In this document: positions 1-12,826 of the stretch, piece by piece | How the letters are laid out: each line of letters opens with the position of its first letter | How positions within the stretch are numbered: position 1 is the first letter of the stretch | IMG/VR virus record: IMGVR_UViG_2585427758_000013 | Length of the DNA stretch: 12,826 nucleotides | Direction: 5' to 3' (one strand) | Origin: a virus | Taxonomy: Duplodnaviria > Heunggongvirae > Uroviricota > Caudoviricetes | Notes under the pieces: generated by a model | What the model was told of the DNA's origin: nothing | What the model saw: the letters and a program-made list of their open reading frames with translations, nothing else | The model's database searches: none | Made by a program: the position numbers and the translations under genes

Positions 1-1293
<1,293 letters not shown>

Positions 1294-1414
1294 TACCCAA
1301 TTTTTCTGAATCTAAAAAGCGCCTGCGGGCGCTTTAAGTAGAGGTTTAATCATTTGAAAATAAATGGATTTTATTTTTAAGTGTCCATATAACGTCCATC
1401 TTTGAATGCAAAAA

Positions 1415-1448
1415 GCCCACAGTTTCTATGCTGTGGGCTTTGTTTTTT
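1415..1448 (+). terminator. rho-independent terminator downstream of serS
   Basis: Stem gcccacag (1415-1422), loop tttctatg, stem ctgtgggc (1431-1438), followed by tttgtttttt. A weaker GC hairpin gcgcc-tgcg-ggcgc at 1319-1332 sits directly after the serS stop. Confidence 0.6.
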
Positions 1449-1470
1449 GGTGTCCTCATGAGTGAGGGAA

Positions 1471-1504
1471 CCAAAAAGAAAACCCGCAGTTTTTACGCTG
1501 CGGG
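1471..1504 (-). terminator. rho-independent terminator for the minus-strand hok-like transcript
   Basis: On the minus strand: stem cccgcag / ctgcggg (1483-1489 and 1498-1504) followed by TTTTCTTTTT (complement of 1471-1482). Lies about 95 nt 3' of the hok-like stop. Confidence 0.5.
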
Positions 1505-1598
1505 CTTGTTGTTCACGTCAACTGGAAATAGGGTGTCTTTTCGACCTTTACCCTGGCAACCGATTGACGGGGAAGTTGCCTTCCCCGTCGCGGTTTCC

Positions 1599-1739
1599 TT
1601 ACTGCTTACACTGTAAGAACGCCGCAAACTCCGCTCCCCAGAAACTCATCCGTATTTCACACAGCGAACCGTGCAGCATCCAGATGATGAGGATTGCCGT
1701 CACGCAGAACGTGATGGCCGTAAGCGATTTTTGCGACAT
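1599..1739 (-). CDS. hok: Hok/Gef-family type I toxin (46 aa small membrane peptide)
   Basis: Hand translation of the minus strand from ATG at 1739-1737 gives MSQKSLTAITFCVTAILIIWMLHGSLCEIRMSFWGAEFAAFLQCKQ, stop TAA at 1601-1599. It has a hydrophobic N-terminal helix, the SLCEIR motif and an AAF...C-terminal tail as in Hok/HokA/RelF. AAGGAG Shine-Dalgarno 8 nt upstream. Not in the supplied ORF track (too short). Confidence 0.6.
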   Translation of the reverse strand: MSQKSLTAITFCVTAILIIWMLHGSLCEIRMSFWGAEFAAFLQCKQ

Positions 1740-1869
1740 AGCACTTGCTCCTTTTCCGGAGAGGCGCTAACCTTTCACTTGTCAAGGTAATGCGGTTAGG
1801 GCCTCGGTTAAACAGAGATGTTTTCCGGGGCCTTTCCACATCTGGCCTTCGGGTATTCCCTCCGACCAT
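1657..1869 (-). CDS. mok: Mok-like overlapping reading frame (70 aa)
   Basis: 70-aa ORF in a different frame that starts upstream of the hok-like gene and ends inside it, the arrangement seen in hok/mok/sok loci. No strong Shine-Dalgarno; the exact start is uncertain. Confidence 0.4.
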   Translation of the reverse strand: MVGGNTRRPDVERPRKTSLFNRGPNRITLTSERLAPLRKRSKCYVAKIAYGHHVLRDGNPHHLDAARFAV

Positions 1870-1929
1870 CAGCCGAAAGGCACCCGCGCGTAATCTATCG
1901 CGTTTTTGTTACTCCGGCAATTCTGCCTG

Positions 1930-2190
1930 TTAATTCTGAGATAAAGGCAAACTCATCTGATTGTTTCCCCTGTGTGAAGCTGGCAACTCATGCCACGGGA
2001 TACCTTCTGAAGAGTGAACGCCGGGGGCGTGTTTCGATGTGAATTTATGGAAAGCTTCCAGTGTTGAGAAACTTATGCCGCATTCCAGGTTGTTACACTG
2101 GTAATATTTTTTCCGTACGGTGTTTGAATCATTTTCCGAACGACTGGTGCGGATACGGGCAGATGCGCCACAAAGCGGACAACGGAACAT
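1930..2190 (-). CDS. ogr: Ogr/Delta-family zinc-finger late-gene transcriptional activator
   Basis: 86-aa ORF beginning MFRCPLCGASARIRTSR...YYQCNNLECGISF: the CPLC...QCxNxxC zinc-finger signature and MF.CPLC N-terminus of P2 Ogr. Lies directly downstream of gpD on the same strand, as in P2. Confidence 0.8.
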   Translation of the reverse strand: MFRCPLCGASARIRTSRSENDSNTVRKKYYQCNNLECGISFSTLEAFHKFTSKHAPGVHSSEGIPWHELPASHRGNNQMSLPLSQN

Positions 2191-2230
2191 AGCGACCTCC
2201 CTTAACGTGGTGCTGCCTATTCTAAGTTGC

Positions 2231-3340
2231 TCACTCTGTTTCCGCTATCCATTCCGGGATTTTTGCCTCAAGCTCAAGCTGCGTGGTAAAACCGCTGTTA
2301 TCAATGGTGTGCTCGGCTTTTGCAATGATCCAGTCCTGATTATCAATCTCGCTTTTAAATCCTGTTACCGTGCCATGCATTTCGGGGTAGAGTTCTGCAC
2401 GTCCACGCGCCAGCGTGATGGAGAATGATGCGGCTCCGCGTTGTAGTTGCTGCCACTTTGCCGCCGCTGCGCGTCTTGCTGTCTGCTCGTTCTGATAAGT
2501 CTTGCGTAACACAAACACATTGCCTTCCGCGCCTTCCATATAATCACCTTCACGGCTGCTGCTTTTCTCCTTTTTGGGTTTTGGCGGTTTACGGCGTTTC
2601 ACGCTGACTTTTTTCTTTTTCCCGTAATTAAGATCAAGCCAGTAAGCGCGTACCCCCGTATACGCTTCGCGGTCAGCAATGCGGAACTGATGGCGATCGC
2701 CGCTGCTGCGTGTGATGGCAAACGATGGCAACGGCTGGCCCTGTGCGTTCACGCCACCGCCGGGCATGATGAATAACAGATTACCGCTTTTTACCGTGGT
2801 GATTGCGCCCAGCATTTCCGCCATGCGCGTAAGGAAGGACATGTCGCTTTCTTCGGTCTGGTCGGCGTGGTCGATTTCGATATCCATCAGCATTTCGCTG
2901 ATTTGCGGTTTCAGACCATACCGATGAGCGATGGCGGATACCACACGCTCAACGGTCACATCATGCCAGGACACCTCACGTTTAACGTTAAATTCATCCC
3001 GAAAATCTGCGCTTCTGGCTGAAACAGTCAGCCTGTCCGGCGGTCCTTCGTGAGCGATTTCATCAACAATGTAAGTGCCTTTTTCTGTCAGCGGTTCTCC
3101 TTTCCAGCCAATGAGAACCGTCAGGCGCGCGCCCCGTGGCGGTAGCTGCAACTGACCATCCGCATCATCCAGCGTGATGGTGAGCTGGTCCGCCTCAAAT
3201 CCCCGGTTGTCGGTCAGTGACAGGCTCATCAGGCACTCTGCCACGCCTGACAGCGTTTTACCCTCCGCGAGAATATCAAAATCCGGCATTTTCACGGGGT
3301 CTGTGCCCTGACTGAGCAATTGCATGGTGGTGTCGGTCAT
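2231..3340 (-). CDS. D: P2 gpD-family tail protein (late control gene D)
   Basis: Translation carries gpD-family blocks (IDHADQTEESD, RAYW, KWQQLQRG, GFKSEIDNQDW). The ORF track extends to 3472, but the likely start is the ATG at 3340-3338 (MTDTTMQLL), which is preceded by GGAGGGAG. Confidence 0.85.
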   Translation of the reverse strand: MTDTTMQLLSQGTDPVKMPDFDILAEGKTLSGVAECLMSLSLTDNRGFEADQLTITLDDADGQLQLPPRGARLTVLIGWKGEPLTEKGTYIVDEIAHEGPPDRLTVSARSADFRDEFNVKREVSWHDVTVERVVSAIAHRYGLKPQISEMLMDIEIDHADQTEESDMSFLTRMAEMLGAITTVKSGNLLFIMPGGGVNAQGQPLPSFAITRSSGDRHQFRIADREAYTGVRAYWLDLNYGKKKKVSVKRRKPPKPKKEKSSSREGDYMEGAEGNVFVLRKTYQNEQTARRAAAAKWQQLQRGAASFSITLARGRAELYPEMHGTVTGFKSEIDNQDWIIAKAEHTIDNSGFTTQLELEAKIPEWIAETE

Positions 3341-3497
3341 CTGCTCCCTCCCTGTGCGGCATGGTCGCATGTGCGTGCGGAGGGGGTTACTGCTTTTTGT
3401 TGTCGCCGTGGCGGGAGAACGGCGCAGGGGGGAGATTACGCGCGTGGTGGGTGATGATTGTTGCCGAATCATTTAACGGATACAAGGGGCTGAAGCT

Positions 3498-4682
3498 ATG
3501 AGTGAAACTCGTTTTCATGGTGCCCGTGTTACGGAAAGTACCGACCTGGTAACAGCGATTAACGATGTTGATTCCAGCGTTATCGGTATCGTGGCAACGG
3601 CGGATGATGCGGACGCGAAGCTGTTCCCGCTGAACAAGCCCACACTGCTGACCCGCGTCAATGACGTGCTGGGAAAATGCGGGACAACGGGGACGCTTTA
3701 TCGTGCGCTTAAGGCCATCGCAGACCAGGTGAGCACAAAGGTGATCGTCGTTCGCGTGGCTGAACACAAAGAAGAAAACGGAAAGACGCAGGATCAACTG
3801 GTTATCGGTGGTTCTGAATCTGACGGCAGCTATACGGGGATGTATGCGCTGCTTGTTGCAGAGCAGGATGAAAGCATCGGATACCGTCCGCGTATTCTGG
3901 CCGCGCCGGAGCTGGACACGGAGGCGGTGACAAAATCCCTGTGCGTGATTGCGGGTAAACTGCGCGCGTTTGTGTATGCCGCATGTCATGGTTGTAACAC
4001 GATGGCTGAGGCGATTACCTACCGCCAGAAATTCAACGAACGTGAGGTGATGCTCTTATGGCCTGACTTCATCGCCTACAACCCGAAAAGTGGCAAAAAC
4101 GAAACGTTCCCCGCGCCTGCTTATGCGTGCGGCCTTCGTGCGTACATTGACCATGAGCAGGGCTGGCACAAATCGCTGTCCAACGTTCCGGTTAAAAATG
4201 TGCTGGGGATGTCGAGGCATGTGTTCTGGTCGTTACAGGCCGAAGACAGTGATGCCAACAGCCTCAACAACAAAGAAATCACGACCATTATTCGTCGTAA
4301 CGGGTTCCGCTTCTGGGGCAACCGCACACCGGAAACGAACGCCTACATCTTTGAGGTGTATACCCGAACCGCACAGGTGCTGGCTGATTCAATTGCGGAA
4401 GCGCAGTTTGAAACCATCGACAGTCCACTGACGCCTGCGAACGTGAAGGATGTTATCAGTGCCATCAGGGCAAAACTGGATTCGCTGGTTACTGCCGGGA
4501 AACTGATTGGCGCGGAGTGCTGGTATGACGTGGTGGATAACGGCACCACGGATTTACGTCAGGGACGTGTGCGTATTCGCTACAAATATACGCCCGTTCC
4601 GCCACTGGAAGACATGGAGCTTTACCAGACGTTTACTGATGAATTCTTTGGTCCCGCATTTGCGGTGCTGGGAGGTGCCTGA
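3498..4682 (+). CDS. FI: contractile tail sheath protein (P2 gpFI family)
   Basis: 394-aa ORF with sheath-family blocks (LRAFVYAA, WPDF, EQGWHKSLSNV, RRNGFRFWGNRT, YKYTPVPPLE). AAGGGG Shine-Dalgarno upstream of the ATG. Confidence 0.9.
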   Translation: MSETRFHGARVTESTDLVTAINDVDSSVIGIVATADDADAKLFPLNKPTLLTRVNDVLGKCGTTGTLYRALKAIADQVSTKVIVVRVAEHKEENGKTQDQLVIGGSESDGSYTGMYALLVAEQDESIGYRPRILAAPELDTEAVTKSLCVIAGKLRAFVYAACHGCNTMAEAITYRQKFNEREVMLLWPDFIAYNPKSGKNETFPAPAYACGLRAYIDHEQGWHKSLSNVPVKNVLGMSRHVFWSLQAEDSDANSLNNKEITTIIRRNGFRFWGNRTPETNAYIFEVYTRTAQVLADSIAEAQFETIDSPLTPANVKDVISAIRAKLDSLVTAGKLIGAECWYDVVDNGTTDLRQGRVRIRYKYTPVPPLEDMELYQTFTDEFFGPAFAVLGGA

Positions 4683-5194
4683 TGGCTGTACCAAAACATC
4701 TTCGCTTTTTTACGCTGTTTGTGGATGGTGAAAACGAAGTGGGTAAGGTGACGTCCGTCACTCTGCCTAAGCTGACGCGCAAAACCGACAGCTACCGGGG
4801 TGGTGGCATGATGGGGGCGGTAAGTATTGATCTCGGTCTGGACGACTCCGCGCTTGATGCGAGCTTTGTCATGGGGGGAGCTGTTCGTGCGCTGTTCCTT
4901 AAATATGGCGGCACGATTGACGGCACGCTGCTGCGTTTTGCGGGTGAATACTACACCGATGCAGAAAGCGATCTGTATGAAATCGAGATGCGCGGGCGTG
5001 TGACGGAAATTGATATGGGGGAGGCCAAACAGGGCGAAGCCACATCACACACTTACGCTGTCAAAAACACCTACTACAAGCTGAGCGTTAACGATCGCCC
5101 GCTGTGGGAAATCGACCTGTTGAACCACATCTACCGGAAGGACGGCAAGGACATTGTGCCCGATCGCATCCGTTCCGCGCTCGGGCTTGGCTGA
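4682..5194 (+). CDS. FII: tail tube protein (P2 gpFII family)
   Basis: 170-aa ORF directly after the sheath gene. Its start overlaps the FI stop (TGATG); GGAGGTG Shine-Dalgarno. Size and position match P2 FII. Confidence 0.88.
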   Translation: MAVPKHLRFFTLFVDGENEVGKVTSVTLPKLTRKTDSYRGGGMMGAVSIDLGLDDSALDASFVMGGAVRALFLKYGGTIDGTLLRFAGEYYTDAESDLYEIEMRGRVTEIDMGEAKQGEATSHTYAVKNTYYKLSVNDRPLWEIDLLNHIYRKDGKDIVPDRIRSALGLG

Positions 5195-5248
5195 TAAGTA
5201 ATATGCAGGCGGCGCAGTGCGTCGCCTCTGACTGAAAGGAGTTTCCTG

Positions 5249-5614
5249 ATGAAAGAGACGAAAAACATCGATACCGAAAACACGGTAGTTACTGACACTG
5301 TGAAAGAAACCAGTGAGCGTGGCGTAAAACTTACCCAACCAATTGAGCGAGGCGGCGAAAAAATCACGTATGTGGAGATCACCGGGGCTATTGAGCAGGC
5401 TGGATCTCTGCGAGATTTGTCGCTGTCTGATGTGCTGAATCTGAAAGCGGAATCCATGTTTACGCTGCTGTCACGCGTGACCTCGCCACGACTGGATGAA
5501 GTGACGATCAAAAAAATGGCATCCCGTGATTTTATTCAGTTATGTGTGGTTGCCGTAAATTTTTTGAGCGGTGCGGACTCTGGCGGGAAGAGCGAACAGG
5601 CGACGGAAGCCTGA
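5249..5614 (+). CDS. E: tail assembly chaperone (P2 gpE family), frame-0 product
   Basis: 121-aa ORF with AAAGGAG Shine-Dalgarno, located between the tube and tape-measure genes. Contains an internal slippery run (see 5560-5566). Confidence 0.8.
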   Translation: MKETKNIDTENTVVTDTVKETSERGVKLTQPIERGGEKITYVEITGAIEQAGSLRDLSLSDVLNLKAESMFTLLSRVTSPRLDEVTIKKMASRDFIQLCVVAVNFLSGADSGGKSEQATEA

Positions 5615-5778
5615 TCACGGTTGTGTGCTTTGAGCACATAGAAGACTTTGTGGCGGATATTGCCGCCATTTTTAACTGGTCGCCCGCCGAAATCTTCATG
5701 ATGACGCCCGGCGAAGTGGTTAGCTGGCGTGAGCGGGCGGCACTTCGCAGCGGGAATGCAGACAATGAAGACTCTTGA
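5249..5778 (+). CDS. E': E+E' fusion chaperone made by programmed -1 ribosomal frameshift
   Basis: A -1 slip on T6G (5560-5566) moves the E frame into ORF 5542-5778 (...NFF-ERCGLWREER...). The E' frame ends at TGA 5776-5778, overlapping the tape-measure start. Same logic as P2 E/E' and lambda G/GT. Confidence 0.65.
5560..5566 (+). other. slippery heptamer TTTTTTG (recoding signal for E/E')
   Basis: Six T followed by G at 5560-5566, in frame so that AAT-TTT-TTG can slip back one base. Confidence 0.6.
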
Positions 5779-8572
5779 TATCCGGGTCGCTTTCAGCGCC
5801 GTTGACAGGCTGACCCGGCCTGCCGAAAACGCCCGCCGCCTGATGGGGCAGTTTGGTGACTCCATCCAGCGAACGCAGGGGGCGATCAAAAATCTCGAGC
5901 GTCAGGCGCGATCATTTGAGCGCGCCCGCGACGCTGTCAGTAAAGCGGATGCGGGTATCGTGAAAGCACGACGCCAGCTTAACGCCCTTAATCAGTTACA
6001 ACGCACGGGTACAGTGCTCAGCGAAAAACAACAAAAGCTGATGCAGCAGTTAAGCACCCGGCTTGAACGCCTGAATGAATCGCGCACACGGGAAATTCAG
6101 AAAATGCGGGAGCTTGGCGGAGAGCTGAAACGCCACGGCATTTCCCTGACAGGCAGCGATAACACCATCCAGCAGGCCATCAGACGCACCGAACAGTACA
6201 ACAACCAGCTTGAACGCGAACGGCAGGCGCTTGCGCGTGTAACGCGGGCGCGTGAGCGGTATTCGCGCGCGCAGGAAACCGCGGGAAAACTGAAAACAGG
6301 TGGTGCGCTGGCAATTGGTGCGGCAGCGGCGGGCGGCTATGCTGCCGGGCGTTTTTTGCAGCCTGCGATCGGGTTCGGCAAAGAGATGTCCCGCGTTCAG
6401 GCACTGACGCGAATCGACAAAAACAGCCCGCAGTTTAAGGCGCTGCGTGAGCAGGCGTTAAAACTTGGCTCTGAAACACAGTTTACTGCGAGTGATGCCG
6501 CCAGTGGGCAGAGCTTTCTGGCAATGGCTGGTTTTACTCCGCAGGCCATTCAGGCCGCATTGCCCGGTGTTCTTAATATGGCGCTGGCAGGTGGCGTCGA
6601 ACTCGGCGAGACGGCGGATATAGGCTCCAATATCCTCACACAGTTCAACCTGACAGCCGATCAAATGGACCGGGTTGGCGATACGCTGACAGCGGCATTC
6701 ACCCGGACCAATACTGATTTACGCGCGCTGGGCGAAACCATGAAGTATACCGGTCCGGTTGCCGCAAAACTTGGTATCAGTCTTGAAGAAGCGGCGGCTA
6801 TGGCCGGGATGCTTGCCAATAATGGTCTTCGCGGAAGCGATGCTGGCACGGCCATGCGCGCAAGTCTGTCCCGCCTTGCATCACCGCCAAAAGCTGCGGC
6901 TGATGCACTGAAAGAGCTGGGGGTGTCAGTTGCTGACGCCAGAGGCAAAATGCGCCCGATGGAGGATGTGCTGCTTGATCTCTATAAGGCGACACAAAAA
7001 TACGGACAGGTGGACCAGGTCTCCTTCTTCAAGGACATCGCCGGAGAAGAGGCGTTCGTTGGTTTGCAGACGCTTGTTGCGGCGGCTGGTTCAGGAGAGC
7101 TGCAAAAACTGACCAGAGAATTGCAGGGGGCAAGGGGAGAGGCCGATCGCGTTGCAAAAGTAATGGCCGATAATCTTGATGGGGACCTGAAAAATCTCGA
7201 CAGCGCATGGGAAGGTCTTCGTATTCGCATCAGTGATCTGGTTGACGGTCCGCTGCGTTCTGTCACGCAGTGGCTCACGCGGGTGCTTGAAAAAATCACC
7301 TCGCTGGCGCAGGCCCATCCGGTACTGACGCGCCAGCTACTGATAGCAGGCGGTGCGTTGCTGGCAATGACTGCAACGATTGGCTCGTTGTCACTGGTTA
7401 TTGGGGTGCTTTACGGGAAGCTGGCCACCCTGCGTCTTGGTTTTGACATTCTTACCCGGTCAATGAATGTCGTCAGGGTGTTGCCTGCGCTGTGGGGAAT
7501 GGTGACGGGTTCCGTTTCTTTGCTGGGAGGCGCTATCGGGGCGCTGTTCAGTCCGGTTGGTCTTATCGTGGCTGCGCTTGCCGGAGCTGCCGTTCTTATC
7601 TGGAAATACTGGGATCCCATCAGGGCATTTTTTGCCGGGGTGTTCAGCGGGATTATGGAAAGGCTGAACCCGTTGCGTGAAACCTTTGAACGGTTTGGTC
7701 CTGTTTTTGACGCAATCGGAAGCGGGATCAGCCAGGTGTTTAACTGGTTTAAATCGCTGCTGTCACCGATGGAGTCCAGCAAGGAAACGCTGGATAAATG
7801 TACCAGTGCTGGCGAGATATTCGGTAACGCTCTTGGTGGCGCGCTACAGCTTGTTCTGACGCCTGCAAAAATGTTGCTGGATACGCTGGCGTGGATACTT
7901 GAAAAACTCGGTGTGCTTCCGGATGAAGCGGAAAGGGCGAGAAAGAAAATCGAAGACGCACAGCGTGCGGCCATTCTTCAGGACAAGGTTGCTCTGTTTC
8001 AGGGAGACATTGCGAAAATCAATCCGCCGAAGTCTGCGGAAAATGGCAATGGCACCGGAGGCGATAAACCCAAAGACAACAAACCGCTCACAGACAGCAA
8101 TACCGGCACGCTACGCAGACTCAGCAAAATTGCTGATAACACAGGTAAGCTGGTTGATGAGACAAAAAAACGTATTGGCCCCGGCGATATTGTCTTTAAG
8201 AACCTGCCCCGCGCACTTGCTGTTCGTGGGGAGTGGCAGGAGCGGAAGATTGCACAGGTCAGTAAGCCTGCCCCCGCAATGAATATCACCCCCGTGGTCC
8301 CGGCTCCGCTGCCTCCGGCGCTGGTCCCTGTTGTTGCGGCCAGCTCCCGCCCGGTGGCGGAGGCCATACGATCTCCAGTGGCATCAGTTCCTGTAACTTC
8401 CCGTAACCGGGAGCCTGTTGCCTCCGGATTTGGTGGTGAAATTCATGTTCATCTGCATAACGTTGTTACGCAGAATCCCCGCGAACTGGCGAAACTGGTC
8501 GGTGAAATGGTCAGGGCAGAAATGGAACGGCGCGCCCGTGCCGGGCGTGGCAGTTTTTACGATAAAGATTGA
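5756..8572 (+). CDS. T: tail tape measure protein (P2 gpT family)
   Basis: Very long ORF with a coiled-coil N-terminal third, central hydrophobic/Gly-Ala-rich segments and a Pro/Val-rich C-terminus, placed after E/E'. The ORF track starts at a GTG at 5729; ATGs at 5756 and 5765 are alternative starts, so the start is uncertain. Confidence 0.88.
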   Translation: MQTMKTLDIRVAFSAVDRLTRPAENARRLMGQFGDSIQRTQGAIKNLERQARSFERARDAVSKADAGIVKARRQLNALNQLQRTGTVLSEKQQKLMQQLSTRLERLNESRTREIQKMRELGGELKRHGISLTGSDNTIQQAIRRTEQYNNQLERERQALARVTRARERYSRAQETAGKLKTGGALAIGAAAAGGYAAGRFLQPAIGFGKEMSRVQALTRIDKNSPQFKALREQALKLGSETQFTASDAASGQSFLAMAGFTPQAIQAALPGVLNMALAGGVELGETADIGSNILTQFNLTADQMDRVGDTLTAAFTRTNTDLRALGETMKYTGPVAAKLGISLEEAAAMAGMLANNGLRGSDAGTAMRASLSRLASPPKAAADALKELGVSVADARGKMRPMEDVLLDLYKATQKYGQVDQVSFFKDIAGEEAFVGLQTLVAAAGSGELQKLTRELQGARGEADRVAKVMADNLDGDLKNLDSAWEGLRIRISDLVDGPLRSVTQWLTRVLEKITSLAQAHPVLTRQLLIAGGALLAMTATIGSLSLVIGVLYGKLATLRLGFDILTRSMNVVRVLPALWGMVTGSVSLLGGAIGALFSPVGLIVAALAGAAVLIWKYWDPIRAFFAGVFSGIMERLNPLRETFERFGPVFDAIGSGISQVFNWFKSLLSPMESSKETLDKCTSAGEIFGNALGGALQLVLTPAKMLLDTLAWILEKLGVLPDEAERARKKIEDAQRAAILQDKVALFQGDIAKINPPKSAENGNGTGGDKPKDNKPLTDSNTGTLRRLSKIADNTGKLVDETKKRIGPGDIVFKNLPRALAVRGEWQERKIAQVSKPAPAMNITPVVPAPLPPALVPVVAASSRPVAEAIRSPVASVPVTSRNREPVASGFGGEIHVHLHNVVTQNPRELAKLVGEMVRAEMERRARAGRGSFYDKD

Positions 8573-8578
8573 GGAGTC

Positions 8579-9073
8579 ATGGCCATGATGATGATCTACG
8601 GCATGTTTGTTTTTGAGCTGCGTACGTTGCCGCATCAGCAGTTACAGCAAAACAAAAGCTGGCGGCATGTGAAAAATGAACGCGTTAACCGTTCAGCAAG
8701 CTGGCAGTATATCGGGGCAGGCGATGATCGCATCGTTCTTTCTGGTGTGCTTTATCCTGAAATTACAGGTGGCGAAGTGTCGCTTTCGTTGCTGACCACG
8801 CAGGCATATACAGGACGCCCCTGGCCTCTGATTGATGGTGTCGGGCAGATTTACGGCATGTATGTCCTGACCGGAACGAATACGACCCGCTCCGAGTTTG
8901 ATCGCTACGGTAAGGCGAAAAAGATAGAGTTTTCACTGACTCTTGAACGCTGTGATGAGGATTTGCGGGAGCGCCTGCAATCCTCATCGTTCAGTGATAT
9001 GCTGTCCGGCTTCAAAGATAAGGTCACATCATCCCTTAACAGCGCGGCCAGCTCCGTTAAAGGGCTGTTTTGA
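8579..9073 (+). CDS. U: tail protein gpU family
   Basis: 164-aa ORF immediately after the tape measure. GAGGAG precedes it; ATGs at 8579, 8585, 8588 and 8591 are all possible starts. Confidence 0.8.
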   Translation: MAMMMIYGMFVFELRTLPHQQLQQNKSWRHVKNERVNRSASWQYIGAGDDRIVLSGVLYPEITGGEVSLSLLTTQAYTGRPWPLIDGVGQIYGMYVLTGTNTTRSEFDRYGKAKKIEFSLTLERCDEDLRERLQSSSFSDMLSGFKDKVTSSLNSAASSVKGLF

Positions 9074-9080
9074 TTAACGC

Positions 9081-9110
9081 AAAACCGCTAATGGTCAGAT
9101 TAGCGGTTTT
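9081..9110. terminator. bidirectional hairpin between convergent gpU and invertase
   Basis: aaaaccgctaat-ggtcag-attagcggtttt: a perfect 10-bp stem flanked by A-run and T-run. The invertase stop codon (9100-9102) lies inside the stem. Confidence 0.6.
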
Positions 9111-9699
9111 CATTTTCCTGAGTCTGCCTGGTTGTTTCTTCAGCCTGTATATCGCCTACAGGGTGATAACGATAAATCGTCGATATGCCGATGTCGTAAA
9201 TGATCGCCAGTTGTTTCCTGTCATGACCGTTTTTAATCAGCCTCGCTATTTGCTCGTGTTGTTCTTTTGTCAACTTCGGGCGACGTCCGCCAATGCGTCC
9301 TTGTGCGCGTGCTGCTGCCAGCCCGGCCAGTGTACGCTCTACAATTAATTCACGTTCCATTTCGGCTAAAGCCCCCATGACGTGAAAAAAGAAACGCCCC
9401 ATGGGTGTTGATGTGTCAATGCTGTCCGTCAGACTACGGAAATTAACACCTTTTTCCCGCAATTCCTCAATAAGCGTGATCAGGTGTTTCATACTTCTGC
9501 CCAGTCTGTCCAGCTTCCAGACAACCAGCGTATCTCCTTCTGATAGCGTTCTGAGCAGTTTTTTCAATCCCGGTCTGGCTGATTTCGTTCCGCTGATTTT
9601 ATCTTCAAAAATCAGTTCACATCCTGCGCAGTTCAGTGCATTGCGTTGTAAATCCGTGTTCTGGTCATTTGTTGACACACGAACATAGCCAATTTGCAT
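9100..9699 (-). CDS. serine-recombinase DNA invertase (Hin/Gin/Pin/Cin family)
   Basis: N-terminus MQIGYVRVSTNDQNTDLQRNAL with the catalytic Ser in the GYVRVST block, then TLVVWKLDRLGRSMKHL, FFHVMGALAEMERELI and a C-terminal helix-turn-helix. AGAGGA Shine-Dalgarno 8 nt before the ATG at 9699; the longer ORF to 9894 is probably an upstream extension. Confidence 0.9.
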   Translation of the reverse strand: MQIGYVRVSTNDQNTDLQRNALNCAGCELIFEDKISGTKSARPGLKKLLRTLSEGDTLVVWKLDRLGRSMKHLITLIEELREKGVNFRSLTDSIDTSTPMGRFFFHVMGALAEMERELIVERTLAGLAAARAQGRIGGRRPKLTKEQHEQIARLIKNGHDRKQLAIIYDIGISTIYRYHPVGDIQAEETTRQTQENENR

Positions 9700-9753
9700 A
9701 AAAAACATCCTCTTTGTTTCGTGAAAAATACATAGTTGGTATAGGTAGGGATA

Positions 9754-9779
9754 AAAACGAAAACGTTGGTTTGGGGGAA
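9754..9779 (+). other. putative invertase crossover site 1 (hix/gix-like, 12-2-12)
   Basis: aaaacgaaaacg TT ggtttgggggaa. The inner ...GAAAACG-TT-GGTTT... matches the AAAACC-AA-GGTTT dyad of hix/gix-type sites as I recall them. Confidence 0.55.
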
Positions 9780-10277
9780 GGTTCTGCGCTGCCTGTTGGT
9801 GTGCCCGTTCCGTGGCCCTCAGCAACACCACCAACGGGCTGGCTGAAATGTAACGGCGCAGCATTTTCTTCTGAAATGTATCCCGGACTGGCAAAGGCTT
9901 ACCCCACCAATAAATTACCGGATTTACGGGGTGAATTTATTCGTGGCTGGGATGATGGACGTAGTGCGGATGCGGGGAGAACAATATTATCCGCTCAAGG
10001 TGATGCCATACGTAATATCTATGGTGAGTTCAAGACTGTAAACACTGAAAATTATTCAATATGGGAATCAGTAGGCTCGTTTAAGGGGGCAGTGGTGCCT
10101 TTAAATTCCTCAACAAACAATAGTTATTTCTCCTTAGTCAGAAGTATGGTGACAGAAAGGACAGACGGCGCTGTTTACCCAAAAGTGATTGGCCTTGATG
10201 CTTCAAAAATTGTTCCAACTGCAAACGAAAACCGCCCACGCAACATTGCGTTTAATTACATCGTAAGGGCAGCATGA
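9754..10277 (+). CDS. silent tail-fibre C-terminal (receptor-binding tip) cassette 1; no start codon of its own
   Basis: Frame opens through crossover site 1 as ...ENVGLGEGSALPVGVPVPWPSATPPTGWLKCNGAAFS...PDLRGEFIRGWDDGR, then a unique core, then the conserved end NRPRNIAFNYIVRAA and stop. Sequence upstream of the site is invertase promoter, not fibre coding. Confidence 0.75.
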
Positions 10278-10296
10278 AAACGTTGGTTTGGGGGAA
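10271..10296 (+). other. putative invertase crossover site 2
   Basis: agcatgaaaacg TT ggtttgggggaa. It spans the stop codon of cassette 1 and the first codons of cassette 2. Confidence 0.55.
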
Positions 10297-10821
10297 GGCT
10301 CTGCACTGCCCGTTGGTGTACCTGTTCCGTGGCCCTCAGCCACTCCACCAACGGGCTGGCTGAAATGCAACGGCGCAGCATTTTCTCCTGAAGATTACCC
10401 CAAACTGGCACAGGCTTACCCCGCGAACAAATTACCGGATCTACGGGGTGAATTTATCCGTGGCTGGGATGATGGACGTGGCTTGGATGCTGGGCGTGCC
10501 TTGCTAAGTCTTCAGGATGACTCTTTTGAAGCGCACAGGCATGAGTCCTTTTTTTATGCGGGTATTTCACGTAATGAGATCCCATTAAAAAATCTTCCAA
10601 GTTCAGACGAGATGCTGACTTTAAGTTCCACAACTAATGCCTTGTCCCCGGACGATATTGATGCCACCAACTCGTTAATTGGTAATGACGATTACAACTG
10701 TCTTATCGAAGGGAATAAAAATAACAAACGAACAGCGACAGGACTGAGTACCAGTATTGTCGGCACAGCAGAAACACGCCCCCGCAACGTTGCATTCAAT
10801 TACATCGTAAGAGCCGCATGA
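10288..10821 (+). CDS. silent tail-fibre tip cassette 2 (gene segment; frame is open from 10267 through site 2)
   Basis: Same conserved N-module and C-terminal TRPRNVAFNYIVRAA around a unique core carrying an HRH motif. The M in the ORF track is a TTG inside the crossover site, not a real start. Confidence 0.75.
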   Translation: MGEGSALPVGVPVPWPSATPPTGWLKCNGAAFSPEDYPKLAQAYPANKLPDLRGEFIRGWDDGRGLDAGRALLSLQDDSFEAHRHESFFYAGISRNEIPLKNLPSSDEMLTLSSTTNALSPDDIDATNSLIGNDDYNCLIEGNKNNKRTATGLSTSIVGTAETRPRNVAFNYIVRAA

Positions 10822-10840
10822 AAACGTTGGTTTGGGGAAA
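10815..10840 (+). other. putative invertase crossover site 3
   Basis: cgcatgaaaacg TT ggtttggggaaa (one substitution in the outer right half). Confidence 0.55.
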
Positions 10841-11260
10841 GGCTCTGCGCTGCCCGTTGGTGTGCCCGTTCCGTGGTCCTCAGCAACACCACCAACGGGC
10901 TGGCTGAAATGTAACGGCGCAGCATTTTCTTCTGAAATGTATCCCGGACTGGCAAAGGCTTACCCCACCAATAAATTACCGGATTTACGGGGTGAATTTA
11001 TCCGTGGCTGGGATGATGGGCGCGGGATTGATGCGGGACGTACCCTGCTTTCAGGGCAGGATGGTACAAGTTTTTCTCATTACGGAGGTAATTTCGACAT
11101 TGGGTCTGGTCATTCAATCAATAACTATGACCAAATTGTTTCTAACCAACCAAGCTTTTCCCGTTTTTCATTTGCAGGACCTTCACGAGGTGATGGGGTC
11201 AATTATGTAACCATTCGTCCTCGTAATATTGCGTTTAATTACATCGTAAGGGCAGCATGA
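10832..11260 (+). CDS. silent tail-fibre tip cassette 3 (gene segment)
   Basis: Conserved N-module (nearly identical in DNA to cassette 1), short unique core, conserved C-terminal RPRNIAFNYIVRAA. Confidence 0.75.
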   Translation: MGKGSALPVGVPVPWSSATPPTGWLKCNGAAFSSEMYPGLAKAYPTNKLPDLRGEFIRGWDDGRGIDAGRTLLSGQDGTSFSHYGGNFDIGSGHSINNYDQIVSNQPSFSRFSFAGPSRGDGVNYVTIRPRNIAFNYIVRAA

Positions 11261-11279
11261 AAACGTTGGTTTGGGGGAA
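11254..11279 (+). other. putative invertase crossover site 4
   Basis: agcatgaaaacg TT ggtttgggggaa, identical to site 2. Confidence 0.55.
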
Positions 11280-11747
11280 GGCTCTGCACTGCCCGTTGGT
11301 GTGCCTGTTCCATGGCCCTTAGCAACACCACCAACGGGCTGGCTGAAATGTAACGGTGCAGCATTTTCTTCTGAAATGTACCCCAAACTGGCAAAAGCCT
11401 ACCCCACTAATAAATTACCGGATTTACGCGGAGAATTTATCCGTGGCTGGGATGATGGGCGAGGAATTGATGCGGCACGCGCTTTATTGAGCATTCAAAA
11501 CGGGATGTTGGAAAAACACCGCCATATTGTTGTAGCTAACGATGGATATGACACAAAAGATGAATGGGAGTTGGCTACGATTTTCAAAAAAACATATACA
11601 CAAGGCAGGGGGCTTGATGCCACAAATACAGGAGGGAGTTTGATTCCATCACCAACGCTTCATTCACGAGGAAGTATTGGTAACACAGGTGGTAGTGAAA
11701 CCCGCCCCCGCAATATTGCATTTAACTATATCGTGAGGGCGGCTTAG
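11271..11747 (+). CDS. silent tail-fibre tip cassette 4 (gene segment)
   Basis: Conserved N-module, unique core with HRH motif, conserved C-terminal ETRPRNIAFNYIVRAA. Stop TAG at 11745-11747, convergent with the tfa stop 6 bp away. Confidence 0.75.
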   Translation: MGEGSALPVGVPVPWPLATPPTGWLKCNGAAFSSEMYPKLAKAYPTNKLPDLRGEFIRGWDDGRGIDAARALLSIQNGMLEKHRHIVVANDGYDTKDEWELATIFKKTYTQGRGLDATNTGGSLIPSPTLHSRGSIGNTGGSETRPRNIAFNYIVRAA

Positions 11748-11753
11748 TTATAT

Positions 11754-12365
11754 TCAACTGGCTGCTGCCAGTGGTATTTCCGGCAAGTTGATATCTGGTA
11801 CCATGTTTATATCCATTGCGTTCAGCGCGTCTATATAATCCAGCACGGCATTAAGCCGGGTGGTTTCTGCCTGCGTCAACTTCCGCCCGGCCTGCAACTT
11901 CAACTGAATCAGACTTATGGAAGCCATTGCCGCATCAGCCAGTGACTGGCGCTTGGTTTCTGCCGCTTCTACTGCGGCACGATGTTGTGCCTCAGTATCT
12001 GTCACCCATTTTTCACCATCCCATTTATCGTATGGTGTTAACGGGGCGATAGTGGTTGTAGTTTTCGGGTAGTCACCCAGCGCCGTGATTTCTTCGGTGT
12101 TTCCCGTGTCAGTGCTATAGACGGTTTCACCACGATGGTCTGGCGCATACTCCCATGAACTTAAATTCTCCGAACGGCGGATAGCATAGCCCGCTTTATG
12201 TGCGCCCGGGGCATCTAAACAGGAATTTGCCGGAATACCGACACCCACAGCAAGATATTCAGTTGATTCGGAAATATATTCCCGTGTCTCACCATCATAG
12301 TTATAAACGACGATGTTTCCTGCCTGTACGGCAATAAGGTCATCATTTAATATCGCGTTATTCAT
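11754..12365 (-). CDS. tail fibre assembly protein / chaperone (Tfa; P2 gpG or Mu U-like)
   Basis: 203-aa ORF whose ATG overlaps the stop of cassette 5 (TAATG), i.e. translationally coupled. C-terminal region (...LNAVLDYIDALNAMDINMVPDINLPEIP) resembles the conserved Tfa C-terminus. Confidence 0.8.
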   Translation of the reverse strand: MNNAILNDDLIAVQAGNIVVYNYDGETREYISESTEYLAVGVGIPANSCLDAPGAHKAGYAIRRSENLSSWEYAPDHRGETVYSTDTGNTEEITALGDYPKTTTTIAPLTPYDKWDGEKWVTDTEAQHRAAVEAAETKRQSLADAAMASISLIQLKLQAGRKLTQAETTRLNAVLDYIDALNAMDINMVPDINLPEIPLAAAS

Positions 12366-12826
12366 TATGCGGTTCTCACAATATAATTGAAGGCAATATT
12401 GCGTGGGCGGTTTTCATTCCCATCTGAGGATTCCGTTCTGTATTGACTGGTAAATCTACCGTTAATTGCACCTTGCCGGACGGCGTTATCTGTCGACAAC
12501 AGACTATCCCCTCTTTTGTCATTTGGCACCAGTACCGTGTTATCCCACGCATCCCATGACCGAATATTATGATAATGACTTCCTGTTAACCACCCCTGCA
12601 TGCTTAAGATGCCCCTTCCGGCATCCACCCCGCGCCCATCATCCCAGCCACGGATAAACTCACCGCGTAAATCAGGTAATTTTAACGTTGGGTAAACCTT
12701 TGCCAGATTTGGGTACATTTCAGAAGAAAATGCTGCACCGTTACATTTCAGCCAGCCCGTTGGTGGTGTGGCTGAGGGCCATGGAACAGGCACACCAACG
12801 GGCAGTGCAGAGCCTTCCCCCAAACC
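12365..12826 (-). CDS. expressed-position tail-fibre tip cassette 5; 3' part of the tail fibre gene, 5' end beyond the window
   Basis: Same conserved N-module (GEGSALPVGVPVPWPSATPPTGWLKCNGAAFS...) and C-terminus (RPRNIAFNYIVRTA) around a unique core with an HYH motif. The reading frame continues upstream off the window, so this is the C-terminus of a longer H-like fibre gene. Confidence 0.8.
   Translation of the reverse strand, partial: GLGEGSALPVGVPVPWPSATPPTGWLKCNGAAFSSEMYPNLAKVYPTLKLPDLRGEFIRGWDDGRGVDAGRGILSMQGWLTGSHYHNIRSWDAWDNTVLVPNDKRGDSLLSTDNAVRQGAINGRFTSQYRTESSDGNENRPRNIAFNYIVRTA
12815..12826 (-). other. right half of putative crossover site 5 (inverted orientation; core and left half lie beyond the window end)
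   Basis: The window ends ...ttcccccaaacc, the reverse complement of ggtttgggggaa. The core dinucleotide would be the next two bases past the window. Confidence 0.5.

What the first reader, a model, noticed from the sequence alone, without database searches (positions are those of the whole stretch)
1471..1930. Unannotated hok/mok/sok-type type I toxin-antitoxin locus between serS and the tail cluster
A 46-aa minus-strand ORF (1739-1599) absent from the ORF track has a Hok-like sequence (hydrophobic helix, SLCEIR, ...AAF...), a good Shine-Dalgarno, an overlapping 70-aa Mok-like frame (1869-1657) and its own terminator. It sits directly 3' of ogr, so its promoter must overlap or abut the ogr 3' end. 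An antisense Sok-like RNA would be expected on the plus strand around 1840-1925; a weak hairpin plus T-run at 1886-1910 could be its terminator, but I cannot define a promoter. It may be a moron acting as an addiction or abortive-infection module at the prophage end.
Basis: partly seen in the sequence, partly recalled or inferred. Interest (0 to 1): 0.6.

Follow-up and report, generated by a model that had tools for sequence, protein, structure and literature searches.

The report
Known prophage-borne hok/sok toxin-antitoxin locus
The small gene next to ogr is a real Hok membrane-toxin gene with the typical hok messenger-RNA switches and a probable Sok antisense RNA, but public genome records already annotate it, so it is an ordinary known module at the end of a P2-like prophage.

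Summary
The core observation holds. The 46-aa ORF at 1739-1599 (-) is a Hok/Gef toxin: Pfam PF01848 scores 29.9 bits against a cut-off of 22, and PHROG 251 gives E 1e-22. It has its own SD, promoter and terminator. The surrounding ~413-nt unit (1885 to 1472, minus strand) aligns end to end with hok loci of phages, plasmids, Salmonella, Citrobacter and Klebsiella. It shows the family hallmark: a 5' end (tac) that pairs either with a 3' box (fbi) or with an upstream box (ucb), and compensatory changes support both pairings.

Two parts of the interpretation fail. The 70-aa "Mok" frame is a chance ORF: it has no SD, no family hit, and stops in all three frames in 8 of 15 relatives. By homology with R1, Sok lies on the plus strand at about 1780-1843, with its promoter at 1745-1773, not at 1840-1925.

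The locus is not new. RefSeq annotates exactly this ORF as "Hok/Gef family protein". 948 of 5,426 complete E. coli genomes carry the ogr-hok region. P88-like phages carry it too, and Stx phages such as 933W carry an 82%-identical locus.

Side notes: this copy has a rare fbi substitution (A1536, 3 genomes against 272 with G). Every clade member tested scores below Rfam's gathering cut-off.

The parts
1892..1920 (-). hok promoter: -35 TTGCCG (1920-1915), 17-nt spacer, -10 TAGATT (1897-1892). It begins 10 nt after the ogr stop codon.
   Evidence: Coordinates. The -10 pattern TAnAnT is nearly invariant 7 nt upstream of the conserved GGGTGCC in 15 loci. It scores below the generic promoter scan's thresholds, so the assignment rests on conservation and position.
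1472..1885 (-). Predicted full-length hok mRNA (~413 nt), from GGGUGCC (+1, about 1885) to the end of the terminator T run.
   Evidence: Rfam RF01794 model position 1 aligns to 1885. The same model starts at the hok mRNA 5' end in an R1-type plasmid locus. Conservation across 15 loci begins exactly at GGGTGCC and ends after the terminator.
1872..1885 (-). tac element (5' GGGUGCCUUUCGGC), which pairs alternatively with fbi or with ucb.
   Evidence: tac-fbi: 97.7% of cells paired, 3 pairs with compensatory changes. tac-ucb: 96.1% paired, 2 compensatory pairs. Both exceed the slid-partner controls.
1827..1836 (-). ucb (AAAGGCCCC). It is the partner of tac in the 5' stem, and of the GAGG box in the consensus fold of the alignment running from +1 to the fbi end.
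   Evidence: Window MFE pairs 1885-1875 with 1827-1836. The RNAalifold consensus pairs GGCC-CG with CG-AGGCC.
1802..1805 (-). Conserved GAGG box at the position of the R1 mok Shine-Dalgarno. No conserved start codon follows it.
1657..1869 (-). Judged a chance ORF.
   Evidence: No SD, and the ATG sits at +17 inside the tac hairpin. No hit in Pfam, NCBIfam or PHROGs. P88 (93% identical DNA), 933W and others have stops and no start in this frame.
1748..1751 (-). hok Shine-Dalgarno GGAG, 8 nt before the ATG. It can pair with the CUCC just upstream.
   Evidence: The motif is conserved in the alignment.
1599..1739 (-). hok coding sequence: 46 aa, a hydrophobic N-terminal stretch, LCE motif, and two hard-coded cysteines (C27, C44).
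   Evidence: Pfam PF01848 29.9 bits above cut-off 22. PHROG 251 E 1.3e-22. 67 homologues, all those named being called Hok/Gef. RefSeq CDS WP_000078920.1 has the same coordinates. The second codon position varies least.
1565..1590 (-). Conserved stem-loop just after the hok stop codon (3' UTR).
   Evidence: RNAalifold helix with compensatory changes at 5 pairs. The hairpin was also detected.
1531..1545 (-). fbi element (GUCGAAAAGACACCC), complementary to tac. This copy has A at 1536 where relatives have G.
   Evidence: The A variant is in 3 of 5,426 E. coli genomes, against 272 with G in the same 40-mer. A to G restores tac-fbi as the MFE fold.
1472..1507 (-). hok intrinsic terminator (stem 1507-1480, then a T run).
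   Evidence: It is homologous to the terminators of other hok loci.
1745..1773 (+). Predicted Sok promoter: -35 TTGCTC (1745-1750), 17-nt spacer, -10 TAACCT (1768-1773).
   Evidence: Same place and spacing as TTGCGC-17-TATCCT on the antisense strand of the R1-type locus. The -10 is TAACCT or TATCCT in 15 of 15 loci. It falls below the generic scan's thresholds. That those R1 hexamers are the known sok promoter is from my memory. No expression data.
1780..1843 (+). Predicted Sok antisense RNA (~55-65 nt): a variable 5' tail, then stem 1798-1834, then UUUCCACAUCU.
   Evidence: Fold. Positional homology to the R1 antisense-strand sequence. The U tract is weak, so the 3' end is uncertain.
1886..1910 (+). 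It lies over the hok -10 box, outside the hok mRNA.
   Evidence: The hairpin is conserved only in the window and P88. It could at most be a back-up stop for Sok read-through.

Best explanation
[quoted passage not shown] It belongs to a HokA-like, phage-associated clade (PHROG 251). It sits as an accessory module at the ogr-proximal end of a P88-like (Xuanwuvirus, P2-like) prophage inserted downstream of serS. Shown here: the toxin gene; the conserved ~413-nt mRNA unit; and the mutually exclusive tac-fbi and tac-ucb pairings, both with compensatory changes. Inferred from the R1 paradigm: the full-length hok mRNA is made from a weak promoter abutting ogr and is held inert by the 5'-3' (tac-fbi) clamp. 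Slow 3' trimming removes fbi, and tac then switches to ucb. The refolded mRNA is either bound by the short-lived Sok RNA and destroyed, or, once Sok has decayed, translated into a 46-aa inner-membrane toxin that stops or kills the cell. Sok would be transcribed from 1745-1773 on the plus strand and be complementary to leader positions of about +43 to +106. This clade differs from R1 in having no conserved mok leader frame, so Hok is probably translated from its own SD. The biological role is not settled. Candidates are keeping the prophage, excluding other phages, or, as shown for hokW-sokW in Sp5, helping lysis after induction.
For: Protein: Pfam HOK_GEF scores above its cut-off. The closest NCBIfam model is HokA. 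PHROG 251 gives E 1e-22. The protein is 39% identical to R1 Hok over 31 aa, including the SLCEIR and AAF motifs. All 67 database relatives that carry a name are called Hok/Gef. RNA: Rfam RF01794 matches 1885-1726 on the hok-sense strand over its full length, E 1.4e-9, in the same register as in an R1-type locus. The 15-locus alignment is conserved from GGGTGCC to GGCACCC plus the terminator. RNAalifold closes the molecule with a 5'-3' helix. tac-fbi is 97.7% paired and tac-ucb 96.1% paired, each with compensatory changes and each far above the slid controls. The tac-fbi fold is the MFE in 12 of 15 relatives. A nascent 5' hairpin involving tac forms in the first 30-50 nt. Sok: the hexamers and their spacing are conserved at the R1-homologous site. 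The most variable leader segment (+92 to +108) coincides with the predicted Sok 5' tail. Context: RefSeq annotation; presence in phages P88, Chuche and Xuanwuvirus P884B11; the same D-ogr-hok order in a Salmonella prophage. Literature: the R1 mechanism (PMC9841398); hok enrichment in prophages and 42 of 45 tested Hok homologues toxic (bioRxiv 10.1101/2025.08.07.668861); a phage-borne hok/sok that assists lysis (PMC8621323).
Against: There are no expression or toxicity data for this locus. Rfam (48.4 vs 59) and NCBIfam HokA (34 vs 89) both score below their curated cut-offs. The generic promoter scan found nothing, and both promoters match the sigma-70 consensus poorly. The Sok terminator has a weak U tract. 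No mok is present, so the R1 route by which Sok blocks translation cannot apply as such. In this copy the fbi substitution A1536 makes tac-ucb, not tac-fbi, the MFE fold of the full-length RNA by 2.2 kcal/mol. The compensatory changes trace to essentially one split, E. coli-type against Salmonella-type, so they represent few independent events.
Confidence: 0.85

Rival explanations
1. The locus is a genuine hok/sok homologue but functionally dead or decaying in this strain, like the K-12 chromosomal hok loci. It would be carried passively by the prophage.
For: There is no mok frame. A rare substitution lies in the otherwise invariant fbi box. The Sok U tract and both promoters are weak. Chromosomal hokA, hokB and hokC loci were reported unable to mediate post-segregational killing (summarised in bioRxiv 10.1101/2025.08.07.668861).
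Against: The ORF, SD, both promoter-like sites, tac, ucb, fbi and the terminator are all intact and conserved across E. coli, Salmonella, Citrobacter and Klebsiella, with compensatory changes. Lack of mok is a property of the whole conserved clade, not damage specific to this copy. The locus persists in active phages and in 948 E. coli genomes. 42 of 45 tested Hok peptides were toxic (same preprint).
Confidence: 0.2
2. One reading: a three-gene hok/mok/sok locus with a 70-aa Mok starting at 1869 and a Sok RNA at about 1840-1925 that ends at the 1886-1910 hairpin.
For: The ORF and the hairpin with T run exist. Because the homologous Sok terminator has a poor U tract, some Sok transcripts could read on to 1886-1910.
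Against: The ATG at 1869 is at +17 of the mRNA, inside the tac hairpin, with no SD. The frame is closed in P88, 933W and others and has no family hit. The R1-homologous Sok promoter lies at 1745-1773. An RNA confined to 1840-1925 would overlap only the first 46 nt of the hok mRNA. The hairpin overlies the hok -10 box and is not conserved outside the window and P88.
Confidence: 0.05
3. A chance small ORF with no function.
For: 46-codon ORFs are common by chance. The generic promoter scan is negative.
Against: There are significant hits to curated Hok families, conservation of the peptide across genera, and a conserved, covarying RNA architecture around it.
Confidence: 0.01

Closest known systems
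hok/sok (parB) of plasmid R1
   Same: Hok-type toxin with the SLCEIR and AAF motifs. mRNA of about 400 nt with a 5' tac, a ucb, an fbi just before the terminator, and a GAGG box paired with ucb. Antisense-strand promoter-like hexamers sit at the same place with the same 17-nt spacing. The Rfam model built on this leader matches over its full length.
   Different: Only 39% identity over 31 aa. 46 aa against 52 aa. No mok leader frame, whereas an SD-preceded ATG frame is found in the R1-type control. Carried by a prophage, not a plasmid. Scores below the Rfam cut-off.
hokA/sokA of the E. coli chromosome
   Same: Best NCBIfam model. Both cysteines are hard-coded, with a similar W-M/L...SLCE...AAFL.CK pattern. 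It is 43% identical to the HokA sequence as I recall it (that HokA sequence is from memory).
   Different: Scores 34 bits against an equivalog cut-off of 89, so it is not HokA itself. Different genomic location.
hokW-sokW of Stx prophage Sp5/933W (Takada et al. 2021, PMC8621323)
   Same: A hok/sok system carried by a temperate phage of E. coli. It is the only phage-borne one with experimental evidence: toxin, antitoxin RNA, and a role in lysis and phage release after induction.
   Different: It is a different Hok clade (51 aa, MKQQKAM...) and a different locus. The window's relative in 933W is a second hok locus next to lom, 82% identical in DNA and unannotated in AF125520.
PHROG 251 'MokW-like host killing' / RefSeq 'Hok/Gef family protein' WP_000078920.1
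   Same: The window peptide is a full-length member (80.6 bits). RefSeq's CDS has the same coordinates as the window ORF in a record 99.6% identical over 1294-2230.
   Different: The PHROG name is misleading, because the protein is a Hok, not a Mok. These annotations cover only the peptide, not Sok or the mRNA elements.

Membership tests
Hok/Gef toxin family (Pfam PF01848) | Profile score at or above the curated gathering score | tested here: met
   29.9 bits against a cut-off of 22, E 4.1e-7, residues 7-44 on profile positions 5-42 of 42.
Hok/Gef toxin family (Pfam PF01848) | Small peptide with a hydrophobic N-terminal segment, a conserved L-C-E motif, and a conserved acidic residue and second Cys/Tyr near the C terminus | tested here: met
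   46 aa, with L26-C27-E28, E37 and C44 invariant or nearly so in 19 homologues. This matches the conserved positions reported for 1,264 Hok peptides (bioRxiv 10.1101/2025.08.07.668861).
HokA equivalog (NCBIfam NF007290) | Score at or above the equivalog cut-off | tested here: not met
   34 bits against 89. It is HokA-like but not HokA.
hok/sok type I TA locus (R1 paradigm) | Long-range 5'-3' pairing (tac-fbi) that closes the full-length mRNA, with covariation | tested here: met
   Consensus fold. 97.7% paired, 3 compensatory pairs, slid controls 31-45%. It is the MFE in 12 of 15 relatives. In the window itself it is weakened by A1536: tac-fbi lies 2.2 kcal/mol above the MFE.
hok/sok type I TA locus (R1 paradigm) | Alternative tac-ucb stem that shares the tac nucleotides (coupled covariation) | tested here: met
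   96.1% paired, 2 compensatory pairs at the same tac columns that covary with fbi. It is the window MFE.
hok/sok type I TA locus (R1 paradigm) | Overlapping mok leader frame with its own SD, whose translation is needed for hok translation | tested here: not met
   No conserved SD-preceded start. All three frames are closed between the GAGG box and the hok SD in 8 of 15 loci. The same script finds the SD-preceded ATG frame in an R1-type control.
hok/sok type I TA locus (R1 paradigm) | Cis-encoded antisense Sok RNA with its own promoter, complementary to the hok leader | tested here: inconclusive
   Hexamers and spacing are conserved at the R1-homologous site, and the stem-loop is conserved. 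However, the match to consensus is weak, the generic scan is negative, the same bases are also constrained by the sense-strand structure, and there are no transcript data.
hok/sok type I TA locus (R1 paradigm) | 3' processing of the mRNA, instability of Sok, RNase III cleavage of the duplex, and toxicity of the peptide | not testable with these tools
   These need Northern blots, rifampicin chase and induction experiments.
Rfam RF01794 'sok antitoxin (CssrC)' | Covariance-model score at or above the gathering score | tested here: not met
   48.4 bits against 59, E 1.4e-9, full-length match 1-157 on the hok-sense strand. The 12 clade relatives tested score 35.6-57.2 bits, while an R1-type locus scores 87.2.

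The most novel reading that the evidence does not exclude
This phage-associated Hok clade (PHROG 251; window, P88, the lom-adjacent locus of 933W, and Salmonella, Citrobacter and Klebsiella relatives) keeps the tac/ucb/fbi switch and the 'mok SD' box but has lost mok altogether. If so, Hok is translated directly from its own SD, and Sok, which pairs about 30-90 nt upstream of that SD, must act by a route other than blocking a leader peptide. Possible routes are RNase III-triggered decay, or blocking a refolding or standby step. That would be a regulatory variant of the hok paradigm that, as far as the papers I could search show, has not been described.
Probability: 0.4. Interest if true: 0.35.

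Novelty: already known. Interest (0 to 1): 0.2.

Why it matters
For genome annotation it matters little. The toxin gene is already called in RefSeq and in phage records, and the enrichment of hok genes in prophages has been reported. What this analysis adds is a corrected map of the regulatory parts for this clade: the mRNA ends, tac, ucb, fbi, the probable Sok promoter, and the absence of mok. It also shows why automated RNA annotation misses the locus: the Rfam 'sok' model is built on the hok-sense leader, and this clade scores below its cut-off. If the mok-less reading is right, this widespread prophage clade would be a natural test case for how Sok can silence hok without a leader peptide.

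Tried and rejected
1. Rfam at gathering thresholds found nothing in the window. Only the permissive search revealed the sub-threshold RF01794 match.

2. The generic sigma-70 scan found no promoter in 1294-2250. Promoter assignments therefore rest on conservation and on homology with R1.

3. I first took the Stx-phage match to be the published hokW. The primers and the 51-aa HokW of PMC8621323 show that hokW is a different locus, so I dropped that equation.

4. The genome-contig scan returned only 7 loci, three of them on contigs labelled Planococcaceae, Vagococcus and Xanthomonas, which are probably contaminants. I obtained diversity from plasmid hits and exact-protein look-ups instead.

5. 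I looked for a mok with ATG, GTG or TTG starts, then with CTG, ATT or ATC, then for any open frame regardless of start codon. None is conserved.

6. Literature searches for hok in P2-like phages next to ogr, and for mok-less hok loci, returned nothing specific.

7. I considered the 1886-1910 hairpin as the Sok terminator. I rejected it as the primary one because of its position and lack of conservation.

Full report
**What is in the sequence**

The window starts with serS (1-1293, +). On the minus strand it then holds a 46-aa ORF (1739-1599), an Ogr/Delta zinc-finger gene (2190-1930) and a gpD-type tail gene. Identity to E. coli K-12 ends just after the serS terminator, at about 1335.

The 46-aa peptide is MSQKSLTAITFCVTAILIIWMLHGSLCEIRMSFWGAEFAAFLQCKQ.
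- It matches Pfam HOK_GEF above the curated cut-off (29.9 against 22 bits).
- Its best NCBIfam model is HokA, but at 34 bits against a cut-off of 89.
- It is a full-length member of PHROG 251 (80.6 bits).
- It shares SLCEIR and AAF with R1 Hok (39% identity over 31 aa).
- It has GGAG 8 nt before the ATG, and a hairpin with T run at 1507-1480.

**It is already annotated and widespread**

- A RefSeq E. coli chromosome that is 99.6% identical over 1294-2230 annotates exactly this ORF as "Hok/Gef family protein" (WP_000078920.1), next to ogr and serS.
- 948 of 5,426 complete E. coli genomes hold at least 80% of the ogr-hok region.
- Phages P88, Chuche and Xuanwuvirus P884B11 (Peduoviridae, P2-like) carry it, labelled "MokW-like host killing".
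- A locus 82% identical in DNA lies next to lom in Stx phages such as 933W. This is not the published hokW, which encodes a 51-aa MKQQKAM... peptide at another place in Sp5 (PMC8621323).
- Every protein relative that carries a name is called Hok/Gef. They come from E. coli, Shigella, Salmonella and Klebsiella.
- The same D-ogr-hok order occurs in a Salmonella prophage.
- A recent survey catalogued 32,532 hok loci, found them four-fold enriched in prophages, and found 42 of 45 tested peptides toxic (bioRxiv 10.1101/2025.08.07.668861).

**The RNA architecture**

Rfam finds nothing at gathering thresholds. With permissive settings, RF01794 ("sok") matches 1885-1726 on the minus strand over the whole model (48.4 bits, E 1.4e-9). 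The same model hits an R1-type plasmid locus on the hok-sense strand, from the mRNA 5' end to the hok ATG, at 87 bits. The model therefore describes the hok leader, and its position 1 marks the mRNA start. The 12 clade relatives tested score 35.6-57.2 bits, below the cut-off of 59. This explains why pipelines do not flag the RNA.

An alignment of 15 loci (phages, plasmids, E. albertii, Salmonella, Citrobacter, Klebsiella) is conserved from GGGTGCC (window 1885) to GGCACCC (window 1537-1531), followed by a terminator. A TAnAnT box lies 7 nt upstream of the first G.

- RNAalifold closes the molecule with a 5'-3' helix.
- The tac-fbi helix is 97.7% paired, with compensatory changes at three pairs. 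Slid controls give 31-45%.
- The alternative tac-ucb helix is 96.1% paired, with compensatory changes at the same tac columns.
- The compensatory changes trace largely to one split, E. coli-type against Salmonella-type. They are few events, but both partners of tac changed together, which is the signature of the hok mRNA family.
- In 12 of 15 relatives the thermodynamic optimum of the full transcript is the tac-fbi fold.
- The first 30-50 nt form a local hairpin that involves tac. This corresponds to the metastable nascent structure described for R1 (PMC9841398).
- The hok start codon region pairs with the 3' part of the coding region in all 13 sequences of the second alignment.

**Sok**

On the antisense strand of the R1-type locus there are promoter-like hexamers TTGCGC-17-TATCCT. 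I identify these as the known sok promoter from memory. At the homologous place the window has TTGCTC (1745-1750), 17 nt, TAACCT (1768-1773). The -10 box is TAACCT or TATCCT in all 15 loci.

- Transcription would start near 1780.
- The RNA would fold into a stem at 1798-1834, followed by UUUCCACAUCU. The predicted RNA is about 55-65 nt.
- Its 5' tail coincides with the most variable part of the leader, as expected for a specificity determinant.

This is homology and inference, not proof. Both hexamers match the consensus poorly, the generic scan is negative, and the U tract is weak.

The hairpin at 1886-1903 lies upstream of the mRNA start, over the hok -10 box, and is conserved only in the window and P88. 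It could at most be a back-up stop for read-through.

**Mok**

The 70-aa frame at 1869-1657 exists only as an ORF.
- Its ATG is at +17, inside the tac hairpin, with no SD.
- It has no hit in Pfam, NCBIfam or PHROGs.
- In P88 (93% identical DNA), 933W and others the frame is closed.
- Across the clade there is no conserved leader frame. In 8 of 15 loci all three frames contain a stop between the conserved GAGG box and the hok SD.
- The same script finds the SD-preceded ATG frame in the R1-type control.

The GAGG box homologous to the R1 mok SD is nevertheless conserved and pairs with ucb in the consensus fold. This clade therefore keeps the switch but apparently not the leader peptide. How Sok would then block Hok synthesis is open. 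I found no paper addressing this, and the recent survey explicitly left Mok aside.

**A peculiarity of this copy**

The fbi box reads GACACCC (A at 1536) instead of GGCACCC, giving the only C-A mismatch at that pair in the alignment.
- With A, the optimum of the full-length RNA is the tac-ucb fold, and tac-fbi is 2.2 kcal/mol worse.
- Changing A to G restores tac-fbi.
- The A variant is in 3 of 5,426 E. coli genomes. The otherwise identical 40-mer with G is in 272.

It may be neutral, or it may make the clamp leakier. That cannot be decided here.

**How it most likely works**

Shown: the toxin family membership, the mRNA unit, and the alternative pairings.

Inferred from R1 (PMC9841398, PMC4147584): the inert full-length mRNA, 3' trimming, refolding, Sok binding and RNase III decay, and Hok synthesis when Sok is lost.

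No terminator lies between ogr and hok on the minus strand. Transcripts from ogr probably run into hok, which could raise hok mRNA late in lytic growth. That would fit the lysis-assisting role shown for hokW-sokW (PMC8621323), but it is speculation. Prophage retention and exclusion of other phages are equally open.

**Verdict**

This is a correct identification of a known, already annotated module. Its Mok component and its Sok location need correcting.

Novelty: already known. Interest: low.

The most novel reading not excluded is that this widespread prophage clade is a mok-less variant of the hok regulatory scheme.

Noticed in passing
window 1336-1471: This segment is absent from K-12, whose identity ends at about 1335, and from phage P88, whose homology starts at about 1473. 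It holds a second hairpin with T run (1412-1445) that is homologous to the terminators and 3' ends of other hok loci, and it forms an inverted repeat with the hok terminator region (1436-1458 / 1463-1485). It may be an att-related duplication or a relic of an earlier element.
   Followed up: partly
window 1536: There is an A in the otherwise invariant fbi box (GACACCC against GGCACCC). It occurs in 3 of 5,426 E. coli genomes against 272 with G. It shifts the predicted optimum of the full-length hok mRNA from tac-fbi to tac-ucb.
   Followed up: yes
window 1885-1930, minus strand: No terminator-like site lies between the ogr stop codon and the hok mRNA start. The first minus-strand terminator after ogr is the hok one (1507-1480), so ogr transcripts probably read into hok.
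   Followed up: no
Rfam RF01794; L027 182-353 (+), window 1885-1726 (-): The Rfam family named 'sok antitoxin' matches the hok-sense leader, from the mRNA 5' end to the hok ATG, not the antisense strand. The window and the 12 relatives of its clade tested score below its gathering cut-off.
   Followed up: yes
L003 (phage 933W, AF125520) about 1477-1831, minus strand, between lom and L0129: Stx phages carry a complete hok-type locus here, 82% identical to the window's. It is unannotated in the original 933W record and is distinct from the published hokW-sokW.
   Followed up: partly
L020 / L021 (Salmonella enterica) 103-243 and 601-741: Two 46-aa hok genes of this clade lie in tandem, 498 nt apart start to start.
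   Followed up: no
L011 1809-1995 and L022 895-1092: The sRNA STnc540 (Rfam RF02082, 172-186 bits) lies immediately beyond the hok terminator in two Salmonella loci. One of these is the end of a P2-like prophage.
   Followed up: no
L027 (R1-type IncFII plasmid) 294-509: In this plasmid variant the mok ATG is in frame with hok (57 nt apart), and RefSeq annotates only a 33-aa 'Hok' (408-509) although the full 52-aa ORF is present.
   Followed up: no
L006, L007, L010: Contigs labelled Planococcaceae, Vagococcus and Xanthomonas pisi carry this hok at 72-98% identity. They are most likely enterobacterial contamination of those assemblies.
   Followed up: no

Follow-up and report, generated by a model that had tools for sequence, protein, structure and literature searches.

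The window, by which we mean the whole 12,826-nucleotide stretch of DNA that was analyzed, carries a set of phage tail genes laid out on both strands, as follows.

1-1293, plus strand: serS, at the left end of the window
1930-2190, minus strand: ogr, zinc-finger late-gene activator (Pfam Ogr_Delta, E=1e-15; phrog_603)
2231-3340, minus strand: D, baseplate hub/late control protein D, 369 aa (phrog_52, E=5e-166; Pfam Phage_GPD)
3341-3497, no strand: divergent D/FI intergenic (control) region, 157 bp
3498-4682, plus strand: FI, tail sheath (phrog_23, E=2e-125; Pfam sheath domains)
4682-5194, plus strand: FII, tail tube (Pfam Phage_tube, E=8e-46)
5249-5614, plus strand: E (phrog_103)
5249-5778, plus strand: E+E' product via -1 frameshift (slippery heptamer; overlapping -1 ORF 5542-5778)
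5765-8572, plus strand: T, tape measure protein (phrog_28; Pfam PhageMin_Tail)
8579-9073, plus strand: U, tail protein, final gene of the inverted block (Pfam Phage_P2_GpU, E=1.5e-38)
9074-9099: convergent gap between U and the invertase gene, 26 bp
9081-9110, no strand: hairpin with a 12-bp stem, preceded by an A-run and followed by a T-run (terminator scan)
9100-9699, minus strand: serine DNA invertase of the Hin/Gin/Pin type (phrog_125, E=3e-100; Pfam Resolvase and HTH_7)
9714-11747, plus strand: four fibre C-terminal cassettes
11754-12365, minus strand: tfa (Pfam Caudo_TAP and Collar, matched by tfa and the fibre end jointly)
12365-12823, minus strand: 3' end of the expressed fibre gene (same joint Pfam matches)

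The Pfam and PHROG matches for FI, FII, E, T, U, D, and ogr make up a complete P2-like (Peduoviridae) tail core set, in which ogr lies 3' of D on the same strand. These gene identities and strands had been proposed in a sequence-only reading of the window, and the open reading frames and both sets of matches bear them out. Its limits for the D/FI region and the U/invertase gap also stand, with an adjustment at the D start, where the start codon occupies 3340-3338 rather than beginning at 3341; this start agrees with the P88 annotation, and a ribosome-binding site (GGAGGGAG) lies before it. A longer D open reading frame reaching 3472 was rejected as the gene. For T, the reading frame is open from 5729, and the chosen start at 5765 corresponds to that annotated in P88. 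The E/E' frameshift is predicted from the heptamer T TTT TTG at 5560-5566, which is in the E frame. The invertase N terminus reads MQIGYVRVS, and an Rfam search of the window at the gathering threshold gave no matches. The reference orientation is given by tfa and the fibre end, which share their strand with D and ogr; relative to it, the 5.6-kb FI-U block is on the strand opposite to its neighbours on both sides.

The P2 record places H, G, FI, FII, E, T, U, D, and ogr on a single strand, and D directly follows U there. Comparison of strands with this record confirms that the window order is not that of P2, as had been suggested, with FI-U opposite to D, ogr, tfa, and the fibre gene; that the block, bounded by tfa/invertase on one side and D on the other, is flipped in place; and that this leaves a divergent D/FI control region at one end and a convergent U end at the other. 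The contrast is one of annotation and gene-order comparison rather than of statistical chance. The likeness to P2 is nonetheless extensive, although the tail proteins are only 32-49% identical to those of P2 (D 49%, FI 45%). The window has the gene set of the P2 F operon (pF-FI-FII-E-E'-T-U-D, then ogr), the same T TTT TTG frameshift device that is annotated for P2 E/E', an Ogr-type activator together with a TGT-N12-ACA-type dyad ∼82-88 nt upstream of FI, and ogr following D beside the att end. Unlike in P2, FI-U is on the strand opposite to D, ogr, H, and G, and the contents of the flipped block are exactly the P2 pF-operon genes minus D. With FI-U flipped relative to D, the F operon no longer ends in D, which therefore needs a promoter of its own.

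The closest relatives show that this order is not peculiar to the window. Phage P88 matches positions 1473-9693 in one collinear alignment with identical strands and 93.3% identity, in a comparison confined to the part of the prophage (∼11 kb) that lies within the window, and phage 500465-2 is 95.3% identical to the window at the nucleotide level. The D, FI, FII, and U proteins are 98.6%, 98%, 98%, and 100% identical to those of P88, and the ogr product is 92% identical to that of an unannotated P88 open reading frame. P88 and the window share the order H G / cassette / invertase / U T E FII FI (reverse strand) / D ogr. Across Xuanwuvirus (P88, P884B11, 500465-2, PhiR44_2, Chuche, and Citrobacter phiSM; 93-95% nucleotide identity), the gene order and strands over ogr-D-FI-FII-E-T-U-invertase are identical to those of the window in a single collinear alignment. 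P88 differs beyond ∼9693, where it has one inverted fibre/tfa cassette rather than the four fibre-tip cassettes of the window, and in its integration site, which in the window adjoins serS. Judged by these sequence matches, the window holds the right-hand end of a prophage of the P88-like group (Xuanwuvirus, Peduoviridae), which has integrated on the downstream side of serS.

The flipped block extends beyond Xuanwuvirus. Searches with tblastn located it in Salmonella SEN4 (Senquatrovirus; SEN5 has a near-identical D match), Enterobacter phiT5282H (Novemvirus), Kp4860-2 (Reginaelenavirus, of which the type phage is Klebsiella 3LV2017), ST16-OXA48phi5.4 (Reipivirus), and Serratia KSP20, each with the same divergent FI/D arrangement and with protein identities of 47-76%; a single member of each of these further genera was checked. 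In a scan with one genome per species, all 61 loci with a D at least 61% identical have the flipped orientation (60 are classified as P88-type and the 61st, L125, is degraded), and all 19 loci with D at 49-54% identity are P2-type. The D/FI junction is contiguous in 1,358 of 5,426 complete Escherichia coli genomes, representing all but 16 of the 1,374 that match it. The opposite block orientation was not found among the related genomes, either at the E. coli junctions or at the 61 related loci. The flipped order is thus, across the genomes compared, the normal and fixed order of a large enterobacterial P2-like branch, and the synteny comparison identifies it as the standard order of a known and very common phage group. 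The idea that this particular locus had been rearranged does not survive, as the order is standard in the P88 group and in the 1,358 E. coli genomes. The only point in favour of a strain-specific rearrangement or an assembly error is the difference from P2; we give such a reading next to no chance, and it is already refuted by the same order and junctions in independently sequenced phages, the 1,358 complete E. coli genomes, and ∼60 other enterobacterial species. The order is in this sense already known from deposited genomes, and the papers describing P88, phiSM, SEN4, and Serratia PP4 do not mention an inversion. In a paper on Burkholderia P2-like phages, 'inverted' refers to IS elements there. 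Xenorhabdicin xnp1 was set aside as a model, as the variable region between its sheath and fibre genes suggests the P2 order.

The serine invertase gene abutting the U end raises the question as to whether FI-U is a large invertible segment, flipped now or recently by the adjacent enzyme. Hin/Gin/Pin-type invertases can act on secondary sites, which adds to the appeal of this explanation, and the window shares a homologous serine invertase with the Din-family segments (Mu G, P1 C, e14 P, and Salmonella H). However, we found no inverted repeats joining 3341-3497 with 9074-9099, the two places at which a check for inverted repeats or site-like sequences had been proposed. The 25-bp site at the cassette starts is present only at 9757, 10274, 10818, and 11257; its best match at the block ends has 12 mismatches in 25 positions, the level of random windows, and hix/gix consensus sequences matched nothing at ≤8 mismatches. 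Unlike the Din-family segments, FI-U is without flanking crossover sites and occurs in nature in one orientation only, with the identical contiguous D/FI junction in those 1,358 of 1,374 E. coli genomes. Moreover, the flip is present without an invertase beside U in SEN4, phiT5282H, Kp4860-2, and ST16-OXA48phi5.4, where tfa or other cargo faces U directly, and many E. coli copies of the locus have no invertase. The link between invertase and flip implied by the sequence-only reading is therefore not supported: the invertase adjoins the block but did not set its orientation, and its plausible role is with the fibre cassettes on its right. An invertible segment that is active now or was so recently is exceedingly unlikely and effectively refuted.

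How the two orders are related depends on which is ancestral. A U+D fusion query of 50,697 phage records found U and D adjacent in 391 of 524 records, with one-strand adjacency in phages of Burkholderia, Ralstonia, Pseudomonas, Vibrio, Mannheimia, Aeromonas, and Acidovorax, and in E. coli phages ep3 and ECO1230-10, which we take to be Mu-like. A D at least 60% identical is present in only 48 phage records, and all of these that were sampled have U and D split; a scan of IMG/VR with D returned only relatives at least 99% identical, which are uninformative on polarity. It could be that the P88-type order came first and that the P2 order, with U directly followed by D, is derived, and the polarity argument does use outgroup gene order rather than a rooted phylogeny. 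We nonetheless regard this as highly improbable, given the one-strand U-D adjacency in lineages as distant as those from Burkholderia to ep3/ECO1230-10, and the restriction of the split order to one similarity cluster within Enterobacterales.

A past inversion had been offered as one of two possibilities, the other being an ancestral arrangement of a distinct P2-like lineage. A distinct lineage does exist, inasmuch as the flip is common to Xuanwuvirus, four further genera, and KSP20, and a past inversion is its most likely source; a single ancient in-place inversion is the most parsimonious origin. No breakpoint scar is detectable at the block ends, and the inversion event itself is therefore beyond reconstruction. 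The lack of a scar as proof, together with the mosaic nature of phage genomes, leaves room for a replacement in which a sheath-to-U module from some other contractile-tailed element was inserted in reverse. This is improbable: FI, FII, and U follow the identity gradient of D through P88, the Klebsiella and Enterobacter phages, SEN4, and P2, and the identities of D and FI are strongly correlated (r = 0.97 overall, 0.93 within the clade). The block also retains an Ogr dyad of the P2 type, at the distance from FI seen in P2, and its contents, the pF-operon genes without D, likewise argue against module replacement. Under the preferred in-place inversion, the inverted segment would have been [Ogr site - pF - FI ... 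U], with one breakpoint upstream of the pF activator site and the other between U and D, which in P2 adjoin without intergenic space, and the block and D would have been inherited together since. The inversion would have placed the palindromic Ogr-binding dyad of pF beside the 5' end of D.

The D/FI intergenic region is of similar length (151-157 bp) in seven phages (one for each of five genera, plus P88 and KSP20). An exact search of the window for TGT-N12-ACA gave nothing in this region, and a sigma-70 consensus scan of 3341-3497 gave no convincing promoter, as expected if the promoters are activator dependent. Three candidate elements are predicted here.

3361-3369, minus strand: predicted extended -10 of the D promoter, TGcGACCAT, 40-48 nt from the dyad centre
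3401-3418, no strand: candidate Ogr-binding dyad TGTCGCCGTGGCGGGAGA, TGT-N12-AGA, centre at 3409.5
3453-3458, plus strand: predicted -10 of the FI promoter, GATGAT, 43-48 nt from the dyad centre

The candidate dyad, which surfaced only when one mismatch was allowed and relatives were compared, has a single mismatch to TGT-N12-ACA (AGA for ACA). Of 53 P88-type sequences, 50 carry a homologous dyad 78.5-88.5 nt upstream of the FI start codon, split evenly between ACA (25) and AGA (25) half-sites; the other three have no dyad within one mismatch. The P2 pF and pO sites are likewise imperfect, with CCA, and the pF dyad is 82.5 nt from the FI ATG. In the window, the ATG codons of D and FI are 69.5 and 88.5 nt from the dyad centre, and the D distance is 67.5-71.5 nt in most of 48 unique sequences. 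Anchoring these 48 sequences on the dyad reveals a conserved GAttAT/GAATAT/GATGAT block at +43 to +48 followed by gAAcTCA on the FI side, and, on the D side, the motif TG-n-(A/G)A(C/T)CAT, likewise conserved, 40-48 nt from the dyad centre; the -10-like blocks are thus mirror-placed 43-48 nt to either side of the dyad, with the TGn extension on the D side. From these positions, we predict transcription starts near 3465 for FI and near 3354 for D; the P2 pF start is 56.5-58.5 nt from its dyad centre.

This layout resembles that of P2 pP/pO, where one dyad lies between two divergent late genes and, in the P2 record, a single activator site serves both promoters with starts 55.5 nt to either side. 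The P/O intergenic region of P88 has the same TTGT-N12-AGAA motif, with ATG codons at 73.5 and 81.5 nt. The spacing of the window dyad and its -10-like blocks fit the same design, although pP/pO serves P and O, and in the window the genes are D and FI, with promoter function suggested by spacing and conservation. On these grounds, the single dyad probably drives both FI and D-ogr: it would be flanked by two divergent promoters, pF reading into FI-U and a new one reading into D-ogr, each starting ∼55 nt from the dyad centre as in pP/pO. We infer the starts, the Ogr dependence, and the shared use of the dyad from the same spacing and conservation. Two features fit less well. The D leader would be only ∼13-15 nt, which counts against the model, and it gives no account of a conserved box of alternating GC (CATGCGCGCGCG-like) that occupies positions 3368-3381, between the dyad and the D -10. 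At the other end of the block, the 9060-9125 region folds at -18.5 kcal/mol (z = -2.2), and the 9081-9110 hairpin is a probable bidirectional terminator between the convergent U and invertase genes, at which the FI-U transcript would end facing its neighbour. Taken as a whole, we consider it likely that the window has the normal order of a P88-like lineage that arose by one ancient in-place inversion, with the shared-dyad promoters a probable component deduced from the sequence comparisons.

The flip opens no long-standing question, but it does bear on how these prophages are read. P2 is an invalid synteny template for some P2-like prophages, and the flipped order, present in roughly one in four complete E. 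coli genomes, should not be flagged as a rearrangement. It is a clean shared character of a large enterobacterial Peduoviridae branch that includes members of Xuanwuvirus, Novemvirus, Reginaelenavirus, Reipivirus, and Senquatrovirus, and it predicts a second bidirectional Ogr-dependent promoter. The further proposal, that the ancient inversion made a two-way unit out of a late operon read in one direction (pF-FI...U-D), with the Ogr site beside D driving both FI-U and D-ogr, has in our estimation an even chance of being correct. If it is, ogr would be under direct positive autoregulation through the D promoter, the locus would be a clean natural case of promoter capture by inversion around a symmetric activator site, and the arrangement would unite at least five Peduoviridae genera as a shared derived marker.

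The window is P2-like in gene content, in its E/E' frameshift and, probably, in Ogr regulation, but its locus does not have the P2 gene order. Genes were mapped from an ORF listing and PHROG and Pfam scans:

Gene map of the window
1-1293, plus: serS, host gene
1599-1739, minus: Hok/Gef-type toxin ORF, 46 aa (Pfam HOK_GEF, E=4e-7)
1930-2190, minus: ogr
2231-3340, minus: D
3498-4682, plus: FI, sheath
4682-5194, plus: FII, tube
5249-5614, plus: E
5560-5566, plus: T TTT TTG slippery site in E
end at 5778, plus: E' ORF, -1 frame
5765-8572, plus: T, tape measure
8579-9073, plus: U
9100-9699, minus: serine invertase
9714-11747, plus: four fibre-tip cassettes, direct repeats
11754-12365, minus: tfa
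12365-12823, minus: 3' end of the fibre gene

Comparison of these ORFs and domains with the P2 record confirms the sequence-only reading that FI-U runs opposite to D-ogr on one side and to tfa-fibre on the other. The P2 order given there is also correct: in the P2 record V W J I H G, FI FII E E' T U D and ogr read in one direction, and D begins where U ends. For D, the gene and strand stand, but the start is 3340, not 3341; a long ORF reaching 3472 was rejected as gene D.

Rearrangement of this locus itself is not borne out. In a megablast search of 50,697 phage records, window 1473-9693 aligns to Escherichia phage P88 as one collinear piece at 93.3% identity, and other Xuanwuvirus phages and Citrobacter phage phiSM align at 92-95%. 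The annotated strands of P88 equal those of the window: H and G (+), the inverted fibre/tfa cassette (-), the invertase (+), U, T, E', E, FII and FI (-), and D (+). P88 and phiSM are described as active temperate phages (PMC5285337; PMC6456863). When a 701-bp probe spanning the D|FI junction (window 3100-3800) was compared with 5426 complete E. coli genomes, it matched without a break in 1358 of them (99% of the 1374 with any match), including O157:H7, O104:H4 and ST131 strains, and no genome hinted at the opposite orientation. Both identity and order place the locus among the P88-like phages, and the FI-U flip is their ordinary synteny, standard in a well-known and very common group, which is the outcome that the sequence-only reading had named as refuting a rearrangement. 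The arrangement has been visible in deposited records since 2009 (Serratia phage KSP20), and the ICTV-classified genomes that were studied show it too; no comment on it was found in the literature that could be searched.

Two P88-like phage records, NC_049344.1 (520873) and NC_049341.1 (503458), carry an annotated IS100 (IS21-family) transposase and IstB in the match region, and in 520873 the tape measure and the sheath are each annotated there as two separate features; the IS100 element appears to interrupt the tail block, and both records probably represent defective prophages submitted as phages. The prophage/host boundary in the window lies about 160-180 bp 3' of serS (roughly 1412-1510), with phage similarity starting at 1462-1473, a probable serS terminator hairpin at 1412-1441 and a second hairpin at 1480-1507. 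Among the top E. coli matches listed, about half include serS and the rest begin at 1454-1540, so other integration sites are also used by this phage type. The Hok/Gef ORF, between ogr and the prophage end, is overlapped by a longer ORF (1657-1869, minus) that may be mok-like, and P88 has an annotated MokW-like gene at the matching place; no hok/sok RNA was found in the window with Rfam at the gathering threshold.

The flipped order extends well beyond P88. When a U+D fusion protein was used as query against the phage collection, U and D lay joined on the same strand in 391 of the 524 records that matched, among them phages of Burkholderia, Ralstonia, Pseudomonas, Vibrio, Mannheimia, Aeromonas and Acidovorax, and E. 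coli phages ep3 and ECO1230-10, which we take to be Mu-like. D is separate from U in every sampled record from the group with D at least 60% identical to that of the window; this group has 48 phage records, 13 at 90% or more and 35 at 60-80%. In fetched records of representative phages, with genes located by tblastn, U-T-E-FII-FI and D-ogr occupy opposite strands in Enterobacter phiT5282H (Novemvirus), Serratia KSP20, Klebsiella Kp4860-2 (Reginaelenavirus) and ST16-OXA48phi5.4 (Reipivirus), and Salmonella SEN4 (Senquatrovirus). Searching GTDB genomes, one per species, with a D alignment gave 80 loci, which were then classified. The P88-type orientation holds for all 61 in which D is 61-98% identical (60 classified as such, plus one degraded locus, L125, with FI on the same reversed strand), and all 19 with D at 49-54% have P2-type order. 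P88-type hosts span Enterobacterales: Salmonella, Citrobacter, Klebsiella, Enterobacter, Kosakonia, Pantoea, Erwinia, Brenneria, Pectobacterium, Symbiopectobacterium, Serratia, Yersinia, Hafnia, Edwardsiella, Morganella, Providencia, Xenorhabdus and Photorhabdus. Retention of U-D adjacency in all distant lineages, with the split order in one similarity cluster, makes it most likely that the P2 order came first and that the P88 order arose from it once.

One P88-type tail region (L089, NZ_JBQPOM010000071.1; D 98% identical to that of the window) is on a 226-kb contig labelled Vagococcus sp. WN89Y, a Firmicute, which probably reflects enterobacterial contamination or a wrong label. Several P88-type copies per genome occur in the insect-associated Symbiopectobacterium purcellii (L092, L094, L096) and Symbiopectobacterium sp. 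RP (L107, L109); L096 has a truncated FI match and FII-T-U matches shifted by about 1 kb, L107 and L109 are without the D|FI dyad described below, and the copies in this genus suggest decay or domestication.

D and the block proteins follow the same identity gradient across relatives:

Identity of window proteins to those of relatives
P88: D 98.6%; FI/FII/U 98/98/100%
Enterobacter, Klebsiella and Serratia phages: D 70-76%; FI/FII/U 60-75%
SEN4: D 63%; FI/FII/U 47-56%
P2: D 49%; FI/FII/U 43-46%

D and FI identities correlate at r = 0.97 over the 75 genome loci having both, and at r = 0.93 within the P88-type group. Apart from D, which it lacks, the block has exactly the gene set of the P2 F operon, and upstream of FI it keeps an activator dyad of P2 type, spaced as in P2. 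These features fit a single in-place inversion, whose two breakpoints would lie upstream of the pF activator site and at the U/D boundary; import of the block as a foreign module fits them poorly. No breakpoint scar was found in the window, where the inverted-repeat check yielded no repeat linking the two block ends.

Nor does the invertase account for the block's orientation, since the flip occurs without an invertase adjoining U in checked members of four genera (phiT5282H, Kp4860-2, ST16-OXA48phi5.4 and SEN4). Only 621 E. coli genomes have an intact U|invertase junction, versus 1358 for D|FI, which makes the invertase/cassette unit a variable accessory of P88-like prophages; in many E. coli genomes (e.g. 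O157:H7) similarity stops about 6 nt past the U stop codon. Each fibre cassette starts with a 25-bp sequence, ATGAAAACGTTGGTTTGGGGGAAGG, which occurs only at 9757, 10274, 10818 and 11257 and is likely the crossover site. At the block ends (3300-3540 and 9040-9140) its best matches have 12 mismatches in 25, no better than random tail-block windows (average 11.7). With neither flanking crossover-like sites nor an opposite orientation, the block fails both tests of a Din-type invertible segment and was rejected as one. The cassettes comprise a Collar domain and a variable tip, and each finishes with a conserved tail of about 47 nt; all four run opposite to the expressed fibre 3' end (12365-12826, minus), whereas P88 has a single inverted fibre/tfa cassette. 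The partner crossover site would be in the expressed fibre gene past the window end.

The intergenic region between D and FI measures 151-157 bp in all seven phages compared, and contains a conserved TTGT-N12-A(C/G)A dyad, a candidate site for the late-gene activator Ogr (window 3401-3418, TGTCGCCGTGGCGGGAGA, centre 3409.5). The right half-site is AGA, not ACA, in the window and likewise in half of its relatives. Fifty P88-type sequences (48 unique) were anchored on the dyad, which was not found within one mismatch in 3 of 53. From the dyad centre the distance to the FI ATG is 78.5-88.5 nt and that to the D ATG, in most anchored sequences, 67.5-71.5 nt; at P2 pF the distance to the FI ATG is 82.5 nt, and the mapped starts are 56.5-58.5 nt from the centre. 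The FI side has a conserved GAttAT/GATGAT block at a distance of 43-48 nt (window 3453-3458), with gAAcTCA after it, and on the D side TG-n-(A/G)A(C/T)CAT is conserved at the mirror position, 40-48 nt away (window 3369-3361, minus strand). This geometry resembles that of P2 pP/pO, where one annotated activator site serves both promoters and starts are 55.5 nt to each side of the dyad centre. The TTGT-N12-AGAA motif recurs in the P88 P|O region, where the ATGs are 73.5 and 81.5 nt off, compared with 69.5 and 88.5 nt at the window D|FI. From this spacing and the mirrored blocks, we propose that a single Ogr site may drive both FI and D-ogr. FI transcription is predicted to start near 3465, and that of D near 3354, with a 13-15 nt leader containing a GGAGGGAG ribosome-binding site. 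The promoter model does not account for the GC-alternating box that is conserved at 3368-3381, between dyad and predicted D -10 (most relatives have CATGCGCGCGCG, the window GCATGTGCGTGCGG). At the far end of the block, a hairpin with a 12-bp stem (9081-9110), with an A-run ahead and a T-run after, probably terminates both U and the invertase. The sole mildly new element is the putative second bidirectional Ogr-dependent promoter, which the inversion would have made.

Follow-up and report, generated by a model that had tools for sequence, protein, structure and literature searches.

The classical tail-fibre inversion systems, Mu G/Gin, P1 C/Cin and e14 P/Pin, work with two crossover sites and offer two alternatives, which in Mu and P1 are each paired with a separate tfa gene (U, U'). 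The Min system of the P1-related plasmid p15B reportedly has six sites and 240 isomers. Where the work of Sandmeier, Iida, Arber and colleagues (1990-1992) is cited in PMC5903667 and PMC6906374, it appears as a multiple-inversion system. In EPEC E2348/69, a P2-like prophage carries a three-site 'shufflon', in which whole-genome sequencing, with PCR, revealed four coexisting variants (Goldberg et al. 2014, PMC4272514), and in Phi2 of the ST131 strain EC958 alternative tail-fibre orientations were recovered in PacBio reads (Forde et al. 2014, PMC4134206). In Enterobacter, the tail-fibre shufflon of FR-phi combines a gin recombinase with three isoforms of the fibre C-terminus, which were quantified from long reads; locked isoforms differ in infectivity, and one uses FhuA (PMC13418256).

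We analysed a stretch of 12,826 nucleotides of viral DNA (the window), the right-hand part of which holds an invertase and an array of fibre-tip cassettes. From its sequence and from related loci, and with a probability that we put at about 90%, we propose that this locus is a Min-type (Gin/Cin/Pin/Min, 'Din' family) multiple-inversion switch for the tail-fibre receptor-binding tip of a P2-like prophage of E. coli. The features of the array are listed below, each cassette being counted from its crossover core as far as its stop codon.

9081..9110, plus strand: intrinsic-terminator-like hairpin with a stem of 12 pairs and then a T-rich tail, between gpU and the invertase gene (3' end)
9100..9699, minus strand: intact Gin/Min-type serine DNA invertase, 199 aa (Pfam Resolvase and HTH_7)
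9754..9779, plus strand: crossover site s1, adjoining the invertase, AAACGAAAACG TT GGTTTGGGGGAA
9766..10277, plus strand: C1, silent tip with collar N-module, variable core and conserved C-terminus
10271..10296, plus strand: crossover site s2, AGCATGAAAACG TT GGTTTGGGGGAA, its left half including the TGA stop of C1
10283..10821, plus strand: C2, silent tip with an HxH motif
10815..10840, plus strand: crossover site s3
10827..11260, plus strand: C3, silent tip
11254..11279, plus strand: crossover site s4
11266..11747, plus strand: C4, silent tip with an HxH motif, followed by no crossover site
11754..12365, minus strand: tfa, the sole tail-fibre assembly (Tfa) chaperone gene (Caudo_TAP, E 9e-31)
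12365..12826, minus strand: C5, tip with an HxH motif, cut by the window edge
12815..12826, minus strand: right half-site of s5, TTCCCCCAAACC on the plus strand, its core and left half lying beyond the window

The likeness to p15B Min, the p15B side of which we take from citations and from a P1-like E. coli phage-plasmid (L012) with 13 cassettes of the same families, C1-C5 included, is that a serine invertase of the Din family acts on more than two 26-bp sites, that the invertible segments overlap, and that a single constant 5' part of the fibre gene is joined to several alternative 3' parts; the window has five sites in a chromosomal P2-like prophage, whereas p15B has six on a P1-related plasmid. 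The E2348/69 prophage belongs to the same lineage (98.7% identity in invertase/U, 99.3% in tfa and 89.7% in the tape-measure gene) and shares the site types, cassettes C3, C4 and C5 and the unit [C4> <tfa <C5]; the window adds the one-way cassettes C1 and C2, which would give five tips and 48 states against three tips and four states. The EC958 Phi2 sites (TCCTCAATTACC TT GGTTTAGGAGAA and GAGAGATAAACG TT GGTTTGGGGGAA) and the din-family consensus share the form and the TT core of the window sites, and the Phi2 sites likewise sit in a 227-bp imperfect inverted repeat encoding a Collar domain, but Phi2 was reported as a single invertible segment of 2067 bp (PMC4134206, Table 3 for the sites). 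With Mu, P1 and e14 the locus has in common the invertase family (~73% identity to Gin), the site architecture and the placing of a constant fibre part outside and variable parts inside invertible DNA, whereas its five sites go with five alternatives and a single tfa. FR-phi, likened here by description, is a different phage with different cassettes. In the R64 shufflon, too, multiple inversion swaps the C-terminal segments of a surface adhesin and inversion is favoured over deletion; it works, however, through the tyrosine recombinase Rci on sfx repeats in the conjugative pilus gene pilV, whereas the sole recombinase of the array is a serine invertase and its target a tail fibre. R64 is thus an analogue and not a relative, and the 'shufflon-like' of the original prediction holds for function and not for the recombinase.

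As P2-like (Peduoviridae) we counted prophages whose late-control and tail genes are of P2 type, namely ogr, D, FI, FII, E/E', T and U, then H, I, J, W and V. Ogr_Delta, Phage_GPD and P2_GpU domains were found in the window (Pfam), relatives have the other P2 genes, for head, lysis and baseplate, and the U and invertase genes are 88-89% identical at the nucleotide level to those of the Xuanwuvirus P88 group. By these comparisons the prophage, as the P2-type tail already predicted for it suggested, appears to be P2-like (Peduoviridae), closest to Xuanwuvirus P88 and the Gemsvirus group, and inserted beside serS in E. coli. Its FI-U block is inverted relative to the order in P2 itself, as is that of P88, and the hairpin at 9081..9110 probably ends the FI-U operon ahead of the array. 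Other prophages at the serS site (H72, H79-H81) have unrelated fibre modules, either Mu-like with two alternatives or with an acetyltransferase and no invertase, so that this family of prophages is mosaic in its fibre module. Neither an Rfam scan nor a tRNA scan of the window returned a match.

A domain and homology search, proposed beforehand as a check on invertase and cassettes alike, bore out the assignment of 9100-9699 to a Gin/Hin/Pin/Cin-type invertase. The protein matches Resolvase (E 2e-51) and HTH_7 in Pfam, aligns with Mu Gin (PDB 4m6f, 3uj3) at E about 1e-91 and ~73% identity over 185 residues (counted from the alignment), and carries the motif YVRVSTNDQ with the catalytic Ser9; with a catalytic N-domain bearing the active-site serine and a C-terminal HTH, it falls in the invertase subclass of small serine recombinases. 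Such enzymes are described, in a passage of PMC3798978 and in titles cited there, as acting with a Fis-bound enhancer of ~65 bp that has two Fis sites, lies near one crossover site and is classically located within the invertase gene, in its 5' part. In the window the invertase start lies 67 bp from s1, a geometry that would fit a Fis enhancer; a crude motif found several Fis-like 15-mers 100-137 bp into the gene and no pair at 48 +/- 1 bp, and the window system may depend on Fis and an enhancer. We also considered an Ogr-type late promoter (TGT-N12-ACA) at 9715-9732, in the spacer between invertase and s1, and rejected it: by our own positioning, no plausible -10 element lies far enough from it, and it is not significant, the window containing two such motifs against ~3.3 expected by chance.

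Four crossover sites lie on the plus strand of the window and the right half of a fifth on its minus strand, with the pattern of AAACG at the end of the left half, then TT and GGTTTGGGGGAA. They are 26-bp sites of gix/cix/mix type and of the Din family, with imperfect inverted 12-bp halves around a 2-bp core and sites in inverted orientation, and one opens each cassette. The last base of the window is the last base of the s5 right half-site, and the core would fall at 12827-12828. The five cassettes, four on the plus strand and one on the minus strand, emerged much as first described: all match the Pfam Collar domain (E about 1e-14) and run open from the site through to the conserved C-terminus. 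The N-modules form a four-copy direct repeat and, with C5, four inverted-repeat pairs of 210-232 nt with 84-89% complementarity, while a 47-nt repeat family spans the shared C-termini; these repeats are far beyond chance. The cassettes can be aligned to the tip of T4 gp37 (2xgf, residues 26-91 and 219-242, including the C-terminal NIAFNYIVRLA) and with the short tail fibre 9cuy (E 1.5e-17), and metal-binding-type HxH motifs occur in C2, C4 and C5. In the gp37 structure, the two conserved ends pack together as one collar domain. The collar N-part and the final ~15 residues of the cassettes (NIAFNYIVRAA) match both of these ends, which bracket the variable receptor-binding core, and this explains why conserved ends surround unrelated cores; on alignment, the tips appear to follow the collar-and-tip pattern of T4 gp37/gp12.

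Cassettes C1-C4 had been predicted to lack both start codon and promoter. Our scan agreed as to promoters, finding no promoter-like site positioned to express the silent cassettes, but each has an in-frame TTG, from which RefSeq annotates a separate 'phage tail protein'; by eye, no Shine-Dalgarno sequence was seen before these TTGs. For C5, coupling to Tfa was evident, in that the ATG of tfa overlaps the C5 stop codon (ATAATG), whereas its predicted continuation into a fibre gene rests on relatives: the constant gene H lies outside the window, and C5 is fused to it in frame in L004, L016 and L018. By analogy with these, C5 is presumably fused to the constant fibre gene in the window prophage as well, and is probably the tip expressed in the window isomer.

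Comparison with related loci supports the multi-site inversion that the original prediction had read into the array. The nearest match (L022) is 100% identical in T, U, the invertase gene, tfa and four of the five cassettes, with one SNP in C4, and has the order INV- C2+ C3+ C1+ [C5+ tfa+ C4-] followed by H, three inversions from the window state; L005, at the same serS site and 99.4-100% identical in the compared segments, has C1+ C3+ C2+ [C5+ tfa+ C4-] followed by H. Two assemblies of E2348/69 are also in different states, H-C3 and H-C5. Fusion to H was found for every cassette type in some E. coli genome: besides C5, C1 is fused in L010 and L012, C2 in L003 and L011 (its nucleotides identical to those of the window copy), C3 in at least 10 genomes, the E2348/69 reference assembly among them, and C4 in L005, L017 and L021-L023. 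Across 19 loci, all one-way cassettes (55/55) have the orientation that site-specific inversion predicts. With identical backbones in different states, the DNA between the sites does, by this comparison, invert, and would probably do so in the window lysogen itself. In a simulation of the isomers, five sites made 48 states reachable; the same model gives 240 for six sites, in agreement with the p15B figure, and four for three sites, as many as the PCR-confirmed variants of E2348/69 (PMC4272514).

It could be supposed that the invertase is a bystander and that the cassettes are shuffled across their ~230-bp N-modules by gene conversion or by homologous recombination that depends on RecA. These modules are indeed long repeats, 84-89% identical, and two short mosaic tracts (C3 positions 12-51 in L003, C5 positions 55 and 59 in L005) indicate that homologous recombination or gene conversion also acts on them; C3 of L003, a four-cassette locus, bears the first 51 nt of C1, as if direct-repeat recombination had deleted the C1 core, and cassettes are duplicated in L001, L011, L012 and L014. 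In the inversion isomers, however, moved cassettes retain the entire 230-nt N-module with zero differences, where N-modules differ mutually at 23-39 positions, and the left half-sites stay: in every locus that of s1 remains by the invertase, the right half of s1 moving with the adjacent cassette. Because the N-module travels unchanged while the flanking left half-sites stay put, the exchange maps to the 26-bp site, in an interval of about 11-55 bp containing the TT core. Moreover, the same class of sites inverts at high frequency within cultures (PMC4134206, PMC4272514), and ~50% of reads would not be expected from RecA acting on repeats ~15% diverged. We therefore regard RecA as a very unlikely cause of the shuffling; homologous recombination best explains cassette loss and gain.

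Under the Min-type reading, the invertase would recombine any two 26-bp sites in inverted orientation. The left half-sites would be fixed, at the end of H, in the spacer by the invertase or in the last codons and stop of the preceding cassette, and the right half-sites would open each cassette; each inversion would therefore bring another cassette into the reading frame of H, behind it. C1, C2 and C3 would behave as one-way segments and [C4> <tfa <C5], with C4 as one arm and a single tfa, as a two-headed central unit resembling the Mu G segment, so that five sites would yield 2 x 4! = 48 isomers and a choice of five fibre tips, promoterless cassettes being shuffled onto one constant fibre gene. 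Tip exchange would presumably switch host range.

Less probable still than the RecA account is that the array is a frozen relic, its cassettes decaying pseudogene fragments that neither switch nor form functional fibres. C1-C4 do lack start signals of their own, cassettes are frameshifted in some relatives (X6 in L013), and the D gene of some relatives is annotated as shortened, with a pseudogene fragment after it. A relic would sit poorly, however, with an intact invertase ORF, with five open cassettes out of five, with 100% identical backbones that differ in array state alone, and with the head, lysis and tail genes annotated as intact in L005 (over 20 kb, scaffold protein to tail fibre).

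The single tfa lies directly downstream of C5 in the window and in 19/19 comparison loci. It is antisense to H in 10/19 loci, which is awkward if each tip needs Tfa in cis. Since tfa is confined to the central invertible unit, half of the isomers that can form have it running against the fibre operon. For a single tfa that is antisense in about half of the isomers, we found no explanation in the cited literature, and none is known to us. Three readings suggest themselves: the collar-type tips apart from C5 may fold without Tfa, expression of tfa may be independent of orientation, or about half of induced cells may produce virions with defective fibres. The identical Tfa protein is listed in 547 blocks of a public assembly index, and the 10 places inspected were P2-like and Mu-like prophages. 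In a related reading, P2-like, Mu-like and P1-like elements have their cassettes, their sites and a 100% identical Tfa in common, which would then represent a tip library, movable between co-resident prophages by invertases in trans. Taken together, we regard these readings as rather unlikely. Convergent late transcription through the inverted FI-U block, giving tfa in both orientations, was considered and rejected since P88, phage 500465-2 and L006-L009 share the gene order (L006-L008 being serS prophages with classical two-alternative fibres and L009 having no invertase), and the arrangement is thus not array-specific; the strong terminator after U also counts against it.

A five-cassette array on a P2-type tail had at first matched no arrangement that could be placed. 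This did not stand, as cassette-cassette junctions occur in 640/5426 complete E. coli genomes and a three-site version is known in the same lineage (PMC4272514). Novelty of the array is not supported, a multi-tip switch being known and common in E. coli genomes, and the locus adds an example and not a new principle. As regards annotation, CDSs labelled 'phage tail protein', both here and in hundreds of other E. coli genomes, are silent cassettes, not genes, and in assembly, contigs are prone to break or mis-join at the crossover sites. Receptor-binding libraries for phages or tailocins could be designed with the simple segment rule and with cassettes this short, whose ends are conserved. For the temperate phage, the locus would be a compact means of spreading bets on host range, with five tips and 48 DNA states held in 3.1 kb and served by one enzyme.

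The window begins with E. coli serS, followed by a P2-like prophage, and holds the following features.

Features of the window
1-1293: serS of E. coli, at the window start, before the prophage
1599-1739, minus strand: Hok/Gef-type toxin ORF (46 aa), between serS and ogr
1930-2190, minus strand: ogr
2231 to about 3340, minus strand: gpD gene
3498-9073, plus strand: tail genes FI, FII, E/E', T and U, followed by the invertase and cassette region
9100-9699, minus strand: serine invertase (199 aa)
11754-12365, minus strand: tfa, encoding the tail-fibre assembly chaperone
12815-12826: right half-site of the fifth crossover site

Domain, repeat and alignment evidence recovered every feature described in the original prediction. 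The invertase has Resolvase and HTH_7 domains and is about 73% identical to Mu Gin (PDB 4m6f) over 185 residues, Ser9 motif included, by a hand count of the alignment. Each of the four plus-strand and one minus-strand tail-fibre tip cassettes (C1 to C4 and C5, respectively) contains a Pfam Collar domain. The proposed shared N-module corresponds to the first ~210-232 nt, which make up a family of direct repeats plus four inverted-repeat pairs of 84-89% complementarity, and the shared C-terminus to a second repeat family comprising the last 47 nt of the cassettes. The predicted coupling to tfa is likewise present, the single tfa overlapping the stop codon of C5.

The two conserved ends of the cassettes correspond to the two conserved ends of the T4 gp37 tip. 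The full protein made by C5 and the constant fibre gene H aligns with that tip (2xgf) at the collar segment and at the extreme C-terminus (gp37 NIAFNYIVRLA), and also with the short tail fibre 9cuy (E 1.5e-17). C2, C4 and C5 carry an HxH motif after the collar, a motif that follows the collar in gp37 and gp12 too. In gp37, both ends are packed together in a single collar domain, and receptor binding falls to the variable core.

All cassettes open with ...AAACG TT GGTTTGGGGGAA. The inter-cassette site reads AGCATGAAAACG TT GGTTTGGGGGAA, its left half holding the TGA stop of the preceding cassette; the left half-site adjoining the invertase is AAACGAAAACG, and relatives have TTCTTGATTACC as the left half where the constant fibre gene ends. 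Parsed as 12-2-12, we assign these sites to the din family of crossover sites. Sites of the same form and with the same TT core occur in prophage Phi2 of EC958 (ST131), for which both orientations were obtained from PacBio reads, and the site consensus is given for Mu, P1, e14, p15B and Shigella boydii (Forde et al., PMC4134206, sites in Table 3). The final base of the window coincides with the end of the fifth site's right half, so the fusion of C5 to H is not directly visible. A contig break at this point would fit branching of the assembly graph at the crossover, as might arise from a culture mixed for the inversion or from a second prophage sharing the end of the H gene.

One-way segments are C1, C2 and C3, each opening with a right half-site (5') and closing with a left one (3'); in the central two-headed unit [C4> <tfa <C5], both ends are right half-sites. 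Plus cassettes must therefore lie between the invertase and the unit, and minus cassettes between the unit and H, a rule kept by 55 of 55 one-way cassettes (19 loci). The simulated number of states is 2(n+1)!: three sites give 4 states, as in E2348/69, the five sites of the window give 48, and six sites give 240, which is the number of isomers of the six-site Min region of p15B. The orientation rule alone cannot separate site-specific from homologous inversion, whereas mapping of the exchange points can. The 19 loci in which sites and cassettes were mapped come from complete genomes and from public assemblies.

Arrangements of the window and four comparison loci (invertase drawn to the left, H to the right; + and -, cassette orientation)
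Window: C1+ C2+ C3+ [C4+ tfa- C5-]
L022: C2+ C3+ C1+ [C5+ tfa+ C4-], then H; T, U, invertase and tfa 100% identical to the window, one SNP over five cassettes
L005: C1+ C3+ C2+ [C5+ tfa+ C4-], then H; same serS site, compared segments 99.4-100% identical to the window
L003: four cassettes; backbone segments 100% identical to the window
L018: three cassettes; backbone segments 100% identical to the window

Three inversions separate the state of the window from that of L022, and three from that of L005. Relocated cassettes carry their whole N-module along without a single difference (between one cassette and another, N-modules differ at 23-39 positions), while the left half-sites keep their places. 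From these observations, we conclude that exchange is confined to the site instead of being distributed across the 230-bp homology. Each of the five cassette types is joined to H in some genome, C3 in at least 10 records, and two assemblies of E2348/69 differ in state (H-C3 in NC_011601.1 versus H-C5 in NZ_CP059840.2), consistent with the four variants verified by PCR in that strain (PMC4272514).

The locus is real, and invertase-driven multi-site switching of tips was correctly predicted, given the exchange of intact N-modules at the sites and the identical backbones in different states. The arrangement, which the prediction had not been able to place, belongs to the known multiple-inversion tail-fibre switches of Min/Gin type, here with five sites; its three-site sibling in E2348/69, of the same prophage lineage, has already been demonstrated experimentally (PMC4272514).

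The arrays also vary in size. L003 lacks the C1 core and has the first 51 nt of C1 on C3, a mosaic that is the expected product of homologous recombination between directly repeated N-modules, and duplicated cassettes are present in L001, L011, L012 and L014. We conclude that homologous recombination alters the size of the array and that the invertase permutes it.

There is only one copy of tfa, always immediately 3' of C5 within the central unit. In half of the states that the simulation allows, and in 10 of the 19 loci, it runs antisense to H. Tips other than C5 may do without Tfa, tfa may carry its own promoter, or cells with antisense tfa may make defective fibres. A sigma-70-like match lies at 12679-12706 (minus strand) in the C5 N-module, directed towards the C5 core and tfa (CTGGCA, 16-nt spacer, TAAAAT; 9 of 12 positions); if functional, it would allow transcription of tfa in either orientation of the unit. 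We treat it as a lead only, because the scan overall gave fewer such sites than shuffled sequence.

The spacer between the invertase start codon and the first crossover site (9700-9753, 54 bp) contains a perfect TGT-N12-ACA dyad, TGTTTCGTGAAAAATACA (9715-9732), of the type found in Ogr-activated P2 late promoters. Two such dyads were found in the window against 3.3 expected, not significant by count, and we rejected this one as an Ogr late promoter because, by our positioning, it is not at -55 from any obvious -10.

The gpD ORF (2231-3472) is open over 413 codons, and the start is likely the ATG near 3340 (MTDTTMQLL..., 369 aa), matching annotations of 366-369 aa in relatives; in L001 and L005, the RefSeq D gene is only 801 nt, with a pseudogene fragment adjoining. 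Annotations of relatives call the toxin ORF 'Hok/Gef family protein', and that of P88 has 'MokW-like host killing'; no Rfam family, Sok and hok mRNA included, gave a match at the gathering threshold.

The serS-ogr-D-FI junction is present at ≥80% coverage in 912 of the 5426 complete genomes of E. coli. Among deposited phages, the closest are those of the Xuanwuvirus P88 group, which are 88-89% identical across U and the invertase gene, together with Gemsvirus 500465-2. The FI-FII-E-T-U block is encoded on the strand opposite to its neighbours, D/ogr to the left and H-I-J-W-V to the right, whereas all these genes run in one direction in P2. Since P88, 500465-2 and all serS-site relatives examined have the opposed block, whether or not an invertase is present, this is a lineage-level gene order and not a product of the array. 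In other strains, serS-site prophages (L006-L009) with a junction ~98% identical differ greatly in their fibre modules: some contain an invertase and a Mu-like S/tfa pair with two alternatives, and one has a serine acetyltransferase gene but lacks an invertase. The fibre and Z/fun hotspot is exchanged as one unit among serS-site prophages.

A 100-nt cassette-junction probe matched 640 of the 5426 complete genomes at ≥80% coverage, on chromosomes and plasmids and in up to 12 places per genome. Arrays of six cassettes are found in P2-like prophages (L010, L011, L013), arrays of up to six in prophages with Mu-like tail gene order (L014, L021) and one of 13 in a P1-like phage-plasmid (L012); the identical Tfa protein occurs in 547 blocks of the assembly index. 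In L014-L017, L020, L021 and L023, this identical Tfa (203 aa) and cassette families C2, C4, C5, X1, X3 and X4 are located at the end of prophages of Mu-like tail order (U-X-D-V-W-J-I-H), with a 190-aa invertase adjoining host genes, which suggests that unrelated types of phage have recently exchanged the entire switch module.

Follow-up and report, generated by a model that had tools for sequence, protein, structure and literature searches.

The stretch of DNA analyzed here (hereafter the window, 12,826 nucleotides, IMG/VR record IMGVR_UViG_2585427758_000013) carries a row of cassettes that each start at a 26-bp motif, next to a gene for a serine DNA invertase. The locus raises the question of whether these motifs are the crossover sites of a DNA-inversion system that exchanges the end of a tail fiber gene and, if so, which system it is and whether it still operates. 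Very probably it is a Min-type multiple DNA-inversion system (a serine-invertase "shufflon") of a P2-like prophage in E. coli. Such a system is already described, and the biology is ordinary and known. The carrier is a chromosomal P2-like prophage by serS, with sheath, tube, tape measure, gpU, and gpD genes nearby, and its best full-length relative is 99.3% identical over positions 1-3500 of the window. The features of the locus are collected in Table 1.

Table 1. Features of the inversion locus, in coordinates of the window (position 1 is its first letter); L-numbers denote the compared loci.
Feature	Coordinates	Strand	Details
Serine DNA invertase, Min/Pin type, 199 aa	9100..9699	-	Pfam Resolvase 2.1e-51 and HTH_7 1.4e-12
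Putative Fis-dependent recombinational enhancer	9610..9681	-	Gene nt 19-90, 5′ end of invertase gene
Crossover site 1, adjoining invertase	9754-9779	+	AAAACGAAAACG TT GGTTTGGGGGAA; 24/26 to p15B mixMI''L'
Silent cassette C1, 169 codons + stop	9768..10277	+	Pfam Collar 2e-14; fused in frame to H in L008
Crossover site 2	10271-10296	+	AGCATGAAAACG TT GGTTTGGGGGAA; 23/26 to mixN''O', mixMr''N', mixO''P', mixP''Q'
Silent cassette C2, 178 codons + stop	10285..10821	+	Pfam Collar; fused to H in L001
Crossover site 3, variant right half	10815-10840	+	CGCATGAAAACG TT GGTTTGGGGAAA; best 22/26 to mix
Silent cassette C3, 143 codons + stop	10829..11260	+	Pfam Collar; fused to H in L010 (E2348/69 assembly NC_011601.1)
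Crossover site 4	11254-11279	+	AGCATGAAAACG TT GGTTTGGGGGAA
Silent cassette C4, 159 codons + stop	11268..11747	+	Pfam Collar; fused to H in L011
Quasi-site inside C4	11647..11672	+	CATCACCAACGC TT CATTCACGAGGA; recombined with a real site in SCU-101 (L009)
Tail-fiber assembly (chaperone) gene tfa, single copy	11754..12365	-	Pfam Caudo_TAP 9e-31; overlaps C5 stop (TAATG)
Cassette C5, 153 codons + stop	12365..12826	-	Pfam Collar 1.6e-14; fused to H in L007 (E2348/69 assembly CP059840.2)
Right half (GGTTTGGGGGAA) of inverted site 5	12815-12826	-	Core and left half beyond window edge

The motif GAAAACGTTGGTTTGGGGGAA occurs exactly at 9759, 10276, and 11259 and with one mismatch (GGGGAAA) at 10820, always on the + strand, and none of 200 shuffles contained even one match. 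The initial annotation had proposed sites of 12-2-12 layout on the cassette boundaries, and four complete 26-bp sites in one orientation are found there. The fifth site was said to be inverted and cut by the window edge, and this is the case: its right half alone lies within the window, whose last 12 nt are the reverse complement of GGTTTGGGGGAAGG. In L011 (E. coli 266917_2), which shares the insertion site and the coordinates of the window, the site at 12826 on the minus strand is TTCTTGATTACC TT GGTTTGGGGGAA and belongs to the tail fiber gene H. From this H site at exactly 12826 we infer that site 5 is the expression site, and C5 is probably the cassette expressed in the present isomer. The left half of the expression site in relatives is TTCTTGATTACC, unlike that of the silent sites.

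Sites 1-4, the H site of relatives, and the quasi-site used in strain SCU-101 all have a TT core. The right half GGTTTGGGGGAA fits the pattern TTC---AAAC- -A -GTTT---GAA in full, and the left halves fit in part, via the inner AAAAC. A dyad of the form AAAAC(G/C)-NN-GGTTT had been read into the sites; in the silent sites the symmetry does not extend beyond the inner AAAC. The cassette in front of each of sites 2-4 has its stop codon inside the left half of the site, as had been noticed earlier (e.g., the TGA at 10275-10277 in AGCATGAAAACG). A conserved block of ~200-230 bp follows each site on its 3′ side, with copies 84-89% alike, and on the 5′ side of each site is a conserved block of 47 nt that codes for the C-terminus of a cassette. 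The number of sites is five in the window and 3 to 8 in relatives.

The motifs had been likened to hix and gix sites. We compared them with published site sequences (Table 3 of PMC3241671). The H site, as read in L011, is identical to p15B mixQ''R' at 26/26 positions, and the silent sites agree with the other mix sites at 22-23/26 for site 3 and at 23/26 otherwise. Site 1, the silent sites, and the H site as read in relatives make up four site types, and these agree with hix, gix, cix, and pix at only 11-21/26. The likening is right as far as the Din family (Hin/Gin/Cin/Pin/Min) goes, but the closest kin are the mix sites (22-26/26), with hix and gix at 13-17/26. These comparisons support the assignment of the motifs as crossover sites of the Hin/Gin/Cin/Pin/Min invertase family. 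An exact search with the 26-bp expression site, against one genome per species with E. coli represented by one genome, gave a single match, in Escherichia sp.

The invertase ORF is intact and encodes the sole recombinase at the locus. Its N-terminus, MQIGYVRVST, includes the catalytic Ser9, and the GYVRVST motif aligns with Cin and Gin. The protein is 100% identical to that of L011. Its identity to the invertase of the prophage of EPEC strain E2348/69 is 99%, and to the Min-type invertase of the P1-like plasmid pYZMc17-1_100k, whose crossover sites equal the published mix sites, 94%. Identity falls to 83% for PinE, 74% for Cin, and 73.5% for Gin. The 5′ end of the gene holds a putative Fis-dependent enhancer. 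This stretch aligns without gaps to the annotated P1 cin enhancer (L004, 2179-2250) at 79% nucleotide identity, compared to 69% between nucleotides 91-400 of the invertase gene and P1 cin. Two 15-mers fit GNNYRNNWNNYRNNC, one (9663-9677) at 6/7 specified positions and the other (9615-9629) at 7/7; these putative Fis sites are 48 bp apart and occupy the same positions in cin and gin. At conserved residues the codons are identical in 10/20 cases within the putative enhancer vs. 31/86 elsewhere, but the stretch also encodes a conserved part of the invertase N-terminus, and this coding constraint confounds its conservation as an enhancer. Judged by the family, recombination would be expected to depend on Fis and the enhancer.

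All five cassette types have been joined to H somewhere. The gene itself lies outside the window and its fusions were read in relatives, where H::C1, H::C2, H::C3, H::C4, and H::C5 are each annotated as an intact CDS in other genomes. The expectation that a crossover always yields an in-frame fusion is borne out by these five. The site had further been translated as E-N-V-G-L-G, with the TT inside the Val codon. As a reading of the silent copies in the cassette frame this is correct, but a stop in the same frame, seven codons upstream of the GGT, leaves E-N-V untranslated in them. At the expressed junction the peptide is L-D-Y-L followed by G-L-G-E, with the TT inside the Leu codon CTT, because the left half of the expression site differs (TTCTTGATTACC). 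In RefSeq, the silent cassettes are annotated as free-standing "phage tail protein" genes.

Natural isomers locate the point of exchange. The modules of L011 are nearly those of the window (C1 517/517, C2 544/544, C3 439/439, and C4-tfa-C5 1557/1559 identical), and their order is C1 C3 C2 [C5 tfa C4'] in L011 vs. C1 C2 C3 [C4 tfa' C5'] in the window. Markers at -12 in the left half and +10 in the right half have kept to their own cassettes: the G-to-A change of site 3 goes with C3, and the leading C goes with the C2 end. Both informative junctions thereby lie between -12 and +10 in a homology that extends from ~-60 to ~+200. Two assemblies of E2348/69 are identical throughout the flanks (2986 and 3754 nt), and the 1998 bp between the cores of one is the exact reverse complement of that in the other, with the inversion breakpoints located within the core to +35 of a 215-bp repeat. 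In SCU-101 both reciprocal junctions of the quasi-site with a true site are present, CATCACCAACGC TT GGTTTGGGGGAA and AGCATGAAAACG TT CATTCACGAGG, with no base lost or gained, and the quasi-site and the true site have only the TT in common. This junction was found in one piece in that strain only (two assemblies). The exchange had been predicted to take place at the TT, and the natural isomers place it inside the 26-bp site rather than elsewhere in the ~190-bp conserved block, in SCU-101 exactly on the TT. The natural isomers support a conservative exchange at the core. Quasi-sites with the same core dinucleotide are known to be used by Cin. Conceivably, though this is rather unlikely, recombination at quasi-sites within cassettes, as in SCU-101, regularly gives rise to new tandem-collar chimeric fibers.

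These junctions bear on the idea that RecA-dependent homologous recombination does the switching, acting on the inverted ~200-bp conserved blocks, with the 26-bp motifs as mere conserved cassette starts. In its favor, the inverted arms are long (210-232 nt, 84-89% complementary), and the block haplotypes are mosaic between strains: in C3 of L001 the block is of the C1 type over its first ~50 nt, a sign of gene conversion or unequal crossing-over. We nevertheless hold this explanation to be very improbable. The exchanges in L011 and E2348/69 are confined to the site or its immediate vicinity despite the far longer homology around them, and homologous recombination cannot join the SCU-101 sequences. 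The left flanks on the H side and on the invertase side, which share no homology with each other or with the cassette ends, nevertheless change partners freely, and an intact invertase of the right family adjoins the cluster. Junction mapping speaks strongly against homologous recombination as the switch, though the mosaic of conserved blocks between strains indicates that over longer times the repeats also undergo homologous recombination or gene conversion.

The locus might instead be a fossil that keeps sites and invertase in a frozen arrangement, e.g., through a defect of the prophage or a lack of invertase expression. The window itself gives no sign of activity in this strain, a consensus scan found no sigma-70-like promoter for the invertase, and the right half of site 3 is mutated. 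Against this stand the intact invertase ORF, with a protein unchanged in L011, and the nearly identical but permuted modules of L011, which point to recent inversions that included the variant site 3. The EPEC system of E2348/69, with its 99% identity, inverts in culture. A fossil is likewise very improbable. Several invertible segments that swap an adhesin-like C-terminus also recall the R64-type shufflon, in which the tyrosine recombinase Rci acts on sfx-like repeats. The likeness is formal: the one recombinase encoded here is a serine enzyme, and in sequence and 12-2-12 layout the sites are those of the Din family. The domains of this enzyme rule out an R64-type shufflon, whose likelihood we regard as negligible.

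A Min-type system would operate here as follows. The constant 5′ part of H is located on the minus strand just past the window and terminates in a 26-bp crossover site. The five alternative 3′ cassettes all start with the same right half-site and code for a collar domain and then a variable receptor-binding region. The invertase would pair two inverted sites, cut both at the central TT, with the 2-bp stagger typical of the family, and swap the halves, probably aided by Fis bound to the enhancer. The DNA between the sites would thereby be inverted and a different cassette would come to stand in frame behind H. Successive inversions would permute and flip the modules, giving 48 isomers and five fiber tips with presumably different host ranges; an effect on host range would again be in keeping with the family. 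The preference for inversion over deletion that is expected of these enzymes agrees with the arrangement of sites. At 10/10 loci examined the arrangement is that predicted when recombination is limited to sites in opposite orientation, with simple modules in + orientation first, then the special module, then simple modules in - orientation, and the four direct sites are retained.

The number of isomers was obtained by simulating inversions between oppositely oriented sites only, which gave four isomers for three sites, 48 for five, and 240 for six. The four isomers from three sites agree in number with the four variants of PMC4272514, and the 240 from six sites equal the figure published for Min (PMC2481393). 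The single chaperone gene tfa is downstream of C5 at every locus examined and is opposite to H in 24/48 isomers. A consensus promoter scan for tfa and the silent cassettes returned 2 matches vs. 6.2 expected, neither suitably placed. The cluster is located between convergent late operons, FI-FII-E-T-U running rightwards and V-W-J-I-H leftwards. Conceivably, tfa could be transcribed from the operon of whichever side it faces, so that every isomer would be productive, but we consider this rather unlikely. If two-sided transcription is wrong, half of the isomers, including all that express C4, would be without a co-transcribed chaperone, and this would amount to a built-in on/off layer above the host-range switch.

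The locus adds little new biology. P2-like prophages, which are common in E. coli, also carry the Min module of p15B (invertase, mix sites, cassettes, and chaperone); the region is matched in 2053/5426 complete genomes, although many of the matches are partial. Assemblies of one prophage in public databases record different isomers. A comparison or a host-range prediction that uses a single assembly sees one of the five possible fiber tips.

The Min multiple-inversion system of p15B, with its mix sites, was reportedly described by Sandmeier, Iida, Meyer, Hiestand-Nauer, and Arber in 1990 and by Sandmeier, Iida, and Arber in 1992. Our comparison with p15B (X62121) used the published site table and a p15B-like P1-type plasmid. 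The present locus is like Min in its sites (26/26 to mixQ''R' for the H site, 22-24/26 for the others, and a TT/AA core throughout). It is like the p15B-like plasmid in that the invertase points away from the cluster, sites bound every simple cassette, two cassettes and the single tfa together form one special module, and the constant fiber gene is at the far end. Nucleotide homology to this plasmid is 84-90% over the invertase, the cassettes, tfa, and ~170 nt of the constant fiber part. The locus differs from Min in its location in a chromosomal P2-like prophage next to serS instead of on a P1-related plasmid, in a constant part that is a P2 H-type fiber gene, in having five sites and 48 isomers rather than six and 240, and in the left halves of the silent sites, which differ at 2-3 positions.

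A second close relative is the "shufflon" that Goldberg et al. (2014, Genome Med, PMC4272514) described in the P2-like prophage of EPEC strain E2348/69, where whole-genome sequencing and PCR revealed four coexisting variants at NC_011601.1 1891695-1893703. Its repeats were described as 215-bp inverted repeats, without assignment to mix-type 26-bp sites (PMC4272514); they start with ACCTTGGTTTGGGGGAAGG. Positions 9000-12826 of the window match this prophage at 97.7% nucleotide identity over 78% of the query. The two share the invertase (99%), the same H, silent, and invertase-side sites, cassettes C3, C4, and C5, and the same tfa. The E2348/69 prophage has three sites and four variants, compared to five and 48 here, and occupies another chromosomal position.

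Cin/cix of P1, Gin/gix of Mu, Pin/pix of e14, and Hin/hix of Salmonella share with this locus the recombinase family and the 12-2-12 sites, and their enhancer at the 5′ end of the invertase gene has a putative counterpart here. As in P1, Mu, and e14, a site lies inside a tail fiber gene and inversion swaps the 3′ end. These switches have two sites and two states, however, and their sites are only 11-21/26 identical to those described here. In P1 and Mu each alternative end has its own chaperone (U, U'), whereas here one tfa serves five cassettes, and Hin switches a promoter, not a coding end. The R64 shufflon (Rci/sfx) is alike in that multiple inversions swap the C-terminus of a receptor-recognizing protein, but it uses a tyrosine recombinase and other repeats, and the two systems are unrelated in sequence and chemistry.

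The cassette cluster at the right end of the window is a Min-type multiple inversion system. Systems of this kind are known: their crossover sites are published, and a sister locus has been verified by experiment. The window comes from E. coli, and 294 complete genomes carry, at a single location, at least 80% of positions 1-3500, which span serS through gpD and hence the prophage junction. Four silent tail-fibre cassettes (C1-C4) lie on the + strand and a fifth (C5) on the minus strand at the right edge, beyond which is the constant tail-fibre gene H. In all five, the first 58 residues are conserved and hold a Pfam phage tail collar domain; the sequence then varies before ending in a conserved C-terminus. 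In the near-identical locus of E. coli 266917_2 (L011), a Hok/Gef toxin gene and an ogr/Delta-like late-control gene are annotated between serS and gpD and mark the prophage end adjoining serS. The gpD-like ORF is intact in the window (413 aa); the L011 annotation has in its place a shortened coding sequence of 800 nt and a pseudogene fragment. The first base of the window is that of the serS ATG, and its last base is the final one of a right half-site, one base short of the site 5 core; these exact ends may reflect how the window or contig was cut.

Features of the window and of related loci (window coordinates unless a locus is named)
Feature	Position	Strand	Sequence
serS	1-1293	+	
Equivalent of L011 Hok/Gef gene	1599-1739	-	
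Equivalent of L011 ogr/Delta-like gene	1930-2190	-	
P2 gpD-like gene	2231-3472	-	
Sheath	3498-4682	+	
Tube	4682-5194	+	
Tape measure	5729-8572	+	
gpU	8579-9073	+	
Serine recombinase	9100-9699	-	
Putative enhancer	9610-9681		
15-mers fitting Fis consensus	9663-9677, 9615-9629		
Site 1	9754-9779	+	AAAACGAAAACG TT GGTTTGGGGGAA
Site 2	10271-10296	+	AGCATGAAAACG TT GGTTTGGGGGAA
Site 3	10815-10840	+	CGCATGAAAACG TT GGTTTGGGGAAA
Site 4	11254-11279	+	AGCATGAAAACG TT GGTTTGGGGGAA
Four cassettes (C1-C4)	9768-11747	+	
Equivalents of RefSeq silent-cassette genes (by analogy)	9771-10277, 10288-10821, 10832-11260, 11271-11747		
Conserved blocks (~200 bp)	9768-9980, 10285-10500, 10829-11040, 11268-11500, 12615-12826		
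Quasi-site inside C4	11647-11672		
tfa	11754-12365	-	
Fifth cassette (C5)	12365-12826	-	
C1-type block at start of C3	L001 6547		
SCU-101 junction	L009 about 4205-4230	+	
SCU-101 junction	L009 about 5373	-	

A 21-nt motif (GAAAACGTTGGTTTGGGGGAA) occurs exactly at 9759, 10276 and 11259 and with one change (GGGGAAA) at 10820, always on the + strand, and had no match in 200 shuffles. The repeated crossover-like sites noticed in the initial annotation are thus confirmed. Extended to 26 bp, the motif copies give sites 1-4 in a 12-2-12 format. The window end is the reverse complement of GGTTTGGGGGAAGG, the right half of an inverted fifth site; the core and left half of this site fall beyond the window edge. 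After each site comes a conserved block of 200-230 bp, whose copies are 84-89% alike. A conserved stretch of 47 nt, encoding the cassette C-terminus, comes before sites 2-4, and the left half of these sites contains the stop codon that closes the cassette before it (e.g., TGA at 10275-10277).

We compared the sites with those of the Din family in the orientation of Table 3 of PMC3241671. The crossover site that ends the constant part of H in relatives (the expression site), TTCCCCCAAACC AA GGTAATCAAGAA, is identical at 26/26 positions to mixQ''R' of the Min system of plasmid p15B. Site 1 matches mixMI''L' at 24/26, and silent sites 2 and 4 match mixN''O', mixMr''N', mixO''P' and mixP''Q' at 23/26. 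The variant site 3 has 23/26 identity to mixN''O' and 22/26 to the other three. The same site types agree with hix, gix, cix and pix at 11-21/26. Reading these as invertase crossover sites was right in substance, and they match the published mix sites.

The recombinase (199 aa, Resolvase and HTH_7 domains) is 99% identical to the invertase of the E2348/69 P2-like prophage, 94% to that of the P1-like plasmid pYZMc17-1_100k, 83% to PinE of e14, 74% to Cin and 73.5% to Gin. Within its gene, nucleotides 19-90 give an ungapped alignment with the enhancer that is annotated in P1 cin. This stretch contains two 15-mers that fit the Fis consensus GNNYRNNWNNYRNNC, which reportedly goes back to Hübner and Arber in 1989; they are 48 bp apart and occupy identical positions in cin and gin. 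The stretch is consistent with a Fis-dependent enhancer but does not prove one, because the same nucleotides encode the conserved catalytic N-terminus. The gpU and invertase genes converge on a 12-pair hairpin that is flanked by A-rich sequence on its left and T-rich sequence on its right and looks like a two-way terminator.

The initial annotation took the junction position in natural isomers as the decisive test, and the junctions fall inside the 26-bp site in L011 and on the TT in SCU-101 (L009). The L011 prophage has the same place and coordinates, and its invertase protein is 100% identical to the window's. Its modules match those of the window (C1, 517/517; C2, 544/544; C3, 439/439; C4-tfa-C5, 1557/1559), in the order C1 C3 C2 [C5 tfa C4'] versus C1 C2 C3 [C4 tfa' C5']. 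The left half opens with C where C2 precedes it and with A where C1 or C3 does, and this base moves with the preceding cassette. The right-half G-to-A change of site 3 (GGTTTGGGGAAA) accompanies C3 to its different position, and this variant site seems to be still usable. Since both markers stay with their cassettes, the two L011 junctions are confined to -12..+10 of the core; homology extends from ~-60 to ~+200. The L011 H site is at 12826(-), the exact window edge, which makes site 5 almost certainly the expression site. Two E2348/69 assemblies (NC_011601.1 and CP059840.2) have identical flanks over 2986 and 3754 nt, and the 1998 bp between two TT cores are exact reverse complements, with breakpoints resolved to core..+35.

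Homologous recombination between the conserved blocks would be another source of such junctions. SCU-101 decides against it. There a real site (AGCATGAAAACG TT GGTTTGGGGGAA) and the quasi-site (CATCACCAACGC TT CATTCACGAGGA) have recombined by inversion, and the two reciprocal products are both present, namely CATCACCAACGC TT GGTTTGGGGGAA and AGCATGAAAACG TT CATTCACGAGG. The parents have TT alone in common and zero bases were lost or gained; therefore, the exchange is on the core dinucleotide, and homologous recombination is rejected as the source of the switching junctions. The quasi-site junction was found in one piece in SCU-101 only, where it gives an in-frame fusion, H::C4(1-131)::C5, whose fibre has two collar domains. 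The blocks themselves are mosaic between strains. C4 has four different block versions, and C3 of the relative L001, which lacks C1, begins with a C1-type block. This suggests that gene conversion or unequal crossing-over between blocks reshapes the repeats over evolutionary time, alongside site-specific switching at the core.

A simple module runs from right half-site to left half-site, and the single special module (C4, tfa, C5) has a right half-site at each end. If only oppositely oriented sites recombine, the arrangement must be simple modules on +, the special module, then simple modules on -, and 10/10 loci examined show this order. Simulation gave 4 isomers for three sites, 48 for the five sites of this window and 240 for six. 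The last equals the published figure for Min of p15B (PMC2481393), and the first equals the four variants coexisting in the E2348/69 P2-like prophage (PMC4272514). There, two overlapping inversions (NC_011601.1 1891695-1893703 and 1892127-1893703) were found by paired-end sequencing and PCR, with 215-bp repeats starting with ACCTTGGTTTGGGGGAAGG (Goldberg et al., 2014). This locus is the one in the two assemblies compared here (L010 and L007, respectively).

Each cassette type ends some intact annotated H gene, with a length of 378 constant codons plus the cassette (H::C1 in L008, H::C2 in L001, H::C3 in L010, H::C4 in L011, H::C5 in L007). The H frame in relatives is ...V-L-D-Y-L/G-L-G-E-G-S-A-L-P-V-G-V, with the TT within the Leu codon CTT. 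The E-N-V junction proposed initially is present in the silent copies but confined to them, and is not translated because a stop closes the frame seven codons before GGT. RefSeq annotates silent cassettes (L001, L002, L011) as free-standing "phage tail protein" genes beginning at TTG within the right half-site; these lack a start context of their own, and a stop in the same frame lies shortly before them.

The single tail-fibre assembly (chaperone) gene, tfa, is always downstream of C5 and translationally coupled to it. It is anti-oriented to H in half of the 48 simulated isomers, including all that express C4, and in 3/10 loci examined. We looked for a promoter suited to tfa and found none. 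The cluster in this prophage sits between convergent late operons, so read-through from the side of gpU might conceivably transcribe tfa. The strong hairpin at 9081-9110 argues against this, as do P1-like plasmids, which have no late operon on the gpU-equivalent side.

Among these, pYZMc17-1_100k has the layout of the window: an invertase that points away is followed by cassettes, one tfa, further cassettes and the fibre gene. Of its 8 sites, seven have the sequence of a published p15B mix site and the remaining one differs from such a site at one base. Homology to the prophage, at 84-90%, takes in the invertase, the cassettes and tfa and continues upstream of the expression site for ~170 nt into the constant fibre part (L011 12826-12994 compared with L013 8378-8763). 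The whole inversion module seems to have moved between phage types. P1 and Mu have one chaperone gene per alternative fibre end, whereas here one tfa serves five cassettes.

Follow-up and report, generated by a model that had tools for sequence, protein, structure and literature searches.

In EPEC strain E2348/69, inversion within a prophage region called a 'shufflon' has been shown by sequencing and PCR, and four isomers coexist in culture (Goldberg et al. 2014; PMC4272514). The Min multiple-inversion system of plasmid p15B is credited to Sandmeier et al. (1990) and Iida et al. (1990) in PMC5903667 and PMC6906374. Invertase-switched fiber C-termini within P2-type tail clusters are also mentioned in PMC4272514 for carotovoricin Er and the P2-type tailocins of Photorhabdus and Xenorhabdus. 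In the Mu G segment, the P1 C segment, the e14 P segment and P88, there are two sites, and each of the two tips has its own chaperone gene (Sv-U and U'-Sv'), so that the expressed tip is always trailed by a chaperone.

Here, we describe a locus in a window of 12,826 nucleotides, the whole stretch of viral DNA that was analyzed. Judged from its sequence, the locus belongs to a P2-like prophage of E. coli adjoining serS and forms a multiple-inversion region of the Min/Cin type; it is an enlarged copy of the system whose function has been demonstrated in E2348/69. We consider it very probable that it is the invertible part of the tail-fiber gene H and that it carries five interchangeable C-terminal tips of the T4 gp37/gp12 type (Table 1).

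Table 1. Features of the inversion region (positions in the window; strand in the third column).
Feature	Position	Strand	Remarks
Hairpin in the interval between tail gene U (+) and invertase (-)	9081..9110	.	12-bp stem, then T-rich run
DNA invertase	9100..9699	-	Serine, Hin/Gin/Cin/Pin/Min (Din) family; Pfam Resolvase + HTH_7
Stretch matching the annotated P1 cin recombinational enhancer	9610..9681	-	nt 19-90 of invertase gene
Crossover site 1	9754..9779	+	AAAACGAAAACG TT GGTTTGGGGGAA; core found; compared with cixL and gix
Cassette C1	9768..10277	+	169 aa; no H-x-H; 'GDAIRNIYGEF' class; open frame; collar domain
Gene-conversion tract with C3-type sequence, within C1 N-module	9795..9958	+	From difference counts against C3 and C1 orthologs
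Crossover site 2	10271..10296	+	AGCATGAAAACG TT GGTTTGGGGGAA; C1 stop codon inside left half
Cassette C2	10285..10821	+	178 aa; H-x-H (HRH) at 10534-10542; open frame
Crossover site 3	10815..10840	+	Right half GGTTTGGGGAAA, 1 mismatch against the other sites
Cassette C3	10829..11260	+	143 aa; no H-x-H; 'DGTSFSHYGGNF...GSGHSIN' class; open frame
Crossover site 4	11254..11279	+	
Cassette C4	11268..11747	+	159 aa; H-x-H (HRH) at 11517-11525; open frame
tfa, single tail-fiber assembly chaperone gene	11754..12365	-	Pfam Caudo_TAP, E 9e-31
Cassette C5	12365..12826	-	153 aa; H-x-H (HYH) at 12569-12577; open frame, cut by window end
Crossover site 5, right half only (window ends here)	12815..12826	-	Reverse complement of window end = GGTTTGGGGGAA...; inverted relative to sites 1-4

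The E2348/69 region belongs to the same prophage family and has the same site layout; the matched region includes the invertase gene, and the block of C3, C4, tfa and C5 is 97.7% identical to the window over the part covered. Two assemblies of E2348/69 differ by an inverted 2,005-bp segment (99.95% identity). That strain has three sites, three alternative C-termini and four isomers, compared with five sites and five cassettes in the window, from which 48 isomers are reachable through inversions alone. The insertion also differs in E2348/69, whereas in strain 266917_2 this prophage lies at serS, as in the window, but in another isomer. Min/p15B and the P1-like phage-plasmids share with the window a Din-family invertase, several sites in both orientations and alternative 3' ends of one tail-fiber gene. 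Cassettes of this collar type, together with one centrally placed tfa, are present in the P1-like plasmids at 88–93% DNA identity to the window, but the constant fiber there is P1 S-like (about 1000 aa) and not P2 H-like (383 aa), and the host replicons differ. p15B builds certain 3' ends from more than one segment, whereas every cassette in the window has its own stop codon. The Mu, P1, e14 and P88 systems (P88 has the same Xuanwuvirus backbone) have a related invertase, 26-bp sites of similar sequence around a 2-bp core, an enhancer position within the invertase gene and a switched fiber C-terminus; however, the window has five tips and one tfa, and its tips are of the gp37 type, whereas theirs lack the collar domain and the H-x-H motif. 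Genomes of Pectobacterium, Photorhabdus and Xenorhabdus contain many collar-type cassettes that end in the C-terminus seen here. The carotovoricin Er and Photorhabdus/Xenorhabdus loci are tailocins, whereas the relatives of the window locus have full head, lysis and tail modules.

The invertase matches Pfam families PF00239 (Resolvase, E 2e-51) and PF02796 (HTH_7, E 1e-12) and is 74% identical to P1 Cin across 186 residues. Within its gene, 57 of 72 nucleotides agree with the annotated P1 enhancer, and when P1, Mu and the window are aligned, 48 columns show no variation. This stretch may be a Fis-dependent recombinational enhancer, but the similarity is no proof of function because the same nucleotides encode conserved residues. 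An R64-type shufflon (Rci, a tyrosine recombinase, with sfx sites and pilV) was ruled out: the recombinase here is a serine resolvase/invertase, and the target is a tail-fiber gene.

The five 26-bp crossover sites, four direct and one inverted, are imperfectly symmetric around a 2-bp core. Compared with cixL (CAATCCTAAACC TT GGTTTAAGAGAA), the site AGCATGAAAACG TT GGTTTGGGGGAA has an identical core and a right half matching at 9 of 12 positions. A site spans codons 1–4 of the N-module, the conserved first part of a cassette, together with the final one or two codons of the preceding cassette. The Cin-like invertase would recombine the inverted site with any of the four direct sites, and this would set one of the five cassettes in frame behind the constant 383-residue shaft. 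Which cassette is joined to H at present? Because the window stops inside site 5, the answer comes from relatives with the same five cassettes, which point to C5. Every cassette type is fused in frame to the constant fiber part in some complete E. coli genome: C1 in L005, C2 in L003, C5 in L004, and C4 in five of the genomes listed (one at 100% identity). C3 forms one contiguous piece with constant H in 10 of these 15 complete genomes, among them the E2348/69 reference.

What kind of tip would such a cassette provide? The N-module matches Pfam PF07484 (Collar) at E about 1e-14 in every cassette (52–56 bits against a cut-off of 24), which leaves no role for chance. T4 gp37 (2XGF) is matched by both flanks, the N-module at chain positions 27–103 and the C-terminus at 219–242, and so is gp12, at full-sequence E 2e-6 to 0.015, with C-terminal stretches that are weak when taken singly. 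The N-module and C-terminus of the cassettes also match the phiTE short tail fiber (9cuy_c), to which C1 aligns at residues 154–303 with E 1e-25. The C-terminal strand (...N-I-A-F-N-Y-I-V-R...) aligns with the ends of gp37, gp12 and the phiTE module. The window proteins share with the T4 gp37 tip and gp12 (1OCY, 1H6W/5LYE) the collar and an N-I-A-F-N-Y-I-V-R-x-A strand at the C-terminus, and C2, C4 and C5 also share an H-x-H straight after the collar. On the other hand, gp37 forms an extended needle in which seven H-x-H motifs occur and some 150 residues separate the flanks, compared with inserts of 52–87 residues and one H-x-H or none in the window; T4 has no inversion system, and its chaperones, gp38 and gp57A, are not of the Tfa family.

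In gp37 and gp12, the chain leaves the collar, makes the tip and re-enters the collar; by analogy, the two flanks of a cassette are most likely one domain and the core an insert in it. Each cassette would then be a complete receptor-binding tip of the gp37/gp12 type, in which the chain enters the collar domain, runs out as the variable distal insert and comes back with the last strand (RPRNIAFNYIVRAA) to rejoin the collar; the match of that strand suggests such a return in the window proteins as well. The domain formed by the flanks would have to fit the shaft, trimerize and probably initiate folding, and this would explain why the flanks are conserved as protein whereas the insert can vary freely. 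A different receptor for each cassette seems plausible. Structure prediction of the tips succeeded in part: two AlphaFold2 monomer models were confident in the collar and final strand (last-block pLDDT 76 and 83) but not in the cores, where pLDDT remained below 50 (34–47). The C3 model superposed on 2XGF at 1.8 Å over 50 columns (Foldseek). The sole PDB entry matching a tip without H-x-H, 9CUY, gives no template because just residues 3–92 were modeled. The locus illustrates how about 3 kb can accommodate the large host-range repertoire of a temperate phage: the window has five tips, and related P1-like plasmids have about 13. Variation is confined to a 50–90-residue insert; the collar scaffold around it is fixed, and site-specific inversion exchanges the entire unit. 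Precise natural graft points for phage or tailocin host-range engineering lie after ...LLSxQ and before RPRNIAFNYIVRAA.

The preliminary description had likened these tips to those of Mu S and P2 H. We correct this to the T4 gp37/gp12 type, because the Mu and P2 tips have neither a collar match nor a tip H-x-H. With hmmsearch (filters off), the N-module gave no match at E 0.3 or below to Mu S, Mu S', the last 248 residues of P2 H or P1 S, and the Mu S–Tfa structure was not among the matches in PDB searches with the cassettes. H-x-H is likewise missing from Mu S, Mu S' and this part of P2 H; P1 S, with 988 residues, has a single one, at residue 125 and thus well away from the tip. Furthermore, all four proteins end in ...INGxWYN... 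(the ending expected of this fiber type being ...RPIQKxINGTWYNV...), unlike the cassettes.

The distribution of the H-x-H motif was described correctly: it occurs only in C2 (HRH), C4 (HRH) and C5 (HYH) and is absent from C1 and C3. The motif of C2 aligns with AHSHS of gp37, the first iron-binding motif there; its offset after the collar is constant in 29 of 29 cases, and H84 and H86 of C5 are invariant among 53 homologues. At the collar exit of C2, C4 and C5, the motif would place six histidines in each trimer, which would suffice for a single metal site of the kind seen in gp37 (Fe) and gp12 (Zn); by analogy, these three tips may bind metal. At least three sequence classes are seen at the collar exit, namely H-x-H, 'DAIRNIxG' and 'x-A/G-T-x-hydrophobic-S/T', which bears out, at the level of sequence, the earlier suggestion of more than one tip class, and the classes may also differ in fold; C1 and C3 would represent the classes without H-x-H.

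Could the collar and the C-terminus be kept mainly as a shared docking or folding-start platform for Tfa? This would add to the explanation given above and not exclude it, and we regard it as possible, if somewhat unlikely. Such a platform could allow one chaperone to serve all five unrelated tips, and in fact a single tfa accompanies the five cassettes of the window, just as a single tfa accompanies about 13 in a P1-like plasmid. Fiber folding is thought to begin near the C-terminus, with a chaperone uniting the C-terminal ends (PMC3004832). The Stf protein of lambda carries a collar domain of the same kind. The lambda Tfa is said to substitute for gp38 in T4 gp37 assembly (Montag and Henning, 1987), which would also favor a platform. 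However, in the Mu S–Tfa complex, the chaperone reportedly contacts the distal tip (North et al., 2019), which is the variable part here. The orientation of tfa also argues against a platform. The block consisting of C4 and, on the opposite strand, tfa and C5 is the only one without an internal site, so every possible inversion flips tfa, and in 24 of the 48 isomers it is therefore antisense to the fiber gene.

The reading of the locus as a set of gp37/gp12-type tips leaves the antisense position of tfa relative to H in half of the possible isomers unaccounted for. The tfa ATG overlaps the C5 stop codon (TAATG), and C5 is the only cassette translationally coupled to tfa. C4 is convergent with tfa, has no crossover site downstream and, by isomer enumeration, is never expressible together with a sense-oriented tfa. 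C4 is nevertheless intact, shows about 98% conservation and occupies the expression slot in several genomes, and one of three solutions would consequently be required: Tfa is supplied whatever the orientation, some tips fold without Tfa, or the orientation of tfa is a second assembly switch. We offer this proposal tentatively and rate it as rather unlikely. An orientation-free supply might come from a promoter inside the block or from whichever convergent late operon (V-H or FI-U) faces tfa. If true, this would be an arrangement not known from the fiber switching of Mu, P1 or P2, with the collar and C-terminus as a universal adaptor and one chaperone for many unrelated tips. The behavior of tfa is a small question of chaperone supply that is directly testable.

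The flanks described earlier are indeed common to all five cassettes: a 77-residue N-module (58 invariant columns; pairwise identity 66–71 of 77) and a 14-residue C-terminus, RPRN(I/V)AFNYIVR(A/T)A (pairwise identity 12–14 of 14). The cores, reported as unlike in length and sequence, have 52–87 residues and a DNA identity of just 40–48% in forced global alignment and are therefore unrelated. Could the flanks be kept for the sake of the DNA, as extended substrates of the invertase or of homologous recombination that are homogenized through gene conversion, and not for protein function? Signs of gene conversion, suggested earlier as worth checking, were found. C1 nt 28–191 differ at 2 positions from the window C3 and at 14–17 from the C1 orthologs of other strains, the pattern reversing past nt 192; by these counts, a conversion tract of roughly 165 nt connects C1 and C3. 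The near-identity of C1 and C3 in DNA claimed earlier holds for about the first 190 nt (5 differences, with an identical 124-nt run at 9817–9940 and 10878–11001) but not over the whole 231-nt module (89.6%). Furthermore, between orthologous cassettes of other strains, the N-module differs more than the core in 13 of 13 comparisons, which is also consistent with conservation for the DNA.

On the other hand, the paralogous N-modules are only 83–90% identical in DNA, with dS 0.27–0.63 and a mean dN/dS of 0.22. The C-terminal 42 nt are 74–90% identical, compared with 12–14 of 14 residues in protein, and differences summed over pairs are 74 synonymous and 8 non-synonymous. A crossover site reaches no further than the first four codons of the N-module on one side and the final codon or two of the cassette before it on the other, and the C-terminus is retained in C4 and C5 though no site follows. 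Both flanks also occur in T4 gp37 and, in weaker form (ending in NISLNYIIK), in gp12, where no invertase is present. These points make conservation for the DNA very unlikely. On these sequence comparisons, selection works at the protein level on the flanks, and the view of the C-terminus as a protein-level requirement is upheld. The C-terminal motif is kept in 109 of 121 cassettes found across Enterobacterales.

Could each cassette be an independent small gene, as annotated in RefSeq ('phage tail protein', 142–177 aa), and be expressed on its own? PGAP does call every cassette as a CDS. This reading is highly improbable, because the called start is the TTG of GGT TTG GGG in the crossover site with no upstream Shine–Dalgarno sequence, the product would be a shaft-less collar and tip without means of baseplate attachment, and the database copy P0151 is annotated as 'alternative C-terminus of phage tail fiber protein, fused ... 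by inversion'. The annotation of silent cassettes as separate genes is corrected here. That the four cassettes not joined to H are pseudogenized remnants of old fiber genes, now functionless, is next to impossible and already refuted: although they have no ribosome-binding site or normal start codon, all five cassettes are open and without frameshift, the cores are 93.6–100% identical between strains, the in-frame fusions to H cover each type, and isomers coexist in culture (PMC4272514), in agreement with the functional repertoire proposed at the outset.

Upstream of the cassettes, the hairpin between tail gene U and the invertase gene looks like a bidirectional terminator, as predicted from its stem and T-rich run.

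The window opens with serS and runs through P2-like prophage genes and a hairpin to the invertase gene and the five tail-fiber tip cassettes (C1–C5), with tfa, the single tail-fiber assembly chaperone gene, lying between C4 and C5. A 26-bp crossover site, AGCATGAAAACG TT GGTTTGGGGGAA, resembling P1 cixL (CAATCCTAAACC TT GGTTTAAGAGAA) and gix, stands before each cassette, in four direct copies and one inverted copy at the window end. Its right half-site, present at the 5' end of every cassette, codes for G-L-G-E, the first residues of each, and its left half-site holds the stop codon of the preceding cassette. Left half-sites are found at the invertase flank, at the constant part of the fiber gene H and after C1, C2 and C3; in relatives, the constant part ends ...GVLDYL and passes directly into the same right half-site. 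Consequently, any pairing of half-sites yields an in-frame fusion, and enumeration of the inversions gave 48 isomers with five expressed tips. RefSeq annotates every silent cassette in loci L001–L005, L089 and L092 as a separate "phage tail protein" CDS with a TTG start inside the crossover site.

Table. Features of the window and their coordinates
Feature	Coordinates	Strand	Remarks
serS	1-1293		
ogr, D		-	
FI, FII, E, T, U		+	
Hairpin	9081-9110		
Serine invertase	9100-9699	-	Resolvase and HTH_7 domains; 74% identical to P1 Cin
C1	9768-10277	+	open cassette
C2	10285-10821	+	open cassette
C3	10829-11260	+	open cassette
C4	11268-11747	+	open cassette
tfa	11754-12365	-	Caudo_TAP domain
C5	12365-12826	-	open, cut by window end

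All five cassettes proved open, with the boundaries assigned to them in the preliminary description, and its account of their anatomy largely stands. The N-modules (the first 77 residues) are near-identical as proteins, with 66–71 of 77 residues shared pairwise and 58 invariant columns, and RPRN(I/V)AFNYIVR(A/T)A makes up the last 14 residues of every cassette. The cores between them differ in length (52–87 residues) and sequence, and since their DNA identity reaches only 40–48% in forced global alignment, they are unrelated. A His-x-His (H-x-H) motif is indeed carried by three of the five, as HRH in C2 and C4 and HYH in C5, and is lacking from C1 and C3. C1 and C3 are nearly identical in DNA only up to about nt 190 (5 differences, with an identical run of 124 nt) and diverge thereafter, which brings their identity over the whole 231 nt to 89.6%.

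Could these cassettes be decay products rather than a working repertoire of tips? The 383-residue constant H stands directly 5' of C1 in GPEC1031 and of C2 in PO06021, both complete E. coli genomes, and of C5 in the E2348/69 assembly CP059840. With synthetic junction queries, 10 of the 15 listed complete genomes showed H running unbroken into C3; five of the listed genomes had the H-C4 junction, one of them at 100% identity. The cores are 93.6–100% identical between strains. Furthermore, strain 266917_2 has the same prophage adjoining serS, with the same five cassettes at 99.2–99.8% identity, but with the C4-tfa-C5 block inverted and C2 and C3 swapped, three inversions away from the window. 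Likewise, two E2348/69 assemblies differ by the inversion of a 2,005-bp segment (99.95% identity), and Goldberg et al. used sequencing and PCR to demonstrate that the P2-like prophage locus of this strain, which has three sites, is present as four isomers together in clonal cultures (PMC4272514); their site count and segment sizes agree with the E2348/69 locus compared here. The in-frame fusions, the conserved cores and the isomers together refute decay and establish the cassettes as a working repertoire.

We also observed the same cassettes, joined via ...ENLGLGEGS..., at the ends of short fibers (234–250 aa) with quite different N-terminal parts (P0002, P0015 and P0043; alignment A2); thus, the cassette family is common to several backbones, namely P2 H-like, P1 S-like and short lambdoid-type. 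Some short fiber proteins with these tips are called "integrase" in the source databases (P0032, P0067 and P0074). The P1-like plasmid NZ_CP196102.1 (1–7634) carries ~13 cassettes of the collar type alongside a single tfa and a single invertase gene; one cassette, WP_072756900.1, occurs there on both strands, as does a 471-nt cassette in locus L002.

The N-module of all five cassettes is the Pfam phage tail collar domain (PF07484). In PDB sequence searches, every cassette aligned with the T4 gp37 tip (2XGF) in two separate places: at the collar (chain positions 27–103) and over the final 24 residues (...NIAFNYIVRLA). The phiTE short tail fiber was also matched, as was T4 gp12 (...NISLNYIIK), at full-sequence E values of 2e-6 to 0.015 with individually weak C-terminal stretches. 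In gp37-type tips, the chain passes the collar, forms the needle and head and then returns to the collar. By homology with such tips, we infer that the N-module and the C-terminus are most likely two halves of one domain, into which the core is inserted. The AlphaFold2 monomer models agree with this reading: confident prediction in both is confined to the collar and the final strand, and the collar of the C3 model overlays 2XGF at 1.8 Å in Foldseek, which returned a match to this collar and none to the core. Mean pLDDT was 58.7 for C3 (53-sequence alignment A2) and 54.8 for C5 (alignment A3), and the models were dropped as evidence on core folds, where pLDDT was <50. The "collar domain" of the Ur-lambda paper is a different structure, at the N-terminus of Stf, and is not relevant here.

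The H-x-H motif follows the collar at an identical offset in 29/29 census cases and does not vary among 53 homologues of C5 and other H-x-H tips. The C2 motif lines up with AHSHS, the first of the gp37 H-x-H motifs, which coordinate iron (PMC12609058). With one motif in each chain, a trimer would bring together six histidines, which would suffice for one metal site. By sequence, the tips that lack H-x-H make up at least two more classes, "GDAIRNIxG" (including C1) and "x-A/G-T-x-hydrophobic-S/T..." (including C3); the numbers of H-x-H and other tips in the census are not frequencies, since ranking the loci on similarity to C1, C3 or C5 biased them. The suggestion of at least two classes of tip is therefore apt as far as sequence goes. 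The sole PDB entry matching C1 end to end is 9CUY (phiTE chain 9cuy_c, E 1e-25), which was rejected as a structural template for the C1 class because only residues 3–92 are modeled in its paper. In that chain, residues 154–305 of 554 form a collar-insert-return-strand module followed by ~250 more residues; such a module thus need not be C-terminal.

Is the conserved C-terminus maintained for the protein or for the DNA site? The paralogous N-modules share 83–90% DNA identity, with dS of 0.27–0.63 and a mean dN/dS of 0.22, and the C-terminal 14 codons show 74 synonymous versus 8 non-synonymous differences summed over pairs. At the 3' end of a cassette, no more than its final one or two codons lie within the 26-bp site. 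Moreover, the motif is retained in C4 and C5, although no site follows them, and in 109 of 121 cassettes (86 loci, Enterobacterales). This selection pattern, the retention without a site and the census support the proposed requirement at the protein level.

Comparison of flanks and cores, suggested earlier as a check for gene conversion, gave such signs. In the window, nt 28–191 of C1 (9795–9958; C3 counterpart 10856–11019), a tract of ~165 nt, are of C3 type, with 2 differences from C3 versus 14–17 from the C1 orthologues of other strains, and the pattern reverses after nt 192. In addition, the N-module was more divergent than the core in 13/13 comparisons of orthologous cassettes across strains. 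These results point to gene conversion between cassettes.

The likening of the H-x-H tips to those of Mu S and P2 H had to be abandoned. Searched with filters off, Mu S, Mu S', P1 S and the C-terminal 248 residues of P2 H gave no match to the N-module profile (E > 0.3). H-x-H is absent from Mu S, Mu S' and this part of P2 H, and the only copy in P1 S, at residue 125 of its 988, is remote from the tip; each of the four proteins ends ...INGxWYN.... By tblastn, the cassette family turned up instead in 989 phage records, among them T4-like gp37 and gp12, lambda Stf and some P2-like phages, along with many others. The locus is a five-cassette version of an already known kind of system. Its closest counterparts are the three-cassette E2348/69 locus (PMC4272514) and, judging from citations in PMC5903667 and PMC6906374 and from P1-like plasmids in databases, the Din-family multiple-inversion systems (Min, on p15B and P1-like plasmids). 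For one cassette copy in the databases (P0151), the annotation already speaks of an alternative C-terminus joined by inversion. New here are the structural interpretation of the two flanks as a single split collar domain, the corrected Mu/P2 attribution, the evidence for gene conversion and a puzzle over the orientation of tfa.

No crossover site lies inside the C4-tfa-C5 block, and every pair of sites in opposite orientation has the block between them; therefore, every inversion flips tfa. The gene is antisense to H in 24 of the 48 enumerated isomers. C4 can be expressed only when tfa is antisense, and C5 is the only cassette with translational coupling to tfa (TAATG). An antisense tfa is seen in 4 of the 8 related loci with a visible constant H gene (L003, L089, L090 and L092): those of PO06021, 266917_2, the E2348/69 reference and the P1-like plasmid with ~13 cassettes. 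Phage P88, which has the same backbone, carries paired tips of the classical Mu type, with two chaperone genes. A promoter scan found none significant that travels with tfa (2 sites versus 6.2 expected), and TGT-N12-ACA, the form of P2 Ogr activator sites, matched twice in the window versus 3.3 expected by chance; with neither scan above expectation, a tfa promoter independent of orientation gains no support. The inversion model does not account for the supply of Tfa when its gene is antisense. One TGT-N12-ACA match, TGTTTCGTGAAAAATACA at 9715–9732, falls within the 54 bp that separate the start of the invertase gene from crossover site 1 and is a lead, not evidence.

Elsewhere in the window, scans of its whole length found no tRNA and no Sok or other Rfam RNA family. 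The serS-ogr gap (1294–1930) corresponds to a region in which the near-identical 266917_2 prophage has an annotated Hok/Gef toxin gene (~1599–1739 by alignment). From 1930 to 9110, the gene order is unlike that of P2, with D and ogr on the strand opposite to FI-U; the FI-U late operon and the V-H operon converge on the invertible region, with the two-way hairpin between them, and this layout is common to phage P88 and E. coli relatives.

What the first reader, a model, noticed from the sequence alone, without database searches (positions are those of the whole stretch)
11254..12826. Site 4 to site 5 looks like a Mu G-segment that has lost one chaperone gene; the single tfa is welded to cassette 5
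Between sites 4 and 5 the order is cassette-4 core (plus), tfa (minus), cassette-5 core (minus), with no site between them. However the locus inverts, tfa stays immediately downstream of cassette 5 and convergent with cassette 4, whose stop lies only 6 bp from the tfa stop with no terminator. Only cassette 5 is translationally coupled to a chaperone. Cassettes 1-4 must either fold without Tfa, use it in trans, or be non-functional reserves. Mu and P1 carry two chaperone genes back to back in this position.
Basis: inference. Interest (0 to 1): 0.6.

Follow-up and report, generated by a model that had tools for sequence, protein, structure and literature searches.

The report
Tail-fibre tip shuffler, one shared chaperone
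This is the core of a known kind of phage host-range switch, in which a DNA invertase shuffles five alternative tail-fibre tips that share one assembly-chaperone gene; having a single chaperone is normal for this family, but how it is supplied when it points the wrong way is still unknown.

Summary
Site 4 (11254-11279) to half-site 5 (12815-12826) holds cassette 4 (+), a 6-bp gap, tfa (-) and cassette 5 (-). The cassette 5 stop overlaps the tfa ATG. There is no internal site, no terminator and no second tfa.

This is not a local loss. It is the conserved "double-headed" segment of a Min/p15B-type multiple-inversion array, here in a P88-like (P2-family) prophage next to serS. About 27 related arrays, in P2-like prophages and P1-like plasmids, carry the same [tip->tfa-><-tip] unit, with one tfa for 3-12 cassettes.

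The five sites allow 48 isomers. tfa is always co-oriented with the fibre gene for C5, never for C4, and in half the isomers for C1-C3.

A closed genome carries the same prophage with C4 fused to the fibre gene and tfa opposed. The unpartnered cassettes are under purifying selection (dN/dS 0.10-0.24).

The same Tfa type is translationally coupled to at least 18 unrelated tip cores elsewhere, including C1- and C4-type cores. A shared, generalist chaperone is therefore the best reading.

How tfa is expressed when opposed remains unresolved. This is a known kind of system and of modest interest.

The parts
9081..9110 (.). Terminator-like hairpin between tail gene U and the end of the invertase gene. 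It is context only: it limits read-through from the FI-U late operon into the array.
   Evidence: 12-bp stem followed by a T-run. (-15.6 kcal/mol, z -2.9).
9100..9699 (-). Din-family serine DNA invertase (Hin/Gin/Cin/Pin/Min type).
   Evidence: Resolvase N-terminal domain E 2e-51 plus HTH_7. It is 97% identical to the recombinase of P1-like plasmid arrays.
9754..9779 (+). Crossover site 1, with 12-2-12 architecture and central TT.
9768..10277 (+). Cassette C1 (core cluster c3): a collar-framed tip with no start codon of its own and no adjacent tfa.
   Evidence: The same core, 83-94% identical, is coupled to Tfa in 8 simple loci.
10271..10296 (+). Crossover site 2.
10288..10821 (+). Cassette C2 (core cluster c12).
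   Evidence: No relative was found in isolated phage genomes.
10815..10840 (+). Crossover site 3 (one mismatch in the core).
10832..11260 (+). Cassette C3 (core cluster c5).
11254..11279 (+). Crossover site 4 (AGCATGAAAACG TT GGTTTGGGGGAA), the left border of the double-headed segment.
11271..11747 (+). Cassette C4 (core cluster c2): a collar-framed tip that is permanently convergent with tfa.
   Evidence: Core dN/dS is 0.10. It is fused to H in L088 at 100% amino-acid identity.
11748..11753 (.). The 6-bp spacer TTATAT between the C4 stop and the tfa stop. It is conserved in related arrays.
   Evidence: The same 6-bp gap occurs in L005, L088 and L095.
11754..12365 (-). tfa, the single tail-fibre assembly chaperone (203 aa).
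   Evidence: PF02413, E 9e-31, aa 78-198. It is 76% identical to HK97 Tfa and 77% identical to the Tfa that follows a C1-like tip in Salmonella phage MET_P1_103_31.
12365..12826 (-). Cassette C5 (core cluster c1). Its stop overlaps the tfa ATG. Its frame is open to the window end.
   Evidence: The in-frame fusion to H is seen in L006.
12815..12826 (-). Inner half of crossover site 5 (TTCCCCCAAACC on the + strand). The window stops just before the central dinucleotide.
   Evidence: The full site TTCTTGATTACC TT GGTTTGGGGGAA is read in L006.

Best explanation
What it is (shown). Window 9100-12826 is a Min-type multiple DNA-inversion host-range switch belonging to a P88-like (P2-family) prophage integrated next to serS. 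A Din-family serine invertase recombines five 26-bp sites. Four are in one orientation at the heads of C1-C4. One is inverted at the head of C5.

How it shuffles. Only inversions between oppositely oriented sites are productive, so the four segments can be permuted into 48 isomers. Each isomer fuses one of five promoter-less, T4-gp37-like tips to the constant 5' part of fibre gene H, which lies just beyond the window on the minus strand.

The tips. Each tip has a conserved collar frame (about 60 N-terminal residues plus ...RPRNIAFNYIVRAA at the C terminus) around a variable core.

The flagged region. Site 4 to site 5 is the single 'double-headed' segment [C5 -> tfa -> 6 bp <- C4]. It carries the only chaperone gene.

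The chaperone (inferred). This Tfa is a generalist for collar-framed tips and serves every cassette in trans. It is made most efficiently in the H::C5 isomers, by co-transcription plus stop/start coupling. In the other co-oriented isomers it would be made from H-operon read-through across the silent cassettes; no terminator lies between them. In opposed isomers (always the case for C4) it must come from a source that the sequence does not reveal.

Confidence by step. Identity of the system: about 0.9. Shared generalist Tfa: about 0.6. The single figure given (0.65) is for the whole statement.
For: Identity of the parts.

Constant H part beyond site 5.

Active shuffling of this very element. 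Closed genome 266917_2 has the same prophage at serS. Its tfa, invertase and C1-C4 are 100% identical in amino acids and C5 is 99% identical. The order there is C1, C3, C2, C5>, tfa>, <H::C4, which is three inversions away from the window. The three-cassette version in E2348/69 was shown by PCR to exist as four co-existing variants (PMC4272514).

Single tfa is the family norm. About 27 arrays have the same unit and one tfa, including a P1-like plasmid with 12 cassettes.

The Tfa is a generalist. A Tfa 77-80% identical over its full length is translationally coupled to at least 18 unrelated core clusters, including C1-type (8 loci) and C4-type (4 loci; 77-96% core identity). Its N-domain stays 86% identical on average across different tip clusters. 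HK97 Stf/Tfa is a further example.

The tips align to the T4 gp37 tip (2XGF) at the collar and at the extreme C terminus. gp37 needs the chaperone gp38 (PMC9608196).

The unpartnered cassettes are selected. Core dN/dS is 0.10 for C4-type, 0.23 for C1-type, and 0.24 and 0.22 for clusters c4 and c6, against 0.22 for the coupled C5-type. Within the unit, variation is dominated by third codon positions.
Against: - No promoter that could drive tfa in the opposed orientation was found.
- A terminator-like hairpin follows gene U.
- The tfa Shine-Dalgarno sequence is weak (GAG about 10 nt upstream), so uncoupled translation may be poor.
- In H::C4 isomers the late transcript would run antisense through tfa.
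- C3-like tips in mEp043 and 500465-2 use Tfa proteins with a diverged N-domain (38% and 55% overall identity). C2-type cores were never seen next to any Tfa. Service of C2 and C3 by this Tfa is therefore an extrapolation.
- No binding or folding experiment exists for these proteins.
Confidence: 0.65

Rival explanations
1. Chaperone-gated switch. Tfa is made only when tfa is co-oriented with H, and best when H::C5. Opposed isomers (half of all, and every H::C4 isomer) would yield fibre-less or poorly infectious particles, so the orientation of tfa adds an on/off layer to tip choice.
For: - No orientation-independent promoter was found.
- The SD is weak and translation normally depends on coupling.
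- Convergent late transcription would oppose tfa in H::C4 isomers (inference).
- Only one copy of this tfa type exists in strain 266917_2, which sits in the H::C4-opposed state.
- In the unrelated FRphi shufflon, only one of three locked isoforms was infectious on the tested host (PMC13418256). The authors attribute this to receptor specificity.
Against: - C4-type tips can never be co-transcribed with tfa, yet show the strongest purifying selection (dN/dS 0.10).
- They are retained in essentially all P2-like arrays.
- Co-oriented and opposed states are equally common in assemblies (19 vs 17). Prophage-state frequencies are not expected to reflect virion fitness, however.
Confidence: 0.2
2. C1-C4 tips fold without any Tfa. 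The chaperone is needed only by the C5 tip, to which it is welded.
For: - In arrays the coupled cassette is always the C5-type (27 of 27 informative units).
- C2- and C3-type cores were never seen next to this Tfa.
Against: - C1-type and C4-type cores are directly coupled to the same Tfa type in 8 and 4 simple loci.
- All five tips share the gp37-type collar frame, whose prototype needs gp38.
- No intramolecular chaperone domain is present. The cassettes are 142-177 codons long and end at the collar motif.
Confidence: 0.1
3. C1-C4 are decaying, non-functional reserves, or the single tfa reflects a recent deletion in this particular genome.
For: The cassettes lack start codons and promoters, and only one lies next to tfa.
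Against: - All cassettes are intact and 97-100% identical to copies in other genomes.
- dN/dS is 0.10-0.24.
- C4, C1-type and other cassettes are seen fused to H.
- The identical unit with its 6-bp spacer occurs on P2-like, P1-like and a third backbone.
Confidence: 0.03
4. Tfa for opposed isomers is borrowed from other resident prophages, for example lambdoid tfa genes.
For: HK97-type lambdoid phages encode a 76% identical Tfa, and such prophages are common in E. coli.
Against: - Only 758 of 5426 complete genomes hold any close copy of this tfa. The median is 1 place per genome, and there is 1 place in strain 266917_2.
- Borrowing would require co-induction of another prophage.
Confidence: 0.05

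Closest known systems
Min multiple-inversion system of plasmid p15B (Sandmeier, Iida, Arber et al. 1990-1992). The original papers are not held in the library, so details are from my own knowledge.
   Same: - Din-family serine invertase.
- More than two crossover sites of the same 26-bp type.
- One constant 5' fibre-gene part fused alternatively to promoter-less 3' cassettes.
- P1-like plasmid arrays with min plus a truncated second invertase carry the same [tip->tfa-><-tip] unit, a 95% identical Tfa and a 97% identical invertase.
- The published 240 isomers for six sites equals 5! x 2. That is what one double-headed segment plus four single-headed segments gives in my model. The published 3.5 kb fits six cassettes plus one tfa.
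   Different: - The replicon is a P2-family (P88-like) prophage at serS rather than a P1-like plasmid.
- The constant part is H-type rather than S-type.
- There are five sites and 48 isomers rather than six sites and 240.
- I could not compare with the deposited Min sequence itself.
P2-like prophage 'shufflon' of EPEC E2348/69 (Goldberg et al. 2014, PMC4272514) and EC958 Phi2 (PMC4134206).
   Same: - Same backbone, invertase and site type (..AAACGTT GGTTTGGGGGAA).
- Same C4-type/tfa/C5-type unit, with Tfa 99% identical.
- Four co-existing variants were shown by PCR, as the model predicts for three sites.
   Different: Those loci have three cassettes (E2348/69) or one invertible segment (Phi2). 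The window has five cassettes. Neither paper discusses the chaperone.
Mu G segment, P1 C segment, e14 P segment and P88's own invertible segment.
   Same: - Din invertase.
- Crossover inside the fibre gene.
- Alternative tips switch host range.
- A tfa lies directly after the tip.
   Different: Those systems have two sites, two tips and two back-to-back tfa genes (P88; L066). Here there are five sites, five tips and one tfa, and that tfa is not related to P88's.
T4 gp37 distal tip with chaperone gp38, and lambda/HK97 Stf-Tfa.
   Same: - The cassettes align to the gp37 tip (2XGF) in the collar and at the C-terminal NIAFNYIVRxA.
- HK97 Stf has the same frame, and its Tfa is 76% identical.
   Different: Those are single, fixed tips, each with a dedicated downstream chaperone gene. 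The cores here are shorter (63-98 residues).
R64-type shufflon (Rci, pilV).
   Same: Multiple inversions among several sites assemble alternative C-terminal ends on one constant gene.
   Different: It uses a tyrosine recombinase and different sites, acts on a pilus adhesin and involves no chaperone. It is an analogy only.

Membership tests
Din-family invertase system (Hin/Gin/Cin/Pin/Min) | Small serine recombinase with a resolvase catalytic domain and a C-terminal HTH | tested here: met
   PF00239 E 2e-51 and PF02796 E 1e-12 for 9100-9699(-).
Din-family invertase system (Hin/Gin/Cin/Pin/Min) | 26-bp crossover sites (12-2-12) with an identical central dinucleotide, present in inverted orientation | tested here: met
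   Four sites read AGCATGAAAACG/AAAACGAAAACG TT GGTTTGGGGGAA on the + strand, and one inverse site sits at the window end. The full site 5 is read in L006.
Din-family invertase system (Hin/Gin/Cin/Pin/Min) | Fis-dependent recombinational enhancer in the 5' part of the invertase gene | not tested
   The Fis consensus is too degenerate for a meaningful scan with these tools.
Din-family invertase system (Hin/Gin/Cin/Pin/Min) | The segment is actually found in alternative orientations | tested here: met
   The same prophage (99-100% amino-acid identity of all parts) occurs in another isomer in strain 266917_2. Further isomers are seen.
Min-type multiple-inversion array | More than two sites, giving overlapping invertible segments, with several promoter-less 3' cassettes for one constant 5' part | tested here: met
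   Five sites and five cassettes. The constant part is seen in L006 and L088. The model gives 48 reachable isomers.
Min-type multiple-inversion array | Homology of invertase and cassettes to p15B Min itself | tested here: inconclusive
   The invertase is 97% and Tfa 95% identical to P1-like plasmid arrays that carry min plus a truncated second invertase.
Mu G / P1 C two-state segment | Exactly two inverted sites flanking two tips, each followed by its own tfa (two back-to-back chaperone genes) | tested here: not met
   There are five sites and one tfa, with a 6-bp gap between the C4 stop and the tfa stop.
Tail fibre assembly protein (Tfa, PF02413) | Caudo_TAP domain in the C-terminal two thirds, and a gene directly after the fibre tip | tested here: met
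   (aa 78-198, 107 bits against a cut-off of 22). TAATG overlap with C5.
Tail fibre assembly protein (Tfa, PF02413) | Binds the fibre tip and is required for trimer folding | not testable with these tools
   This needs co-expression or genetics. The only indirect evidence is coupling to at least 18 tip types.
T4 gp37-type collar-framed receptor-binding tip | Phage Tail Collar domain at the N-terminal end and the NIAFNYIVRxA motif at the extreme C terminus, enclosing a variable insert | tested here: met
   (PF07484 in all five). (alignment to 2XGF at residues 27-90 and 220-242). HxH motifs are present in C2, C4 and C5 only (read).
Fibres with a C-terminal intramolecular chaperone (Peptidase_S74) | Auto-cleaved C-terminal chaperone domain beyond the receptor-binding part | tested here: not met
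   No such Pfam hit. The cassettes end at the collar motif, as gp37 does.
R64-type shufflon | Tyrosine recombinase Rci acting on sfx repeats | tested here: not met
   The recombinase is a serine resolvase/invertase.

The most novel reading that the evidence does not exclude
The orientation of the single chaperone gene may be a second, hidden layer of the switch. There are two possibilities. One is that tfa has an unrecognised way of being expressed whichever way it points. That would explain why C4-type tips stay under strong purifying selection although they can never be co-transcribed with it. The other is that half of all isomers are deliberately chaperone-less, producing particles with no side fibres or altered ones. 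Neither has been examined for any Min-type array in the literature I could search.
Probability: 0.2. Interest if true: 0.55.

Novelty: new member of a known kind. Interest (0 to 1): 0.3.

Why it matters
Practical value. One roughly 200-residue Tfa appears to serve many unrelated tips that share a collar frame. That would make a simple design rule for re-targeting P2-type phages and tailocins: keep the frame and the chaperone and swap only the 60-100-residue core.

Interpreting experiments. It also warns that locked-isomer experiments on tail-fibre shufflons can confound receptor specificity with chaperone supply.

Genome annotation. The unpartnered cassettes are selected gene parts, not pseudogenes. 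Contig breaks at these sites indicate mixed isomers in the sequenced culture.

The phenomenon itself (a Min-type multiple inversion with a single tfa) is old and widespread, so the finding does not change the field.

Tried and rejected
1. Search for a second tfa. tblastn of Tfa against the window gave one hit. The ORF map leaves no room for another.
2. A promoter for tfa in the opposed state.
   - The sigma-70 scan gave 2 hits against 5.2 expected. The one inside C5 (12706-12679) is not conserved among C5-type cassettes.
   - The P2 Ogr-type dyad TGT-N12-ACA occurs twice in the window against 3.3 expected. One copy is at 9715-9732 next to site 1, but the window's own FI promoter region lacks the motif, so it is uninformative.
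3. A dip in synonymous diversity upstream of tfa as a sign of an embedded element. The whole centre of the unit has low diversity and there is no specific dip.
4. Read-through from the FI-U operon. A -15.6 kcal/mol terminator-like hairpin intervenes. A second backbone carrying the same unit has host genes on that side.
5. Rfam found nothing in the window.
6. The first dN/dS estimate for C3-type cores (6.2) was an artefact of saturated pairs between two subtypes. Recomputed, it is 0.10 from few differences.
7. The original p15B papers (PMID 1945872, PMID 1534556, PMC53420, PMC206102) are not held.
8. The C2 core has no relative in isolated phage genomes.
9. I first took the inverted FI-U block relative to P2 for a rearrangement. 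It is the normal P88-like gene order.
10. Structure prediction was not run. Only monomers can be submitted, and the question concerns a trimer-chaperone complex.
Full report
WHAT THE WINDOW IS

The window starts with E. coli serS (1-1293). It then runs into the right arm of a P2-family prophage:
- a hok/gef-like ORF;
- ogr (1930-2190, -) and D (-);
- the tail genes FI, FII, E, T and U (3498-9073, +);
- a serine invertase (9100-9699, -);
- an array of short ORFs that all begin ...GEGSALPVGVPVPWP... and end ...RPRNIAFNYIVRAA.

Complete relatives show the same gene order, with the fibre gene H and the baseplate genes I, J, W and V on the minus strand just beyond the array. This is the P88-like (Xuanwuvirus) arrangement. 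The prophage sits next to serS in 279 of 5426 complete E. coli genomes.

CHECK OF THE OBSERVATION

The core GAAAACGTTGGTTTGGGGGAAGG occurs four times on the + strand, at 9759, 10276, 10820 and 11259, against 0 expected by chance. Read as 12-2-12, these give the 26-bp sites 9754-9779, 10271-10296, 10815-10840 and 11254-11279.

The inverse copy is cut by the window end, which stops at ...TTCCCCCAAACC, exactly before the central dinucleotide.

Between site 4 and this half-site lie four things:
- C4 (11271-11747, +);
- six bases, TTATAT;
- tfa (11754-12365, -);
- C5 (12365-12826, -), whose stop overlaps the tfa ATG (TAATG).

There is no terminator-like hairpin at the C4/tfa junction. No second Tfa-like sequence occurs anywhere in the window. 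Cassettes fill 9768-11747 with only 10-bp gaps.

Pfam calls tfa Caudo_TAP (E 9e-31). It calls all five cassettes Phage Tail Collar and finds no S74-type intramolecular chaperone.

WHAT LIES BEYOND THE WINDOW

IMG/VR contig L006 is 100% identical to 11254-12826. It continues through the complete site 5 (TTCTTGATTACC TT GGTTTGGGGGAA) in frame into 390 codons of H. That contig itself ends at site 4. Contigs breaking at the crossover sites are what mixed isomers in a culture produce, as described for EC958 (PMC4134206).

THE SAME ELEMENT IN ANOTHER ISOMER

The closed genome of strain 266917_2 has this prophage at serS. The invertase, Tfa and C1-C4 are 100% identical in amino acids, and C5 is 99% identical. 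The order there is invertase, C1, C3, C2, C5>, tfa>, and then H fused to C4 on the opposite strand, 6 bp from the tfa stop.

I modelled the array as one double-headed segment [C5, tfa, C4] plus three single-headed segments, with recombination only between oppositely oriented sites. This gives 48 isomers (4! x 2), and the 266917_2 state is three inversions from the window.

In this model tfa is co-oriented with H as follows:
- in all 6 H::C5 isomers;
- in none of the 6 H::C4 isomers;
- in 6 of the 12 isomers for each of C1, C2 and C3, with one to three silent cassettes in between.

The model also reproduces three published or recalled figures:
- four variants for the three-site array of E2348/69, which were verified by PCR (PMC4272514; locus);
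- the 50/25/25 isoform ratio reported for the three-tip FRphi shufflon (PMC13418256);
- 5! x 2 = 240 isomers for six sites, the number I recall for p15B Min (own knowledge; papers not held).

IS A SINGLE tfa UNUSUAL?

No. I fetched 80 viral contigs encoding a relative of this Tfa and several annotated records, then mapped collar cassettes, tfa and invertase in each.

About 27 loci are multi-cassette arrays. Every one contains the unit [C5-type tip -> tfa -> <- C4-type tip], with a c7-type tip as the convergent partner in most P1-like plasmids. Each has one tfa for 3-12 cassettes.

A P1-like plasmid, NZ_CP196102, has 12 cassettes plus the fused one and a single tfa, with the same 6-bp gap. Only L009 has two copies of the whole unit.

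The identical tfa DNA also sits on a third backbone, in the order D-V-W-J-I-H-array-invertase. The unit is therefore an old, mobile module and not a deletion peculiar to this genome.

Mu-like segments with two back-to-back tfa genes do exist in relatives. Examples are P88, L066 with a 96% C4-like core and 500465-2. Descent of the unit from such a segment is therefore plausible but untested.

ARE THE UNPARTNERED CASSETTES USED?

Co-oriented and opposed states are about equally frequent among assemblies (19 vs 17).

H is found fused to C4-type tips with tfa convergent in L018, L021, L088 and L095. It is also found fused to C1-type, c4, c6, c7 and c8 tips.

Pooled Nei-Gojobori estimates of core dN/dS on array copies:
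- C4-type: 0.10
- C1-type: 0.23
- c4: 0.24
- c6: 0.22
- C5-type (the coupled cassette): 0.22

Within units of identical length, variation in C4 is concentrated at third codon positions. C2-type copies are too similar to one another to judge. The C3-type value rests on few differences. 'Non-functional reserve' is therefore not supported.

DO THEY NEED THIS Tfa?

The cassettes align to the distal tip of T4 gp37 (PDB 2XGF), both at the collar and at the extreme C terminus (NIAFNYIVRLA in gp37). gp37 needs gp38 and gp57A to fold (PMC9608196).

More than 50 simple loci have one collar tip followed by tfa. There, a Tfa 77-80% identical to the window's over its full length is translationally coupled to at least 18 unrelated core clusters. 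These include C1-type (8 loci; 83-94% core identity; for example Salmonella phage MET_P1_103_31) and C4-type (4 loci; 77-96%).

The fibre-binding N-domain (function from North et al. 2019, as summarised in PMC9608196) stays 86.5% identical on average between Tfa proteins attached to different cores. Between Tfa proteins attached to the same core it is 93.7% identical.

HK97 Stf/Tfa is a further lambdoid example: same frame, a different core, and a 76% identical Tfa.

I therefore infer that this Tfa recognises the shared collar frame and can serve all cassettes.

Three limits apply:
- C3-like tips (53-55% core identity) in mEp043 and 500465-2 have Tfa proteins with a diverged N-domain (38% and 55% overall identity).
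- C2-type cores were never seen beside any Tfa.
- Nothing here measures binding.

WHAT REMAINS UNEXPLAINED

In opposed isomers, which is always the case for H::C4, tfa points towards the fibre gene.

I found no conserved promoter for it. Its SD is weak. The FI-U late operon on the other side ends in a -15.6 kcal/mol hairpin. Strain 266917_2 has no second copy of this tfa type.

Yet C4-type tips are strongly conserved. The possibilities are an unseen source of Tfa expression, Tfa-independent folding of some tips, or a real cost or gate in half of the isomers. Sequence alone cannot decide among these. The experiments are listed under next steps.

VERDICT

The element is a new member of a long-known kind: the Min/p15B-type multiple inversion, already seen as a 'shufflon' in the P2-like prophage of E2348/69.

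Having a single tfa is the family norm. It is best explained by a generalist chaperone shared by collar-framed tips. The chaperone-supply puzzle is genuine but modest.

Interest is 0.3.

Noticed in passing
window 12815-12826 (window end); L006 8007-8010: The window stops exactly before the central dinucleotide of site 5. The 100%-identical contig L006 stops at site 4. Assemblies appear to break at the crossover sites, which suggests mixed isomers in the sequenced cultures.
   Followed up: partly
window 1599-1739 (-): A 46-codon ORF (MSQKSLTAITFCVTAILIIWMLHGSLCEIR...) lies between serS and ogr. The same position is annotated 'Hok/Gef family protein' in related prophages. No Sok-like RNA reached the Rfam threshold.
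   Followed up: partly
window 3510-3525 versus 10267-10282 and 11250-11265: The first codons of the sheath gene FI contain CGTTTTCATGGTGCCC. It is 15/16 complementary to the outer half of the crossover sites plus flanking bases (pairs I21 and I22). It could be a quasi-site or chance.
   Followed up: no
window 10274-10363, and likewise at each cassette junction: The TGA stop of each cassette overlaps an ATG (ATGA) inside the crossover site. That ATG opens a 29-codon ORF in the +1 frame across the conserved collar DNA. It is probably a by-product of the site sequence.
   Followed up: no
window 2231-9073: The FI-U tail block is inverted relative to D/ogr and H when compared with phage P2. This is the normal order in P88-like phages, not a rearrangement.
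   Followed up: yes
L093, L094, L095: The identical tfa DNA (100%) and unit sit on a different backbone, in the order D-V-W-J-I-H-array-invertase, directly next to host genes (yoaE, sufB, torZ). The module moves between phage types, or lies in prophage remnants.
   Followed up: no
L009 4658-8167: One viral contig carries two copies of the whole [tip, tfa, tip] unit in opposite orientations. It is the only array found with two tfa genes.
   Followed up: no
L089 2031-2636; L090 2731-3324: Tips distantly related to C3 (53-55% core identity) in mEp043 and 500465-2 are followed by Tfa proteins with a conserved C-domain but a strongly diverged N-domain. This hints at at least two specificity classes within this Tfa family.
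   Followed up: partly
PMC13418256 (FRphi shufflon): The reported 50/25/25 isoform ratio is what one double-headed plus one single-headed segment gives at equilibrium. Only one locked isoform was infectious, and chaperone supply was not considered there.
   Followed up: no
window 9715-9732 (+): TGTTTCGTGAAAAATACA lies between the invertase start and site 1 and points into the array. It fits the TGT-N12-ACA dyad of P2 Ogr-dependent late promoters. The count is not above chance, and the window's FI promoter region lacks the motif.
   Followed up: partly
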